The position numbers were made by a program, and so were the translations under genes. Shown here in pieces: positions 1 through 58,055 of a stretch of 58,055 nucleotides of DNA. The stretch is taken from sequence record SRR31156797_4070; one strand, given 5' to 3'. How positions within the stretch are numbered: the first letter of the stretch is position 1; every line of letters begins with the position of its first letter. Under the pieces are notes generated by a model, which worked only from the letters and a program-made list of their open reading frames with translations, did not search any database and was not told where the DNA came from.

Positions 1-148
1 AAAGCAGGCGTTTTGCACCTGCTTTAGTTCGAATAGTAAATCTTAATTGCTGAGAGCTAGGCTGATGAATTTTGTCAATCCTGCCCCCTGTCAATTCCTT
101 TTTCAATTCATTTACAACGCTGTGTAAATGAGCTCCATCAAATGGCAT
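1..148 (-). CDS. rqcH: RqcH/FbpA (NFACT family) ribosome quality control protein, 5' part only (runs off window start)
   Basis: Not in ORF track. Manual translation from ATG at 148: MPFDGAHLHSVVNELKKELTGGRIDKIHQP..., typical NFACT N-terminus; AGGT RBS just after ktrA stop. Confidence 0.85.
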   Translation of the reverse strand, partial: MPFDGAHLHSVVNELKKELTGGRIDKIHQPSSQQLRFTIRTKAGAKRLL

Positions 149-156
149 AGTATTAC

Positions 157-819
157 CTACTTATGTTTTTTTGCTCTGGCATCTATTTTTCTAATGTCCT
201 CATTTGAGCCTATAACTACGATCGTATCGCCCTTTTCCAGCTTATCCTCTGCTCTTGGGGATACATTTATGATGCCTTTACGCTTGACAGCCATAATGTT
301 GACACCGTACTTAGCACGGACATTTAAATCCTCAATGGATGTACCCTCCCAGTTTTCTGGCACTGTTATCTCCACCAGAGAGTGGTCAGGAGAAAGCTCT
401 ATGTATTCTAATATACTGGATGAAACTAAGTTTCTAGCTAGCCTCATTCCCATATCCCTCTCTGGGAACACTACCTTGTCAACACCTATTTTACGAAGAA
501 CCCTTGCATGCAGGTCGCTTTGAGCCTTTGCAATAACGGTTTTTATACCAATCTCTTTGCATTGTAAGCACACCAAAATGCTTGCCTGCATATTACCGCC
601 TATGGTAACTACTGCAACATCAAAGTTATTTATACCAAGGGACATCAAAGTACCTTCATCTGTTGCATCACCTGCAACCGCATGAGTAACATAGTCACTT
701 ACATTCTCTACCTTTTCTTCATCAGTATCTATAGCCAGTACATCATTACCCATTGAGTACAATGTCTGTGCCAAAGATGTACCAAATCTGCCTAATCCAA
801 TAATTACAAATTGTCTCAT
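157..819 (-). CDS. ktrA: Trk/Ktr K+ uptake regulatory RCK subunit (KtrA/KtrC/TrkA)
   Basis: IGLGRFG Rossmann motif, VVFPERDMG, RCK_N+RCK_C size, adjacent to KtrB. Confidence 0.93.
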   Translation of the reverse strand: MRQFVIIGLGRFGTSLAQTLYSMGNDVLAIDTDEEKVENVSDYVTHAVAGDATDEGTLMSLGINNFDVAVVTIGGNMQASILVCLQCKEIGIKTVIAKAQSDLHARVLRKIGVDKVVFPERDMGMRLARNLVSSSILEYIELSPDHSLVEITVPENWEGTSIEDLNVRAKYGVNIMAVKRKGIINVSPRAEDKLEKGDTIVVIGSNEDIRKIDARAKKHK

Positions 820-849
820 AATAATTACCTATCTTTTATTTAATATTAG

Positions 850-2217
850 TTAACCAACCATTATCTTGCCTTCTGGGCACTTGTACTTTACTTTGTTATG
901 TTTTAATCTGTTTGTAAATGCAAGAGCCAGTGTCATTGGTCCCAGCCTTCCTACAAACATTGTTATTATCATAAATACCCTTGAAATATTGCTGGTATAT
1001 GGTGTAATGCCTGCTGACAATCCTACTGTTGCAAACGCTGATGTTGATTCATATAGTATATTCTCAAATGTTGCAATGCCTGATGTATTACCCTGCTCTG
1101 CAATCGACAGCACCATAGTAAAAGCAATAACTACCACAAAAGCAATCATAAAGATACCTATTGCCTTGTAGGCTGTCATCCTGTTTACCTTCTTATCATA
1201 TACGGTTATATCCTCACGACCCCTGATAACTGTTACAACCATAAGTATGACTACAGCAAATGTAGTAGTCTTTATACCACCGCCAGTACCTGCAGGAGAT
1301 GCGCCGATAAACATCAGAATTATTGTCATCAGTTTGCCAGGAACCGTTAAGCCGTCCTGACTGATTGTATTAAATCCTGCTGTTCTGGTTGTAACTGACT
1401 GGAACAGGCTGGCTAAAATCTTTGTACCAAATTTCAGTTCTCCCAAAGTCTCAGGATTATTGTATTCCACTATAAAGAAAAATACAAATCCAACAGCCAA
1501 AAGTATGATCGTCATAAAGATTACAACCTTTGAGTGCAGAGACAATGACGAATACTTCTTCTCACGGAACATATCAAGTATTACAGTAAATCCCAAACCG
1601 CCGATTATAATCAGTGCCATTATAGTAAGATTGACTGCAACATCGCTGGTATAGCCGGTAAATGATGAAAACGGTCCAAAATGGGTACCCATCAAATCAA
1701 AACCAGCATTACAAAAGGCTGATATGGAATGAAAAATACTCATAAACAGCCCTGTTTTGAATCCATACTGGGGAATAAACTTAGTAGATAATAATGCTGC
1801 CCCCATCAGCTCTATTGCAAAAGTCATAAATAATATCTTCTTTATTAATGCAACTAAGCCTTTTAAGGAAAATTCATTTAACGCTTCCTGAATAATTAAT
1901 CTTTCCCGAAGTCTTATACGTCTGCCCATAACCATCATAATCATTGTTGCCATAGTCATTATTCCCAGACCGCCAACCTGAATTAGAAGGATAATAACGA
2001 TGTGTCCAAATGTAGTCCACTCAGTTGCTGTATCCCGAACAACCAGACCAGTAACGCACACAGCACTGGTAGCTGTAAATACGCTGTCCAGATAAGATGC
2101 AGCTTGTCCATTAGCACTGGCTGCAGGGAGACTCAATAGTATTGAGCCAATTATAACCATTACAGCAAAACCTATTACCAGTACTTGTGTCGGGTCTAAT
2201 TTAATTCTCTGTTTCAT
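850..2217 (-). CDS. ktrB: Trk/Ktr K+ uptake membrane subunit (KtrB/TrkH)
   Basis: SAVCVTGL, SAFCNAGF, RTAGF, SAFATVGLS pore-loop motifs; GGGIKTTT. Confidence 0.93.
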   Translation of the reverse strand: MKQRIKLDPTQVLVIGFAVMVIIGSILLSLPAASANGQAASYLDSVFTATSAVCVTGLVVRDTATEWTTFGHIVIILLIQVGGLGIMTMATMIMMVMGRRIRLRERLIIQEALNEFSLKGLVALIKKILFMTFAIELMGAALLSTKFIPQYGFKTGLFMSIFHSISAFCNAGFDLMGTHFGPFSSFTGYTSDVAVNLTIMALIIIGGLGFTVILDMFREKKYSSLSLHSKVVIFMTIILLAVGFVFFFIVEYNNPETLGELKFGTKILASLFQSVTTRTAGFNTISQDGLTVPGKLMTIILMFIGASPAGTGGGIKTTTFAVVILMVVTVIRGREDITVYDKKVNRMTAYKAIGIFMIAFVVVIAFTMVLSIAEQGNTSGIATFENILYESTSAFATVGLSAGITPYTSNISRVFMIITMFVGRLGPMTLALAFTNRLKHNKVKYKCPEGKIMVG

Positions 2218-2963
2218 AACATATCATCCATATTGTAGAGACCTGCCTCATTGCCTGCCAAAAATTTAGCAGCCTTTATGGCACCTACTGCAAATATATT
2301 TCTAGAGAGCGAAGTATGCTTTAGCTCTATTATCTCGTCATTACCGGCAAATATCACCTGATGTTCGCCTACTATTGTTCCGCCTCTGACTGCATGTATT
2401 CCAATTTCACCATGGCTTCTCTTGCTGTCTGCTCCGCTTCTGGAACAGTTATAATACCTTTTCTCAATAAGGCTGTCATTTATCGCATCAGCCAGAAGCA
2501 ATGCAGTTCCGCTGGGGGCATCCACCTTTCTATTATGATGCCTTTCAACGATTTCAATATCAAAATCATCTTCTAAGAATTGAGCAGCTTTCTGCAGAAG
2601 AGACTTCATCAAATTAATCCCCATAGACATGGAACCAGATTGAAATATTGGTATCTCTTCGCTTGCTTTTCTTATTCGCTCGTTATCCTTTGCTGTATAT
2701 CCTGTTGTTGACAGAACGATGGCACATTTATTCTTTTCAGAATACTTTAATATAGAATTAAGAGCTGAAGGATGAGTAAAGTCAATTATCACATCAGCAT
2801 CAGTAGCGCAATCCTCAAACTTTAGATATATCGGATACATCCTGTTTTCAGGTGGGGCTTTGTCAATACCTGCAACTACTTCCATATCATCACGTTTTTC
2901 TATTAATTCGCTTAAGACATTGCCCATATAGCCACCGCAGCCTGAAAGTATTACTTTTATCAT
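2214..2963 (-). CDS. dapB: 4-hydroxy-tetrahydrodipicolinate reductase
   Basis: ERHHNRKVDAPSGTA catalytic motif, RGGTIVGEH. Confidence 0.96.
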   Translation of the reverse strand: MIKVILSGCGGYMGNVLSELIEKRDDMEVVAGIDKAPPENRMYPIYLKFEDCATDADVIIDFTHPSALNSILKYSEKNKCAIVLSTTGYTAKDNERIRKASEEIPIFQSGSMSMGINLMKSLLQKAAQFLEDDFDIEIVERHHNRKVDAPSGTALLLADAINDSLIEKRYYNCSRSGADSKRSHGEIGIHAVRGGTIVGEHQVIFAGNDEIIELKHTSLSRNIFAVGAIKAAKFLAGNEAGLYNMDDML

Positions 2964-2993
2964 TTGTTATACCGTACCTTTGTTATATGCTAT

Positions 2994-3884
2994 TTATTTA
3001 ATAATATTCAGCAAATTCATTTCTTTCATTATACTCTGTAGATTGTCTTTATCCTCGCCATCCATATCTGTAAGAGGCATTCTGACGAACCCTGAATCAA
3101 ATCCCATTAGGTTAAGTGCACATTTTACAGGAATCGGATTGGTGCGCGCACCTAACTGTTTAATCAATTTATCCATTTCAAACTGAATATTTCTGGATTT
3201 GTCAATGTCTCCTGACTTATATGCCTTTACTAGTTTTTCACATTCTGCAGGCAGTACGTTGGAAACTACTGAAATCCAACCCTTACCTCCGCATGCTAAA
3301 AGTGGGAAGATTGTTCCGTCATCACCAGACATAATGTCTATATCACTGCCGCAGCAGCTTACCATATCCATTACCTGACGAATAGAGCCGCTTGCTTCCT
3401 TATGAGCTACTACATTTTTATGCTTTGCTATTTCGCAAAGAGTCTCAGGAAGCAGGTTAATACCAGTTCTGGATGGAACATTGTATGTTATTATAGGAAT
3501 ATCAACAGTATCTGCAACTGTTAGGAAATGTCTAATCAAGCCGTCCTGTGTAGGCTTATTGTAATATGGTGTTACTATTAGTACTGCATCAGCACCCATA
3601 TCCTTTGCTATTTTAGATGAATGTATAGTATGGTCTGTGCTGTAGCTGCCTGAACCAAATATGACAGGAACTCTGCCGTCTACTTTTCTTATTGTAATTT
3701 CCAGTAGTTTCTTCTTTTCGTCCTCAGTCATAGTTGCAGGCTCGCCTGTTGAACCCGCTGCCAATATTGCCGAAATGCCGCCTTCTAACTGGTATTCTAT
3801 ATGCTTTTCATACGCTTTATAGTTTACACCTTTCTCATCAAATGGCGTTACTATTGCTGTACAACAACCAGTAAATATGCTCAT
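2994..3884 (-). CDS. dapA: 4-hydroxy-tetrahydrodipicolinate synthase
   Basis: GSTGE, TPYYNKP, YNVPSRTG, Schiff-base KEAS; next to dapB. Confidence 0.96.
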   Translation of the reverse strand: MSIFTGCCTAIVTPFDEKGVNYKAYEKHIEYQLEGGISAILAAGSTGEPATMTEDEKKKLLEITIRKVDGRVPVIFGSGSYSTDHTIHSSKIAKDMGADAVLIVTPYYNKPTQDGLIRHFLTVADTVDIPIITYNVPSRTGINLLPETLCEIAKHKNVVAHKEASGSIRQVMDMVSCCGSDIDIMSGDDGTIFPLLACGGKGWISVVSNVLPAECEKLVKAYKSGDIDKSRNIQFEMDKLIKQLGARTNPIPVKCALNLMGFDSGFVRMPLTDMDGEDKDNLQSIMKEMNLLNIIK

Positions 3885-3965
3885 ACAAACAGCCTCCTTT
3901 AATTTAATAGTATTATTATATGCAGGTCACAGCTAACAGTTTAATAAATACATATACGTCTTTTG

Positions 3966-3994
3966 ATAGTAGCAAAGTAGTAAGTCTTTGTCAA
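3966..3994 (-). promoter_or_regulatory. Sigma-A promoter of dapA operon
   Basis: TTGACA-17nt-TACTAT about 80 nt upstream of dapA start. Confidence 0.7.
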
Positions 3995-4158
3995 TAAATC
4001 ATGGGGAAGTTTTGCATATACTGACAATAAAAAATCAGAACATACTTGATTTTTGTAATCTAAATCATATTAACAAAATTACTATACTGCTTGTTTGTCC
4101 GCTTTTTAACGTTACTCATTTATTGATTACATCAGACTAGGAAATTAATAAATTCAGC

Positions 4159-5454
4159 TCACTTACCATTTCTTAATTGCCTAATTATTTTTCTTTTATG
4201 AAAGAATTCAGCTGCCATTTTGAAATCAACTAAGTTCAAAAGCACTAATATCCAGCAAAAGAAGCTAAGCCCCAGTGCTCTTGCCTGAAACCAATAGTGA
4301 GTTAATAGTGGATTTGCTGCTGCAAAGAGCCAAATCAGAGGTAATATTGATATTATCAACAGCGAAATGCTGAATCTTTGAGTAGAGAATTTTTTTCTAA
4401 AAAACAATGCAAGTATTATTAAAACAAATGCAAGTATCAAAATCGGTACATAATAATATATTCCAAAGCTCTTACCAATAGCCTTTAACCACAGAGCAGA
4501 ACCAGATAGTCCGTTGCTCTCTCTTGCTATTCTACTCGTTACAGCATTAAGCAGTGCATTTAGTTCATCAGGTCCTACAAATAAATATGACAATATGCTC
4601 TTGCCAATCCAAACTGACAGATAGCCGATAAGCCATGTTAAAAGACATTTAAATGTTAGTTTTATTGCCTCAGAAATTTTATAATCAGTATTTGATTTGT
4701 ATTTTTTTGCTAATACACATGCAATAGGATAACCAAAAGCTAATATAGGATATGTATAAAAATCAAAGAACATTGTAAGAGCTCCAAGTACAAAGAACCA
4801 TAAAGACAGATTTTTATCATTTGTTTTTGGTAAAGAGAGTAATATAATACATGATATAATTGATATATAATATATAGTTATGAACTGCATGCATACAGTA
4901 ATAATAAATAAATTCACCATTAACAAAGATAACAAAAATGCAAAGGAAAATTTCCAATCTAATTTTTTGTACATCATTATTAAACAAACAATCAATAAAA
5001 TCACAAAAATGTAAGAGTTGATTAATCTAATTTCTCCAATGTTAAAGAATATCAGCATTGGTCTTAGGAACACTAAGTAGCCATGCCAATATCTGGAGTA
5101 GTTTTTATTTGGCTGTATACTGTGCAAACGAGATTCTTCCCTAAGTGATTCAAAGAAATTATCCAAATCAAAATTCATTTTTCCAGCAAGAGCTGACTTA
5201 ACCACATCTACACGAGTTAAATGATACGCTATGTTCAGCATAGTCATATCAGTGAAATTATCCAGTTTTGATAGCTTACTTGTATAATATAGCTGTTCAT
5301 CGCTTAGATTCTCTTTTTCCAGCATTCTCACTGATGCATTTACATTATCATCCAAACTCAATCTTGGAAGAGCCGAAACCACTATCAAGCTTCCGAAAAA
5401 AACAGCAATTAATACTACATATACTGTAATATATCTAAATACATTCTTCATCAT
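4159..5454 (-). CDS. Polytopic membrane protein, possibly GT-C-fold glycosyltransferase-like
   Basis: N-terminal TM, extracellular loop with DNFTD and YSRYWHGY, many TM segments; very AT-rich. Confidence 0.5.
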   Translation of the reverse strand: MMKNVFRYITVYVVLIAVFFGSLIVVSALPRLSLDDNVNASVRMLEKENLSDEQLYYTSKLSKLDNFTDMTMLNIAYHLTRVDVVKSALAGKMNFDLDNFFESLREESRLHSIQPNKNYSRYWHGYLVFLRPMLIFFNIGEIRLINSYIFVILLIVCLIMMYKKLDWKFSFAFLLSLLMVNLFIITVCMQFITIYYISIISCIILLSLPKTNDKNLSLWFFVLGALTMFFDFYTYPILAFGYPIACVLAKKYKSNTDYKISEAIKLTFKCLLTWLIGYLSVWIGKSILSYLFVGPDELNALLNAVTSRIARESNGLSGSALWLKAIGKSFGIYYYVPILILAFVLIILALFFRKKFSTQRFSISLLIISILPLIWLFAAANPLLTHYWFQARALGLSFFCWILVLLNLVDFKMAAEFFHKRKIIRQLRNGK

Positions 5455-5631
5455 TCTCTACATTTCTTATTTTTTTATTCATTATAATACAATAACTGTA
5501 AGTTTTCATTATTTTATTATAATTTTCTAGTTAGTTTTCTATTATTAAAGTCAAATTAACATGATTTTTGATACAAAATATAGATTTATAAATGATATTG
5601 TTATTTTTTCTACAAATTCATAATAATTTAA

Positions 5632-5701
5632 TTGCGTAAAATGTGAATATATATTAAAATTAATTAATAATGTACAAAGGGAAAAAGGCATTTCTGTCGA
5701 A
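5632..5701 (+). promoter_or_regulatory. Sigma-A promoter of decarboxylase operon with a downstream Spo0A-box-like heptamer
   Basis: TTGCGT(5632)-17nt-TAAAAT(5655); TGTCGAA at 5695-5701. Confidence 0.45.
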
Positions 5702-5813
5702 TATGTGAATATGGGAGAGAAGTTGAAATTTCTTTAAGAGCGTTTTTGCTAATAAAGACTTTCAGCTTTGTTATATATTATATTTTGGAAAATTTAAATT
5801 TGGAGGTAAGTGT

Positions 5814-7283
5814 ATGAGCAATAATGCATCTTATGTACTTGCACAGAAGGAACAATTGTTATCCGGCAACAAGGAAGCAATTGAGGAACAAAAAAGTGCA
5901 GGCAAAAGATACGCTCGTGAACGAGTAATGGATATACTCGACGACGGTACATTCGTAGAAGTCGATGTGTTTCTTAAGTCTCGTCAGACAGAGCTGACAG
6001 GTGAAGTTCCATGTGAAGGTTTAGTAGCGGGATTTGGTTTAGTTAATCAAAGCCCTGTATATATCTTCTCTCAGGATTTCACAGTGCTAAGTGGTTCAGT
6101 AGGTGAAGCCAATGCAAACAAAATTGCTAAGGTAATGACAATGGCCGCAGAAAACGGCGTACCTGTAATAGGTGTTTGGGACAGTGCCGGTGCTAGAGTT
6201 GGCGAAGGAGTTTTGGCTCTGGATGCTTTTGGTAAGATATTCAATGTATCTTCTCAAATCAAAGGTATAGTTCCACAGATTGCAGTAGTAGCTGGTCCAT
6301 GTGTAGGTGCTAATGCAATAGCTGCAAGGCTGTCAGACGTTGTATTAGGCGTAGATGGTATCGCAGAGATAGGCTTAAAGGGTGCTGCAACATATAATGC
6401 AGCAGAAGGTAATGCTGACGGCAGCGATATCTGTAGTGCAGCTTCAGCAGCAAAGAACGGTGCAATTGACGCAGTATATGCTAGCGAAGATGAATGCTAT
6501 GCAGCTCTAAAGGATCTGCTAGACTACTTAAACGGCGGCTGTTCATGTGATGCATCAGATGACCTTAATCGTGAATTGCCAGAATTCGATGGCTATCTAG
6601 AGGGTGGTTTCGACGTAGCAAACGTTATAAAAGGAATAGCTGATGATAACAAGTTCTTTGAGCTGGGTGCTGACGGATGCAAATCAGTAGTAACTGGTTT
6701 TATCAAAATTAACGGCAAGACTGTTGGTGTAGTAGCTAACCAAGCATCAGAAGATGATGGCGTAATGACACTAGGCGGAGTATATGCTGCCAGCGAATTC
6801 GTCAGCAAATGTGATCTCTTGTGTCTGCCTATTTTAACACTAGTAGATAATAAAGGTCTAATCACTAAAGTATGCTGCGAAGATCACGGTATAGTATCTG
6901 AGTGCACCGAGCTGGTACAAGCATACGCTCTATCAACTGTACCAAAGGTATCCCTAATACTTAACGGTGCTGTTGGCAGTGCATACGCAATGATGGCTTC
7001 AAAAGCACTAGGGGTAGATATGGTATATTCATGGCCAAATGCAGTGATTTCTACAATGGATCCGGTGGCAGCTGCACAAATAGCATATAGCAAGGAAATC
7101 GCATCAAGCGAGAATCCAGTTGCTGCTCGTGCAGAGTATGCAGCTAAGTTTGTTCAATATGATGCCACTCCAATAAATGCTGCAGGTTCAGGCTTGATTG
7201 ATGATATCATCGATCCTATCAGCACCAGACCAATTTTAGCAGCTGCATTTGAAATGCTGACCTTTGCATCAAAGTGCTGCTAG
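5814..7283 (+). CDS. Acyl-CoA carboxyltransferase (MmdA/PccB-like), divergent
   Basis: SQDFTVLSGSVGE, DSAGARVGEG, VGVVANQ, IDDIIDP; two-domain crotonase-fold carboxyltransferase. Confidence 0.85.
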   Translation: MSNNASYVLAQKEQLLSGNKEAIEEQKSAGKRYARERVMDILDDGTFVEVDVFLKSRQTELTGEVPCEGLVAGFGLVNQSPVYIFSQDFTVLSGSVGEANANKIAKVMTMAAENGVPVIGVWDSAGARVGEGVLALDAFGKIFNVSSQIKGIVPQIAVVAGPCVGANAIAARLSDVVLGVDGIAEIGLKGAATYNAAEGNADGSDICSAASAAKNGAIDAVYASEDECYAALKDLLDYLNGGCSCDASDDLNRELPEFDGYLEGGFDVANVIKGIADDNKFFELGADGCKSVVTGFIKINGKTVGVVANQASEDDGVMTLGGVYAASEFVSKCDLLCLPILTLVDNKGLITKVCCEDHGIVSECTELVQAYALSTVPKVSLILNGAVGSAYAMMASKALGVDMVYSWPNAVISTMDPVAAAQIAYSKEIASSENPVAARAEYAAKFVQYDATPINAAGSGLIDDIIDPISTRPILAAAFEMLTFASKCC

Positions 7284-7292
7284 GAGGTATTT

Positions 7293-7553
7293 ATGAGTAA
7301 TGTAAATATTGGTATTATTGGTTTTTCTACAGTTTTTGTTGTACTGGTTGTACTAATTGCGTTTATCGCAATTATGAGTGCAATAATCACAAAAAACAGT
7401 GGTAAAAAGCCATCACAAGAACCTAAAAAAATAGCAGTTTCTGATAATGATGACAATGAAGAGGAAATAGTTGCAGTAATAGCTGCTGCTATTGCATGCA
7501 TATCACAAAGAAGCGGCAAAAAGTACAAAATACGTTCATTTAAAAGATTATAA
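7293..7553 (+). CDS. Na+-translocating decarboxylase gamma/delta subunit (OadG/MmdD family)
   Basis: N-terminal TM GFSTVFVVL, EEIVAVIAAAI motif, operon position. Confidence 0.85.
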   Translation: MSNVNIGIIGFSTVFVVLVVLIAFIAIMSAIITKNSGKKPSQEPKKIAVSDNDDNEEEIVAVIAAAIACISQRSGKKYKIRSFKRL

Positions 7554-7564
7554 GGAGATATAAA

Positions 7565-7921
7565 ATGAGAAAGTTTAATATCAAAGTTAACAATAAATCA
7601 TATGAAGTTGAAGTGGAAGAAGTAGGCGGAGCAGCTGTTTCTGCACCTGTTTCAGCTCCTACTCCAGTTGCTGCTCCTGCAGCAGGCGACGCTTCTGCAC
7701 CTGCTGGTTCTACGGAAGTTGTTGCTCCAATGCCTGGTACAATCCTTTCAGTAGCAGTTGCAAAAGGTGACACAGTAAAAGAAGGCGATGTACTTTGCAT
7801 TCTGGAAGCTATGAAAATGGAAAACGAAATCAAAGCACCAAAAGCTGGTACAGTAGCTGCTGTTGCTGTTACTAAGGGCGCAAGCGTTAACTCAGGTGAC
7901 TTATTAGTTGCTATCGGCTAA
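7565..7921 (+). CDS. Biotin carboxyl carrier protein
   Basis: EAMKMENEI biotinylation motif, Ala/Pro linker. Confidence 0.95.
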   Translation: MRKFNIKVNNKSYEVEVEEVGGAAVSAPVSAPTPVAAPAAGDASAPAGSTEVVAPMPGTILSVAVAKGDTVKEGDVLCILEAMKMENEIKAPKAGTVAAVAVTKGASVNSGDLLVAIG

Positions 7922-7957
7922 TAGTAGCATTATTTAATGACAAATTAGGAGGAACTC

Positions 7958-9199
7958 ATGTCCGAATTTATAAATGATATGGGTATAGTATACATAGTAA
8001 AATACTTTTTTGAAGACAATATGTATTTAAATGTAATAATGATTTTACTGTCATTAGTATTACTGTACTTAGCCATAGTCAAGAAATATGAGCCTTTGCT
8101 ATTGTTGCCTATTGCCTTTGGTATGCTATTAACAAACTTACCTGGTGCGAATCTATTCAACCCAGAGCTTTGGGAGCTAACTGACGGGCATGTAAACATA
8201 TTGCATGTGCTCGAAGAAGGAAGTCTGCTTGACTTACTATACTTAGGTGTCAAACTAGGCATCTATCCACCACTGATATTCCTAGGCGTTGGTGCTATGA
8301 CAGACTTTGGTCCATTAATCGCTAACCCTAAATCACTATTACTAGGTGCTGCTGCACAAATCGGTATTTTCATTACTTTCTTTGCTGCATTGGCATTTGG
8401 TTTCAATCCAAGCGAAGCTGCATCTATCGGTATCATAGGCGGTGCTGATGGTCCAACAGCTATATTTACAGCGAGCACATTGGCTCCTCATCTGCTAGGA
8501 CCTATCGCTGTTGCTGCATATTCATATATGGCTCTTGTTCCAATCATCCAGCCACCTATTATGAGAGCATTAACATCAAAAAGAGAGCGTAACATTGTTA
8601 TGACACAACTACGTCCAGTATCAAAAACAGAGAAGATTATCTTCCCTATCGCTGTTACTGTAGTTGTTGCTCTAATCCTTCCATCTGCTGCACCACTTGT
8701 TGGTATGCTGATGCTTGGCAACTTGTTCCGTGAAAGCGGAGTAGTTGATAGACTAAACAAAACTGCTCAAAATGAGTTAAACAACATCGTTGTTATATTC
8801 CTTGGTGTAACAGTTGGTGCTACCGCTACAGGACAGACATTCCTAAGCTTTATACCAGATATGATAGCTGCTCCTGATGCAGGTACTGCAATCAGTGCGC
8901 TGCTGACAAGCCCAATTGGTATTTTAATAATGGGTCTTGTAGCATTCTGCTTCGGTACTGCTGGCGGTGTATTGCTAGCTAAGCTGATGAATGTACTATC
9001 AGGCGGTAACTCAATTAACCCACTAATCGGCTCTGCTGGTGTATCTGCTGTTCCAATGGCAGCACGTGTATCACAGACAGTAGGTGCTGAAGAAAACCCA
9101 CACAACTTCCTGCTGATGCACGCTATGGGTCCAAACGTAGCCGGTGTAATTGGCTCTGCGGTTGCTGCTGGTGTATTCCTATCCATATTCGGTGGATAA
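7958..9199 (+). CDS. oadB: Na+-translocating decarboxylase beta subunit
   Basis: [38 protein letters not shown]. Confidence 0.95.
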
Positions 9200-9220
9200 A
9201 AAATTCTAAAGGAGATAAAA

Positions 9221-10618
9221 ATGGCAAAAGTACATATAATGGATACAATTTTACGTGATGCTCACCAGTCACAGGCTGCAACACGTATGCGTACCGATGA
9301 AATGCTGCCAGTTGCGAAGCAATTGGACGAAATCGGATATTGGTCATTGGAAATGTGGGGCGGAGCAACATTCGACTCATGCTTGCGTTTCCTAAAAGAA
9401 GATCCATGGGAAAGACTAAGAATTCTGCGCAAAGCAATGCCAAATACAAAATTGCAAATGCTTCTTCGTGGTCAGAATATCCTAGGATACAAGCACTACT
9501 CTGATGAAGTAGTAGATATGTTTGTAAAGAAAGCAATAGAAAATGGTATCGATGTATTACGTATATTCGACGCTTTAAACGATACACGTAACATGAAGCA
9601 GGCTATCGAATCTACAAAGAAATATGGCGGTCATGTAGAAGGTTGTATATGCTATACAACAAGCCCTGTTCACACACGTGAATACTTCGTAAAGCTGGCA
9701 AAAGAATTAGAAGAAATGGGTTCAGATACAATCTGTATCAAAGACATGGCATGTCTGCTGCTTCCATATGAAGCATATGAATTGGTTAAGGCTCTAAAAG
9801 CTGAAGTAAAGGTTCCAATTCACCTGCATACACACAATACTTCAGGTACAGGTAATATGATTCTGCTAAAGGCTATTGAAGCTGGCGTAGATATCGTAGA
9901 TACTGCATTGTCACCACTTGGTAATGGTACTGCTCAGCCTGCAACAGAGCCTCTGGTAAAGACTCTGGAAGGCACAGAATACGACACTGGTCTAGACGTA
10001 AACAAGCTAAATGATATAGCCGACCACTTCAAAGTTGTTGCTCAACGCTTAAAGGATGACGGCTTCCTAGATCCACGTGTTCTATCAGTTAATATCAAGA
10101 CATTAATGTATCAGGTTCCAGGCGGAATGCTATCAAACCTAATGAGTCAGATCAAAAAGCAAGGTGCTGACGATAAGTTCGAAGAAGTTCTGGCAGAAGT
10201 ACCAAGAGTACGTGCAGACTTCGGTTATCCACCCCTTGTTACTCCATCATCACAGATTGTTGGTACACAGGCTGTGCTAAATGTTCTTTCAGGCGAAAGA
10301 TACAAGATGATTACAAAAGAATCAAAAGGTTTGTTAAGAGGCGAATACGGCAGACTGCCAGCTGAACCAAACCCAGAGATTGTCAAGCTGGCACTTGGCG
10401 ACGAGCCACGCATAACTCACAGACCAGCTGATGATATCCCTGCTGACCTTGATAAATACAGAGACGAAATGAAGGAATATCTGGAGCAGGAAGAAGACGT
10501 ACTAAGTTACGCATTATTCCCACCAGTTGCTACAGAATTCTTCAAGTACAGACGTGCTCAAAAGTATGGTGTTGATTCAAAGCTATACAAAGAGGGCGAA
10601 AAAGTACACCCAATTTAA
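9221..10618 (+). CDS. oadA: Oxaloacetate decarboxylase alpha / pyruvate carboxyltransferase subunit, without C-terminal biotinyl domain
   Basis: RDAHQS, WGGATFD, LLRGQN, IKDMA, HLHTH, PPLVTPSSQIVG. Confidence 0.92.
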   Translation: MAKVHIMDTILRDAHQSQAATRMRTDEMLPVAKQLDEIGYWSLEMWGGATFDSCLRFLKEDPWERLRILRKAMPNTKLQMLLRGQNILGYKHYSDEVVDMFVKKAIENGIDVLRIFDALNDTRNMKQAIESTKKYGGHVEGCICYTTSPVHTREYFVKLAKELEEMGSDTICIKDMACLLLPYEAYELVKALKAEVKVPIHLHTHNTSGTGNMILLKAIEAGVDIVDTALSPLGNGTAQPATEPLVKTLEGTEYDTGLDVNKLNDIADHFKVVAQRLKDDGFLDPRVLSVNIKTLMYQVPGGMLSNLMSQIKKQGADDKFEEVLAEVPRVRADFGYPPLVTPSSQIVGTQAVLNVLSGERYKMITKESKGLLRGEYGRLPAEPNPEIVKLALGDEPRITHRPADDIPADLDKYRDEMKEYLEQEEDVLSYALFPPVATEFFKYRRAQKYGVDSKLYKEGEKVHPI

Positions 10619-10642
10619 TAAAACCACTGATATTAAATATTA

Positions 10643-10675
10643 AAGGAACCTATGCTTTATGCATAGGTTCTTTGC
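10643..10675 (+). terminator. Intrinsic terminator after oadA
   Basis: GAACCTATGC-tttat-GCATAGGTTC followed by T-rich tract. Confidence 0.85.
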
Positions 10676-10779
10676 TTTTAATCTAATTTCCAGGAAATAC
10701 TAATATAAAATCTCTTTGTTTATCTCATACTAAAGATATGCTATAATCACAATGAATAAGTGAAAAAAAGGAGACCAAT

Positions 10780-11895
10780 ATGAAAGACCCAAGATTACAA
10801 AAATTAGCACATAATCTAATAAATTATTCATGCAAGCTAAAAAAAGGTGAAAAGATATTAATTCAGATTTCAGGTGACCACTATGAAATCGGTTGTATGC
10901 TGCTAGAAGAAGCATATAAAGTAGGTGCACTACCATTTATCCAGACATCAAATGCCAAAATCCAGCGAACTTTCCTACAGCAAGTGTCAGAGGAAGCACT
11001 AGAATTAAAAGCAAAAAATGATGCAGCTATGATGAAGCAAATGGACGCATACATCGGATTGCGTGGAGGAGACAATACATCCGAATTATCAGATATACCA
11101 TCAGACCAGATGAGCAAATATATGTCTATATACGGTATGAAGGTTCATGGTGAAATCAGGGTAAACGACACAAAATGGGTAGTACTTCGTTATCCTTCAC
11201 CATCAATGGCACAGGCTGCAAATATGAGCACAGATGCTTTTGAAGACTATTACTTCAAAGTCTGCAATCTTGATTACTCTAAAATGGACAAAGCAATGGA
11301 TAGCCTAGTTGCCCTGATGCACAAAACTGATAAGGTTCGTTTGGTAGGTAAAGGAACAGATTTGACATTCTCTATCAAGGACATTCCTGCTATTAAATGT
11401 GCAGGCGAGATGAATATACCAGATGGAGAAGTATTTACAGCACCCGTCAAGGACAGCGTAAACGGGAAAATTACATACAACACTCCAGCATTATATCAAG
11501 GCTTTACATACGAAAACATTTGTCTGGAGTTTAAAGATGGGAAAATTGTAAATGCTACCTGCAATGATACGCAAAAAATCAATGAAGTATTTGACACAGA
11601 CGAGGGAGCACGATATGTCGGCGAATTTGCAATCGGTGTAAATCCATACATCACATCACCAATGAAGGATACTTTATTCGATGAAAAAATTGCCGGCTCT
11701 ATCCACTTCACACCAGGTAAGGCATATGACGAAGCACCGAATGGCAATAGCTCTGCTATTCACTGGGATTTGGTTATGATTCAGACTCCTGAATACGGCG
11801 GTGGAGAAATTTACTTCGACGATGTATTAATCAGAAAAGATGGATTATTTGTACTTGATGAATTAAAGTGCTTAAATCCTGAGAATTTAAAATAA
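10780..11895 (+). CDS. Aminopeptidase, M29 (AmpS/PepS) family
   Basis: NIPDGEVFTAP, GEFAIG, LFDEKIAGSIH, SAIHWD. Confidence 0.92.
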   Translation: MKDPRLQKLAHNLINYSCKLKKGEKILIQISGDHYEIGCMLLEEAYKVGALPFIQTSNAKIQRTFLQQVSEEALELKAKNDAAMMKQMDAYIGLRGGDNTSELSDIPSDQMSKYMSIYGMKVHGEIRVNDTKWVVLRYPSPSMAQAANMSTDAFEDYYFKVCNLDYSKMDKAMDSLVALMHKTDKVRLVGKGTDLTFSIKDIPAIKCAGEMNIPDGEVFTAPVKDSVNGKITYNTPALYQGFTYENICLEFKDGKIVNATCNDTQKINEVFDTDEGARYVGEFAIGVNPYITSPMKDTLFDEKIAGSIHFTPGKAYDEAPNGNSSAIHWDLVMIQTPEYGGGEIYFDDVLIRKDGLFVLDELKCLNPENLK

Positions 11896-11914
11896 TAATT
11901 GGATTTGACTGCTT

Positions 11915-11944
11915 AAGGACTGAGTATCCAGCTCGGTCCTTTTT
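11915..11944 (+). terminator. Intrinsic terminator after aminopeptidase
   Basis: AGGACTGAG...CTCGGTCCT-TTTT. Confidence 0.8.
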
Positions 11945-12015
11945 GTTATATTTATACAATTTATCATTGCGCATGTATCATATATTGGAGTATAATACGT
12001 CAGAGGAGATATATA

Positions 12016-12660
12016 ATGGGAAGTACTTTTGAAGAAGTATTGGGAAATATAATAGGATATAATATCGTTGGTTTAATTTTTCTATACTCAGCTGGTATTG
12101 TCGCTCTCATACCAACAGTGATAGTAACTGCAATAAATCGTAAGACAGGCAGATATAGGATTGCAATACCCTCATCAAGTACGCCAAAAAAATATTTGAC
12201 CCGTACAACTTCAACAAATAGTAATAAGCCCCCACAGTATATCATCGAATGTAAACAAGAAACTTATAAAGTCAATCCATATTATAGAAAAATTGGCAAT
12301 ATTAATATTCGAAAGAAAATAATCGAGATAACAAATAAGTTTGAGAAATTGACAGATACACTTCACACCAAACCTAATAAATTCAGTGATGTGCATAATA
12401 TTATAAAAGATACTATTGAATCATGTGAGATTGTGTTTCAACTGGCACTCAAATCATCCCTAAACACTATGTCAAATACCAATCCATCATTTGCTCAGTC
12501 AGAAGCCGAGAAAAAAATAGTTCAAGCTCTTGATTCAATAATAAAAAAAATTAACAACAAAATCGATAATATTTATGTAAGCAATTCCGAAATTCTTCAA
12601 GCAGAAATTGATGCACTGGAGAAATCACTGCAGGCAAAAGGATTGCTAGATGCTGATTAG
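12016..12660 (+). CDS. Membrane-anchored hypothetical protein, possibly XpaC-like (5-bromo-4-chloroindolyl phosphate hydrolysis family)
   Basis: GAGGAG RBS; N-terminal TM, helical C-terminus ending AEIDALEKSLQAKGLL; family call weak. Confidence 0.45.
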   Translation: MGSTFEEVLGNIIGYNIVGLIFLYSAGIVALIPTVIVTAINRKTGRYRIAIPSSSTPKKYLTRTTSTNSNKPPQYIIECKQETYKVNPYYRKIGNINIRKKIIEITNKFEKLTDTLHTKPNKFSDVHNIIKDTIESCEIVFQLALKSSLNTMSNTNPSFAQSEAEKKIVQALDSIIKKINNKIDNIYVSNSEILQAEIDALEKSLQAKGLLDAD

Positions 12661-12769
12661 GATTTTATAATAAATATGCACATTTCTATAAGGCTAAACT
12701 CATAAAGCTTAGTCATTACTATTGAAACTTTCAAACTATGATATAGTAAATAACATTGCACACTATCAC

Positions 12770-13600
12770 TTAATAGATATTCTCATACTCATAATCAATA
12801 CCATCATAGCTAAATGTCATATGGTAACTATCCTCTGTCATTATATCCTCGAAGCTTGTAGGACGTTGTTGATAGAAATCATATGGGATTTCCAATTGAG
12901 TTTTATTATCATAAAACACACCAGCTGCTTTTACAATTGAACCATCGTAATAAAGTATATTAAGGTAAAGCGTTTCATTTGTAAGCTGCGAACCCACGAT
13001 GTAGAGTGCGCCATTCTTATCAATATAATATTGATCTCTTGATGTTGTAGTTGGCTGGTCTAATACTACATGATTCTCATATATGTTGTTCTCACCGTCA
13101 TAGAACATTCTGGTCTCAACTATTGGATTGCTCTTATCTTCAATAGTATAGGCAATATTAGAATATATATATATTGAGCCTTCTAATATTGTAGTTGAAA
13201 CAGTATACATATCGTATTCTGTATCCTCAATTTCCTGCTCCCAGCCGGCTCCATTAACCTCAAAATTTACTAATACCATATTGGGCTGTGTATAACTCAG
13301 CTTGTACTCTAGCATTGCCATATTCAGGTCATGATCATTTACTTTTTCTGCACCTTCACTAATGAATTCCCCCATGTCCTCTAGAGTCTGTACGAAGTCC
13401 GATAAGCTTTGTAAACCATCTGTATCGCTATTGCCTACAGTGTCGTCTTGTGAGTTAACTTCCTCTGAATCCACATTGTCTGTAGAAACCGAAATATCCT
13501 GACTTTTCTGATTTTCTTGAATTTCCTGCTTAGCTGTACATGACGCTAATAAACACACAATAAAAACAACCAATATCACTACACTCAGCTTTTTACTCAT
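12770..13600 (-). CDS. Acidic lipoprotein of unknown function
   Basis: AGGAG RBS before ATG 13600; signal peptide with lipobox LASC. Confidence 0.75.
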   Translation of the reverse strand: MSKKLSVVILVVFIVCLLASCTAKQEIQENQKSQDISVSTDNVDSEEVNSQDDTVGNSDTDGLQSLSDFVQTLEDMGEFISEGAEKVNDHDLNMAMLEYKLSYTQPNMVLVNFEVNGAGWEQEIEDTEYDMYTVSTTILEGSIYIYSNIAYTIEDKSNPIVETRMFYDGENNIYENHVVLDQPTTTSRDQYYIDKNGALYIVGSQLTNETLYLNILYYDGSIVKAAGVFYDNKTQLEIPYDFYQQRPTSFEDIMTEDSYHMTFSYDGIDYEYENIY

Positions 13601-13781
13601 AAAATACTCCTTTTTCACATGAAATACATACATACTAACAAATGAATGTTATGTATATGTTATCACCTGCAAAATATATCATTATTTTACATTTATTGTG
13701 CATTAATATTGGTTGATTAATTAATAATATTTTTACAATACTAAGTCTTTATTATTTTAACTTAATACGTTTTTTTAGTTA

Positions 13782-15047
13782 TTACTTCAAGATTTCACAG
13801 CCCACAAACGGCACCAATACCTTTGGCAGTACTACTGAGCCGTCAGCTTGCTGGAATTGTTCCAGTATTGCTGGTAATAATCTGCTGGTTGCCAGTCCTG
13901 AACCATTCAATGTGTGCATTAACTGTGTTTTTTTATCGCCTTTATTCTTGAACTTAAGCCCTGCACGTCTTGCCTGATAGTCTCTGGCATTTGATACAGA
14001 TGATACTTCCTTATATTCATTCATAGATGGCATCCACACTTCGATATCATATGTAGTCGCCATAGATGCTGCTACATCACCTGCTGCCAGCTTTGATAGC
14101 CTGTAATGAAGCCCTAATCCCTCCACCAATTTGCATGCTTTTTCGATTAATTCTTTATGCAGTGTATCGCTTTCCTCTGGCTTAGTAAATGCAAACATCT
14201 CCACCTTATTGAATTGGTGTCCTCTTATCATACCACGCTCATTTGCTCTGTAGCTTCCTGCTTCGCTTCTGTAACATGGTGTATATGCAAATAATCTCTT
14301 TGGAAGTTCCTCGCCCTGCAGTATCTCGCCTCTGTACAGGTTTATGAGAGCTGTCTCTGCCGTTGGCAGCATAAACATAAATCTATCACCCTCAATTTTG
14401 AAAACTTCATCCTGAAATTTTGGGAACTGTCCTGCACCATATCCACATTCGTAGTTAAGCATATGCGGAGGCAGGATAAACTCATATCCATCCTTTACAT
14501 GCTCTGATACAAAATAATTCAGCAATGCCCATTCAATAAGTGCTCCTGTGCCTTTGTATATCCAGAATCCATTGCCACCTAGCTTTACGCCCCGCTCATA
14601 GTCAATCAAACCTAAGCCTGTTGCCAAGTCCACATGGTTCTTTTCTTCAAATTGGAAATCTGGCTTTTCGCCAAATACCTTTACTACTTCGTTTTTCTCT
14701 TTTCCCCCTGCAACTACATCTTCATCAGGCAGATTTGGCAATGCTCCGACAAATTCATTCACCTTTTCATCCAGCTTTGCCAACTCCACATCTAATTCCT
14801 TTATATCATCACTGGCCTTTTTCATTGCTTCAAAGAGATGGCTTGGGTCGCCGCCTTCACGCTTAATTGTCCCAACCTCTTTGCTGGATTTATTTCTTTG
14901 AGCCTTTAGGTCCTCAACTTTTCCTATTAACGCCTTACGCTCTGCGTCCAATTCTAGGAATTCGCCGAAATCCACCTCATAGTTACGCTTTGCCAGCGCC
15001 TGCTTTACCATTTCTGGATTGCTTCTGATTAACTGTATGTCTAACAT
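13782..15047 (-). CDS. serS: Serine--tRNA ligase
   Basis: MLDI start, coiled-coil arm, LPTAE, RGHQFNKVE, HTLNGSGLA. Confidence 0.97.
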   Translation of the reverse strand: MLDIQLIRSNPEMVKQALAKRNYEVDFGEFLELDAERKALIGKVEDLKAQRNKSSKEVGTIKREGGDPSHLFEAMKKASDDIKELDVELAKLDEKVNEFVGALPNLPDEDVVAGGKEKNEVVKVFGEKPDFQFEEKNHVDLATGLGLIDYERGVKLGGNGFWIYKGTGALIEWALLNYFVSEHVKDGYEFILPPHMLNYECGYGAGQFPKFQDEVFKIEGDRFMFMLPTAETALINLYRGEILQGEELPKRLFAYTPCYRSEAGSYRANERGMIRGHQFNKVEMFAFTKPEESDTLHKELIEKACKLVEGLGLHYRLSKLAAGDVAASMATTYDIEVWMPSMNEYKEVSSVSNARDYQARRAGLKFKNKGDKKTQLMHTLNGSGLATSRLLPAILEQFQQADGSVVLPKVLVPFVGCEILK

Positions 15048-15175
15048 AAATGAAACCTCAATATATATTTTTTACAATATAACACAAATGATAGGATTTT
15101 TAAATAGTCAGCTTTAATTTATATTATTTATAATCACCATTTAAAAGGATTTAATGCATTGTCTAATATACATAT

Positions 15176-15204
15176 GTATAAAATACAATAATCTGGCAAC
15201 AATA
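15176..15204 (+). promoter_or_regulatory. Putative SigF (forespore) promoter of spoIIR
   Basis: GTATA-14nt-GGCAACAATA resembles SigF consensus (spacer 1 nt short); spoIIR is SigF-dependent in model spore formers. Confidence 0.5.
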
Positions 15205-15236
15205 TTTTTAGAAAATAATTTTGGAAGGTAAATATC

Positions 15237-15938
15237 GTGAATAACTTACATAAATACTTGAAAATAAGGAATCAATACTACTTTGTGCTGACTGCATTAT
15301 CTCTTTTAACTGTAATGTTTTTTATACCGTCATGCACTTCCAATGACGTATACACCAATGCAGTACGACTTCATGTAGTAGCAAACAGTGACAGTGAAGT
15401 TGATCAAGAGATTAAATTAATTGTAAGAGATGAAATTGTACAAGAGCTCTTTGAACCTCTGGAGAAAACAACATCAAGCGATGAAAGCTATCAATATCTG
15501 CTGGATAATACCTCGGAAATAGAAGCAATTGCAAATAATATTCTCATGAAAAACGGATATTCTTATAATGCAAATGTTGAAATAGGCATTCATACCTATC
15601 CTACGAGAATGTATGAAAATGCAACCCTGCCTGCAGGAGAATATCGCAGCGTCAGAGTAATACTTGGTGATGGAAGCGGCAGGAACTGGTGGTGCGTTGT
15701 CTATCCTCCTATGTGCGTTGAAGTCTCAGAGGATGAGGATGCAGTCCTAGAAACAGAGGAAAGTTCTGATATCGATGAAGAAAAAGAAAGTGTAGAAGAC
15801 ATGGAAAGTGAAGAAAATAAGGAAAATAAAGAAGATATTGTATTTAAGTCAAGCATTCTGGACAGACTAGGAGTAGATACCCCTCAGCCAAAACCAAAAG
15901 CAAAAAAAAGGCTGCTTAAATGGCTGAATTCATATTAG
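15237..15938 (+). CDS. spoIIR: Stage II sporulation protein R
   Basis: VRLHVVANSDS, LPAGEY, GRNWWCVVYPPMC. Confidence 0.95.
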   Translation: MNNLHKYLKIRNQYYFVLTALSLLTVMFFIPSCTSNDVYTNAVRLHVVANSDSEVDQEIKLIVRDEIVQELFEPLEKTTSSDESYQYLLDNTSEIEAIANNILMKNGYSYNANVEIGIHTYPTRMYENATLPAGEYRSVRVILGDGSGRNWWCVVYPPMCVEVSEDEDAVLETEESSDIDEEKESVEDMESEENKENKEDIVFKSSILDRLGVDTPQPKPKAKKRLLKWLNSY

Positions 15939-15953
15939 CAAAGGAAAAGGCAA

Positions 15954-16613
15954 ATGAAGAAAAAAATAATATGTGTTTTCTTAATACTGATTATAATGTT
16001 TACCTTTGTCGGTGCAGGAACTATTGTACTAAAAAAAGGCGACTATGGTTCAGATGTAGAGAAAATCCAGACCAGACTGAAGCAATGGGGCTACTATGAC
16101 GGAGCAATAGACGGAATATACGGCTCATCTACAGAAGCAGCAGTCCGTCTGTTCCAGAAGAGAAATGGTCTGACAGTAGACGGAATATGCGGTTCTGCAA
16201 CGGCACAGGCTATCGGCATAACACTGTCCTCAACTGGCGGCGGAACATCTCTGCCCAGCAATAACGACGACGTTTATCTATTGGCAAGAGCCGTGTATGC
16301 AGAAGCAAGAGGCGAACCATACACAGGACAGGTGGCAGTTGCAGCTGTTATTCTAAACCGTGTTGCATCCTCTCAGTTTCCCAATACTATTTCCAGCGTA
16401 ATATATCAGCGCAATGCGTTCTCCTCTGTAAACGATGGGCAAATCAATCTGACGCCCAGTGACGAAGCAATCAGGGCAGCAAAGGATGCACTAAATGGAT
16501 GGGATCCAAGCAATGGCGCACTATACTTCTACAATCCAAATACATCTACCAGTTCATGGATATTTACCAGAACAGTAATAGCGAAAATTGGGAGGCATAA
16601 TTTTGCAGTTTAA
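15954..16613 (+). CDS. sleB: Spore cortex-lytic enzyme
   Basis: Signal peptide, PG-binding domain (IDGIYG, FQKRNGLTVDG), Hydrolase_2 domain AEARGEPY; precedes ypeB. Confidence 0.93.
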   Translation: MKKKIICVFLILIIMFTFVGAGTIVLKKGDYGSDVEKIQTRLKQWGYYDGAIDGIYGSSTEAAVRLFQKRNGLTVDGICGSATAQAIGITLSSTGGGTSLPSNNDDVYLLARAVYAEARGEPYTGQVAVAAVILNRVASSQFPNTISSVIYQRNAFSSVNDGQINLTPSDEAIRAAKDALNGWDPSNGALYFYNPNTSTSSWIFTRTVIAKIGRHNFAV

Positions 16614-17940
16614 TACAAAAAATTTAAAACAAAAAGTGAAAGATAATTCCACCACAATAATTCTGGTTGTCCTTTTAATTATTGCTGCCTCATGGGGCTC
16701 ATCACAATATGCAAAGGTTGTAGAGTACCAGCGTGCACTGGATAATATGTACGAACTTTCATATTACGAATTAGTAGATTCAATGGAAAATATTGATATA
16801 GATATTTCTAAGTTAGTCGTCTCATCTTCCCCCGGCGACACATTGGAGCTATTATCCTCAATTTCCAGAAAAACAGACTATGCCGTATCATCACTGACCA
16901 GTCTGCCGATTTCACATCCTGCAGCTATGAACACAATGGCGTTCTTAAATACCCTTGGCGATTACTGCCGTTCCTTAGTAAAAAAAGGCGGCGAGGGTCT
17001 TATGATATCCGGCGAAGATTACGAAAATCTTATTAAGATGCGGGACTCCTGCAAAAGCCTTCGTACAACTTTGGAGGGTGTATCAGTAGATTATGATATG
17101 CTTCCAAACGAGGAATGGGACTATTATCAGCAGGTAGAACAGGGAGTTTACGATCCCTTTACCTTCGACAGCAACGGTGGTATGGACTATCCATCCATTG
17201 TATATGATGGACCTTTCTCTGATGCCCTTATAGGTATGACACCAAAAGGATTATCCAATAGTACATGTTCAAAGAATGAAGCAAGAGAGATAGCATCAAC
17301 CTGTCTTAATATCCCTGCAGAGGATATTGTAATAACTGCAAAAGGCTCAAAGAATATGGATGGATATACCTGTACAGTTGAAAACGGTGATTCCTGCTTC
17401 GTATCTACAACAGGTGATATTATATGGATGATGAAAGAAGCTAATGCGACTTTTGAAAAGCTTAGTTATGAGAAGTGTGTTGATTCAGCAAAAGCCTATC
17501 TTGATACCTGCGGTATCGATACCTCAAACCTTGTAGACACTTGGGAACAAACATATGATGGGCAGACTGTGGTGAGCTTTGCCACCGTGCAGGATAATGC
17601 CATCTGCTATCCTGATTTGATAAAATGCAAGGTCAATATGGAGGACGGCTCTGTTCTTGCCATGGATGCACTAGGCTACTATATGAACCACCAGCAGCGT
17701 AATATCCCATCGGATATAATCTCTTCTGAGGAAGCTGAGAATACAATCTTAGGCACTATTGACGTGACTGACAGTAAGCTGTGCTATATTCCTACCGGCG
17801 GCGGAGATGAACTCCTATGCTATGAATTTACCTGTATACAGGAAAACGAAGATTACTTAATATATATCAATGCTTTAGACGGAGTGCAGGAAAGAGTTTA
17901 TAAAGTAGTTGATACTATGGATGGCGAACTGGTAGTATAA
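16603..17940 (+). CDS. ypeB: Germination protein YpeB
   Basis: TTG start after GGAGG overlapping sleB end; YPSIVYDGPFSD, YPDLIK, LCYEF PepSY-type motifs. Confidence 0.9.
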   Translation: MQFNTKNLKQKVKDNSTTIILVVLLIIAASWGSSQYAKVVEYQRALDNMYELSYYELVDSMENIDIDISKLVVSSSPGDTLELLSSISRKTDYAVSSLTSLPISHPAAMNTMAFLNTLGDYCRSLVKKGGEGLMISGEDYENLIKMRDSCKSLRTTLEGVSVDYDMLPNEEWDYYQQVEQGVYDPFTFDSNGGMDYPSIVYDGPFSDALIGMTPKGLSNSTCSKNEAREIASTCLNIPAEDIVITAKGSKNMDGYTCTVENGDSCFVSTTGDIIWMMKEANATFEKLSYEKCVDSAKAYLDTCGIDTSNLVDTWEQTYDGQTVVSFATVQDNAICYPDLIKCKVNMEDGSVLAMDALGYYMNHQQRNIPSDIISSEEAENTILGTIDVTDSKLCYIPTGGGDELLCYEFTCIQENEDYLIYINALDGVQERVYKVVDTMDGELVV

Positions 17941-17990
17941 TAATCTTTGTGTGTATTGTAATGTTTTCTATAGCTGTTTACAATAACACA

Positions 17991-19634
17991 TTAATTCAGG
18001 TAGTCTGCATCCCACTTACTATGTATGATAAAGTCAAAAATATTATTTTCTGCATCAATAGTTTCTAATATAGTAAAATCTTCTGATCGGATTCCTCCAT
18101 CAGTAGTTTTTACTATTTGCATTGCTATCCCTTGAGATTTTTTGATAATAACTTCTTTTCTGCCTTTTAATATATTATCTTCATATCTGTTTATTATTAC
18201 TTGAGATAGTGCAAATGGGTTTTTAAATGATTTCAAAATCTTTTTGAAATGCTTAATATCAAGAGAGTATCTGTCAGCAAAATCAATAATTTCACTATTT
18301 TTATTTTCTGTATAGGAAATAAGACTCAGTACTTGCAATGAGTAGCACTCTACAAATATATCCTTATCTGATGCTTTAATATTGTTTAGCTTAAAAACAT
18401 GATAAAATGCTCTTTCTATTTCATCTTTTTCATCATTTGAATATAAGTATAGCTTGTAATTTAGTATACCTCTTTTTATAAAAAGAGTATAATCTTCGTT
18501 GCCATGCATTGCAAAACTATATGATTTATTATTGCTTAGCAAATTCTCTTTTTCTTTTAGTACTTCTATATCCGCTCTGTTGGCCAAATCAATTATTAAA
18601 GTCATTTCATCGCTTATATCAAATCTTAACTCTTGATAATTGACAATATTGCCTAATTCATATTGCCTTTTCAAAAAGTCTTGAGATAATCGCAATTTTT
18701 TATCACTAGACATATATTCCATTTTCACTATATCAGGTAGTTTCTCGTTTCCTTCCAAATTGCTCTCTGTAAATAAGAAAAAATCAGTAGAGTTAAATTC
18801 GTATATTTTGTGATGATTTAGCTTAACTCTATCAATGCCCCATGTTACTGATGAGTATATAAATACTCCGGCAGTGGTTATGATTAACGCTATTACAGTA
18901 TATTTGATTATTTTCTTAAAGACATTGTGGTACTTATTATTATTACTGACAATACCCAAAAACCACTCTAAAAAAGTAAGTGCCCATTCTTTTAGCGTTT
19001 TATTTTTAACTTTTATCTCAGACACTGTAACCATAAACATAATACTGGAAAAGGTTATTCCCAGTACAGTTGAATAATTCCTTCTGCCTTCTGTGGGAAA
19101 CATGTTTTCGAAATATCCATAGCGATATATCCAGAAATTACTTAACTGACCTAAATATATAAAATATAGTATTAAGAAAAGTATAATGGAAATAACACCT
19201 ATTATTGTTCTGTTTTTAGTTATTTGCTCAATATAGAAGTATATTAATACAAGCAGTAATATAACTATAGCCGATAGTACAATATATACGAATGAATCCA
19301 ACATAATTTGTGGAAGGGAATCATAGTTACCAATATCATTCTTTGATGTCTCTGAGCATAATCCTAACACTACGGAAAAATAAAAAACTGCAGTCCATAC
19401 TGCTTCTATTATTACTTTCAAAAAGATTCTAGTCTTTAATTTTTCATTCTGATATAATTTTTCACAAATGATAAATGTAATTATTAATATTAGAAAAGTC
19501 ATTAATGCAGTTATGATAAACCAACTTGGCACAGGTTTGTCTGCATAATAATAAACAATACCAAATAATATGGGCGATAATGCTATTGACAGCGCTATAT
19601 ATGCTGACTGTTTTACATTTAGTTTTTCCACCAT
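17991..19634 (-). CDS. Hypothetical membrane protein (N-terminal multi-TM region, C-terminal soluble domain)
   Basis: 547-aa ORF, about 7 hydrophobic segments, very AT-rich; no recognised motif. Confidence 0.6.
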   Translation of the reverse strand: MVEKLNVKQSAYIALSIALSPILFGIVYYYADKPVPSWFIITALMTFLILIITFIICEKLYQNEKLKTRIFLKVIIEAVWTAVFYFSVVLGLCSETSKNDIGNYDSLPQIMLDSFVYIVLSAIVILLLVLIYFYIEQITKNRTIIGVISIILFLILYFIYLGQLSNFWIYRYGYFENMFPTEGRRNYSTVLGITFSSIMFMVTVSEIKVKNKTLKEWALTFLEWFLGIVSNNNKYHNVFKKIIKYTVIALIITTAGVFIYSSVTWGIDRVKLNHHKIYEFNSTDFFLFTESNLEGNEKLPDIVKMEYMSSDKKLRLSQDFLKRQYELGNIVNYQELRFDISDEMTLIIDLANRADIEVLKEKENLLSNNKSYSFAMHGNEDYTLFIKRGILNYKLYLYSNDEKDEIERAFYHVFKLNNIKASDKDIFVECYSLQVLSLISYTENKNSEIIDFADRYSLDIKHFKKILKSFKNPFALSQVIINRYEDNILKGRKEVIIKKSQGIAMQIVKTTDGGIRSEDFTILETIDAENNIFDFIIHSKWDADYLN

Positions 19635-19916
19635 TTTTATTTCTTCACTTTTATAACTTATACTCTTTATTGAACTATCTGTAATTTAATATCCATTATA
19701 TACCATATAATTATAGCATACTTTCTTAATAATTTATCTGTATTTAAAATAAATATATAGTTTTTGTTATTCTAAAGTCTTACAATACTCAATATATTCT
19801 ATAAATGTCATTATGTAATGATTATAGACATACTGTTGACTTAACAAGAAATTCAGTAACATCTTCAAGCGTCTTATGTATCACACTTCTATCATGTGAA
19901 TTTCATTACACATAAA

Positions 19917-19943
19917 TAAAGAGCAGTAAAAACTGCCCTTTAA
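19917..19943 (-). terminator. Intrinsic terminator after 19964-20902 gene
   Basis: Minus strand AAAGGGCAGT-ttt-TACTGCTCTTT then T-rich. Confidence 0.65.
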
Positions 19944-19963
19944 TCCGAGAATATCGTTAAATA

Positions 19964-20902
19964 TTAATTTGATTTACTGCGCCTTAGAATTAGTACTGCT
20001 GCCACAACAATAGCTGCTATAATAAGCGCCGCCACCACTGCGATTATACCAATTAATAGTGCTGTTCTTACGTTGTTTCCACCATCACCATTATTATTTA
20101 CAGTACTTTCTGTAATTGGCATTGTATCAGGTGCTATGTCATCTGATACTTCATTACTGACCGACTGCGAAGTAACTACAGTATCATCCACATTATAAAA
20201 ATGTGATACACAGTATTCTTCAAATGATCCGCCTCTATATGTATATCTTACTATTGAGGCTATTTCCACCTGTCCCTCGTCCTCATGTACAAATGTATAC
20301 GAATATGTATAGTCCGCAGATTCACCTACTGCTATAGTACCAAGACTTGCCTTTGTCTCATCGTACACTATTTCGCCGCCGCCTTTTTTATAGTACTGGA
20401 TTGTGACGCTGGTAGCATCTTTCTCTGCTCTGTTGGCAAAGTTGTCTGTAATCTCAATAGTATCACCAATATGGTATGTCCCCGAATCTGGAGTTGTTGA
20501 TTTCTTTGTAGACCAAATAACATCTGGCTTACTGCCAACTTTAATACTCTTTTGAGTGATACTTTCACGGCTTCCGTCACTATATGTTACACCAATTGGT
20601 AACTGTATCGACGAATCCATCATATTACTCTGAATATAAATACTTACTGATACATTCTGTGAATCTCCAGCTGCAATATTACACTCTCTCTCAGCCATAT
20701 CTCCAATATTATACTTGCTTACAGTCTTACTGCTATTGTTATTTATGGTAAATGAAAGTGTTACATTTCCGCCGTCTTCAGGTACTATTTTGGGCGAATA
20801 GTAGAAACTGTCGATAGTGCATCCTGCACCAAGTGCATTTACTGACAGGAGTGATATTAGTAGTACTGTCAATATGATTGTCATTATTAGCTTGTTTTTC
20901 AT
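19964..20902 (-). CDS. Secreted, C-terminally membrane-anchored protein with Ig-like/CARDB-like beta domains (paralog A)
   Basis: GGAGGAGG RBS, signal peptide, beta-rich domains, C-terminal TM plus RRSK tail; clear similarity to 23146-24405. Confidence 0.7.
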   Translation of the reverse strand: MKNKLIMTIILTVLLISLLSVNALGAGCTIDSFYYSPKIVPEDGGNVTLSFTINNNSSKTVSKYNIGDMAERECNIAAGDSQNVSVSIYIQSNMMDSSIQLPIGVTYSDGSRESITQKSIKVGSKPDVIWSTKKSTTPDSGTYHIGDTIEITDNFANRAEKDATSVTIQYYKKGGGEIVYDETKASLGTIAVGESADYTYSYTFVHEDEGQVEIASIVRYTYRGGSFEEYCVSHFYNVDDTVVTSQSVSNEVSDDIAPDTMPITESTVNNNGDGGNNVRTALLIGIIAVVAALIIAAIVVAAVLILRRSKSN

Positions 20903-21114
20903 AATTACCTCCTCCGAAAAGTTAGCTAAGTTCAAAAGTTACTTTATAAGTTGTCCTAAATAACTTGTTTTTATTTCCATATAGTTGTTTTATTTATATA
21001 ATATATGGATTAATAGCTGCCTCCTTTCAAAGATTATATATTACAATTGTTTTAATAATATTAACTAAATGTGTCTCATTTATGAATTTTTACTGTTTAG
21101 TGGTATAAAATCAT

Positions 21115-21136
21115 CCCGCAGTCAAACTGCGGGTTT
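21115..21136. terminator. GC-rich hairpin, probable terminator
   Basis: CCCGCAGT-caa-ACTGCGGG-TTT. Confidence 0.55.
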
Positions 21137-21582
21137 CAAACTGTAGATAAGCCAATATATAGCATAAAAACGTCCAAGATTTAATTATTAAATTTCATTA
21201 ATAACTATGTGTCTTTGGTAGTTATATTTATTGTTGGATTCAAAACAATTAGATGTTCATATCTTTTTTATCTAATACTATCCTGATTATAAATGCTGCA
21301 CATTTATTGCTCGCTTATGCAGCCTAAAAAGAAACGAATCAAATAAAAACATGCAAGCGTGATTTTGCAAGTAAAATTTATTGACCAAAAGTATTACTTC
21401 GTCTGCAAAATTATACAAAAGGCATTAGAAAATTATAGTGAATTTAATGCAATATACTGTTTGTAATTACTCATTTTATTTTGTAAAATAACTTTATCGA
21501 TACTCTTGGATTTGTTCCGTTATTGGAACAGTCTCTTTACTTACAAATTAGGCTCATTATATACTATATCAAAAGAATACAA

Positions 21583-22995
21583 CTAATATATAACCTCATC
21601 CTTTTGATAATAATACCCTATTGAGAAATCTTTGTATAAATCCAAAGAGGGCAATAGCATTTCATGTGTATACAGTTTCTCTATTTCTACAGTTTCTTTT
21701 TGGTTATCTTCTAGTTGAACAAAAAATTCATCAATTCTTGTTGTAAACTTATCGACATCTAAGCCCATAATTGAGTACTTTGCCTGTATTGAATTCATTT
21801 GTACTATACTATCATCACGAATACCTGCTAAAAGAATAAATAAAGTTAATATAAATATAATTGGTTTATTTGCATTTAAACTATTTTTGTCTTTATTATA
21901 ACAATACCCACATATGTTAAAATAATTTACCAATATGAATAATAAACTCATCATTAATCTTATGTTCTGTGATCTCACTGGTCCGCCATTATTGAACATG
22001 AATGCAGCAGGAGTAAACATGCTAAAGTAAACTAGAAAAGATGCTGCTACAAGTAGAATAGGATTAATGAATACTATATTATTATCCTTTAATATCTTGT
22101 TTATAAAGGGCAGCATACTTATACAAAATGCTAACATTAAATATGTAGCAGAATTTGTGGAAAACTCTTCTGACATAAAACGCAGCATACTAAACGCCGT
22201 ATAAGTTAGGTTAACATGGGATTTAATATGTACCATATTGCCGGGGGCGAAAACATTAATAGTAATGCAAAGTCCTAATATGCTCCATAGTATGAAATAC
22301 ATCCATTTGTTTTTCTTTCGTTTGATAAAAATATATAAAATGAACATACTTGATATTACAGCCAAATATAATACTTGAGGAATATTGGTTCCACCTAGAT
22401 AAATTATATTTAATATACTTAAAATAAACATAATGTATTTAAAAAACTTGTTGTGAATATTTGAAAATACTATTAATTGAGCAACTAGAAGTAAAACCAG
22501 ATTAAATGAAAAAACATAATACCATGCTCCATTGAACCAATATATTCCCTCATATACCGAAGGCATAAATTGGAATATGAGAAATGTAAATACTGCGGAA
22601 AAACAATAAATCAAAGTTGTTTTTCCATTAAAAATATATTTATTAATTACTGCTGCAAGTATAAAAGGACAAATGATAATAATAAAAATTAGTATTAAGG
22701 CCGCAATTCTATACAGCTTAACTGAAAAAACCGCTGGATTTATACTCATTAGGAGTATGCTGGAATATGTACCTTGCCAATTCATATATTTATCTTTAGT
22801 AGTTTCCACTGCAGCTTGTATTGCTTTAAAAACAGAATCTTCTTGTGTATATGCATGTCGTGCCTTAACGCCATATGTAAAGTCATCACCTGCGGGGACT
22901 GCTGACTTTGTTAAGCTGATAAGAGGGCAAATGGATAAAATTAACAATGTATAAATAAGAATGATGTTAATATATTTTTTTGGTAAACTTTTCAT
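21583..22995 (-). CDS. Polytopic membrane protein, DUF6056-like putative GT-C glycosyltransferase
   Basis: DDF motif after first TM, WQGTYSS, YWFNGA, APGN; paralog of 47968-49500. Confidence 0.6.
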   Translation of the reverse strand: MKSLPKKYINIILIYTLLILSICPLISLTKSAVPAGDDFTYGVKARHAYTQEDSVFKAIQAAVETTKDKYMNWQGTYSSILLMSINPAVFSVKLYRIAALILIFIIIICPFILAAVINKYIFNGKTTLIYCFSAVFTFLIFQFMPSVYEGIYWFNGAWYYVFSFNLVLLLVAQLIVFSNIHNKFFKYIMFILSILNIIYLGGTNIPQVLYLAVISSMFILYIFIKRKKNKWMYFILWSILGLCITINVFAPGNMVHIKSHVNLTYTAFSMLRFMSEEFSTNSATYLMLAFCISMLPFINKILKDNNIVFINPILLVAASFLVYFSMFTPAAFMFNNGGPVRSQNIRLMMSLLFILVNYFNICGYCYNKDKNSLNANKPIIFILTLFILLAGIRDDSIVQMNSIQAKYSIMGLDVDKFTTRIDEFFVQLEDNQKETVEIEKLYTHEMLLPSLDLYKDFSIGYYYQKDEVIY

Positions 22996-23145
22996 TAAAA
23001 TTCCTTAAATATTAATACTACCATAATTATACACAATAATATTTTTATATCAAATATAAAATAGTAAATATTAGTAATTCCTAATGAAGAAAGGAGCACC
23101 TTTTGTAATGCCCCTTTAGTGAATATATAGTTGTATAAAATACAT

Positions 23146-24405
23146 TTATCCTTGTTTTTTTCGTGTAGCTAATAATACAATTACAACGATAAGAGAAAGA
23201 ATTATCACTCCTCCTGCAATCAAAGCTGCAATAATAAGCAGATTACTTGTATTTGCGCTAGAACCGTGTACACTTGCACTCCTAGCATTTTCATCTACTT
23301 CTACCTTTACTATGTCAGCAAAAGCTGTTATGTTTTTCCCCACAATCTTTGTCTTTGCAGAGAAATTAAATGCTGTAGTCTTGTCCATAGTAACAGTGTA
23401 TAAATATCTGGCAGAATCTCCTGCAGTTATATCGGTAAGAGTGGCAATTAATTCATCATTATCAAATACTCTGATGCTGTCCATATCAATAGTACCAGTA
23501 TTCTGTACCTCAATAGAAAATATTACATCTTCTCCTTTTGCAACAATTTCATCGGTTACTGATACATTTATTAAGAGACCAGTTATTTCTTCTATATTAG
23601 GCTCAGGTGTAGCTTCAGGAGTTGGTGTAATTTCTAGAGTTGGAGTAGCAGTAGGCTCAGGTGTCATGACTTGGTCCTCTACCGTAAAATAATGTGAAAC
23701 GCAGTATTCCTCCCTCTGACCACCTGCATAAGTAAATCTAATAATAGAAGCAATCTCAATTTCCCCAGCATCCTCTGCTGTAAATGTATATGGATATGTA
23801 ATATTTTTTGAGTCTCCGGAAGGTATTGAACCTAAGTTAATAGTTTGCTCATCATACCAAATATCTGAGCTGTATTTCTTGTAGTACTGTACAGTACAGC
23901 TTAGTGCATCTGCTGTAGCTCTATTCTTGAAATTATCAACGATTTCGATAGATTCGCCTATCATATATGATGATTTTTCTGGCGTAATAGAGGTATTAGT
24001 TGAGTAAATAACATCATCAATTTTGTTAATGGTAATATTCTTTGCGTCAATACTTTTTGATACACCATTTGAATACCTAACAGCAATAGTAACTGTAAAA
24101 GGTGAATCCAGCATAGCTGATGTAATACTGATGCTTGGTGACACTGTCTTTGAATCACCAGGAGCAATATTGCAGTCTTTGGCTGCTTGTTCTACACCAT
24201 TTATTGCAATCATATAGCGATTAACTGTCAAGGCACTGCCATTATCTAGAGTAAATGTCAGCGTACACGAGCCACCTGGCTCATACATCTTTTGTGGAGA
24301 ATAGCTAAAATTAGATACTGTACAGCTAGCAGCTAGTGTAGAGAGAGGAAATAGAGTAGTCAATATAACAGACAATATAAAAACTATAATTATCTTTTTC
24401 TTCAT
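23146..24405 (-). CDS. Secreted, C-terminally membrane-anchored protein with Ig-like/CARDB-like domains and Thr/Pro linker (paralog B)
   Basis: AAAGGAGG RBS, signal peptide, TPEPTATPT linker, VQNTGTIDM domain, TM plus RKK tail. Confidence 0.7.
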   Translation of the reverse strand: MKKKIIIVFILSVILTTLFPLSTLAASCTVSNFSYSPQKMYEPGGSCTLTFTLDNGSALTVNRYMIAINGVEQAAKDCNIAPGDSKTVSPSISITSAMLDSPFTVTIAVRYSNGVSKSIDAKNITINKIDDVIYSTNTSITPEKSSYMIGESIEIVDNFKNRATADALSCTVQYYKKYSSDIWYDEQTINLGSIPSGDSKNITYPYTFTAEDAGEIEIASIIRFTYAGGQREEYCVSHYFTVEDQVMTPEPTATPTLEITPTPEATPEPNIEEITGLLINVSVTDEIVAKGEDVIFSIEVQNTGTIDMDSIRVFDNDELIATLTDITAGDSARYLYTVTMDKTTAFNFSAKTKIVGKNITAFADIVKVEVDENARSASVHGSSANTSNLLIIAALIAGGVIILSLIVVIVLLATRKKQG

Positions 24406-24573
24406 TGTTACCTCCTTTAATTATAATATCACCTTTATATTTTACCAAATTTCAGCATGATTAACAATCATATGTTTAGCATTACTAACAATCGGGCGAT
24501 AAAAAAGAAGATATAACAAAATGCTTACAACAATCATTATATCTTCTAGATAACTTTAAATTATAGTCATTGT

Positions 24574-25863
24574 CTAAATAAAAGCATGATAAATAGCTTT
24601 TACCGCATGTTCAAAGTCCTTTTCCTCCACACCAACAATAATATTAATCTCGCTGGAGCCCTGATCTATCATTAAGACGTTGATATTGTTATCCGACAAT
24701 GCAGTGAATATTTTGGAAGCAGAACCAGCGTGTTTTATCATCCCGTGTCCTACAGTTGCAATCAAAGCAATATCATATGTAACGTAAATATTATCAGGAT
24801 TAACTTCACTCTGAATGTCCTTTTTTATATCATCTATTCTTCCTTCGATTGTTTCTTTACCAACAACTATAGACATGGTATCAATACCTGTTGGTATATG
24901 CTCAATAGAAATATTGTAGGATTCTAATACTCTCAATAATTTTCTGGTAAAGCCTACCTCATTGTTCATTCTGGCTTTTTCAATGTTTATAGCTGCAAAT
25001 CCTCTTTTGCCTGCCACACCAGTAATAGGTCTTGAATTCTCAGATAGCGCTTCTGTAGGCAATATCATTGTGCCTGCATCCTGCGGTCTGTTTGTATTTT
25101 TAATATTAACTGCTATACCCTGCTTTCGAACTGGGAATACACTGTCTTCATGTAATACACCTGCACCCATGTACGACAGCTCCCGCAGCTCCCTGTATGA
25201 TATTTCATCAATGTTTATTGCGTCAGGTACAAGCCTTGGGTCAGCCATAAAGAACCCTGAAACGTCTGTCCAGTTTTCATACAGCGAAGCCTTGCATCCT
25301 GCAGCACATAGTGCTCCGGTTACGTCTGAACCGCTTCTGGTTAATACCCTTATTTCACCGTTATCGTCAGAACCAAAAAAGCCCGGAACAACACAGTGTT
25401 TATCCTTTGTTGCTTTATCTATTTGCTTAAAAGTTTCAGAGAACTTTACCTCTCCGTTATTGTCAAACTTGATTACATCTGCCGCATCAATGAAAGTAAA
25501 GTCTAAAGCCTTTGCTAGGATAATACCGTTTAAATATTCGCCTCTGGATGCAACATAGTCAATAGTTGTTCCTTTATCAATATTATCCTTGATGATCTTA
25601 TATTCTTGAGACAAATCCAAATCCAGTCCCAAATCCTCGATAATACTATCGTATCGTTTTATGATTTCATCAAAATTATCTTCACCATCATAAAGAGATA
25701 ACAGTAAATCTGTTACCTTTATGTCTCCGTCGAATCTCTTGCCCGGTGCTGACGGCACTATTATGCTGCGCTCGGTATTGCTCTTTACAATATCCATCAC
25801 CTTCATAAATCTTTCAGCGTCGCACAATGACGATCCGCCGAACTTAGCTACTATCCTACTCAT
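24574..25863 (-). CDS. lysC: Aspartate kinase with ACT domains
   Basis: KFGGSS, SAPGKR, RSGSDVTG, WTDVSG, QGSSEINI. Confidence 0.93.
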   Translation of the reverse strand: MSRIVAKFGGSSLCDAERFMKVMDIVKSNTERSIIVPSAPGKRFDGDIKVTDLLLSLYDGEDNFDEIIKRYDSIIEDLGLDLDLSQEYKIIKDNIDKGTTIDYVASRGEYLNGIILAKALDFTFIDAADVIKFDNNGEVKFSETFKQIDKATKDKHCVVPGFFGSDDNGEIRVLTRSGSDVTGALCAAGCKASLYENWTDVSGFFMADPRLVPDAINIDEISYRELRELSYMGAGVLHEDSVFPVRKQGIAVNIKNTNRPQDAGTMILPTEALSENSRPITGVAGKRGFAAINIEKARMNNEVGFTRKLLRVLESYNISIEHIPTGIDTMSIVVGKETIEGRIDDIKKDIQSEVNPDNIYVTYDIALIATVGHGMIKHAGSASKIFTALSDNNINVLMIDQGSSEINIIVGVEEKDFEHAVKAIYHAFI

Positions 25864-25918
25864 GAAATTCTCCTAAAATATAAAAAATTAAAAAATTGTT
25901 ATCACTTTTAATACACGT

Positions 25919-27136
25919 CTACTTAATTTTACGTGCTTCCAAATAGTATCTCTTATCCTTTGCATGACCCATAGAGAAGCTCTTCCTAGGCAATGACCCC
26001 TCTTCAATCACTGTTTTAAATAGAGCCTTTTTATCAAACACTGGCAGAATAAATGATACTACATTCTCCTGATTTGACAAATAAAACGCTACATCATCGC
26101 CGTGAATATAATCTATCTCAACGCCCTCATTATCCTCCATAAATCGGTCAATGCCTTTCTGCACAGCAGCAATAGGCAGCTTACCCTTTGTATCTATCAG
26201 CAGCATGCCCTGTGAGCCATTCCTAAAATATGGCAAAGGAGTATCTCCCAGTCCTATATATGAAGCGATTTCATTTATGTGCTTTTCGTTTACATTTATC
26301 AGTAATCTGTGTATGCTTTCAAATACCATTGCAGAATCATGAAGATTGCAAATCTCAACTAATGCGTATCGTGCAGGGTGATCTATCTGCTCTTCTTCGC
26401 TTAAGGTGGACTTTATATTCTCCCAGCATTTTTTTGCTGTTGCCAATGAGTGATTGCCATCACCAACAGCAAATAAGAAACCATTATTTTTATCTTTTAA
26501 TTTTCCCAATTCCTCACTGATTGCAGAGTATGAACTTTCAGCTATTTTATAGCCTTTTATATGTCCACCGTCTTCCATCAAATTAAATTCATATAATACA
26601 TCAAATTGGGATGCTGACTTTCTAATACTATTGAACAGATTATTCTCTTCATCATCAATGAGCATCATAATATGCGGCAATTCCAATGAAGCATTCATTC
26701 TGATTTCTACTCTTGGCGGCAGTCTGTCCTCTATTGTACCTTCGGTAGATCGTATCATAGACTGTGAATTAGAGGTATAATCATATTCTTCCAAATCCAC
26801 GCAGGCAATAAGTCCCTGTCTATATCCATTTTCCACCTGACGCTCTACATATATCATCCCCTCTGTTTCCTCTGCAAACACATCTCCAGAAAGGTACATA
26901 TCCATAGTATCGCTTACCTTTTGCTGCTTTGGCTTAACATCATTCTCTTTTAGATAGATTTCCGGCAGTGTAAGGTTCAGCGTAGACGGTGCATTACCAA
27001 CAAAATCCGTAACCCTCTCCCAGTACCCAGGCTCAGAAGTATATTGATCGCAGGCAACGACCGCCCATTTTTCATTAATTGATTTAGGCAGCAGTATCTT
27101 TGCCTCTTTTATGCCTATGTCTTTGAAATTATTCAT
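25919..27136 (-). CDS. DUF1015 domain protein
   Basis: WAVVACDQYTS, RLPPR, ELPHIM, AVGDGNHSLATAK, LPRKSFSMG. Confidence 0.85.
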   Translation of the reverse strand: MNNFKDIGIKEAKILLPKSINEKWAVVACDQYTSEPGYWERVTDFVGNAPSTLNLTLPEIYLKENDVKPKQQKVSDTMDMYLSGDVFAEETEGMIYVERQVENGYRQGLIACVDLEEYDYTSNSQSMIRSTEGTIEDRLPPRVEIRMNASLELPHIMMLIDDEENNLFNSIRKSASQFDVLYEFNLMEDGGHIKGYKIAESSYSAISEELGKLKDKNNGFLFAVGDGNHSLATAKKCWENIKSTLSEEEQIDHPARYALVEICNLHDSAMVFESIHRLLINVNEKHINEIASYIGLGDTPLPYFRNGSQGMLLIDTKGKLPIAAVQKGIDRFMEDNEGVEIDYIHGDDVAFYLSNQENVVSFILPVFDKKALFKTVIEEGSLPRKSFSMGHAKDKRYYLEARKIK

Positions 27137-27354
27137 AATAAATAGTATAACCTTTCTATTGACAACGAGCCAATTATTAGCAATGCATAAAGCTGACTAA
27201 AATTACGCATATATACTAATATTATTATGCTACCATGTTTAAGAGATTATACAATAAATCACCTATTTTGTGAACTTATTTAATCCAAATTAAGATAAAA
27301 AGCGACAAATTTTATATGTTTATAGTTTTAGTATCAATATGTTGCATATTTTGC

Positions 27355-27384
27355 TTGTAAAAAGGGCATTTATTATGCTATAAT
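27355..27384 (+). promoter_or_regulatory. Sigma-A promoter of secG-rpmE
   Basis: TTGTAA-18nt-TATAAT with extended -10 TG. Confidence 0.6.
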
Positions 27385-27440
27385 ATCATTCGTCGAAAAT
27401 TCATCGATGCAGTAAAGCTGCATAAAGAGAGGGAACAGTA

Positions 27441-27677
27441 ATGAACGCATTAAAAATTGGTTTATACGCTCTTGTTGCACTGGATGCTATTGCATTAATA
27501 GTGATTGTGCTAATGCAGGAGGGTCAGTCAGGCGGCGTAATGGGTATGATGGGCGGCGACAGCGAATTCGGCGCATTCTCTACACGAAGCGGCAGACTAA
27601 AGCTATATACAAAAATATCAGCAGGTTTATTGATGGTATTATGTGTAGGCTTAACAGTAGTTGAGAAATTACTATAG
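27441..27677 (+). CDS. secG: Preprotein translocase subunit SecG
   Basis: Two TMs with VLMQEGQSGG glycine-rich loop, 78 aa. Confidence 0.85.
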   Translation: MNALKIGLYALVALDAIALIVIVLMQEGQSGGVMGMMGGDSEFGAFSTRSGRLKLYTKISAGLLMVLCVGLTVVEKLL

Positions 27678-27749
27678 ATTTAATCTATTATTTATACTTA
27701 TGGCTAAGTCACATTTGACTTTCGTCATAGAATAAGGCAGGTGAAAAAG

Positions 27750-27947
27750 ATGAAACAAGGTATACATCCAGCATATAAAAAGGCAACTGTTAAATGTGCC
27801 TGCGGAGAAACATTTGAAACTATTTCTAACAAAGATGAAATCAAAATAGAAATCTGTTCAAAGTGTCACCCTTTCTATACTGGTAAGCAAAAGCTTGTAG
27901 ATACTGGCGGACGTGTTGATCGTTTCAAAACTCGCTACGGTATGTAA
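27750..27947 (+). CDS. rpmE: 50S ribosomal protein L31 (zinc-binding type A)
   Basis: [31 protein letters not shown]. Confidence 0.97.
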
Positions 27948-27972
27948 CGACTTATAATGAATTGGCATTAAC

Positions 27973-28000
27973 GCAGGACGTTGTTTCGTTCTGCTTTTTT
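27973..28000 (+). terminator. Intrinsic terminator after rpmE
   Basis: GCAGGACG-ttgttt-CGTTCTGC-TTTTTT. Confidence 0.75.
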
Positions 28001-28027
28001 GCGTATTTAGAAAGTAATGGGGTTATC

Positions 28028-29212
28028 ATGAAAAAAGATAATGGCAAGTGTCTTCCATCAATCGGAGGTCAGGCAGTGATGGAAGGTGTTATGATGCGCA
28101 ACGGCAGCAGGACTGCAATTACCATCAGGAAGAAAAAAGGTCTCTATTCTATAAAAACCTATGGCAGCAAAAAATCAAATGATAAAAAGCCTTGGTACAA
28201 AAGATGGGCATTTATCCGTGGAGTTGTTAACTTTGTTGATATGATGAAGCTGGGAATTACCAGTCTAAATGATTCAGTCAAGATGCTGGATATAGAGGAA
28301 GAAGAGCCTACAAAGTTCGAGAAATGGATAGCAGAAAAGACAGGTAAAGATGTCATGGACGTAGCTATGAGCATCGCTATAGTTCTTGGCATAGGATTTG
28401 CTGTTATTCTTTTCGTAGTACTTCCAAATCTATTAACTACATGGATTGGTAGAAATATGTCCAATTCATTCCTTGTAAATCTAATTGAAGGTTTGCTGAG
28501 AATAAGTATCTTTATTGGGTATATTCTGGCTATTACTTTACTTGATGATTTAAAGAGATTCTTTGGCTATCATGGTGCAGAGCACAAGACCATAAATGCA
28601 TTTGAAAAGGGCAAAAAATTAACTGTAGCAAATGTGCAGGAACAAAGCACAATGCATCCTAGATGCGGAACCAGTTTCTTGGTATTTGTAATGCTTGTTT
28701 CAGTTGTAGTATTTTCGTTAACAGGCTGGGAAGGTCAGCTATGGTGGCAAAGACTAGGTATGCGAATACTTCTGCTGCCAGTTGTAGCCAGTATATCATA
28801 CGAAATGCTTATGGGAATGGCTGACAAAAATGGTCTTTTAGTCAGGATTCTTCGCTGGCCAGGACTACAGGTACAGAGATTAACCACAAAGCAGCCAAAT
28901 GACGAAATGGTAGCAGCTGCTATAATATCATCCCTTTCTGTTATGAGCGATGAACTATTCTATGAATATGCTCCAGAGGAATTCCTTCATGTCCATCCTG
29001 ATTACAAGGAAGAGACAGAGTATGACGAAGAGGGAGAGCCAATCCCTGCTCCTAAGAAAGAGTATGAAATCATTAACTTCAATGAGGTAGAAGAGAGTTC
29101 ACCTAGTGATTCTTCTCCACAAGATAATCATACAGACGGTGAAAGTTCAAGCGAAAACACGTCAGAAACTAATGAAGATGAAGATAACACATCTAACCAA
29201 ATCCTACAGTGA
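28028..29212 (+). CDS. DUF1385 membrane protein with acidic C-terminal tail
   Basis: IGGQAVMEGVMMR, YHGAEHKTI, HPRCGTSF; usual position between rpmE and prmC; start moved to ATG 28028. Confidence 0.9.
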   Translation: MKKDNGKCLPSIGGQAVMEGVMMRNGSRTAITIRKKKGLYSIKTYGSKKSNDKKPWYKRWAFIRGVVNFVDMMKLGITSLNDSVKMLDIEEEEPTKFEKWIAEKTGKDVMDVAMSIAIVLGIGFAVILFVVLPNLLTTWIGRNMSNSFLVNLIEGLLRISIFIGYILAITLLDDLKRFFGYHGAEHKTINAFEKGKKLTVANVQEQSTMHPRCGTSFLVFVMLVSVVVFSLTGWEGQLWWQRLGMRILLLPVVASISYEMLMGMADKNGLLVRILRWPGLQVQRLTTKQPNDEMVAAAIISSLSVMSDELFYEYAPEEFLHVHPDYKEETEYDEEGEPIPAPKKEYEIINFNEVEESSPSDSSPQDNHTDGESSSENTSETNEDEDNTSNQILQ

Positions 29213-29978
29213 TTGCGACATCTACGACATTCTGCTAATCATTGAACAGGTTACAGGAATTAGGTACTCACGGCTTCTGGCTATGGATGAAGTCGATTTT
29301 ACAACAAGTCAGCAAAAGCTTCTTGAAGCAATGGTAAAAAGACTAAAATCAGGAGAGCCCATTCAGTATATTCTTGGGACTTGGGACTTTATAGATTTAG
29401 AACTTAAAGTTGACAGCAGAGCTTTGATTCCAAGACCTGAAACGGAACTGCTGACGCAGCAGGTAGTTAAATATGCTAAGCAAATCAACAATCCAAAGAT
29501 TGTTGATTTAGGCTGCGGTACAGGCTGCATAGGACTATATGCAAAGAGCATATTACCCCATGCAGATGTTACACTAATAGATATTTCAAAGGATGCAATC
29601 AGTCTAGCAAGTGAAAATGCAGAAAAGCTAGAGCTTGATGTGCACCTAATCCATCAGGATATGGCAGATTTAGAAGGCAAATATCACATAATTGTCTCCA
29701 ATCCGCCGTATATTAGCAGTAATATTGTAAAAAGTCTGGATATAAGTGTAAAGGACTATGAGCCTTTAACCGCACTTGACGGCGGAGATGACGGTCTGGA
29801 TTTCTACAGAATGCTAACGGATATGAATGACAATCTATTTGATGATGGAAGTCTTATGCTTGAAATAGGATACGATCAAGGTCTAAGTGTATCAAAACTA
29901 ATGGAAGAGAAATTCACTGATATAAACATAATCAAAGATATATCAGGAAACGATAGAATAATAATAGCTAGAAAATAA
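29172..29978 (+). CDS. prmC: Release factor glutamine methyltransferase
   Basis: GEPIQYI, LIPRPETE, DLGCGTG, SNPPY; start ATG 29172 or 29178 overlapping DUF1385 end. Confidence 0.93.
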   Translation: MKMKITHLTKSYSDCDIYDILLIIEQVTGIRYSRLLAMDEVDFTTSQQKLLEAMVKRLKSGEPIQYILGTWDFIDLELKVDSRALIPRPETELLTQQVVKYAKQINNPKIVDLGCGTGCIGLYAKSILPHADVTLIDISKDAISLASENAEKLELDVHLIHQDMADLEGKYHIIVSNPPYISSNIVKSLDISVKDYEPLTALDGGDDGLDFYRMLTDMNDNLFDDGSLMLEIGYDQGLSVSKLMEEKFTDINIIKDISGNDRIIIARK

Positions 29979-30035
29979 AATTAGTACAAAAACTATTTCT
30001 TAAAAGAATTATTTACTAACAAAAAGGTGATAATT

Positions 30036-31103
30036 ATGTTTACAGATAAATTAAAATCAATAAAAGCATCCTACAATGAGCTGAATCAGTTCCTCTCTCA
30101 GCCAGATGCAATGGATGACCAAAACAAATGGAGAGAATCCCTAAAAAAGCAGGCTGAGTTAGCTCCTATTGTTGAGAAAATAGATGAATACTTAAAAGCG
30201 TTATCTGACATGGAGGAAGTAAATGAAATGCTCTCTTCATCTGATTCTGAGATGGTGGAATTAGCCAAGAGTGAGCTTCAGCCGCTAAAGAAGCTAATAG
30301 CAGAACTAGAAAATGAAATCAAAATGGAGCTGATACCAAAAGATGTAAATGACGATAAAAATGTGGTATTGGAAATACGTGCAGGTACAGGCGGTGAGGA
30401 GGCAGCTCTGTTCGGTGCAGTCTTGATGCGTATGTATTCATATTATGCTGATAAAATGGGCTGGAACACAGAGATCACTGACATCTCAGATACTGATATC
30501 GGAGGCGTGAAGGAAGCTACAATTCTAATATCAGGCAAGAATGTATACTCCCGCTTAAAATTTGAATCTGGATCTCATAGAGTTCAAAGAGTACCAGAAA
30601 CTGAATCAGGAGGCAGAATACACACCTCTGCGGCAACAGTTGTAATTATGCCTGAAGCAGAAGAAATTGATTATGAAATCAATCAGGGAGATTTGCGTAT
30701 AGATACCTACAGAGCATCAGGTGCAGGCGGACAGCACGTCAACAAGACTTCATCAGCTATCCGCATTACCCATGAACCAACTGGCATTGTGGTAACCTGT
30801 CAGGATGAAAAATCTCAGACAAAGAACAAAGCTAAAGCTATGCGTGTTCTAAAAACCCGTATATTTGATATGCTGGAATCTGAGAAATCACAGGAACGTG
30901 CACAAGAGCGAAAGGGATTGGTCGGTTCAGGAGACCGCTCAGGACGTATCCGTACATATAATTATCCTCAGGGTCGTGTTACAGATCATAGGATTAACTT
31001 AACCTTATACAAACTGGACGCAGTTGTAAACGGTGAACTGGACGAAATCATTGAACCATTAATCATAGAAGACAGACAAAGCAGAATGGAAGCGTCTGAG
31101 TAA
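30036..31103 (+). CDS. prfA: Peptide chain release factor 1
   Basis: GGQ motif, PET anticodon-like motif, RTYNYPQGR. Confidence 0.97.
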
Positions 31104-31185
31104 ATAATATAATATGCAAAATTGGTGATTGTATAGTAAAATAAGCGAAAATATCATAATATTATCAAAGTTTCATTAATATAAC

Positions 31186-31214
31186 TTGATTCGATATACG
31201 TTTCCTGCTATTAT
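31186..31214 (+). promoter_or_regulatory. Sigma-A promoter upstream of abrB leader
   Basis: TTGATT-17nt-TATTAT with extended TG. Confidence 0.5.
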
Positions 31215-31492
31215 ACTAGTGTAGATGTCAAAGCAATCACCTAGTTCATATTATTGTTTTGATAACACTTATTAACACATTATACTAAAACAATTTATTT
31301 ACATATAAATTCAAATCAGTTCTGCGCTAGATTATTTTGAAAAAGCTATTTAATGTAAATTTTTCTATATTTTAAAATATTATATTACTATTTACAATTT
31401 GTTCATGTATTATTCATTTTAATCTATTCACATGTGTTATAATCTTATTTAGCTAATATATAAGTAATATGGTAAAGGAAGGAAAAATTAAT

Positions 31493-31729
31493 ATGAAATC
31501 CACCGGAATTGTACGTAAAGTTGACGAACTGGGTAGAGTAGTTATCCCAATCGAATTGCGCAGAACATTAGGCATCGAAATTAAAGATCCATTAGAGATA
31601 TATGTTGAGGGTGAACACATCATCTTCAAGAAGTATGAGCCTGCTTGTGTTTTCTGCGGCTATGCACGTAATTTGCAAAACCTTAATGGCAAAAACATAT
31701 GCCAAAACTGTGTAGATAAATTAAAATAA
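31493..31729 (+). CDS. abrB: AbrB-family transition-state regulator
   Basis: MKSTGIVRKVDELGRVVIPIELRR, C-terminal CxxC...CxxC. Confidence 0.93.
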   Translation: MKSTGIVRKVDELGRVVIPIELRRTLGIEIKDPLEIYVEGEHIIFKKYEPACVFCGYARNLQNLNGKNICQNCVDKLK

Positions 31730-31750
31730 ATCTTTACATTAATTCAGTAT

Positions 31751-31784
31751 AAAAATGAGCTTTGATGATTCACAGCTCATTTTT
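31751..31784 (+). terminator. Intrinsic terminator after abrB
   Basis: AAAAATGAGCT...AGCTCATTTTT. Confidence 0.75.
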
Positions 31785-32105
31785 ATTGTCTATATTTAGT
31801 TCAATCTTGATGTAAACCAAATAATTACATAATAAAGCCTGCTAAAGGTATTTCCTGTTAGCTTATCTAATATATTTAACTATAAGTCGTGGATACCATT
31901 GATTTTATCGATGAAAATTATATTTACGATATAGCTTTAATGAAGAAAACAGAAGCTAAGTATACCAAAATATAAATACAAACCATATCATTATGAGACA
32001 TTTAACAGAATTTGTATGCCTCATTCTTCATACTAATGTAAATAAAATTATGCTATAATACCTTACGTAGTTACCTATCATTTTACTTAAAAAAGGAGAA
32101 TTAAT

Positions 32106-33875
32106 ATGAAGTTATTCAAAAACATAAATATCAGACAAAACTCTTTGCAAGTACTCAAAAAGTATCCATTGGTTCTATCATGCTTTTTTGCTGTAGGTAT
32201 CCTAAGTATATATCTGAATCATGCAAATAATTTGAATGTGGAGTCAATAAATACTGTAGTCAAGATTATGCTTTGCATCGGACTCTTTGGTGCCAATGCA
32301 CTAATCTTTAACGCTCTTAGCAATAGATATGAGGGCTTTACCAAGCCTATTCACATAGCTGCCATAGCTGTCAGTGCTCTGGCATGCTTCGGGTATTATT
32401 TTACATTGAATATAGATTCAGAATATACTCTTATTAGGACTGGCATCATTTTCTTTGCTCAGGGTCTAATCTACATCAGTGCTCCTTTTGTTATGGCAGA
32501 TAGAAAAACTGAACATTTCTTCAACTTAATTGTAGGCAGACTGATAATCACTATGGCAATGTTTTTGGTAACTTGGGGTGGTATTTCTGGAATACTTTAT
32601 GCTTTGGAGGAGCTTTTCTTGCTATACATTCCAAATGAATTATATTTAGATGTTCCAACTGTATTAGCCACCACCTTTGTACCTATGGTCTGGCTCTTTG
32701 GTATACGATATGATATCGAACCAAAGACAACCAAGCTGTACAGACTGCTTCTGGTCTATGTCTGCATGTCACTTCTTATCGCATATACTCTGGTTGTATA
32801 CGGCTATATTCTAAAGATAGTTTTTAACGGGTTTAGAATGCCCAGCTCTATTATCTGCAATCTGGTGCTGTGGTATTCATTAGTAGGCATGGCAGTGTAT
32901 TATCTGTCTAGAAGCTATTCAGAGGAAGGTTACGGCAAATTCTTTACCACATGGTATCCTAGAGCTTCTGTGCTACCATTAGTAATTATGTTTATCTCCT
33001 TATTTATACGTGTTAACCAGTATGGCTATACAATAAACAGAATGTATATGCTGCTAGGCGGTATATATCTGGCACTTATGACTATCTATATTCTATACAC
33101 TCAACTGTTAAAGAAAAACATGCGATTTATAGTTATGCCATTGGCAATGGCATTAATAGAACTGCTGAGTATAATAGAACCGGTATCAGCAAATACACTG
33201 GCTCTGAAATCTCAGCAGAATGAGCTGCAAAACATTGTGACAAAGTATACACTTGGTGATGACTTTGACACAAGTACTATGAGTGACGCAGATGTAATAA
33301 GAGCGCAGAATATTATCAGGTACATCGGCAATATAACAGAAAATAAATACCCTCGTACATATGAATATGTCAAATGCTTAAGTCCAGACGAATCAACTGC
33401 CATATTGGAAGATCATCGCTATATTGAGAAAGAATACTATTACGATGATGACGGCTGGCGTTATGATTCTAAATATCTGGACATAGTATATTTTGAGATT
33501 GATGATTATAAATACGTGGCGGAATTTCATTCATATAACTATGAAATTGAAATTGATGATCTGAAAATCCAAGCTAATACTACACAAAGAGATGAAATAG
33601 ATGCGAAAGATAACTATTACGAAAATAGCGAAACTACAATAGTTACAGTATCAAAGGACGATGAAGTAATAGAAGAAATTAATTTATCACTACTTTATGC
33701 AGATAGAATGTTAGCAAAAGGAACTCAATTCGGAGTATCCGATGATGACTTTGTAGTTGAAGCACAAGCGGGTGAATATTCGTTTAAATTCATTATACAA
33801 AGCATAGACTATATGGAGTCAAATACAGGAGACGTCAGAGTCAATCATCTTCAGGGATATATGCTGGTAAAGTAG
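32106..33875 (+). CDS. DUF4153-family membrane protein
   Basis: About 10 TMs, RVNQYGYTINR motif, SQ motif before acidic extracellular domain. Confidence 0.75.
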   Translation: MKLFKNINIRQNSLQVLKKYPLVLSCFFAVGILSIYLNHANNLNVESINTVVKIMLCIGLFGANALIFNALSNRYEGFTKPIHIAAIAVSALACFGYYFTLNIDSEYTLIRTGIIFFAQGLIYISAPFVMADRKTEHFFNLIVGRLIITMAMFLVTWGGISGILYALEELFLLYIPNELYLDVPTVLATTFVPMVWLFGIRYDIEPKTTKLYRLLLVYVCMSLLIAYTLVVYGYILKIVFNGFRMPSSIICNLVLWYSLVGMAVYYLSRSYSEEGYGKFFTTWYPRASVLPLVIMFISLFIRVNQYGYTINRMYMLLGGIYLALMTIYILYTQLLKKNMRFIVMPLAMALIELLSIIEPVSANTLALKSQQNELQNIVTKYTLGDDFDTSTMSDADVIRAQNIIRYIGNITENKYPRTYEYVKCLSPDESTAILEDHRYIEKEYYYDDDGWRYDSKYLDIVYFEIDDYKYVAEFHSYNYEIEIDDLKIQANTTQRDEIDAKDNYYENSETTIVTVSKDDEVIEEINLSLLYADRMLAKGTQFGVSDDDFVVEAQAGEYSFKFIIQSIDYMESNTGDVRVNHLQGYMLVK

Positions 33876-33904
33876 TTTAATAAATACTATACACTTAGTT
33901 AATT

Positions 33905-33932
33905 AAAGGAGCACTTATTGTGCTTCTTTTTT
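33905..33932 (+). terminator. Intrinsic terminator after DUF4153 gene
   Basis: AAGGAGCAC-ttatt-GTGCTTCTT-TTT. Confidence 0.75.
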
Positions 33933-34086
33933 ATAACTAATCCTTTAATAAATATGACATAAACTGCTAATACTAAAAATAAAAGAGAAATTTATATGAA
34001 AATATTACTTTTTGTCCTACGTTACTACATGTTTTTTAAAGCACTAAAGCTAAAATATTTTTCCAAAAATTTTCACTCAAATTGTC

Positions 34087-34116
34087 GTATTAAGGATACT
34101 GCCGTCGGAAAGACTA
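34087..34116 (+). promoter_or_regulatory. Putative SigF/SigG-type promoter of azoreductase
   Basis: GTATT-15nt-GGAAAGACTA, about 30 nt before start codon. Confidence 0.45.
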
Positions 34117-34147
34117 AAACCGATAAACTTTATTTTAGGAGAAAAAC

Positions 34148-34792
34148 ATGAAATTACTATATATAAGTGCAAATCCCAAAAACGAGGCTGATTCATCCTG
34201 TAAGTCTGCCGCAAGGCGTATGATAGATAAGTGTATCAGCAGTATGCCGGATTTGGAAGTCGAGGAAATGGACCTATACAATGAGGATATACCAGAAGTT
34301 GACTTCAATATATTTACTCACCGTGCAATGGTAAAGACAATCGCTGCTAATCCAGAGCTGACAGGACAGGATATTGCAAAAATAAACCGCATTAATTTCC
34401 TTGTAGAGCAGTTCTTATCTGCTGACAGGTACATAATCGCAGCACCAATGTGGTCGCTCCTCTTTCCAGGCAGATTAAAAAACTATATTGACTGCATTGT
34501 CCAAAACAATAAGACAATTGTAATAAATGAGGAATGTACGAAAGGTCTATTGGATGATAAAGACAGAAGAATGATATATATCCAGTCCAGCGGCGGTGCG
34601 TATTCCGGACTTATCACATCACGTTATGACTTTGGCACAGACTATATTCAGATGTTATTTACCTTCCTTGGCATCAAATACTTCAAGAATATTCCTGTGG
34701 ATGATACAGGTATACACAATCAACGTGTTGCTCGTGCAATGCTTAAAGCAGAGGACGAAATCAATCATACAGTCTATTCTTTCCTTAGCTGA
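34148..34792 (+). CDS. azoR: FMN-dependent NADH-azoreductase / flavodoxin-like quinone reductase
   Basis: KLLYISANPK, AAPMWSL, LKNYID, IQSSGG. Confidence 0.85.
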   Translation: MKLLYISANPKNEADSSCKSAARRMIDKCISSMPDLEVEEMDLYNEDIPEVDFNIFTHRAMVKTIAANPELTGQDIAKINRINFLVEQFLSADRYIIAAPMWSLLFPGRLKNYIDCIVQNNKTIVINEECTKGLLDDKDRRMIYIQSSGGAYSGLITSRYDFGTDYIQMLFTFLGIKYFKNIPVDDTGIHNQRVARAMLKAEDEINHTVYSFLS

Positions 34793-35693
34793 TATTAATT
34801 ATAAATACCCATATTGGGATTGTAATAAGTCCCAGTATGGTGGATATTGCAACGACTGATGCAGAGTACTTGGAGTCGCCGTTATAGCTTGTTGCAAATA
34901 GCACAGTATTTGTAGCAGCAGGCATTCCTGACAGGAGCACTGCACATACAAATGGCATGTTTTTTGGCAAACCTAGTAAACTTAGCACACCAAATACTGC
35001 AGCTGGTATAACAATCAGCCTAATAAAACTAACGATATATGTATTCTTATCCTTCAAAGCTTCTATGGGGTGAGTTTCGGACAAAAATGCACCAATAATC
35101 AGCATAGCCATAGGTGCAGTCATTCCGCCTATCATGCCAAATGCATTGAGCAAAAAGTATGGAAGTTCTATTTTCAATAGAAACAACAGTAATCCAATGA
35201 TAATTCCTACAAAGCCAGGATGCTTGAAAGGTTCGTACCATTTATTGCTTTTACCAGTAAATATCCATATCCCTACTGTAAACAGATAGATATTAAAAAT
35301 CATAGCGTAAATACCAGCAAATACCAAAGCCTCAGTGCCTAGTATGCTCTCCAGCAGCGGATAACCGATAAATGCACAGTTCATAAGACCTGTAGCATAG
35401 ATTAGAACCTTCTTTCTTCTCTCTTTTTGTTTACGCCATATAATGAGTCCCAGCAATATGCCAATACCAATAGCAAACACTGCAACAACAGCCTCCAGAA
35501 CAAGACCATTAACAACTTCCTTAGAATAATCCAGCTGAAAAGATTTGATGATGTACATCGGAACAACTACCATAATAAGCATACTGGACATTTTCTGCCG
35601 AACCTCGTTGTTGAGTATTCCAATCTTAGCAAGCACAATACCTACCAGCATGATTATCACCAATGTTAACACCTGATTTATCAACGCTGTCAT
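34785..35693 (-). CDS. AEC (auxin efflux carrier) family transporter
   Basis: NCAFIGYP, PMAMLIIG, MPAA motifs, about 10 TMs. Confidence 0.88.
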   Translation of the reverse strand: MTALINQVLTLVIIMLVGIVLAKIGILNNEVRQKMSSMLIMVVVPMYIIKSFQLDYSKEVVNGLVLEAVVAVFAIGIGILLGLIIWRKQKERRKKVLIYATGLMNCAFIGYPLLESILGTEALVFAGIYAMIFNIYLFTVGIWIFTGKSNKWYEPFKHPGFVGIIIGLLLFLLKIELPYFLLNAFGMIGGMTAPMAMLIIGAFLSETHPIEALKDKNTYIVSFIRLIVIPAAVFGVLSLLGLPKNMPFVCAVLLSGMPAATNTVLFATSYNGDSKYSASVVAISTILGLITIPIWVFIINIS

Positions 35694-35844
35694 TAATTCA
35701 ATTTCCTTTTATAATTTATTTGCATCTGTATGTGTTTAATTTTGTGTTATTATAGCATAGATTGTATATAAGTGTTAGCATTATAAATATTCAAGGCAGA
35801 AATTGTATCTTGAATAATAATGGGTAAGTATTTATAGTATAACC

Positions 35845-36930
35845 ATGGTTAAAAAAACATATACTGTGCTAGTAATAGGTATTCTATGTTACGCAGAACA
35901 TGCAAAGCATAAGATTTCTGACGCAATTCAGAAAATAAAATATCGGATACAAAAATTATGGTGGATGCTGCTTGACAAAATAAGGCAAATATACATTTAC
36001 ATTCGTCAAACAGCTATACCAAGTATCAAAAATATCCTTGCATTTCTTGCTAAAAGTATTAAGGCGGTTTCAAAGACTATATACCCCAATACCAAAAACA
36101 AACTAATCGCTCTGAAAGTAGAATACCAAAAACTTGATAAAGTTGGTATCTTGATGAAAGCACAAAAAATTATTGTAATAATTTCAATCATGCTTTTTGC
36201 AGGAGCAATCGGACTGCTAAGCCACAGAGGAATGAACCTTATTAATCAGTTAAGATCAGAAATCAAAATAGAAAATATTCATACAGAAACACAGCCTGTA
36301 ATCCTAATCAACAGTGAAATCCCTATAAATTCAGTAATCGATCCTACTATAACTGCAAAGGTTAAATTCTCCGCAATCCCACCTAAATTCATCAATCTGC
36401 TTAAAGCTAATGAAGATACAGTAGGCTGGTTAAAAATTGATAATACAAAAATTGACCACGTAGTTATACAGGGGGATGATAATATATTTTATAAGGAGCA
36501 TGATTATTTCGGCAGCAAGTCAGTCTCTGTATCAATGATGCTGGATAGTCAATGTGATATTGAAAACATAAAATACCACTATGTCATTTATGGTCATAGA
36601 ATGAAGTCAGGCACAATGATGAGCGATATTCTAAAGTACGAAGACGAGGATTTCTTTAATGACAATCGCATAATCTCTTTTGATACAATATATCAGAATT
36701 TAGATTGGGAAATCTTTTCTACCTACTTAAAGTCATATGAGTATGATAATACCCGTATAATTTTCTTTAGCGATAGTGAATGGTTGGAATACATCCAAAG
36801 ACTGCAAAGCCAAAGCATCCACAAAACAAATATTGAGCTATCATCAGATGATGTGGTGCTGACACTCTATATCTGCGACTACCGCATAGCCGGAGGCAGA
36901 TATGTGGTACATGCCAGGTTAGTAAAATAA
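35845..36930 (+). CDS. srtB: Class B sortase with long N-terminal extension
   Basis: NEDTVGWLKI, IYGHRM, LTLYIC, RYVVHA; start uncertain. Confidence 0.8.
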   Translation: MVKKTYTVLVIGILCYAEHAKHKISDAIQKIKYRIQKLWWMLLDKIRQIYIYIRQTAIPSIKNILAFLAKSIKAVSKTIYPNTKNKLIALKVEYQKLDKVGILMKAQKIIVIISIMLFAGAIGLLSHRGMNLINQLRSEIKIENIHTETQPVILINSEIPINSVIDPTITAKVKFSAIPPKFINLLKANEDTVGWLKIDNTKIDHVVIQGDDNIFYKEHDYFGSKSVSVSMMLDSQCDIENIKYHYVIYGHRMKSGTMMSDILKYEDEDFFNDNRIISFDTIYQNLDWEIFSTYLKSYEYDNTRIIFFSDSEWLEYIQRLQSQSIHKTNIELSSDDVVLTLYICDYRIAGGRYVVHARLVK

Positions 36931-37001
36931 CTGCTATAGACTCAGTTATTTAAAGTCAAATTACTTGACAGTACAATAAATGAGAATAGTTTCATAAAAA
37001 A

Positions 37002-37028
37002 ACAAGTCAACCTTAACGATTGACTTGT
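37002..37028. terminator. Hairpin between convergent srtB and lipoprotein genes
   Basis: ACAAGTCAA...TTGACTTGT with A-run on the left. Confidence 0.65.
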
Positions 37029-37055
37029 CAACATTTACTACACTAGAATTTAATA

Positions 37056-39197
37056 CTATTGCTCGCTATACTCAGTACCGCCCCACATTTTCTCAGCTAC
37101 TATCATAGTTGCCTCACGGTCATAAAAATATGTACCGTATAAAATATCAATACCAAATACATCATAAAGAGCATCTATCAGACTCACTTCATAGCTTTCA
37201 GTCATAGGGGCATCAATAGGTCGCTGCATATATTCAATTGTCGTATCAGGTACATTAATCTCATCAGGCAGCGATATCTCATATGAACCAGAATATTTAG
37301 ACTGACGGTTTCCTGCTACATACACTGTAATATCTACATAGGACTTTATGCCAAGATATGACTTTGATACCATACCCGGATATCTCTTTGCCGCAGGATC
37401 TTGCTCAATATCAATATTTAGTGTAAAATCAGCTTCCCTTACTACCTCTACACCTGCAGAAGATATAATCTTGCTGGTAATGTCATCATAATCAATATAT
37501 TGATCCTCTGTTACATCGTCCACCTCAACTTCATCTATATCAATATCTATTTCGTTGATTACAACACTGCTGCCTGATATCTTTAATTGAATCGGCAGTG
37601 CATCTGCCCCATAATAATGCATACACAGAGCCTGAAATACATTCTCTGTAGGGCTTTGACTAAATAGATATTCATAAAAATCATTATACAAACTATCCTC
37701 AGGTATCTTATCAATCAACTGATTTGCTGCTGAACGAGTAAACTCATCCTCTGATTTTAAATCCATAACTATTCTGTCGGCGTATGCCATATAGTCTAAA
37801 TCATCATAGGGGAAGTTAATATCCATATAAGTTGAGCTAAGAAGCGCATCCATTGCATATTGGCTGTCCTCTTCATTACCGTTTTTATATGTCTCCCATA
37901 CCAGTGATGGAAATTCTACATTGCTGCCCATTGCTAAAATGGTCAGTAAATTCTTTTTATCAATACCCTGGGACTCTCCAAGTATTGTGCTTAGCCTGTC
38001 ATAAACCACAGTATTATCTGAAGTCTTTGAAATATCCAATCCCATATCGCTAATGCTCTGGGTTGTTTTCAGCGCAATATTAAGCATTTCAGTATCTGTA
38101 CCAATAATAGACTGTGCAAGCTGACTAAGCGGAACATCACTTATTAACTGACCTGCCAGTTTATACAGCTGTGAATCTGAATCATCGCTTGATTCAACTG
38201 CCTTCACAATCTCCACAAAGCAATCATTGGCATAACCTGGGTCATCCAGTCCGATTGCCAGTGCTGCAACAATCTCATCCGTTGGGTTCTCAAGCACAAT
38301 TTCCAAAGGAATACTAATACCCAAGAGTTTAATATAGTTTTTCAGCAGCCGTTCAGTATTGTTCGCATTAATGCTGGTAGCACATTTATTAAATATCTCA
38401 CTGCAGGACTCGTCATTTGCCAATTGATAAAGCATAATTGCACCATATTCTTCATTGCCCTCGCCCTTTGCAACAGTATTTATTATGCTGTCAACAGCAG
38501 ATTCTTTGTTGTTAATAAGAACTCTATTAGCAATATCTGCAATTAATTCATCCTCCAGATTACTCTTGTTAAAAGCCGCCATTATCAGCGTATAAGAAAT
38601 ATCTTCTTCTGATAGAGATAGTATTTCTAAAGCTCTGTCGCTCATATCCTCATCAAAAACTAAAGGTAGAATATCAGTTTCAGCATAGTTGCCGTAATTA
38701 GCCAGTACGTAATTCACACATTCAGAATACACATCCTGATTTATAAGCGGTGCAATAGTTTTTATTACGATGGTATCCATTGTCAGTAACGCATTATAGC
38801 TAGGCTCTAGTCCTCCATCCAATGTACTAAGTGCTAATAGCTGCAATACCGCAGTGTTAGTATTATTCTGGGCAATAGCCTGCGCTAAATTTTCCTTACC
38901 TAGAGAAGCCAGCAAATCGTAATTGCTTCCTACCATGCGCACTCCATCTTCACCTAATAGCTTCAGTAGCGCTTTGGCATTTGCAGCGGTTGATCTGTTT
39001 GCAGAAGATAAGTTCTTTGCTAGATACGTTCCTACTAATAAGTCATTCTCCAGCAGCCATGCATGAGCATCCTCATCAAGACCGCCGCTATTTATATATG
39101 CTTTAGCTTGTCGTTTTATAAATCTGTCGCTGGAACAGCCTGCAAAAATCATAGCTGCAACCAAAATAACTGCCACAATTTTAATATATCTAAACAT
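37056..39197 (-). CDS. Large acidic lipoprotein, predicted alpha-helical (HEAT/ARM-like)
   Basis: Lipobox FAGC, AAGGAG RBS, Leu/Ala/Asp-rich helical pattern. Confidence 0.65.
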   Translation of the reverse strand: MFRYIKIVAVILVAAMIFAGCSSDRFIKRQAKAYINSGGLDEDAHAWLLENDLLVGTYLAKNLSSANRSTAANAKALLKLLGEDGVRMVGSNYDLLASLGKENLAQAIAQNNTNTAVLQLLALSTLDGGLEPSYNALLTMDTIVIKTIAPLINQDVYSECVNYVLANYGNYAETDILPLVFDEDMSDRALEILSLSEEDISYTLIMAAFNKSNLEDELIADIANRVLINNKESAVDSIINTVAKGEGNEEYGAIMLYQLANDESCSEIFNKCATSINANNTERLLKNYIKLLGISIPLEIVLENPTDEIVAALAIGLDDPGYANDCFVEIVKAVESSDDSDSQLYKLAGQLISDVPLSQLAQSIIGTDTEMLNIALKTTQSISDMGLDISKTSDNTVVYDRLSTILGESQGIDKKNLLTILAMGSNVEFPSLVWETYKNGNEEDSQYAMDALLSSTYMDINFPYDDLDYMAYADRIVMDLKSEDEFTRSAANQLIDKIPEDSLYNDFYEYLFSQSPTENVFQALCMHYYGADALPIQLKISGSSVVINEIDIDIDEVEVDDVTEDQYIDYDDITSKIISSAGVEVVREADFTLNIDIEQDPAAKRYPGMVSKSYLGIKSYVDITVYVAGNRQSKYSGSYEISLPDEINVPDTTIEYMQRPIDAPMTESYEVSLIDALYDVFGIDILYGTYFYDREATMIVAEKMWGGTEYSEQ

Positions 39198-39451
39198 AAA
39201 AGTTTTTCACTCCTTAAGTGATGCAGTAATACTATTTCATTTTTATAATTATAATCTTTACAGAAAACCACACCCATGAAAATTAATATCATTATACTTT
39301 ATTATGCTTATAATCTCAAGCTTTGGTATAGCAACAAAATATGTCACAAATAACAATACATTAGTTATAGGCAAATATTTATTCCTCTTGTGTATAATTC
39401 CTATAGAGCAAATATTATCATAAATAAGATAAAGGGAATTATTGATTAATT

Positions 39452-40861
39452 ATGAGAAAACATAAAAAAAGCACTATTATGCTATTCATGATTCTTACTG
39501 TGTTTACAGTAATTCTAACTGGATGTTCAAAAGATTCCGATACAACAATTACAGACTTAAGTAATGATGATATTATTGATTTTGAAATAAGTGCACGTTT
39601 TAGTCCTGATACTGCAGCAAGTGCTTGTCATGATTTTAAATATTGGATAACTTCATTCAGTATATACTGGGATCACCCTGATATTAAAGAGATAGAAGTT
39701 AAATATAATAACGGGGAGCATACATTTGATTCCTTTGCCCATACAATACCAACTGAATTTTCTGATGTGCTATTTGATATTACTGTAATAGCATACGGAA
39801 CAGATGGTAAAATAATTTCACAAAAGAAAATAGAAGATATCTATATTTCAAGGAATAAAAGCATATCAGAAATACCGAATAGTTCCAAATATGTTGTTGT
39901 CGTTAGGAACATAAGTAATTTTGACTTGAGAAGAATTTGCTGGAATAAAAATTTAACTGGGTTATATCTACTAAACGATTATAATTCACTGGATAATATT
40001 AACAGTATTAAGAAACTTAAAAAACTAAAGAAACTTTATATTGAAAGCAAAGAAGGGCTTGATGATATCAGTGTATTAGCGTCCCTTTCCAGTTTGGAGA
40101 TGTTAGATTTAAGTGACTGCGAATACATAACAGATTTGGATGCTCTAGAAAGTCTAGTACAGCTTAAGTCTCTTAATATGCACGGTTGTACATTTCTTAC
40201 ATTTATTAACGGTATTAAAAATCTGTATAACTTACGAAAACTGGATTTATCTGATTGTGAATATCTTTTGGATATAAGTGATTTATCTGAACTTTCTAAC
40301 CTTCAGAGCTTAAATCTAAGCAGTTGCAAAAATATTGACGATATTAATGCACTAGCTGGTATAGATTCTCTAAAGGAACTTGACATTAGTAATATACCAA
40401 CGTTGAGTGGACTAGGAAAAATAACTCAATTACAGAGCTTAACAGCAAGAGGAAATATTGACTTAATGGCTATATGTCAGATATCACAGCTCAAAAGGCT
40501 AGAGTACTTGGATTTAACATACAATCATACTATTTCTGGTGTAGATTTTTTGTCTAAGCTAACTAGTTTGGAAGAATTACATTTAGTTGATTGTAATAAC
40601 CTTACAAACATTAACGGGCTAACAGGTTTGACAAATCTTCAAGAATTGAATTTATGCTTCTGTAGAGAAATTACAGATATTAGTGCACTATCAAACCTTA
40701 CAAACCTGAGTAAATTGGTTTTAGACTATTGTGAGAGTATTACTGATGTTAGTGCACTATCAAACCTTACAAATCTTGAGTACTTATGGTTATATGGATG
40801 TACCAGTATTGATGATTATTCACCACTTGATGATTTAGAAAATACCAAAATAAGTAAATAG
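39452..40861 (+). CDS. Leucine-rich-repeat lipoprotein
   Basis: Lipobox LTGC; multiple LxxLxxLxLxxCxxIxDIxxL repeats of about 23 aa. Confidence 0.88.
   Translation: MRKHKKSTIMLFMILTVFTVILTGCSKDSDTTITDLSNDDIIDFEISARFSPDTAASACHDFKYWITSFSIYWDHPDIKEIEVKYNNGEHTFDSFAHTIPTEFSDVLFDITVIAYGTDGKIISQKKIEDIYISRNKSISEIPNSSKYVVVVRNISNFDLRRICWNKNLTGLYLLNDYNSLDNINSIKKLKKLKKLYIESKEGLDDISVLASLSSLEMLDLSDCEYITDLDALESLVQLKSLNMHGCTFLTFINGIKNLYNLRKLDLSDCEYLLDISDLSELSNLQSLNLSSCKNIDDINALAGIDSLKELDISNIPTLSGLGKITQLQSLTARGNIDLMAICQISQLKRLEYLDLTYNHTISGVDFLSKLTSLEELHLVDCNNLTNINGLTGLTNLQELNLCFCREITDISALSNLTNLSKLVLDYCESITDVSALSNLTNLEYLWLYGCTSIDDYSPLDDLENTKISK
40682..40773 (+). repeat. Direct DNA repeat between adjacent LRR units
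   Basis: AGTGCACTATCAAACCTTACAAA at 40682 and 40751 (69-nt period). Confidence 0.85.
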
Positions 40862-40910
40862 ATTTGAATTGTGTTTAAATTATAATGCCATATAATATAT
40901 TTTTATAAAT

Positions 40911-40989
40911 AAACCCCACAGCAAATATTCCCTATATGCTGCGGGGTTTGTAGCATTAAAGTATTTAAGGTGAATAAATACTTTAATGC
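40911..40989. terminator. Two tandem hairpins between convergent LRR gene and corA
   Basis: AAACCCC...GGGGTTT (40911-40949) and perfect 15-bp GCATTAAAGTATTTA/TAAATACTTTAATGC (40953-40989). Confidence 0.65.
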
Positions 40990-41062
40990 TTCTTATTTAA
41001 TCTGGAGCTACTTACGCCCATAAACCGCTAATACCTGATGCTTCCCCGGCTTCAGGTCCAGA

Positions 41063-42004
41063 TTAGAACATTTTTCGTCTTGCCAGCCAGATAATTGCTG
41101 CGACAGTTATTGCCAGAGCAATACCCATTACCATTAAAAATCCAAACGAATTGTTTTCCCAAGGGACATTTACATTCATTCCCCATGCACTGGTAACCAA
41201 GGTTGGCAGTGATATTACTATTGTTACTGCAGCCAAGAATTTCATAACGATACTTAGATTGTTAGAAATAATTGATGCATATGCGTCCATCATACCTGAC
41301 AAAATATCACGGTAAATCGAACACATCTCAATTGCCTGCTTGTTCTCAACAATGACGTCTTCTAAGAGTTCTTCGTCATCATGATACTTTTTAATGTAGT
41401 TGACTTTTACTAGTTTTTCTAAAACTATCTCGTTCCCTTTTAGCGATGTTGTAAAGTATACCAAGGATTTTTCCAGAGCCATCATCTGAAACAGCTCCTT
41501 GTTCCTGTAGCTTCGCTGCATTTCCTCGTTTAGCCTTTCGCTTGCCTTATCTATCTGACGCAGGTAGCGCAGGTAACGTGTTGAATTCCTGTACAAGAGC
41601 AGCAGAATAAACTGTGTTCTCTTGTAGGTATAGAATTTTTTGACTCGGGACTTAACAAAGTCCTCCAGCAGTGATGATTGGATAAGGCATACAGTTATTA
41701 TATAGTCTCCTACACACAAGATGCCAAGCGGCAGTGTAGTGTAGACATATGTATCATTGCCTTCTTTCTCCACTCGAGGAATATCCACGACTATAATAGT
41801 CTGTTCGATTTCTTCCTCGTACTCAATTCTGGAGCGTTCCTCTTCGTCCAGAGCGGCTCGCAGCAGTTCTTCATCAGCTCCTGTTTTCTGACAGACTAAA
41901 TTAATCTCCTCATCTGTCGGAGCAACTAATGAAATCCATGATCCGTTCTCAAAATCGTCTAAGAGGGAAAAACGTGAATTAATATGCTTATAGATATTTA
42001 CCAT
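41063..42004 (-). CDS. corA: CorA-family Mg2+/Co2+ transporter
   Basis: WGMN signature, SIISNNLSIVMK, two C-terminal TMs. Confidence 0.93.
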   Translation of the reverse strand: MVNIYKHINSRFSLLDDFENGSWISLVAPTDEEINLVCQKTGADEELLRAALDEEERSRIEYEEEIEQTIIVVDIPRVEKEGNDTYVYTTLPLGILCVGDYIITVCLIQSSLLEDFVKSRVKKFYTYKRTQFILLLLYRNSTRYLRYLRQIDKASERLNEEMQRSYRNKELFQMMALEKSLVYFTTSLKGNEIVLEKLVKVNYIKKYHDDEELLEDVIVENKQAIEMCSIYRDILSGMMDAYASIISNNLSIVMKFLAAVTIVISLPTLVTSAWGMNVNVPWENNSFGFLMVMGIALAITVAAIIWLARRKMF

Positions 42005-42076
42005 AGCATCCCTCCTTTGCCCGTAGTAATGCTTTTAGGCAAAGTCGCTATGATAATCTAAAATGTTCTAAAAAGA

Positions 42077-42160
42077 TTATGACAGGCGTACATCGCATAA
42101 CGCACATCTTTGGGCGTATTTTGTTGTTTTGAAGTTTCTACTTCCAGGGTCTGCGTCCAC
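42077..42160 (-). CDS. Putative corA leader peptide MDADPGSRNFKTTKYAQRCALCDVRLS (27 aa)
   Basis: GGAGG RBS 8 nt before GTG at 42160; TAA at 42077; lies between promoter and corA; overlaps alternative pairing elements. Confidence 0.65.
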   Translation of the reverse strand: MDADPGSRNFKTTKYAQRCALCDVRLS

Positions 42161-42219
42161 GACATTTACCTCCATATTATTTGGCGTTTATTACACACCA
42201 TACATAATTTCCTAAAATA

Positions 42220-42248
42220 ATTATATACCTAAAAAATAATAATTACAA
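42220..42248 (-). promoter_or_regulatory. Sigma-A promoter of leader-corA transcript
   Basis: TTGTAA-17nt-TATAAT. Confidence 0.65.
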
Positions 42249-42479
42249 GAATAAATTTCAAAGAATTACGTGAATTTAATATGTATTATTATAATAGTTA
42301 TCTCCTGCTAATATCTGCATTTTACTATATGAATTTCATAGTGTATTTGACACTTATTATGTGTTAGTTTTATGATAATAAAAATATTTGTAATAATTGA
42401 AGTAATATTTGCATCTTAATACATCTAAATATATGAACGCAATTGCTAATGAATAATTCTTTATAAAGAAAGGGCAGCG

Positions 42480-43052
42480 ATGGTAGATAAGAACAGCCTA
42501 AAAACTACCCTAGACAAACTAGGCTTATTGAGCTTTGAAGATTTGGTAACCCAATATCAGCACAGTGTCTATTCCACTGCATATTCCTTTACAGGAAATT
42601 CAAGCGATGCAGAGGATCTGGCACAGGAGATATTTTGGCTGATTTACAAAAATCTGCATAAGTTCAACTTCGAATCCAAACTGTCTACATGGATTTATAG
42701 GATTACAGTAAACAAATGTCTGTCATACCGCAGAGATATTGCCAGACGAAAAAGTATTGCAGAGTTTGTTACTATTGATAATTCTGAAACAATTAATCTT
42801 AAGGATGAATCAAATGTTGAAAAATGTGTTATTGATAATGAAAATGATGTTCTACTGCGTAGGGCGATACATAGCATGGGCAGCAACTATTCTGTTCTTA
42901 TTATTCTTAAGTACTATGAAAGCCTTGCAAACAAGGAGATTGCAAAAATCCTAGGGCTTCCTTTAAGGACAGTTGAGACTAGAATCTATCGAGCGAAAAA
43001 GAAACTAAAGAAAAAGCTAGTAGAAACGAACTACAGATGGGAGGTAAAATAA
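42480..43052 (+). CDS. ECF RNA polymerase sigma factor (SigW/SigE-like)
   Basis: DAEDLAQE, SKLSTWIYRITVN, region 4 EIAKILGLPLRTVETRIYRAK. Confidence 0.92.
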   Translation: MVDKNSLKTTLDKLGLLSFEDLVTQYQHSVYSTAYSFTGNSSDAEDLAQEIFWLIYKNLHKFNFESKLSTWIYRITVNKCLSYRRDIARRKSIAEFVTIDNSETINLKDESNVEKCVIDNENDVLLRRAIHSMGSNYSVLIILKYYESLANKEIAKILGLPLRTVETRIYRAKKKLKKKLVETNYRWEVK

Positions 43053-43442
43053 ATGAATATTGATGAAAAGATATTTGAAAGAGCAAGCTTAAAAGCTCCT
43101 GATGATTTTGTGTCCAAGACTATGAGATATATTAATGAGCAGGAAGCTGTTCTTCAGCAAAAAAGTGTAAAAAATAATCAGAATGCTTTCTATACTGCGT
43201 ATAATAAGCTGGGAAAAGCTATGGTTACAGCAGCTATACTTATGGTTATTTTTAATATCCTTCCATATTTACCTTTCATAAGCGTATCATACGATAAAAT
43301 AAATATCCCCAGTGTGCCGTCATTCATTGAAATAGATAAAGATTATACTTCCTTTAATTTCAAAATAGATAAATTGAATATAAGCGAATTAGTTGGTACT
43401 TTCAGAAATAAATTCAGCAATACTTTTAATCAAGGAGAATAA
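43053..43442 (+). CDS. Putative anti-sigma factor (single TM)
   Basis: Directly after ECF sigma, APDDFVSKTM motif, one TM. Confidence 0.65.
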   Translation: MNIDEKIFERASLKAPDDFVSKTMRYINEQEAVLQQKSVKNNQNAFYTAYNKLGKAMVTAAILMVIFNILPYLPFISVSYDKINIPSVPSFIEIDKDYTSFNFKIDKLNISELVGTFRNKFSNTFNQGE

Positions 43443-43443
43443 T

Positions 43444-44004
43444 ATGAAAAGAGACAATAATCAAAATGTAAGGGGCTTATTAATGTTCCTGCTTTCATTT
43501 TTACCGGGTGTAGCCCACATGTATCTAGGACTTATGAAAAGAGGTATACAGTTACTTCTAAGCTTTCTAATATGCTTATCTCTTGCCACGAGTTACTTTC
43601 TTAACATACAGTTCATAACAGTACCATTACTTATAGTCATATTTATTTATAGCTTTTTTGATGGCTACAGCTGTCTGCGGCAAATGAGAAACGGTGAGCA
43701 GATTCAGGATGAAAGCATCTTCAAAGAAATCATAAGTATGACCAAGAGCATGAAAATCAACAAGTCATGGGTTGGTATAGCTCTAATTATTTTGGGTTTA
43801 GTACTTATTCTAAATGTAATAACACGCAGTTATTACTTTATAGACTCTGTAAATCAAGCTGCTAGATTTATAATGGATACACTGCCAGCTATCCTGTTCT
43901 TTATATTGGGCATTTCGCTGATTTTTAGAAATAATAAAGAATCAGAAGAGATTGACACTACTAAGGACAGCGATATTTTACCTGACGAGAACAATCAGCA
44001 ATAA
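43444..44004 (+). CDS. Membrane protein of ECF operon
   Basis: AAGGAG RBS; FLPGVAHMYLGLMKRG, YSFFD, several TMs. Confidence 0.7.
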   Translation: MKRDNNQNVRGLLMFLLSFLPGVAHMYLGLMKRGIQLLLSFLICLSLATSYFLNIQFITVPLLIVIFIYSFFDGYSCLRQMRNGEQIQDESIFKEIISMTKSMKINKSWVGIALIILGLVLILNVITRSYYFIDSVNQAARFIMDTLPAILFFILGISLIFRNNKESEEIDTTKDSDILPDENNQQ

Positions 44005-44017
44005 TAATCTTTACTTT

Positions 44018-44039
44018 AGGGGCAGCAATGCCCCTTTTT
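44018..44039 (+). terminator. Intrinsic terminator of ECF operon
   Basis: AGGGGCA-gcaa-TGCCCCT-TTTT. Confidence 0.85.
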
Positions 44040-44173
44040 GTTATGTACAATATAACACATCTTCATATAATATCTCACTTAGCATTTTTTACATGATATA
44101 TAAAGCAAATCTCCAATTAAGAACAAAAACAAACACTAAAATACTATATACATTATATTTATATATAAAAACC

Positions 44174-44218
44174 TTGACATATTACCGTTACACGTGTACT
44201 ATTAATACTAGTACACGT
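44174..44218 (+). promoter_or_regulatory. Sigma-A promoter overlapped by YtrA-type operator
   Basis: TTGACA-17nt-TACTAT; perfect inverted repeat ACGTGTACTA-7nt-TAGTACACGT (44192-44218), matching GTGTA-N13-TACAC. Confidence 0.85.
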
Positions 44219-44246
44219 AGTAAACAAAATAAAAGGAGGTAATAAA

Positions 44247-44639
44247 TTGCTTATAAATAAAAATTCCAGCGAACCTGTATATCTGCAGGTCATCAATCAG
44301 TATAAGCGACAGATAGCCACAGGAATGCTAAAGTCCAACGCACAGCTCCCTTCTGTCAGGAAGTTATCATATGAACTTGGCATAAATCCAAACACGTTAC
44401 AAAAAGCATATTCACAGCTTGAAGCTATGGGCATATGCTACACCGTTCCAGGCAAAGGCAGATTTGTCGCGGAAGATGCGAAGACTAACATACTAGCAGA
44501 TGCGGCAGGTCACTACAGGGTTTTGGATAAGGTTATCGAGGAGCTTGCAATGTGCAATGAAGATTTAGAGGATATTATTGAAAAAATAAAAATAGCATAT
44601 AACAATTCAATAGTAAAAATGAAAGGAATAAGTAAATGA
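44247..44639 (+). CDS. GntR-family regulator, YtrA subfamily
   Basis: PVYLQ, LPSVRKLS, INPNT, GKGRFV; precedes ABC transporter. Confidence 0.92.
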   Translation: MLINKNSSEPVYLQVINQYKRQIATGMLKSNAQLPSVRKLSYELGINPNTLQKAYSQLEAMGICYTVPGKGRFVAEDAKTNILADAAGHYRVLDKVIEELAMCNEDLEDIIEKIKIAYNNSIVKMKGISK

Positions 44640-45568
44640 TTGAGATTAAGAATGCAGTGAAAACCTTTGGCAATCTAAAGGCGCTAAGCAGCGTAGAATG
44701 TAATATTCATAACGGCTCAATATTTGGTGTCGTTGGTTCAAACGGTGCTGGTAAGTCCACACTGCTAAGAGTAATTTCAGGAGTCTATTCTTTGGACGAA
44801 GGCAGTGTAAGTATAGACAGCAAGGAAATATTCAACAATCCAGAAGCTAAAAAGAATATTGTTTTTCTATCAGACACGCCACCTGTAACATATGGAGTTA
44901 CACTAGCAAAGCTAAAGAAAGAATACAGCTCCTATTATGAAAACTTCGATTTCAGCGAATACAAAAAATTAGTGAAATCCTTTGACTTAGATGAGAATCA
45001 ACAGCTAAACAATATGTCCAAGGGAATGAAGCGGCAGTCAATGATTATTATAGCCCTTTGCTGCAACACAAAGTATATCATCTTGGATGAGACGCTAGAC
45101 GGACTAGATGCCGTTGTACGAGGCTTAGTCAAAAAGAAAATCTACAGCAAGGTGTTGGAATCCAAAACAACAATAATTATATCCTCGCATTCATTGAGAG
45201 AGTTGGAAGATTTCTGCGATAGCCTTATCCTGATACATAAGGGTAACCTGATATTCCAGAAACAATTACTGGACATGGATACTGTTCTCATTAAGGTGCA
45301 GATTGCACTAAAAGATGAGTTCGATAAGAATACTTTCTCCGGCATCGATATTGTCAAGTACTCACAGAACGGCTCTGTTGCTAACCTGATAGTCAAAGGG
45401 GTAGAGGAAGATATTATAAAAGAACTAAATAATTTATATCCTGTACTGCTTGAGACAGTACCATTAACATTAGAAGAGATATTTACATACGAGTTAGAAG
45501 AGAGAGGCTATGCTATTGATGAAGAATATGCAGAGACTCTGTCAACAGGAGGTGACGATGATGAATAA
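44636..45568 (+). CDS. ABC transporter ATP-binding protein
   Basis: Walker A GSNGAGKST, MSKGMKR signature, LDETLDGLD. Confidence 0.93.
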   Translation: MIEIKNAVKTFGNLKALSSVECNIHNGSIFGVVGSNGAGKSTLLRVISGVYSLDEGSVSIDSKEIFNNPEAKKNIVFLSDTPPVTYGVTLAKLKKEYSSYYENFDFSEYKKLVKSFDLDENQQLNNMSKGMKRQSMIIIALCCNTKYIILDETLDGLDAVVRGLVKKKIYSKVLESKTTIIISSHSLRELEDFCDSLILIHKGNLIFQKQLLDMDTVLIKVQIALKDEFDKNTFSGIDIVKYSQNGSVANLIVKGVEEDIIKELNNLYPVLLETVPLTLEEIFTYELEERGYAIDEEYAETLSTGGDDDE

Positions 45569-47789
45569 GATGTTTAGTACAAAGATATTTAAAAATACAT
45601 TAAAGGATTTAAGCCTTGTAGCCCTGTTAATAGGATTACTAAGTATTGCAGTTACAGTGCTGCTAATTACTTCAGGATTCAGCGGAGGCTTTTACACACG
45701 TTTTTACTATTTCAGAATTCCATATTTTAGAGGCGAGCCAATAGCAATATCAATTGCGCCAATACTTCTGGCATTTATGTATTTAGGAACACCTGCTTTA
45801 ACTTTTATGGCATTTAAGCATCAGAATAATAGAGTTTTGTCTGACAAATATCACTCACTGCCTTTCACTAGAAGTCAGCAGTTCATTTCCAGAATTGTTG
45901 CTGTTTTAGTCATGGTATACACAGTAATAATTATAACAATTGTAACTGCACTTATAAGCTTATTAGCTTCTGGTACTGAATTCACCATGAGCTATGTAAT
46001 ATTTAACATATTAGGATACATTGCCGGCTCAACCCTTATGGTAGGGATTGTAGTTCTAGCAATGAGTGTTACAGGTAATATATTTGCAAATATCACTGTT
46101 TCAGCACTGATACTATTTCTGCCCAGATGCATTCTGATGGCAATGGCTTCCTTGATAGGCAGCGTCATCTCTGGTTTCATAAACATAGGAACACTAAATA
46201 TATTCTACAATCCTATTATGAATATACCCATAGGCTTAGTTTTGGATCAGGCTGGTGTTTGGGAGTATTTTGGTATGAGTGAAACCCTGATTAACCCTGG
46301 TTCTATTATCTACACTATAGTATTGGGATTAATCTATCTTGCAGCTGCATTGCTGATATCTCAAAAGCGTAAGTCAGAACTGGCAGAAAGAAGCTTTGCA
46401 GGAACATGGCAAACTGCAACTGCCGCTGGGCTCTGCTCAATGCCTTTCTTGATAATCTGTGTGTACAATATTATGACTGATATTGATATAACTAGATTTG
46501 GTAGGTCAACATTTATTATTCTGGGATTCGCATTGTTCTTAGATATTATATTAATTGTTATCTATAGTGCAGGCTTCAAAAATATTATAAAAGGCATAGT
46601 TGTATTTGCTGGTATTGTAATCCTATCAGGTGTATTAGGCATCACCGGCAAAATAATAGCAGAGAACATATCAAATACAAAGATAGACGCAGACCAAGTA
46701 GATTATATAAAAATTGACTTGAACTATGAGAAGTCCTACAAAAACAATCCTACCTATAACTACGGCGAGCTTCTTTTCAAAGATTTAGAAATAAAAGATG
46801 AAGATATAATTTCAGCAATGACAAACGCTTTAAACGACTATGTAGATACAATGTACGGTCGTTATGAAAGTCTGAAATCAGGAGAAGGAGTATCAGAATA
46901 CTCATACCATGACAGCGTATGGTGCGAATATCACCTGAAAAATGGACGTACTATAAAACGTCATTTAAAAATGAACATTAATGATGATTACAATGAGATT
47001 ATGAGTTTCGTTGCAAATCAAGAAATATTGTATATGCTGCCTCCATTGGATGATAAAACTACATATGTGACTAAAGTTGGTGAATTTGGCACTAATTTTT
47101 ACGAATATGATTATGTGAATGGCGATACTAACAATTATAATGAACTAGCAAAAGAAATATATACAATGTACTACAACGAATTAAACGGTTACCAGTCTAA
47201 ATCCTCTAGTTCAACAACTAACTATGGTCAGACGCTTCATTCTTTTAGCGACTTTTACTGCCAATTCTCAGTCGATACTATGCAAATTGGCGGAGATATT
47301 GACAATATAGCTTTCTCAAATTATATATCATTATGCGATTATACTCCTGAAACTACTACATACTATATGCAGAAAGTCAATGAGGTGCTGGGAACTACAA
47401 TAAAAGATGATATTAAAACAATACTAGAAGATCCAGACCAATTAGTAGAGTTCTATGTTGATGGCAGCATCGTATCTAAAGATCAGCAGGAATATTCCGA
47501 TGATCACTTCTATTTCAGATATTCGCAATACAATGAAGAAGACAATCAATACTCAGGTATGATTTCAGATACTATTTTCGACGAGTTATGCCAGTTAGTA
47601 TTAGATACTGATTTAAATTCAATATCAGTAGATACATCTTACTTGTGCTTATATGTCAATGCTTATACTTTAGATGATATGGAAAACGGCGAATATTATA
47701 ATTATCGACCTATGGTCTATATACCAATAAACGAATCACAATACGATTATTGGAAAGCTATTGTTCAGGATACAGAAGGATTGTACTAG
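45558..47789 (+). CDS. ABC transporter permease with large extracellular C-terminal domain
   Basis: AGGAGGT RBS, YHSLPFTR, RKSE motifs, many TMs. Confidence 0.8.
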   Translation: MMNKMFSTKIFKNTLKDLSLVALLIGLLSIAVTVLLITSGFSGGFYTRFYYFRIPYFRGEPIAISIAPILLAFMYLGTPALTFMAFKHQNNRVLSDKYHSLPFTRSQQFISRIVAVLVMVYTVIIITIVTALISLLASGTEFTMSYVIFNILGYIAGSTLMVGIVVLAMSVTGNIFANITVSALILFLPRCILMAMASLIGSVISGFINIGTLNIFYNPIMNIPIGLVLDQAGVWEYFGMSETLINPGSIIYTIVLGLIYLAAALLISQKRKSELAERSFAGTWQTATAAGLCSMPFLIICVYNIMTDIDITRFGRSTFIILGFALFLDIILIVIYSAGFKNIIKGIVVFAGIVILSGVLGITGKIIAENISNTKIDADQVDYIKIDLNYEKSYKNNPTYNYGELLFKDLEIKDEDIISAMTNALNDYVDTMYGRYESLKSGEGVSEYSYHDSVWCEYHLKNGRTIKRHLKMNINDDYNEIMSFVANQEILYMLPPLDDKTTYVTKVGEFGTNFYEYDYVNGDTNNYNELAKEIYTMYYNELNGYQSKSSSSTTNYGQTLHSFSDFYCQFSVDTMQIGGDIDNIAFSNYISLCDYTPETTTYYMQKVNEVLGTTIKDDIKTILEDPDQLVEFYVDGSIVSKDQQEYSDDHFYFRYSQYNEEDNQYSGMISDTIFDELCQLVLDTDLNSISVDTSYLCLYVNAYTLDDMENGEYYNYRPMVYIPINESQYDYWKAIVQDTEGLY

Positions 47790-47833
47790 CACATTTAACT
47801 TTGACACACTTAATAATCACACAATAAACACGC

Positions 47834-47863
47834 AAAAAGACCATCTATTCGGATGGTTTTTTT
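47834..47863 (+). terminator. Intrinsic terminator after YtrA-ABC operon
   Basis: GACCATCT-attc-GGATGGTT-TTTTT. Confidence 0.8.
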
Positions 47864-47967
47864 GTACCTAGGCTATATAGCTTATGTTGCAGGTGATATG
47901 CAAAACATGGTATACTAATGCAAGTTAACCACAATGTATTGTCGGTCATAGATAAGAGGTAGTAATA

Positions 47968-49500
47968 ATGTCCACTAATATAACCACTCTAAAAAAAATC
48001 GTACTAATAATCCTAATAATCGGATTTATAGCTTCAATGCTGCCATTATTATATATTTCAAAGCTTAATCACCCATACAGAGATGATTTCTCATATTCCA
48101 TATTGACTCATAATACATATGTATCAACCAATTCTATTGCAAAAGTACTAGGTGCAGCCGCTAAGCAAGTAAAAGATACGTACACTTCATGGCAGGGAAC
48201 ATACTCATCTGTATATCTTTTTTCTCTAAACCCTGCTTTGTTTAAAGATGGTATGTACCAACTAACAACATATATCTTGTTCTTTGTATTTATCTGTGGA
48301 AATTTATTCTTCATGTATACGCTATTAGTAAAAACATTGAAAATAAAAGTATTGAATTATCTTATAATTTCTTTGGCAGTCATATTAATATCTATTCAGT
48401 TTGTGCCATCACCGTTTAATGCATTCTACTGGTATAATGGCGGTATACACTACGTTTTCTTCTATTCTTTAGAATTAACTTTACTAGGGATTATACTGCT
48501 CATGCTAACCAAAGACAAAAAGCACAGTTTCGGTCTGCTATCACTATCAGTAATTATCACTATGATATTAGGCGGCGGAAACTTCGTAACTGCTCTTAAT
48601 CTGTCAATAATACTTTTCTTAGCAACTCTGTATCTTTTATTAACAAAAAACAAAAAGTGGAGCTATACAGCTATTATTTTCACGATTTTAATAATTTGTT
48701 TGCCTATATCAGCATTGGCACCCGGTAATGCAGTCAGAGCCTCTCATTTTACAGGTTATGGAGTAGTGAAATCCATCCGTTTGTCACTAGATTGTGGATT
48801 AAAATACATTTTCACTATGTTTAACGCTCCTAAAGGAACTATCCTTTGCATCATATTAGCACTGATTGCTGTACTGCCTCTTATGTCAAAGGTTATTGCA
48901 AATAATGATTATAAATTCAGATTCTCTATAGTATTTATACTACTTCTATATGGTTTACTAAGCGCAATGTTCACCCCACAGTTCTATGGACTGGGCGACA
49001 AAGGTCCTATCCGCATAGAAAACATAATTTTCTTCTCATTAATCATTTACTTATTTGCTTCTTTGGTCTATGTATCTGGATGGTTATACAAAAAGGTAAA
49101 AGAAATAATATCATTAGATATCAATAAATTTTCTGATAGAAAAGGAAAAATTTATCTTATATATCTCAGTATAATAGCTATACTGTTTTCACTAAATGCT
49201 TATACAATAATCGATAACAAGAAAAATCAGATGCCTACCAGCATAGAAGCTTTCAATTCCATAGTAAACGGGGAAGCATATGCCTATCATTTCCAAAATT
49301 TAGACAGGATTATTGAACTTGAATCTGACAAAGAAAATATTGTATTAGAGCCGATTACTGTTCATCCTTCATTATTGTCAATAGGTGATTTTGTAGATGA
49401 AAGGTATGAAAAATATTATAATAAGGAAAGTGTCACCCTGCGTGAAGAGATTGAAGAGATAGATGATAATACTACTGTAGAAGCGAATGAAAATAACTAA
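47968..49500 (+). CDS. Polytopic membrane protein, DUF6056-like putative GT-C glycosyltransferase
   Basis: DDF, WQGTYSS, YWYNGG, APGN; paralog of 21583-22995. Confidence 0.6.
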   Translation: MSTNITTLKKIVLIILIIGFIASMLPLLYISKLNHPYRDDFSYSILTHNTYVSTNSIAKVLGAAAKQVKDTYTSWQGTYSSVYLFSLNPALFKDGMYQLTTYILFFVFICGNLFFMYTLLVKTLKIKVLNYLIISLAVILISIQFVPSPFNAFYWYNGGIHYVFFYSLELTLLGIILLMLTKDKKHSFGLLSLSVIITMILGGGNFVTALNLSIILFLATLYLLLTKNKKWSYTAIIFTILIICLPISALAPGNAVRASHFTGYGVVKSIRLSLDCGLKYIFTMFNAPKGTILCIILALIAVLPLMSKVIANNDYKFRFSIVFILLLYGLLSAMFTPQFYGLGDKGPIRIENIIFFSLIIYLFASLVYVSGWLYKKVKEIISLDINKFSDRKGKIYLIYLSIIAILFSLNAYTIIDNKKNQMPTSIEAFNSIVNGEAYAYHFQNLDRIIELESDKENIVLEPITVHPSLLSIGDFVDERYEKYYNKESVTLREEIEEIDDNTTVEANENN

Positions 49501-49551
49501 GCATTTATATTTTTTATACAATAAGTAAATCTAAATATTCATAACCCATCA

Positions 49552-50250
49552 TCAACTGTCTAACTTTATCCTCAACAAGGCAAACCAAGCCAATGCAACT
49601 GCCAGCCCTGCTCCAATTACTAGGATATTATCTGGCTGAAATACAATTTTTGTAATCCAATATGTTGGGAAAAAGGATGAAAATACCCTGACCCAGCCTA
49701 CATTCACCAAATCAGCAAGAGCAAACAGCATAAACATGTTTAGTCCTTTTGCATAAGTTAATCCCTTTACTTTATCGGTTGCCAGCATAAATAACAGCAA
49801 CCCAATTGTGCTCCCATAGAGAGCCAGAATAATTGAAATGAGTATTAATGCTGCAAACGGTACGTGGTAGATATTTAATACAAAGTATGTGTATAATGTA
49901 TAGAAAAATGTACCAATAAATACAGTGCACAGTCTAAGAAACATATAGCCTCTTTTGCCCATCGGAGTAACACTCATCAGCTCAAATATCTTACCATCCC
50001 TGTCATCTATCATCATAAAGCCCATAACAATACTTAACATAGCAGGATTCATAGTCATTACAGCAGATATGATATATCCATGATATGGTGTAATGTCAAA
50101 TTCAACATATCTCATTATAAAGGGCACTAGATAAACAAGCAGCAGCTTAGTCAAAACTGGTATAAATAAAGGAAAGAGAAAGAGCAGTACCATTATTGGC
50201 TCCCTGATTAATCTCTTAATATCTGCTTTATAATAAATTGATTTAAACAT
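49552..50250 (-). CDS. ABC-2 type permease (fluoroquinolone-export-like)
   Basis: DDRDG..SVTP motif, 6 TMs, operon position. Confidence 0.8.
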   Translation of the reverse strand: MFKSIYYKADIKRLIREPIMVLLFLFPLFIPVLTKLLLVYLVPFIMRYVEFDITPYHGYIISAVMTMNPAMLSIVMGFMMIDDRDGKIFELMSVTPMGKRGYMFLRLCTVFIGTFFYTLYTYFVLNIYHVPFAALILISIILALYGSTIGLLLFMLATDKVKGLTYAKGLNMFMLFALADLVNVGWVRVFSSFFPTYWITKIVFQPDNILVIGAGLAVALAWFALLRIKLDS

Positions 50251-50258
50251 TGCATCTC

Positions 50259-50981
50259 CTAACTGTTTAGTATTACTTTTTTAGTTAAAACTTTCTTCGC
50301 TCTTTTAAGCAGTAGAATGTCAAATATAATAAGGCTTGCAAAGCATATTACAATCTCATAGGTTGCGATTTCACTATATGCTCCCATTACGATTTTTAAT
50401 CCTGCAACACTTGGAACGACATTCAATACTAAATTAATTAAATCGGGCACGAAATTATTAGGTATTAGAGATAAGCATGGAATAATGATAATAAGCATCC
50501 AAGGAACCATATTTACTAAGTATGTTTTGACATCCTTAACATTTGAGCTTAACAGGAAACCAAATAACGTAAAAAATATTGATGTCAGCAAAATACCTAA
50601 AAACAAATACAAGTGATTTACATAGCCTCTGTAAGATAACAATGATATTATAAAACTAGTAATCACTGATAATAATCCCAGAGATATTACCTTGCTGATA
50701 ATATACTCCATTACTCGTAATGGTGTAATATACAAAAGAGACAGTATTCCCTGCTCCTTTTCTAAAAGTACCATACCTCCTATAAAAAACAATCCCAGAA
50801 CAGATGGGTCGATATAGATTAATATTGGCAGAACTATCTGCAGTACATTATCATTAAGCAAACTAAAAACGAATATATAGATTAAAGATATTATTATGTA
50901 AATATAATAGAAACCCTGCTTGAACTGAAATATAACGTCAGCTTTAAAAGAATTCATCAATCTTTTTCTATTAAAAATCAT
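50259..50981 (-). CDS. ABC-2 type permease (fluoroquinolone-export-like)
   Basis: FQFKQGFY, DPSVLGLFFIGGMVLLEK, ITPLR..EYIISK. Confidence 0.8.
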   Translation of the reverse strand: MIFNRKRLMNSFKADVIFQFKQGFYYIYIIISLIYIFVFSLLNDNVLQIVLPILIYIDPSVLGLFFIGGMVLLEKEQGILSLLYITPLRVMEYIISKVISLGLLSVITSFIISLLSYRGYVNHLYLFLGILLTSIFFTLFGFLLSSNVKDVKTYLVNMVPWMLIIIIPCLSLIPNNFVPDLINLVLNVVPSVAGLKIVMGAYSEIATYEIVICFASLIIFDILLLKRAKKVLTKKVILNS

Positions 50982-51835
50982 TATACTAATCCTCTTCCTG
51001 TAAATTTGATGAAAACATCCTCCAGCGATGATTCCTGAGTATGCATACTAAAAATTTTCTTGTTTCTTATAATTTCTGCAAAATCGTTATTCTCCCCAAT
51101 ATCAGATAGTGCAAATGATTTTGATACACTGCTTCCATTATCTGCATAGCTTATATCGACGTATTCTTTGCCATGCTCCCTCATCAGAGTTGCTGGATTA
51201 TCAATAGCGGATATACTTCCTTCATTTATAAATGCTACTCTGTCGCATATCTGCTCAGCAACAGTCATATTGTGAGTTGTCATAAATATTGCCTTGTTCT
51301 GCTCTTTCATCTGCAGTATCATATCCTTTATAATCTTTGCATTTACCGGGTCAAGTCCGCTGGTAGGTTCATCAAAGAACATAATATCCGGATTGTGTAA
51401 TATGCTTCTGATAAAGTTAAGCCGCATCTTCATTCCCTTTGAGTAGCTCTCAACCTTATTATCTTTATCCTTTAACAGCCCAACTCTATCCAGATATTCA
51501 TAAATGTCTTTTGGCTGTTTTTTATAATAAGCTGATATAAGGTTCAGGTTTTCTTCACCTGTTAATTTAAGATATAAATTTGGAAAATCAAAAGCCACAC
51601 CAATACGCTCAAAGAACGATGTGTCCCATTGACTTCTTTCTTTTCCCATGATATCAATCTCTCCGCTATATCCAGTTAACAGCCCGATAATCAGTCTCTG
51701 TGTAGTAGTCTTTCCTGCGCCGCTAGGTCCTAAGAAGCCAAACACCTCGCCTTTACTAATAGAAAAATCCACATCTTTTACAGCGTGCTTTTTTGACTTT
51801 GAGTATACAAAGTTCAGATTGCTTATGTTAATCAT
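50981..51835 (-). CDS. ABC transporter ATP-binding protein
   Basis: GPSGAGKTT, YSKGMK, DEPTSGLD; start at ATG 51835 after GGAGGA. Confidence 0.93.
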   Translation of the reverse strand: MINISNLNFVYSKSKKHAVKDVDFSISKGEVFGFLGPSGAGKTTTQRLIIGLLTGYSGEIDIMGKERSQWDTSFFERIGVAFDFPNLYLKLTGEENLNLISAYYKKQPKDIYEYLDRVGLLKDKDNKVESYSKGMKMRLNFIRSILHNPDIMFFDEPTSGLDPVNAKIIKDMILQMKEQNKAIFMTTHNMTVAEQICDRVAFINEGSISAIDNPATLMREHGKEYVDISYADNGSSVSKSFALSDIGENNDFAEIIRNKKIFSMHTQESSLEDVFIKFTGRGLV

Positions 51836-52436
51836 TATCTCCTCCATTAAATAAACCAAGAATACCTATTACGTTATATAAAATTAATTCAACAAATAGC
51901 TCCTCACGTATCTTAATATCATGTGTATTATTTGCAATATTCAGCAGACCCTCAACCAATTGCACAGCTATGACTTCTCCCATTTGTAAAAGCTTATAAT
52001 CTGTTTCCTTTCGAATATGTTCCAGAAAATGATGTTTCAATACACTGATTAGTTCCTGCTTGCTGTTCTCATACTTTGTACCTCTGCTTTTATCCAATAG
52101 CAATATCAGTCTCTCATCCATAAATGGCAGCAATTGTTTTGACGCCTTTGCTGTTAACTCTCTGATTAACTCAATATTCTGTAAATTATAGATTCTCCTA
52201 TCTGCTTCCATATCCTTATGATTGTCTATGAAGTAAATAAAAGCATCATGCAATTCATCTACCAATTCAGAGAATATAGCTTCCTTGCTTTCAAAATAGT
52301 TGTAGAAATTGCCTATGGTTGTATCGGCATTCTTTACAATAACTCTTATGGATGCTTTGTCATAGCCTTTTTCCATAAACTCTTTCTTAGCAGCTTCTAA
52401 TAGCCTTTCCTTTACGATATCCTTTTTTGTCTGCAT
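51828..52436 (-). CDS. TetR/AcrR-family regulator
   Basis: N-terminal HTH (FMEKGY..GNFYNYFESKE); AAGGAG RBS before ATG 52436. Confidence 0.92.
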   Translation of the reverse strand: MQTKKDIVKERLLEAAKKEFMEKGYDKASIRVIVKNADTTIGNFYNYFESKEAIFSELVDELHDAFIYFIDNHKDMEADRRIYNLQNIELIRELTAKASKQLLPFMDERLILLLDKSRGTKYENSKQELISVLKHHFLEHIRKETDYKLLQMGEVIAVQLVEGLLNIANNTHDIKIREELFVELILYNVIGILGLFNGGDND

Positions 52437-52456
52437 ATTTCTCCTTGTATCAATAA

Positions 52457-52504
52457 ATAACACTTGTTCTTTTTTATCTTATCAGAATACTTGTCATCTG
52501 TCAA
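52457..52504 (-). promoter_or_regulatory. Sigma-A promoter of tetR-ABC operon with two candidate operator sites
   Basis: TTGACA-17nt-TAAGAT; similar imperfect palindromes ATAACACTTGTTCT (52457) and AGAATACTTGTCAT (52484). Confidence 0.55.
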
Positions 52505-52626
52505 TAACTATAAATTCATTAAATGATTAGTACTCTGAAAATATATAAGTAAAGCGATTAGAAGTTTTTTCACAATAAAATATGTAATACATCAAAATAA
52601 TGCTATACTTTATAATTGACAATCAG

Positions 52627-52655
52627 TTGAGATTGCATCATATTTATTGTATAAT
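52627..52655 (+). promoter_or_regulatory. Sigma-A promoter of murL-murD2
   Basis: TTGAGA-17nt-TATAAT. Confidence 0.65.
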
Positions 52656-52692
52656 ATTAGGACGAACTAACAATAAAACCATTGAGGAGATT

Positions 52693-54054
52693 ATGATGGC
52701 CTCTTTTGATCCTAAGCAGTATCGAGATAAATATGCCCGCTTTATATTTGATAGATTTGAGATAAGCTCTGAAGGTGATGATACCTACATTTACTATTAT
52801 TATATTGCAAATTATGATAATATAAATACGAATTTTATGCATACAGTTAAGCTTTCAAATATTCAACTGGAAGAAGAAAATTCATTAATACAAAATATTG
52901 TATTTAATCTCGGCTTAATGGAGATGATTAATTACTATAAATTAATCGCACCAAAAAGCATTACACTAAACTGTGGATGTATATCTGCAGCCCAGTCAGT
53001 ATTCTGGCAGAAGCTGTACTTTCTGGGGTTAGGCGAATACAGATATCTGAATAATTTCTGTCTCGATATAAGGCAGGAGGATTTTGTTAGGTTTTCCAGT
53101 CAATCTTCTATTGGCTACCATCCTACGAACATTGAGACCTCAGGCAATATTATACCTGTAGGAGGCGGTAAGGACTCCTCCACTGTCCTCGGATTATTAC
53201 AGGATGAAATAGATAACACAAAATGCCTTATGGTAAATGCTTATCAGTGTGCCCTTGACTGCGCTCAGGCAGCCGGCTATACCGATGATGATATTATCCT
53301 CGTTGACAGGATTTTTGATAATCAGATGATTAAAATGAATGAAGAAGGATTCCTGAATGGACATGTGCCATACTCTGCAATCCTTGCATTTATCTCATTG
53401 TTGGTCAGTGCAGCTATGAAGAGAAAATATATAATTTTAGCCAATGAATCAAGCGCAAATGAGTCAACAGTACTAGGCACTGATATTAATCATCAGTATT
53501 CAAAGACATTGAAATTCGAGAGGGATTTTGATAGCTATGTAAATAAATTTATCACTCCCGATATCAAATATTTCAGTCTTCTTCGCCCGTGGGCAGAGGT
53601 AAAGATAGCTGAAACATTTGCAAAATTTCCAAAATTCCATTCTGCATTCCTAAGCTGCAACAAAGGTTTAAAGACAAATACTTGGTGCGGTAAATGTGCC
53701 AAATGTCTCTTTGTCTATATCATTCTTAGCCCATATATTGAGGAGAGCCGTCTGCAGCTGATATTCGGCAAAAATGTACTGGATGATAGTGAGCTGGAAG
53801 ACACTCTCAAGGAGCTATTAGGTTACGGAGATGTAAAGCCGTTTGACTGCGTAGGTACTATAAGCGAGGTAGAATATGCATTGCGTAAATTATTAGAAAA
53901 ATACATTGATAATAAATCAGATATGCCCTATCTCCTGAAGCAGTACAATGACAAATATATCACCAGAAGTTTGGTTACAGATGCTATATTAATGCCATCT
54001 ATATACCATAATGTACCTGATAAATTCCTTAAATACCTAGGAATTGGTGAATAA
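52693..54054 (+). CDS. murL: UDP-MurNAc-L-Ala-L-Glu epimerase (MurL-like)
   Basis: PP-loop GGGKDS, LNGHVP, NESSA, NHQYSK..FE, SCN..WCGKCAKC, KPFDCVG; coupled to a murD homolog. Confidence 0.82.
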   Translation: MMASFDPKQYRDKYARFIFDRFEISSEGDDTYIYYYYIANYDNINTNFMHTVKLSNIQLEEENSLIQNIVFNLGLMEMINYYKLIAPKSITLNCGCISAAQSVFWQKLYFLGLGEYRYLNNFCLDIRQEDFVRFSSQSSIGYHPTNIETSGNIIPVGGGKDSSTVLGLLQDEIDNTKCLMVNAYQCALDCAQAAGYTDDDIILVDRIFDNQMIKMNEEGFLNGHVPYSAILAFISLLVSAAMKRKYIILANESSANESTVLGTDINHQYSKTLKFERDFDSYVNKFITPDIKYFSLLRPWAEVKIAETFAKFPKFHSAFLSCNKGLKTNTWCGKCAKCLFVYIILSPYIEESRLQLIFGKNVLDDSELEDTLKELLGYGDVKPFDCVGTISEVEYALRKLLEKYIDNKSDMPYLLKQYNDKYITRSLVTDAILMPSIYHNVPDKFLKYLGIGE

Positions 54055-54064
54055 TCGAGGCAAT

Positions 54065-55453
54065 ATGGTAAGTAATCTGAACAAAATAGAAGAGAGATTG
54101 ATTGATAACAAAATACTAATAATTGGATTCGGTATTGAGGGTCAGTCTACCTATAGATTTATCCGTCACTTCAGCAAGGATACACATATCGGTATCTGTG
54201 ATAAAAATACAGATAATGTAAATGCATTCCTAGCAAAGCAGGATGATAATAATGTAGCAACATTCCTTGGAGAAGATTACCTGGAAAGAAATTACGATGA
54301 TTATAAATATATTTTCAAAACTCCCGGCATTCCAATTGAAAAACTAAAACATTTTACCAATCAAAGTGCTATAACCAGCCAGATTGATATGTTCTTGGAA
54401 TACTACGGTAATAAGGTTATCGGAATAACAGGTACAAAGGGCAAAAGCACGACAGCTTCTTTGCTCCACAAAATACTGATAGAACAAAATCAAAAATCAG
54501 TACTTGTAGGCAACATAGGCATACCTGCATTTGACATTATGATTGACGGCAGTGAGTACGACTACTATATCTGCGAATTATCCTCCCATCAGCTGGAAAC
54601 TGTCCAGTCATCCCCACATATCGGATTGATTTTAAATATCTATCAGGATCATCTTGACTACTATCAATCATACCAAAAATATATAGATGCTAAATTCAGA
54701 ATATTCTCTGCACAAAACTCAAAAGACTATCTGATAATTGGTGAAAATGTAGATATTAAAAGTAAAGATATAAAACCAAAGATTAAAACTATATCATTAG
54801 AAAGCATTAAAGTAAAAATTACATATACGAATGAACTAGGTAGTATTGATATATCACTTGACGAAATGATGCTTAAGGGTCACCACAATCTGATAAATCT
54901 GCAGTTTTGCTTATCTGTCTGTGAAATCTTAGAATCAGAGAATGAAAAAGATACACAAGTTATACATGATTTAAATGCACTAAAAGAATCCATTATAAAG
55001 TTTGAGGGACTGCCTCACAGAATGGAATATGTAGGCGAATATGATGGTATTCACTTTTATAATGATTCTATATGTACAATTCCAGAGGCTGCAATATCAG
55101 CTATTAAATCCTTTGACAATACAGACACTATCATCCTAGGTGGATTTGACAGAAAAATTGACTATACAGATTTATGCGAATTCTTGTCTAATAAGCCCAT
55201 ATCCAACGTTATTCTCCTACCTGATTCAGGCTACAGGATTTATGATGATTTGAAAAAATATGATACAAAAGGCTTACACATTTTCAAGGTCTATGATATG
55301 GACGAAGCAGTTATGATAGCCCTAAGATATACGAAAAAAGGCAAAACATGCCTGTTCTCTCCTGCCGCTGCCAGCTATACATTCTATAAAAATTTTATTG
55401 AGCGTGGTAATCACTTCAAGGATTGTGTGGCGCTATATGCTAGTCATGTGTAG
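54065..55453 (+). CDS. murD: MurD-family ligase (probably MurD2, L-Glu-adding)
   Basis: GITGTKGKSTT, ELSSHQL, DHLDY, LPHRME, YNDS, SPAAAS; start 54044 or 54065. Confidence 0.9.
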   Translation: MVSNLNKIEERLIDNKILIIGFGIEGQSTYRFIRHFSKDTHIGICDKNTDNVNAFLAKQDDNNVATFLGEDYLERNYDDYKYIFKTPGIPIEKLKHFTNQSAITSQIDMFLEYYGNKVIGITGTKGKSTTASLLHKILIEQNQKSVLVGNIGIPAFDIMIDGSEYDYYICELSSHQLETVQSSPHIGLILNIYQDHLDYYQSYQKYIDAKFRIFSAQNSKDYLIIGENVDIKSKDIKPKIKTISLESIKVKITYTNELGSIDISLDEMMLKGHHNLINLQFCLSVCEILESENEKDTQVIHDLNALKESIIKFEGLPHRMEYVGEYDGIHFYNDSICTIPEAAISAIKSFDNTDTIILGGFDRKIDYTDLCEFLSNKPISNVILLPDSGYRIYDDLKKYDTKGLHIFKVYDMDEAVMIALRYTKKGKTCLFSPAAASYTFYKNFIERGNHFKDCVALYASHV

Positions 55454-55473
55454 CAAGTGAACAGCTATTCTAA

Positions 55474-56250
55474 TCATATTACTGGTGTCCCCTGATGAAA
55501 GAACATTTTCCATTTTCCATCAGCCAATCGCCATAACGATGACCGTAATACTCTTTTTCCTTCTAATTCACTAATATATTTCACTTGAACAATATTATCA
55601 TGCAGGAAATTCACCTCAAAATCACTAATAGTATAATCTTTTGGTTCACAGCTTTTATAATGTTCTATAGCCTCACTGTAATTAATAATGCTGCCGCCGC
55701 TGCAATACTCAGTAAAATCTTCGGTAATATATTGTGACGCATCTTTAATTAATCTATTTGCTAATATCAACTCGTAATCATAAATCATTTTCTTATAATC
55801 TCTTATGGATATGAGCATATCTGCAAAGGAATGTATTGTTGCCTTGTCAGGGGGACTAATGTCATCAGGCAGCTTGTCAGCATCAAACCATGTGCATTCA
55901 ATGGTTTCCTCATTGCAGTCTATGATTTCTCCGCTAAAATCAGAGCAAAGAAAGTCTATGCTTATAATACTAGCTCTATCTCCATTCGGATAGGTGAAAT
56001 CTTTATCTGATGTGACCTTGTAAAATACAAGACTATTGGCAGTAAGCCCAGTCTCCTCAAATAATTCACGCTTTGCAGTATCTTCAATTTTCTCAAATAA
56101 TTCAACACAACCGCCTGGTATGCCATATAGTTTGTTATCACTGCGTCTTTGCAGTAGTATTTTATTATCCCTATAAACTAAGACACCAGCACCGCATAAT
56201 ATTAAAGGGTAGTTTCCTATCTTTTTTCTTATTTCTTCAACGTATCCCAT
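55474..56250 (-). CDS. NUDIX hydrolase fused to a C-terminal DUF4440/NTF2-like domain
   Basis: Nudix box GGCVELFEKIEDTAKRELFEETG; C-terminal RSSLWR..WKMFFHQGT. Confidence 0.85.
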   Translation of the reverse strand: MGYVEEIRKKIGNYPLILCGAGVLVYRDNKILLQRRSDNKLYGIPGGCVELFEKIEDTAKRELFEETGLTANSLVFYKVTSDKDFTYPNGDRASIISIDFLCSDFSGEIIDCNEETIECTWFDADKLPDDISPPDKATIHSFADMLISIRDYKKMIYDYELILANRLIKDASQYITEDFTEYCSGGSIINYSEAIEHYKSCEPKDYTISDFEVNFLHDNIVQVKYISELEGKRVLRSSLWRLADGKWKMFFHQGTPVI

Positions 56251-56398
56251 ATTTACCTCTATAATCTTAATGTGATTAATTGTAATAATTATCACTATTT
56301 CTACATTATTGATATTATAGCATATATTGTAAATGTTCTTTGTTAATATATCATTCTATATGTTTAGTAGTCCAAAATTGCAAAATGGCTAGTCATAA

Positions 56399-57769
56399 TC
56401 AATGTGCCAAATTCCTCATCCACTTATTCCCCAATATCCTAACAATACATGGAACAAGTCTCAAAACATCATAACCCATAGCAATTATCAACACTATCCA
56501 GTATGGTGCACCTAATACATTGCCTATAATATACATCAAAGGCAGTACAATACACCATAACGGAACTAGGTCCATCAGCATAGCATACCTAGTATCTCCA
56601 CCGCTTCGCAGGATACCTACAGTAGCAATTGCGCTAGTACCTCTGAACATAAGAAATCCGCTAAAGAGCATGATGTATACTTTAGCAATTTGCTTTACTC
56701 CAATAGATACCTTAAACAAAGCAAGGAGAGGATTAGAAATAACTAATAGGATTAACCCTAGTATCGCCCCCGCCACAAAACCAGTTATCAAGAATCTATA
56801 AGCATATCGTCTTGCTTTATCCTTTTTGTCACTGCCAATATATTTACCTACTGTTACAGCAGATGCCCCGGCAAATCCCCAATAGAATACCAATACGAAT
56901 GTCTCCACTACTTTTGCGATATTTACAGCTGTCAATAGTTCTGTACTCATTCTGCCATATACGGCAATAAATAATGTAGTTCCGATGCCCCATAATGTTT
57001 CAGTAGCCATTACAGGCAAGGAAGTCTTTAAGAATCGCAGGAAGAAATCCTTTGTAAAACTAAAAGCAGTCTTTATTCTGATTGCTACAGCCAGCTTCCT
57101 AGAGTATATTAGGAATATCATTAGCAATGCTTCGACAACTCTTGCAATGCATGTGGCTAGTGCTGCACCTACTACACCCATCTCCGGGAATACCCACAAA
57201 CCAAAAATAAGGAATGCATTTAATATTACATTTATTGAAAGTGAAACAACTGTAGTGAAAAAAGGTATTTTCACGCACTCGGTACTTCGTAGCGCTTGTC
57301 CCCAGGTCATAGTAACTGCACTGAAAAAATATGAAATACACACTATTCGAATATATTCAGCCCCTGCTTCAAGTACAGTTAAATCATCTGTAAACACACT
57401 CAATACAATCTTTGGAAATACTGCAACTATTATTGAGCCGATTATCATTATCGGTATTACAATACTCAAACCAATGCCTACGGATTTATGTATCCCATTT
57501 TCATCTTTACTTCCCCAATACTGAGATATGAATACAGATATACCGCTGGCTACACCAAACATAATCAGCTCAAAAACGAAGAAAACCTGATTGCTTATCC
57601 CAACAGCTGCAACAGCCACATCACCTATAGTAGAGACCATAACTGTATCCACCAGATTTACTGATGCATGGAGGAGATTTTGTAATATTATTGGCATAGA
57701 TATAGTCAATAGTATCCTAAAGAAATCTCTTCTCTCCCCTTCTGGTGCTCTTTTTAAAATTTTAAACAT
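56399..57769 (-). CDS. MATE family efflux transporter
   Basis: DTVMV, SQYWG, MGVVGAALAT, GILRSGGDT; about 12 TMs. Confidence 0.92.
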   Translation of the reverse strand: MFKILKRAPEGERRDFFRILLTISMPIILQNLLHASVNLVDTVMVSTIGDVAVAAVGISNQVFFVFELIMFGVASGISVFISQYWGSKDENGIHKSVGIGLSIVIPIMIIGSIIVAVFPKIVLSVFTDDLTVLEAGAEYIRIVCISYFFSAVTMTWGQALRSTECVKIPFFTTVVSLSINVILNAFLIFGLWVFPEMGVVGAALATCIARVVEALLMIFLIYSRKLAVAIRIKTAFSFTKDFFLRFLKTSLPVMATETLWGIGTTLFIAVYGRMSTELLTAVNIAKVVETFVLVFYWGFAGASAVTVGKYIGSDKKDKARRYAYRFLITGFVAGAILGLILLVISNPLLALFKVSIGVKQIAKVYIMLFSGFLMFRGTSAIATVGILRSGGDTRYAMLMDLVPLWCIVLPLMYIIGNVLGAPYWIVLIIAMGYDVLRLVPCIVRILGNKWMRNLAH

Positions 57770-57828
57770 ACCCTTGAATGCTCCATTTACATCTTTTTAC
57801 TTATATAACAACTAGAATATTATACAAT

Positions 57829-57863
57829 TAAAGACTGCTTGGAGTAAATTCTCCAAACAGCCT
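57829..57863 (-). terminator. Intrinsic terminator after rpmA
   Basis: Minus strand AGGCTGTTTGGAG-aattta-CTCCAAGCAGTCT-TT. Confidence 0.7.
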
Positions 57864-57889
57864 TCTGTGGTTAAATTATTGTGCACTTA

Positions 57890-58054
57890 TTATTGTGCTA
57901 CTGGATATACACTAACCTTTTTGCGCTTCTTGTCCTTACGCTCGAACTTTACCTGTCCGTCAATTAATGCAAACAGTGTATCGTCACCACCGATACCTAC
58001 ATTGTTACCTGGGTGAATTTTTGTACCACGCTGGCGAACTATAATGCTGCCACC
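57890..58054 (-). CDS. rpmA: 50S ribosomal protein L27, 3' part (runs off window end)
   Basis: Not in ORF track. Manual translation [54 protein letters not shown]. Confidence 0.95.
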
Positions 58055-58055
58055 T

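Follow-up and report, generated by a model that had tools for sequence, protein, structure and literature searches.

Upstream of corA, the 58,055-nucleotide stretch of DNA analyzed here (sequence record SRR31156797_4070; hereafter, the window) carries a short leader open reading frame (ORF) that opens with acidic and proline codons and overlaps an RNA predicted to fold in alternative ways. We propose, with moderate confidence, that this is an MgtL-like, ribosome-sensed attenuator acting on corA translation, with Mg2+ as the putative signal. In silico, three mutually exclusive helices were found, and the choice among them was set by the position of the ribosome, which is the behavior that defines an attenuator. 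The features involved are listed in Table 1.

Table 1. Features of corA and its 5' region in the window (position 1 is the first nucleotide of the window).
Feature	Coordinates	Strand	Description	Basis
corA	41063..42004	(-)	313 aa; GMN motif; putative regulated gene	Pfam CorA, E 6.2e-51
Strand D	41991..42026	(-)	corA SD GGAGGG (42015-42010) and AUG (42004-42002); 3' strand of the predicted hairpin	Folds
Strand C	42029..42060	(-)	Spacer; predicted to pair with B (anti-sequester) or D (sequester)	Constrained and sub-range folds
Strand B	42073..42118	(-)	3' part of the leader ORF; predicted to pair with A (42118-42078) or C (42115-42074)	Folds
Leader ORF	42077..42160	(-)	GTG start, 27 codons, stop UAA; MDADPGSRNFKTTKYAQRCALCDVRLS	Sequence and ORF list
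Strand A	42139..42176	(-)	Leader SD, start, and first codons; 5' strand of A:B	Free-leader MFE
Conserved N-terminal codons	42140..42160	(-)	M-D-A-D-P-G-S	Codon table of 36 distinct leaders
Leader SD	42169..42173	(-)	GGAGG, 8 nt before GTG	Sequence
Promoter-like site	42220..42248	(-)	-35 TTGTAA, 17-nt spacer, -10 TATAAT	Consensus scan, 10/12 matches

The corA locus and its leader ORF

The translation of corA in the window includes WGMNVNVPW. Among the matches listed, CorA identity reached 63% for genome contigs and 56% for those of metagenomes; the nearest corA locus (63-64% protein identity) had a leader that could not be aligned with that of the window beyond codon 8. In a scan of sequencing runs, the stretch was matched in one DNA run only, probably its source sample, and no RNA run was listed. 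A preliminary description of this DNA, made from the letters of the window, had placed a promoter, a GGAGG, and a GTG-started ORF of 27 codons ahead of corA. The last two were found exactly where it had put them, a candidate promoter site was present as a consensus match, and all its coordinates were correct when checked against the sequence.

With its SD, the leader ORF lies 72 nt upstream of corA and, judging from its conservation in other Clostridia, it is probably translated. The ORF has one Pro codon and two for Asp rather than a series of regulatory codons, and we propose the M-D-A-D-P-G-S codons as a candidate ribosome-destabilizing or stalling motif. D-A-D-P fits an arrangement of acidic residues with a single residue between them and a Pro alongside; the account in PMC11282234 links such spacing near the N-terminus, aided by Pro, to ribosome pausing or dissociation. 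Three of the six residues in D-A-D-P-G-S are D, E, or P, fewer than the four in six used as the criterion of an E. coli screen for such sequences, as outlined in bioRxiv 10.1101/2021.02.02.429294. The sequence DTGGANNNNGAYCC was found once in the 58 kb of the window, at the leader (expected, 0.22; at least one match in 21 of 100 shuffles). An in-frame ATG at 42175 was rejected as the leader start because it overlaps the SD and has no SD of its own; it is also disfavored by the relatives, which keep M-D-x-D-P immediately after the start codon.

A predicted three-helix switch

According to the preliminary description, pairing of CAUAGC (42052-42047) with GCUAUG (42007-42002) and of CUUUGCC (42044-42038) with GGCAAAG (42021-42015) closes the ribosome-binding site (RBS) and start codon of corA. 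Folding confirmed both pairings, and the C:D sequestering hairpin was the MFE fold, with a z of -3.1 for the 86-nt stretch; when the 5' arm of C:D was shuffled, the z was -4.3 and none of 500 shuffles was equally good. The sub-fold energies in the window were -26.2 kcal/mol for A to B, -28.3 kcal/mol for B to C, and -18.8 kcal/mol for C to D. The anti-sequestering helix of the preliminary description stood in part: the pairs that it assigned to CAAAG (42112-42108) and CGUUAUG (42102-42096) exist, but the register it named is weak, with -4.7 kcal/mol versus the -28.3 kcal/mol of the B:C helix, which spans 42115-42074 with 42059-42019. In the same way, its model of mutually exclusive helices was retained, but a third helix, A:B, which hides the leader SD, had been overlooked. 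With A:B added, the device becomes a 1:2/2:3/3:4 attenuator. Shuffling of strand B gave a z of -2.9 against A, with 4 of 500 shuffles equally good, and a z of -3.5 against C, and none of the 500 shuffles of B was equally good for both partners.

The free RNA of the window took the A:B plus C:D fold, at -56.0 kcal/mol. When a mask covered the SD and the sequence up to 14 nt beyond codon 4 or 5, B:C was formed and the corA SD was left free, at -41.2 kcal/mol; with the 5' region masked, the accessibility of the corA SD in the window went from 0.34 to 0.62. In constrained folding, a ribosome mask over B or at the leader stop brought C:D back. The direction of control suggested previously, with corA on after an early stall and off after full translation, thus agreed with the constrained folds, but simple ribosome drop-off did not, as the naked RNA folds OFF; the model therefore needs stalling, or kinetic trapping after drop-off. 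Translational coupling, in which a leader ribosome at termination would open the corA hairpin, was also considered for the window and rejected, because the mask at the stop left C:D intact. The leader stop (42079-42077) precedes the base of the hairpin by about 20 nt. Between the leader and corA, this strand of the window showed no terminator-like site, and no U-run follows the hairpin. The search of the whole window against Rfam returned no family at gathering scores, and for 41900-42520 at E<=10, it gave two chance-level matches only. The preliminary description had seen no M-box here and had suggested a cmscan check; in agreement, no M-box was found in the window by Rfam.

In the mechanism that we propose, ribosomes would load on the leader co-transcriptionally, ahead of the synthesis of strand B. 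Smooth elongation through Asp-x-Asp-Pro would bring the ribosome over B, C:D would form, and the corA RBS would be closed (off). A stall or destabilization at codons 2-5 would keep A held while B and C emerge, and with A held, B:C would form, D would be single-stranded, and corA would be translated (on). Translation of the acidic/Pro N-terminus would become difficult at low cytoplasmic Mg2+, and the CorA channel would then be produced under Mg2+ shortage. A stem likewise covers the SD of the upstream ORF (uORF) in the mgtA and corA leaders of enterobacteria, so that co-transcriptional ribosome loading is expected there, following the account in PMC11552253.

The leader and its predicted switch in other Clostridia

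The preliminary description had proposed that conservation of the RBS, start codon, and D.DP ORF be examined in related Clostridia. A motif was fixed beforehand from the window, i.e., an ORF with M[DE]x(0-2)DP on the sense strand and no more than 400 nt upstream of corA, and it was searched for in 160 corA loci from diverse Clostridia. The M-[DE]-x-D-P leader ORF was present upstream of corA, also in distant Clostridia, at 43 of the 160 loci, when chance would give about 0.49, and 0.11 if an SD is required. The density of the motif was 87-fold higher upstream of corA (43 in 61 kb) than in other DNA of the loci (14 in 1.73 Mb, both strands), and when the upstream regions were shuffled 200 times, the motif turned up at 0.57 loci on average and never at more than 3. 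An SD-like word preceded the start in 42 of the 43 related ORFs. Five whole genomes contained seven matches to the motif, five of them corA leaders and two inside long ORFs. As a separate observation, one CNNM/CorC-type gene begins MDADPLS, and acidic N-termini were seen at 27 other CNNM loci, where membrane topology can account for them.

The phylogeny of CorA placed the window as sister to the leader-bearing locus L001, with a support of 100 and 64% CorA identity, within a supported set of 51 rows that included 33 strict leaders and 8 variants. The window has the full set of features by which we describe the family: an SD, an ATG, GTG, or TTG start, an M-[DE]-x-D-P ORF of 15-37 codons no more than 200 nt upstream of corA, and a hairpin that covers the corA SD. 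A nucleotide HMM from the SD to codon 9 found 27 additional loci at E<=10, 10 of these at E<=0.12; in these loci, a start codon fell in the column expected for it, and, with the exception of the weakest, they combined an SD with an ORF of 19 aa or more. The variant leaders found in this way include MEGDSGSS, MDCDAGNSS, MDTGPKQ, and MDSGPEHS, and the variant relatives had Gly, Val, or Ser at position 4, or Ala, Ser, or Thr at position 5, which would weaken a purely acidic/Pro mechanism.

The conservation was confined to the first 8 codons or so, and the remaining peptide was unrelated among leaders, with total lengths from 15 to 37 aa. This bears on whether the ORF encodes a free-standing small protein, or is a chance ORF, unconnected with the control of corA. 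Enterobacteria do have small membrane peptides, MgtR and MgtS, that regulate Mg2+ transporters; nevertheless, the lack of any conservation past residue 8, the variable length, the fixed position upstream of corA, and the 3' part of the ORF that doubles as switch strand B make such an explanation highly improbable.

We also considered an RNA-only switch, in which GGAGG...RTGGA...GACCC would be a structural strand, or a site for a ligand, a protein, or an sRNA, the reading frame would be incidental, and Mg2+ or another factor would shift the equilibrium among A:B, B:C, and C:D directly. All three helices beat shuffled sequences, which fits this explanation, and GACCC, which covers the Asp-Pro codons, pairs with GGGU of strand B in a subgroup of nine members. 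Moreover, Ser7, present in 24 of the 36 distinct leaders, was always encoded by AGT, never by TCN or AGC. The GACCC:GGGU pairing and the invariant AGT suggest that a role of the RNA itself may account for some of the conservation. However, GACCC is not the core of the A:B helix in the window, where no Rfam family was matched, and the variation among the 36 distinct leaders was that of a coding sequence. The amino acids were kept while the wobble positions varied at Asp2, Asp4 (GAC 32, GAT 4), and Pro5 (CCT 24, CCG 7, CCA 4, CCC 1), and residue 3 was small (G, A, S, C, or T) in 34 of 36, across 14 codons. The start codons interchanged (ATG 20, GTG 15, TTG 1) at a fixed distance from the SD, indels were of whole codons (MDDP in L081; DPAGNS in L003), and the frame was open for at least 15 codons in 43 of 43 loci. 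We thus regard an RNA-only switch as quite unlikely and keep the translated leader as the working model.

The preliminary description had also pointed to the helices as features to be compared among relatives. SD-sequestering and competing helices did recur there with unrelated sequences, and covariation was modest, in nine sequences. Within this subgroup, 91% of the positions of A:B plus C:D were paired, versus 42-51% when the pairing was slid, and for B:C the values were 80% versus 38-61%, with four pairs changed on both sides; the covariation score was reached by 36 of 500 shuffles for B:C and by 7 of 500 for A:B plus C:D. Among the 34 of 37 leaders that could be scored, a z below -1.64 was found for C:D in 19, for B:C in 16, and for A:B in 16, when about 2 were expected. 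The closest relative among the matches listed, L001, showed the same masking behavior as the window, and a 30-nt mask slid along the 37 leaders gave a mixed outcome: masking of the 5' region raised SD accessibility in some relatives, such as L013, L025, L026, L031, L032, L061, and L079, and had no effect on it in L003, L019, L021, L033, L055, L081, and L086. A hairpin followed by a U-run, similar to an intrinsic terminator, was present in L006, L019, L021, L097, and L112.

Magnesium, known systems, and meaning

The M-box riboswitch is the usual explanation for Mg2+ control in Firmicutes. Twelve of the 38 strict-leader loci scanned had an M-box (RF00380) and terminator directly upstream of the leader ORF, and an M-box was also found at four variant-leader loci, which makes 16 related loci altogether. 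These M-boxes scored 123-155 bits (68 bits for one truncated at a contig end) and were on the same strand as the leader, 69-268 nt upstream of its start. The M-box has its own terminator, and no promoter-like site was seen between it and the leader in L040, as in L039. Such stacking ties the module to Mg2+. No M-box was found at the window or at L001, though both have the leader, which is thus the only visible control there. Considering the CorA gene, the likeness to EPDP of MgtL, and the M-boxes upstream in relatives, we infer by analogy that Mg2+ is the signal sensed by the leader; in carriers whose M-box already responds to Mg2+, the leader might read a different signal.

Indeed, the same translated leader and switch could respond to a signal other than Mg2+, such as prolyl- or aspartyl-tRNA supply, EF-P or ABC-F activity, polyamines, or general translation capacity, in which case they would supplement the M-box, where present, with another signal. 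Stacked regulators often read different signals, and 16 carriers already have an upstream M-box for Mg2+. In addition, the proline and acidic residues of mgtL contribute to the control of mgtA in work cited in PMC11552253, and EttA modulates MgtL translation, as summarized in PMC11282234. On the other hand, one Pro and two Asp codons do not make a regulatory-codon run as in amino-acid attenuators, the short-ORF form of the motif was found only at corA in the five genomes, the regulated gene is that of a Mg2+ channel, and the window and L001 carry the leader as sole visible control, so we consider a different signal unlikely.

The Mg2+-sensing attenuator that we favor is closest in design to MgtL/mgtA. 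Translation of MgtL aborts at its N-terminal EPDP, no more than six residues in and increasingly at low Mg2+, which turns mgtA on, according to bioRxiv 10.1101/2021.02.02.429294 and PMC11282234. As these accounts present it, that system and the window have in common a short ORF ahead of a gene for a Mg2+ importer, mutually exclusive helices of which one hides the uORF SD, and a logic where efficient uORF translation means OFF and poor translation means ON, the helices and the logic being predicted for the window; D-A-D-P in the window may correspond to the acidic/Pro motif immediately after the initiator Met of MgtL. The two differ in phylum and gene (Clostridia and corA in the window), in motif (D-x-D-P versus E-P-D-P), and in output, which is predicted to be sequestration of SD and AUG in the window, an intrinsic-terminator-like hairpin in some clostridial relatives, and Rho-dependent termination for MgtL. 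No sequence or Rfam relationship connects them, and a third of the strict-leader clostridial carriers scanned are stacked behind an M-box. The corL/corA motif likewise has a uORF upstream of corA, translated inversely to corA expression, and two alternative folds, but CorL has few acidic/Pro residues and acts through Rho, as described in PMC11552253. The corA motif of Stav et al. 2019 was reported only from Gammaproteobacteria in the account of PMC6429828, and the window has no match to any Rfam model.

The M-box (ykoK, RF00380) controls genes of Mg2+ transporters in Firmicutes and precedes the same corA genes in relatives; however, it senses Mg2+ by RNA folding and works via its own terminator, whereas the leader ORF is a separate downstream module. 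Attenuators of the trp/his type also have four strands and three mutually exclusive helices decided by the position of the ribosome on a leader ORF, and their untranslated RNA folds OFF as well. They differ from the window in that the latter has no regulatory-codon run, its 3:4 helix closes an RBS without a U-run, and its strand 1 includes the leader SD. In Mycobacterium tuberculosis, an M-box and then translated uORFs precede the Mg2+-stress operon of pe20, but in that system, both uORF translation and Rho termination are under the direct control of the M-box, and uORF2 is conserved as a whole protein with a homologue elsewhere in the genome; the accessible text of that study describes no acidic/Pro N-terminal motif for the pe20 uORFs (PMC12810186).

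Tentatively, we extend this reading to the family: Mg2+ sensing through ribosome instability may be an independently evolved and widespread Gram-positive device acting on CorA initiation, stacked with an M-box in about one-third of the carriers as a two-tier control. To our knowledge, ribosome-based Mg2+ sensing, i.e., MgtL, has been demonstrated only in E. coli and Salmonella, and we know of no description so far of an acidic/Pro-leader ribosome sensor for Mg2+ outside enterobacteria. Literature searches yielded no account of a leader peptide for corA in Firmicutes; one could be among the uORF candidates from a Clostridium genome that Stav et al. 2019 (PMC6429828) list in their supplementary tables. 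The leader family spans several orders of Clostridia, with many gut species, and the leader ORF, which is unannotated, marks a class of short ORFs overlooked by genome annotation. If the proposed mechanism is true, the principle of the ribosome as a sensor would reach another phylum and another output, SD sequestration, and the family would provide natural variants (D-x-D-P, D-x-G-P, and D-x-D-A/S/T) for dissecting N-terminal sensitivity to Mg2+. It would also offer a natural example of two sensors, RNA and ribosome, arranged in series on a single mRNA, so that a single Mg2+ channel would be under two tiers of control, RNA-sensed transcription and then ribosome-sensed translation.

Leader ORF and competing helices upstream of corA

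The preliminary description had placed a promoter, a short GTG-initiated ORF and a set of RNA pairings upstream of corA, and all its coordinates and pairings were found in the sequence. The leader GTG lies 8 nt after its GGAGG, and the corA ATG 72 nt past the leader stop (table below). The same description had reported no M-box, the Mg2+ riboswitch RF00380, and this was correct because the Rfam scans gave none: no family reached its gathering score in the full 58 kb window, and a scan of 41900-42520 at E<=10 returned two matches, both at chance level. The leader sits in a 475-bp AT-rich gap common to a divergent ECF-type sigma factor gene; the ORF after that gene encodes 129 aa, matches no Pfam family and may be its anti-sigma factor. 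Downstream of corA, the other strand encodes a 469-aa leucine-rich-repeat protein with a lipoprotein-like N-terminus.

Features of the window and of related corA loci (L numbers)
Feature	Position or loci	Strand	Basis
Promoter-like TTGTAA-17-TATAAT	42248-42220	minus	consensus scan, 10/12 matches
Leader Shine-Dalgarno (SD) GGAGG	42173-42169	minus	sequence
Leader ORF, GTG start, 27 codons, MDADPGSRNFKTTKYAQRCALCDVRLS	42160-42077	minus	sequence
corA, 313-aa CorA protein	41063-42004	minus	Pfam CorA 6e-51
A:B, 30 pairs	42176-42139 with 42118-42078	minus	fold; buries leader SD and start
C:D, 25 pairs	42060-42032 with 42026-41991	minus	fold; buries corA SD GGAGGG and AUG
B:C	42115-42112 with 42022-42019; 42105-42074 with 42059-42029	minus	masked fold
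ECF-type sigma factor gene	42480-43442	plus	Sigma70_r2, r4_2
Leucine-rich-repeat protein gene	39452-40861	plus	LRR_4 5e-40
M-box, strict-leader loci	L004, L005, L023, L032, L036	corA strand	5/20 scanned
M-box, strict-leader loci	L040, L041, L054, L086, L111	corA strand	5/16 scanned
M-box, strict-leader loci	L168, L169	corA strand	2/2 scanned
M-box, variant loci	L024, L063, L100	corA strand	3/18 scanned
M-box, locus without strict pattern	L039	corA strand	1/20 scanned
CNNM/CorC-type protein	L170:239-1570	plus	Pfam CNNM 1e-27, CBS, CorC_HlyC
NiCo riboswitch (RF02683)	L160:2714-2814	plus	38.7 bits, cut-off 37
raiA RNA (RF03072)	L031:2495-2703	minus	196 bits
raiA RNA (RF03072)	L030:2493-2700	minus	163 bits

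The free leader fold (-56.0 kcal/mol) consisted of A:B and C:D, where A is the leader SD and start, B the 3' part of the ORF, C the spacer and D the corA SD and AUG. When the ribosome-covered stretch at codon 4 or 5 was masked, the optimum changed to a long B:C helix with the corA SD unpaired, and C:D returned in constrained folds with the ribosome on B or on the stop codon. The sub-fold energies were -26.2 (A..B), -28.3 (B..C) and -18.8 kcal/mol (C..D). The anti-sequestering helix as originally drawn, CAAAG with CUUUG and CGUUAUG with CAUAGCG, did contain genuine pairs, but these reached only -4.7 kcal/mol against the -28.3 of B..C; the sequestering helix as drawn gave -13.8 kcal/mol. Shuffling of B with dinucleotides kept gave z values of -2.9 for A..B (4/500 as good) and -3.5 for B..C (1/500), with 0/500 shuffles equal to the native strand for both partners, and for the 5' arm of C:D z was -4.3 (0/500 as good). 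No U-run or terminator-like site was found 3' of C:D in the window. Collectively, the predicted folds suggest the logic of a 1:2 / 2:3 / 3:4 attenuator, the last helix of which closes a ribosome-binding site.

Conservation of the leader and its helices

Conservation of the 'RBS-GTG-D.DP ORF' 5' of corA, left as a check by the preliminary description, was borne out. A sense-strand short ORF with the pattern M-[DE]-x(0-2)-D-P (strict leader) was present <=400 nt 5' of corA in 43 of the 160 loci listed, which came from species-representative genomes (L001-L080) and metagenome contigs (L081-L160); these relatives are distant, the best CorA identity among the matches listed being 63% and most 48-56%. 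The pattern occurred only 14 times in the remaining 1.73 Mb of the loci (both strands) versus 43 times in the 61 kb target, an 87-fold excess, with 0.49 expected upstream of corA. An SD-like word accompanied 42/43 upstream matches versus 3/14 background ones, and shuffled upstream regions gave a mean of 0.57 loci (maximum 3). One leader appears in eight copies among the 43 (L087-L092, L108, L130), and the distinct leaders in exact M-x-x-D-P register numbered 36, window counted. In a CorA tree with 160 rows, the leader was strict in 44, window included, and a variant in 42; the other 74 had none, some of them having too short an upstream stretch for a decision. The window CorA was sister of L001 (support 100), within a supported set of 51 rows (33 strict, 8 variant, 10 none), and the strict label needed 8 changes versus 26 with shuffled labels (0/500). 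The leader is thus inherited within a clade of CorA proteins and has been retained amid diverging surroundings.

The 36 leaders start with ATG (20), GTG (15) or TTG (1). Residue 2 is Asp (GAC 17, GAT 12) or Glu (7), Asp4 is GAC (32) or GAT (4), and Pro5 is CCT (24), CCG (7), CCA (4) or CCC (1); as positions 2, 4 and 5 were chosen by the search pattern, only wobble variation counts as evidence there. The small residue 3 and Ser7 were not so chosen: residue 3 uses 14 different codons, yet is G/A/S/C/T in 34/36 leaders, and Ser7 is found in 24/36. Lengths (15-37 aa) differ by whole codons, and the peptides are unrelated past residue 8. A nucleotide HMM built on the SD-to-codon-9 stretch, with the amino-acid pattern not used, recovered 27 further loci at E<=10 (10 at E<=0.12), in every one of which ATG or GTG occupies the expected column; among the N-termini are MEGDSGSS, MDGDSGS, MDCDAGNSS, MDTGPKQ, MEGEPQSR, MDSGPEHS and MDTSPGSS. 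A looser residue filter added MEAGPDPR (Blautia and Oliverpabstia loci), MDEVPT, MDEGPS and MEPNPEPR. The Ser7 codon is AGT without exception, and in one subgroup the Asp-Pro GACCC has a pairing partner in a downstream GGGU; together these favour some RNA-level constraint too.

The leader of L001, the nearest relative among the matches listed, comprises 15 codons and aligns with that of the window only as far as codon 8; it formed A:B (-32.1), C:D (-18.2) and B:C (-22.3), the last including the 11-bp AAGGGUAAGCC/GGCUUGCCCUU, and masking flipped its fold in the same way. In a 9-member subgroup, consensus A:B and C:D were 91% paired versus 42-51% with the partner slid, and B:C 80% versus 38-61%, with four pairs altered on both sides; the covariation scores were matched by 7/500 and 36/500 shuffles, respectively, counts that come from related sequences, on whose kinship the tool warns. 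With automatic strand boundaries, a hairpin covered the corA SD/AUG in 34/37 leaders, and z<-1.64 was reached among those 34 by C:D in 19, B:C in 16 and A:B in 16. The thermodynamic masking scan freed the SD of the window and of some relatives; in other relatives it had no effect. Support for a common switch architecture, as modelled, is real but not uniform. A U-run follows the SD-covering hairpin in a 4-member subgroup, where this hairpin could also end transcription. Five loci (L006, L019, L021, L097, L112) carry a run of 4-7 U after the SD hairpin, right before the corA start (last 60 nt), so the same helix could be intrinsic terminator and SD sequester at once.

M-box riboswitches upstream of the leader

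Rfam scans of the corA loci had an unplanned outcome: an M-box lay on the corA strand just 5' of the leader ORF in 12/38 strict-leader loci scanned. Four variant loci scanned alongside the batch of 16 had none (0/4). In L039, which lacks the strict pattern, a MDCDAGNSS leader stands 3' of the M-box terminator. In L040 a promoter-like site precedes the M-box, which is followed by a terminator-like hairpin with its T-run, then by the leader ORF, the SD hairpin and finally corA; between M-box and leader no promoter-like site was found. The leader module would thus form a separate step that follows a bona fide Mg2+ sensor within one mRNA. The window and L001 carry the module alone, without M-box.

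Motif plus SD gave 7 matches in five whole genomes, namely 5 corA leaders and 2 inside long ORFs. A stricter pattern matched in 4/401 sampled genomes of the class (two corA leaders with M-boxes, one CNNM/CorC N-terminus and one within a gene); reversed as a control, it had no match in the 401.

The CNNM/CorC-type protein of L170 begins GTG-M-D-A-D-P-L-S behind GGAGG, so a putative Mg2+ exporter itself starts with the motif of the corA leaders; acidic N-termini are common in 27 other Clostridial CNNM loci, and membrane topology alone may explain them. In L160, a NiCo riboswitch lies directly 5' of a CorA-family gene from 3001, with a weak leader-like ORF (VDDDQSS) between, which hints that this paralogue handles Ni/Co. 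In two Christensenellaceae loci, L031 and L030, raiA RNA is encoded on the strand opposite to corA, some 300 nt 5' of it.

Known leaders and proposed mechanism

In MgtL, the leader peptide of enterobacterial mgtA, the EPDP that comes right after the initiator Met makes translation abort inside the first six residues, more so at low Mg2+, and this switches mgtA on (bioRxiv 10.1101/2021.02.02.429294; PMC11282234). Acidic residues early in the nascent chain, adjacent or one apart, cause ribosome pausing or dissociation with help from a Pro (PMC11282234). The SD of the uORF is covered by a stem in both the mgtA and the corA leader of E. coli; co-transcriptional loading of ribosomes is therefore expected, and transporter expression is inverse to uORF translation (PMC11552253). 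The published corA motif is described for Gammaproteobacteria only (PMC6429828), and in the full texts searched no corA leader peptide was described for Firmicutes. M. tuberculosis pe20 is another M-box-plus-uORF case, of a different kind (PMC12810186).

The M-D-x-D-P start, A:B and the B:C/C:D competition of the window repeat the logic of MgtL and the E. coli leaders. Its element has no Rfam match, and its output is SD sequestration versus their Rho-dependent termination; it appears to belong to neither the MgtL nor the enterobacterial corA family. We propose that the leader ORF is translated and that D-x-D-P would slow or destabilise the ribosome, with low Mg2+ as the probable triggering condition. 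B:C would then be chosen by stalling, or by kinetic trapping after drop-off, rather than by equilibrium folding.
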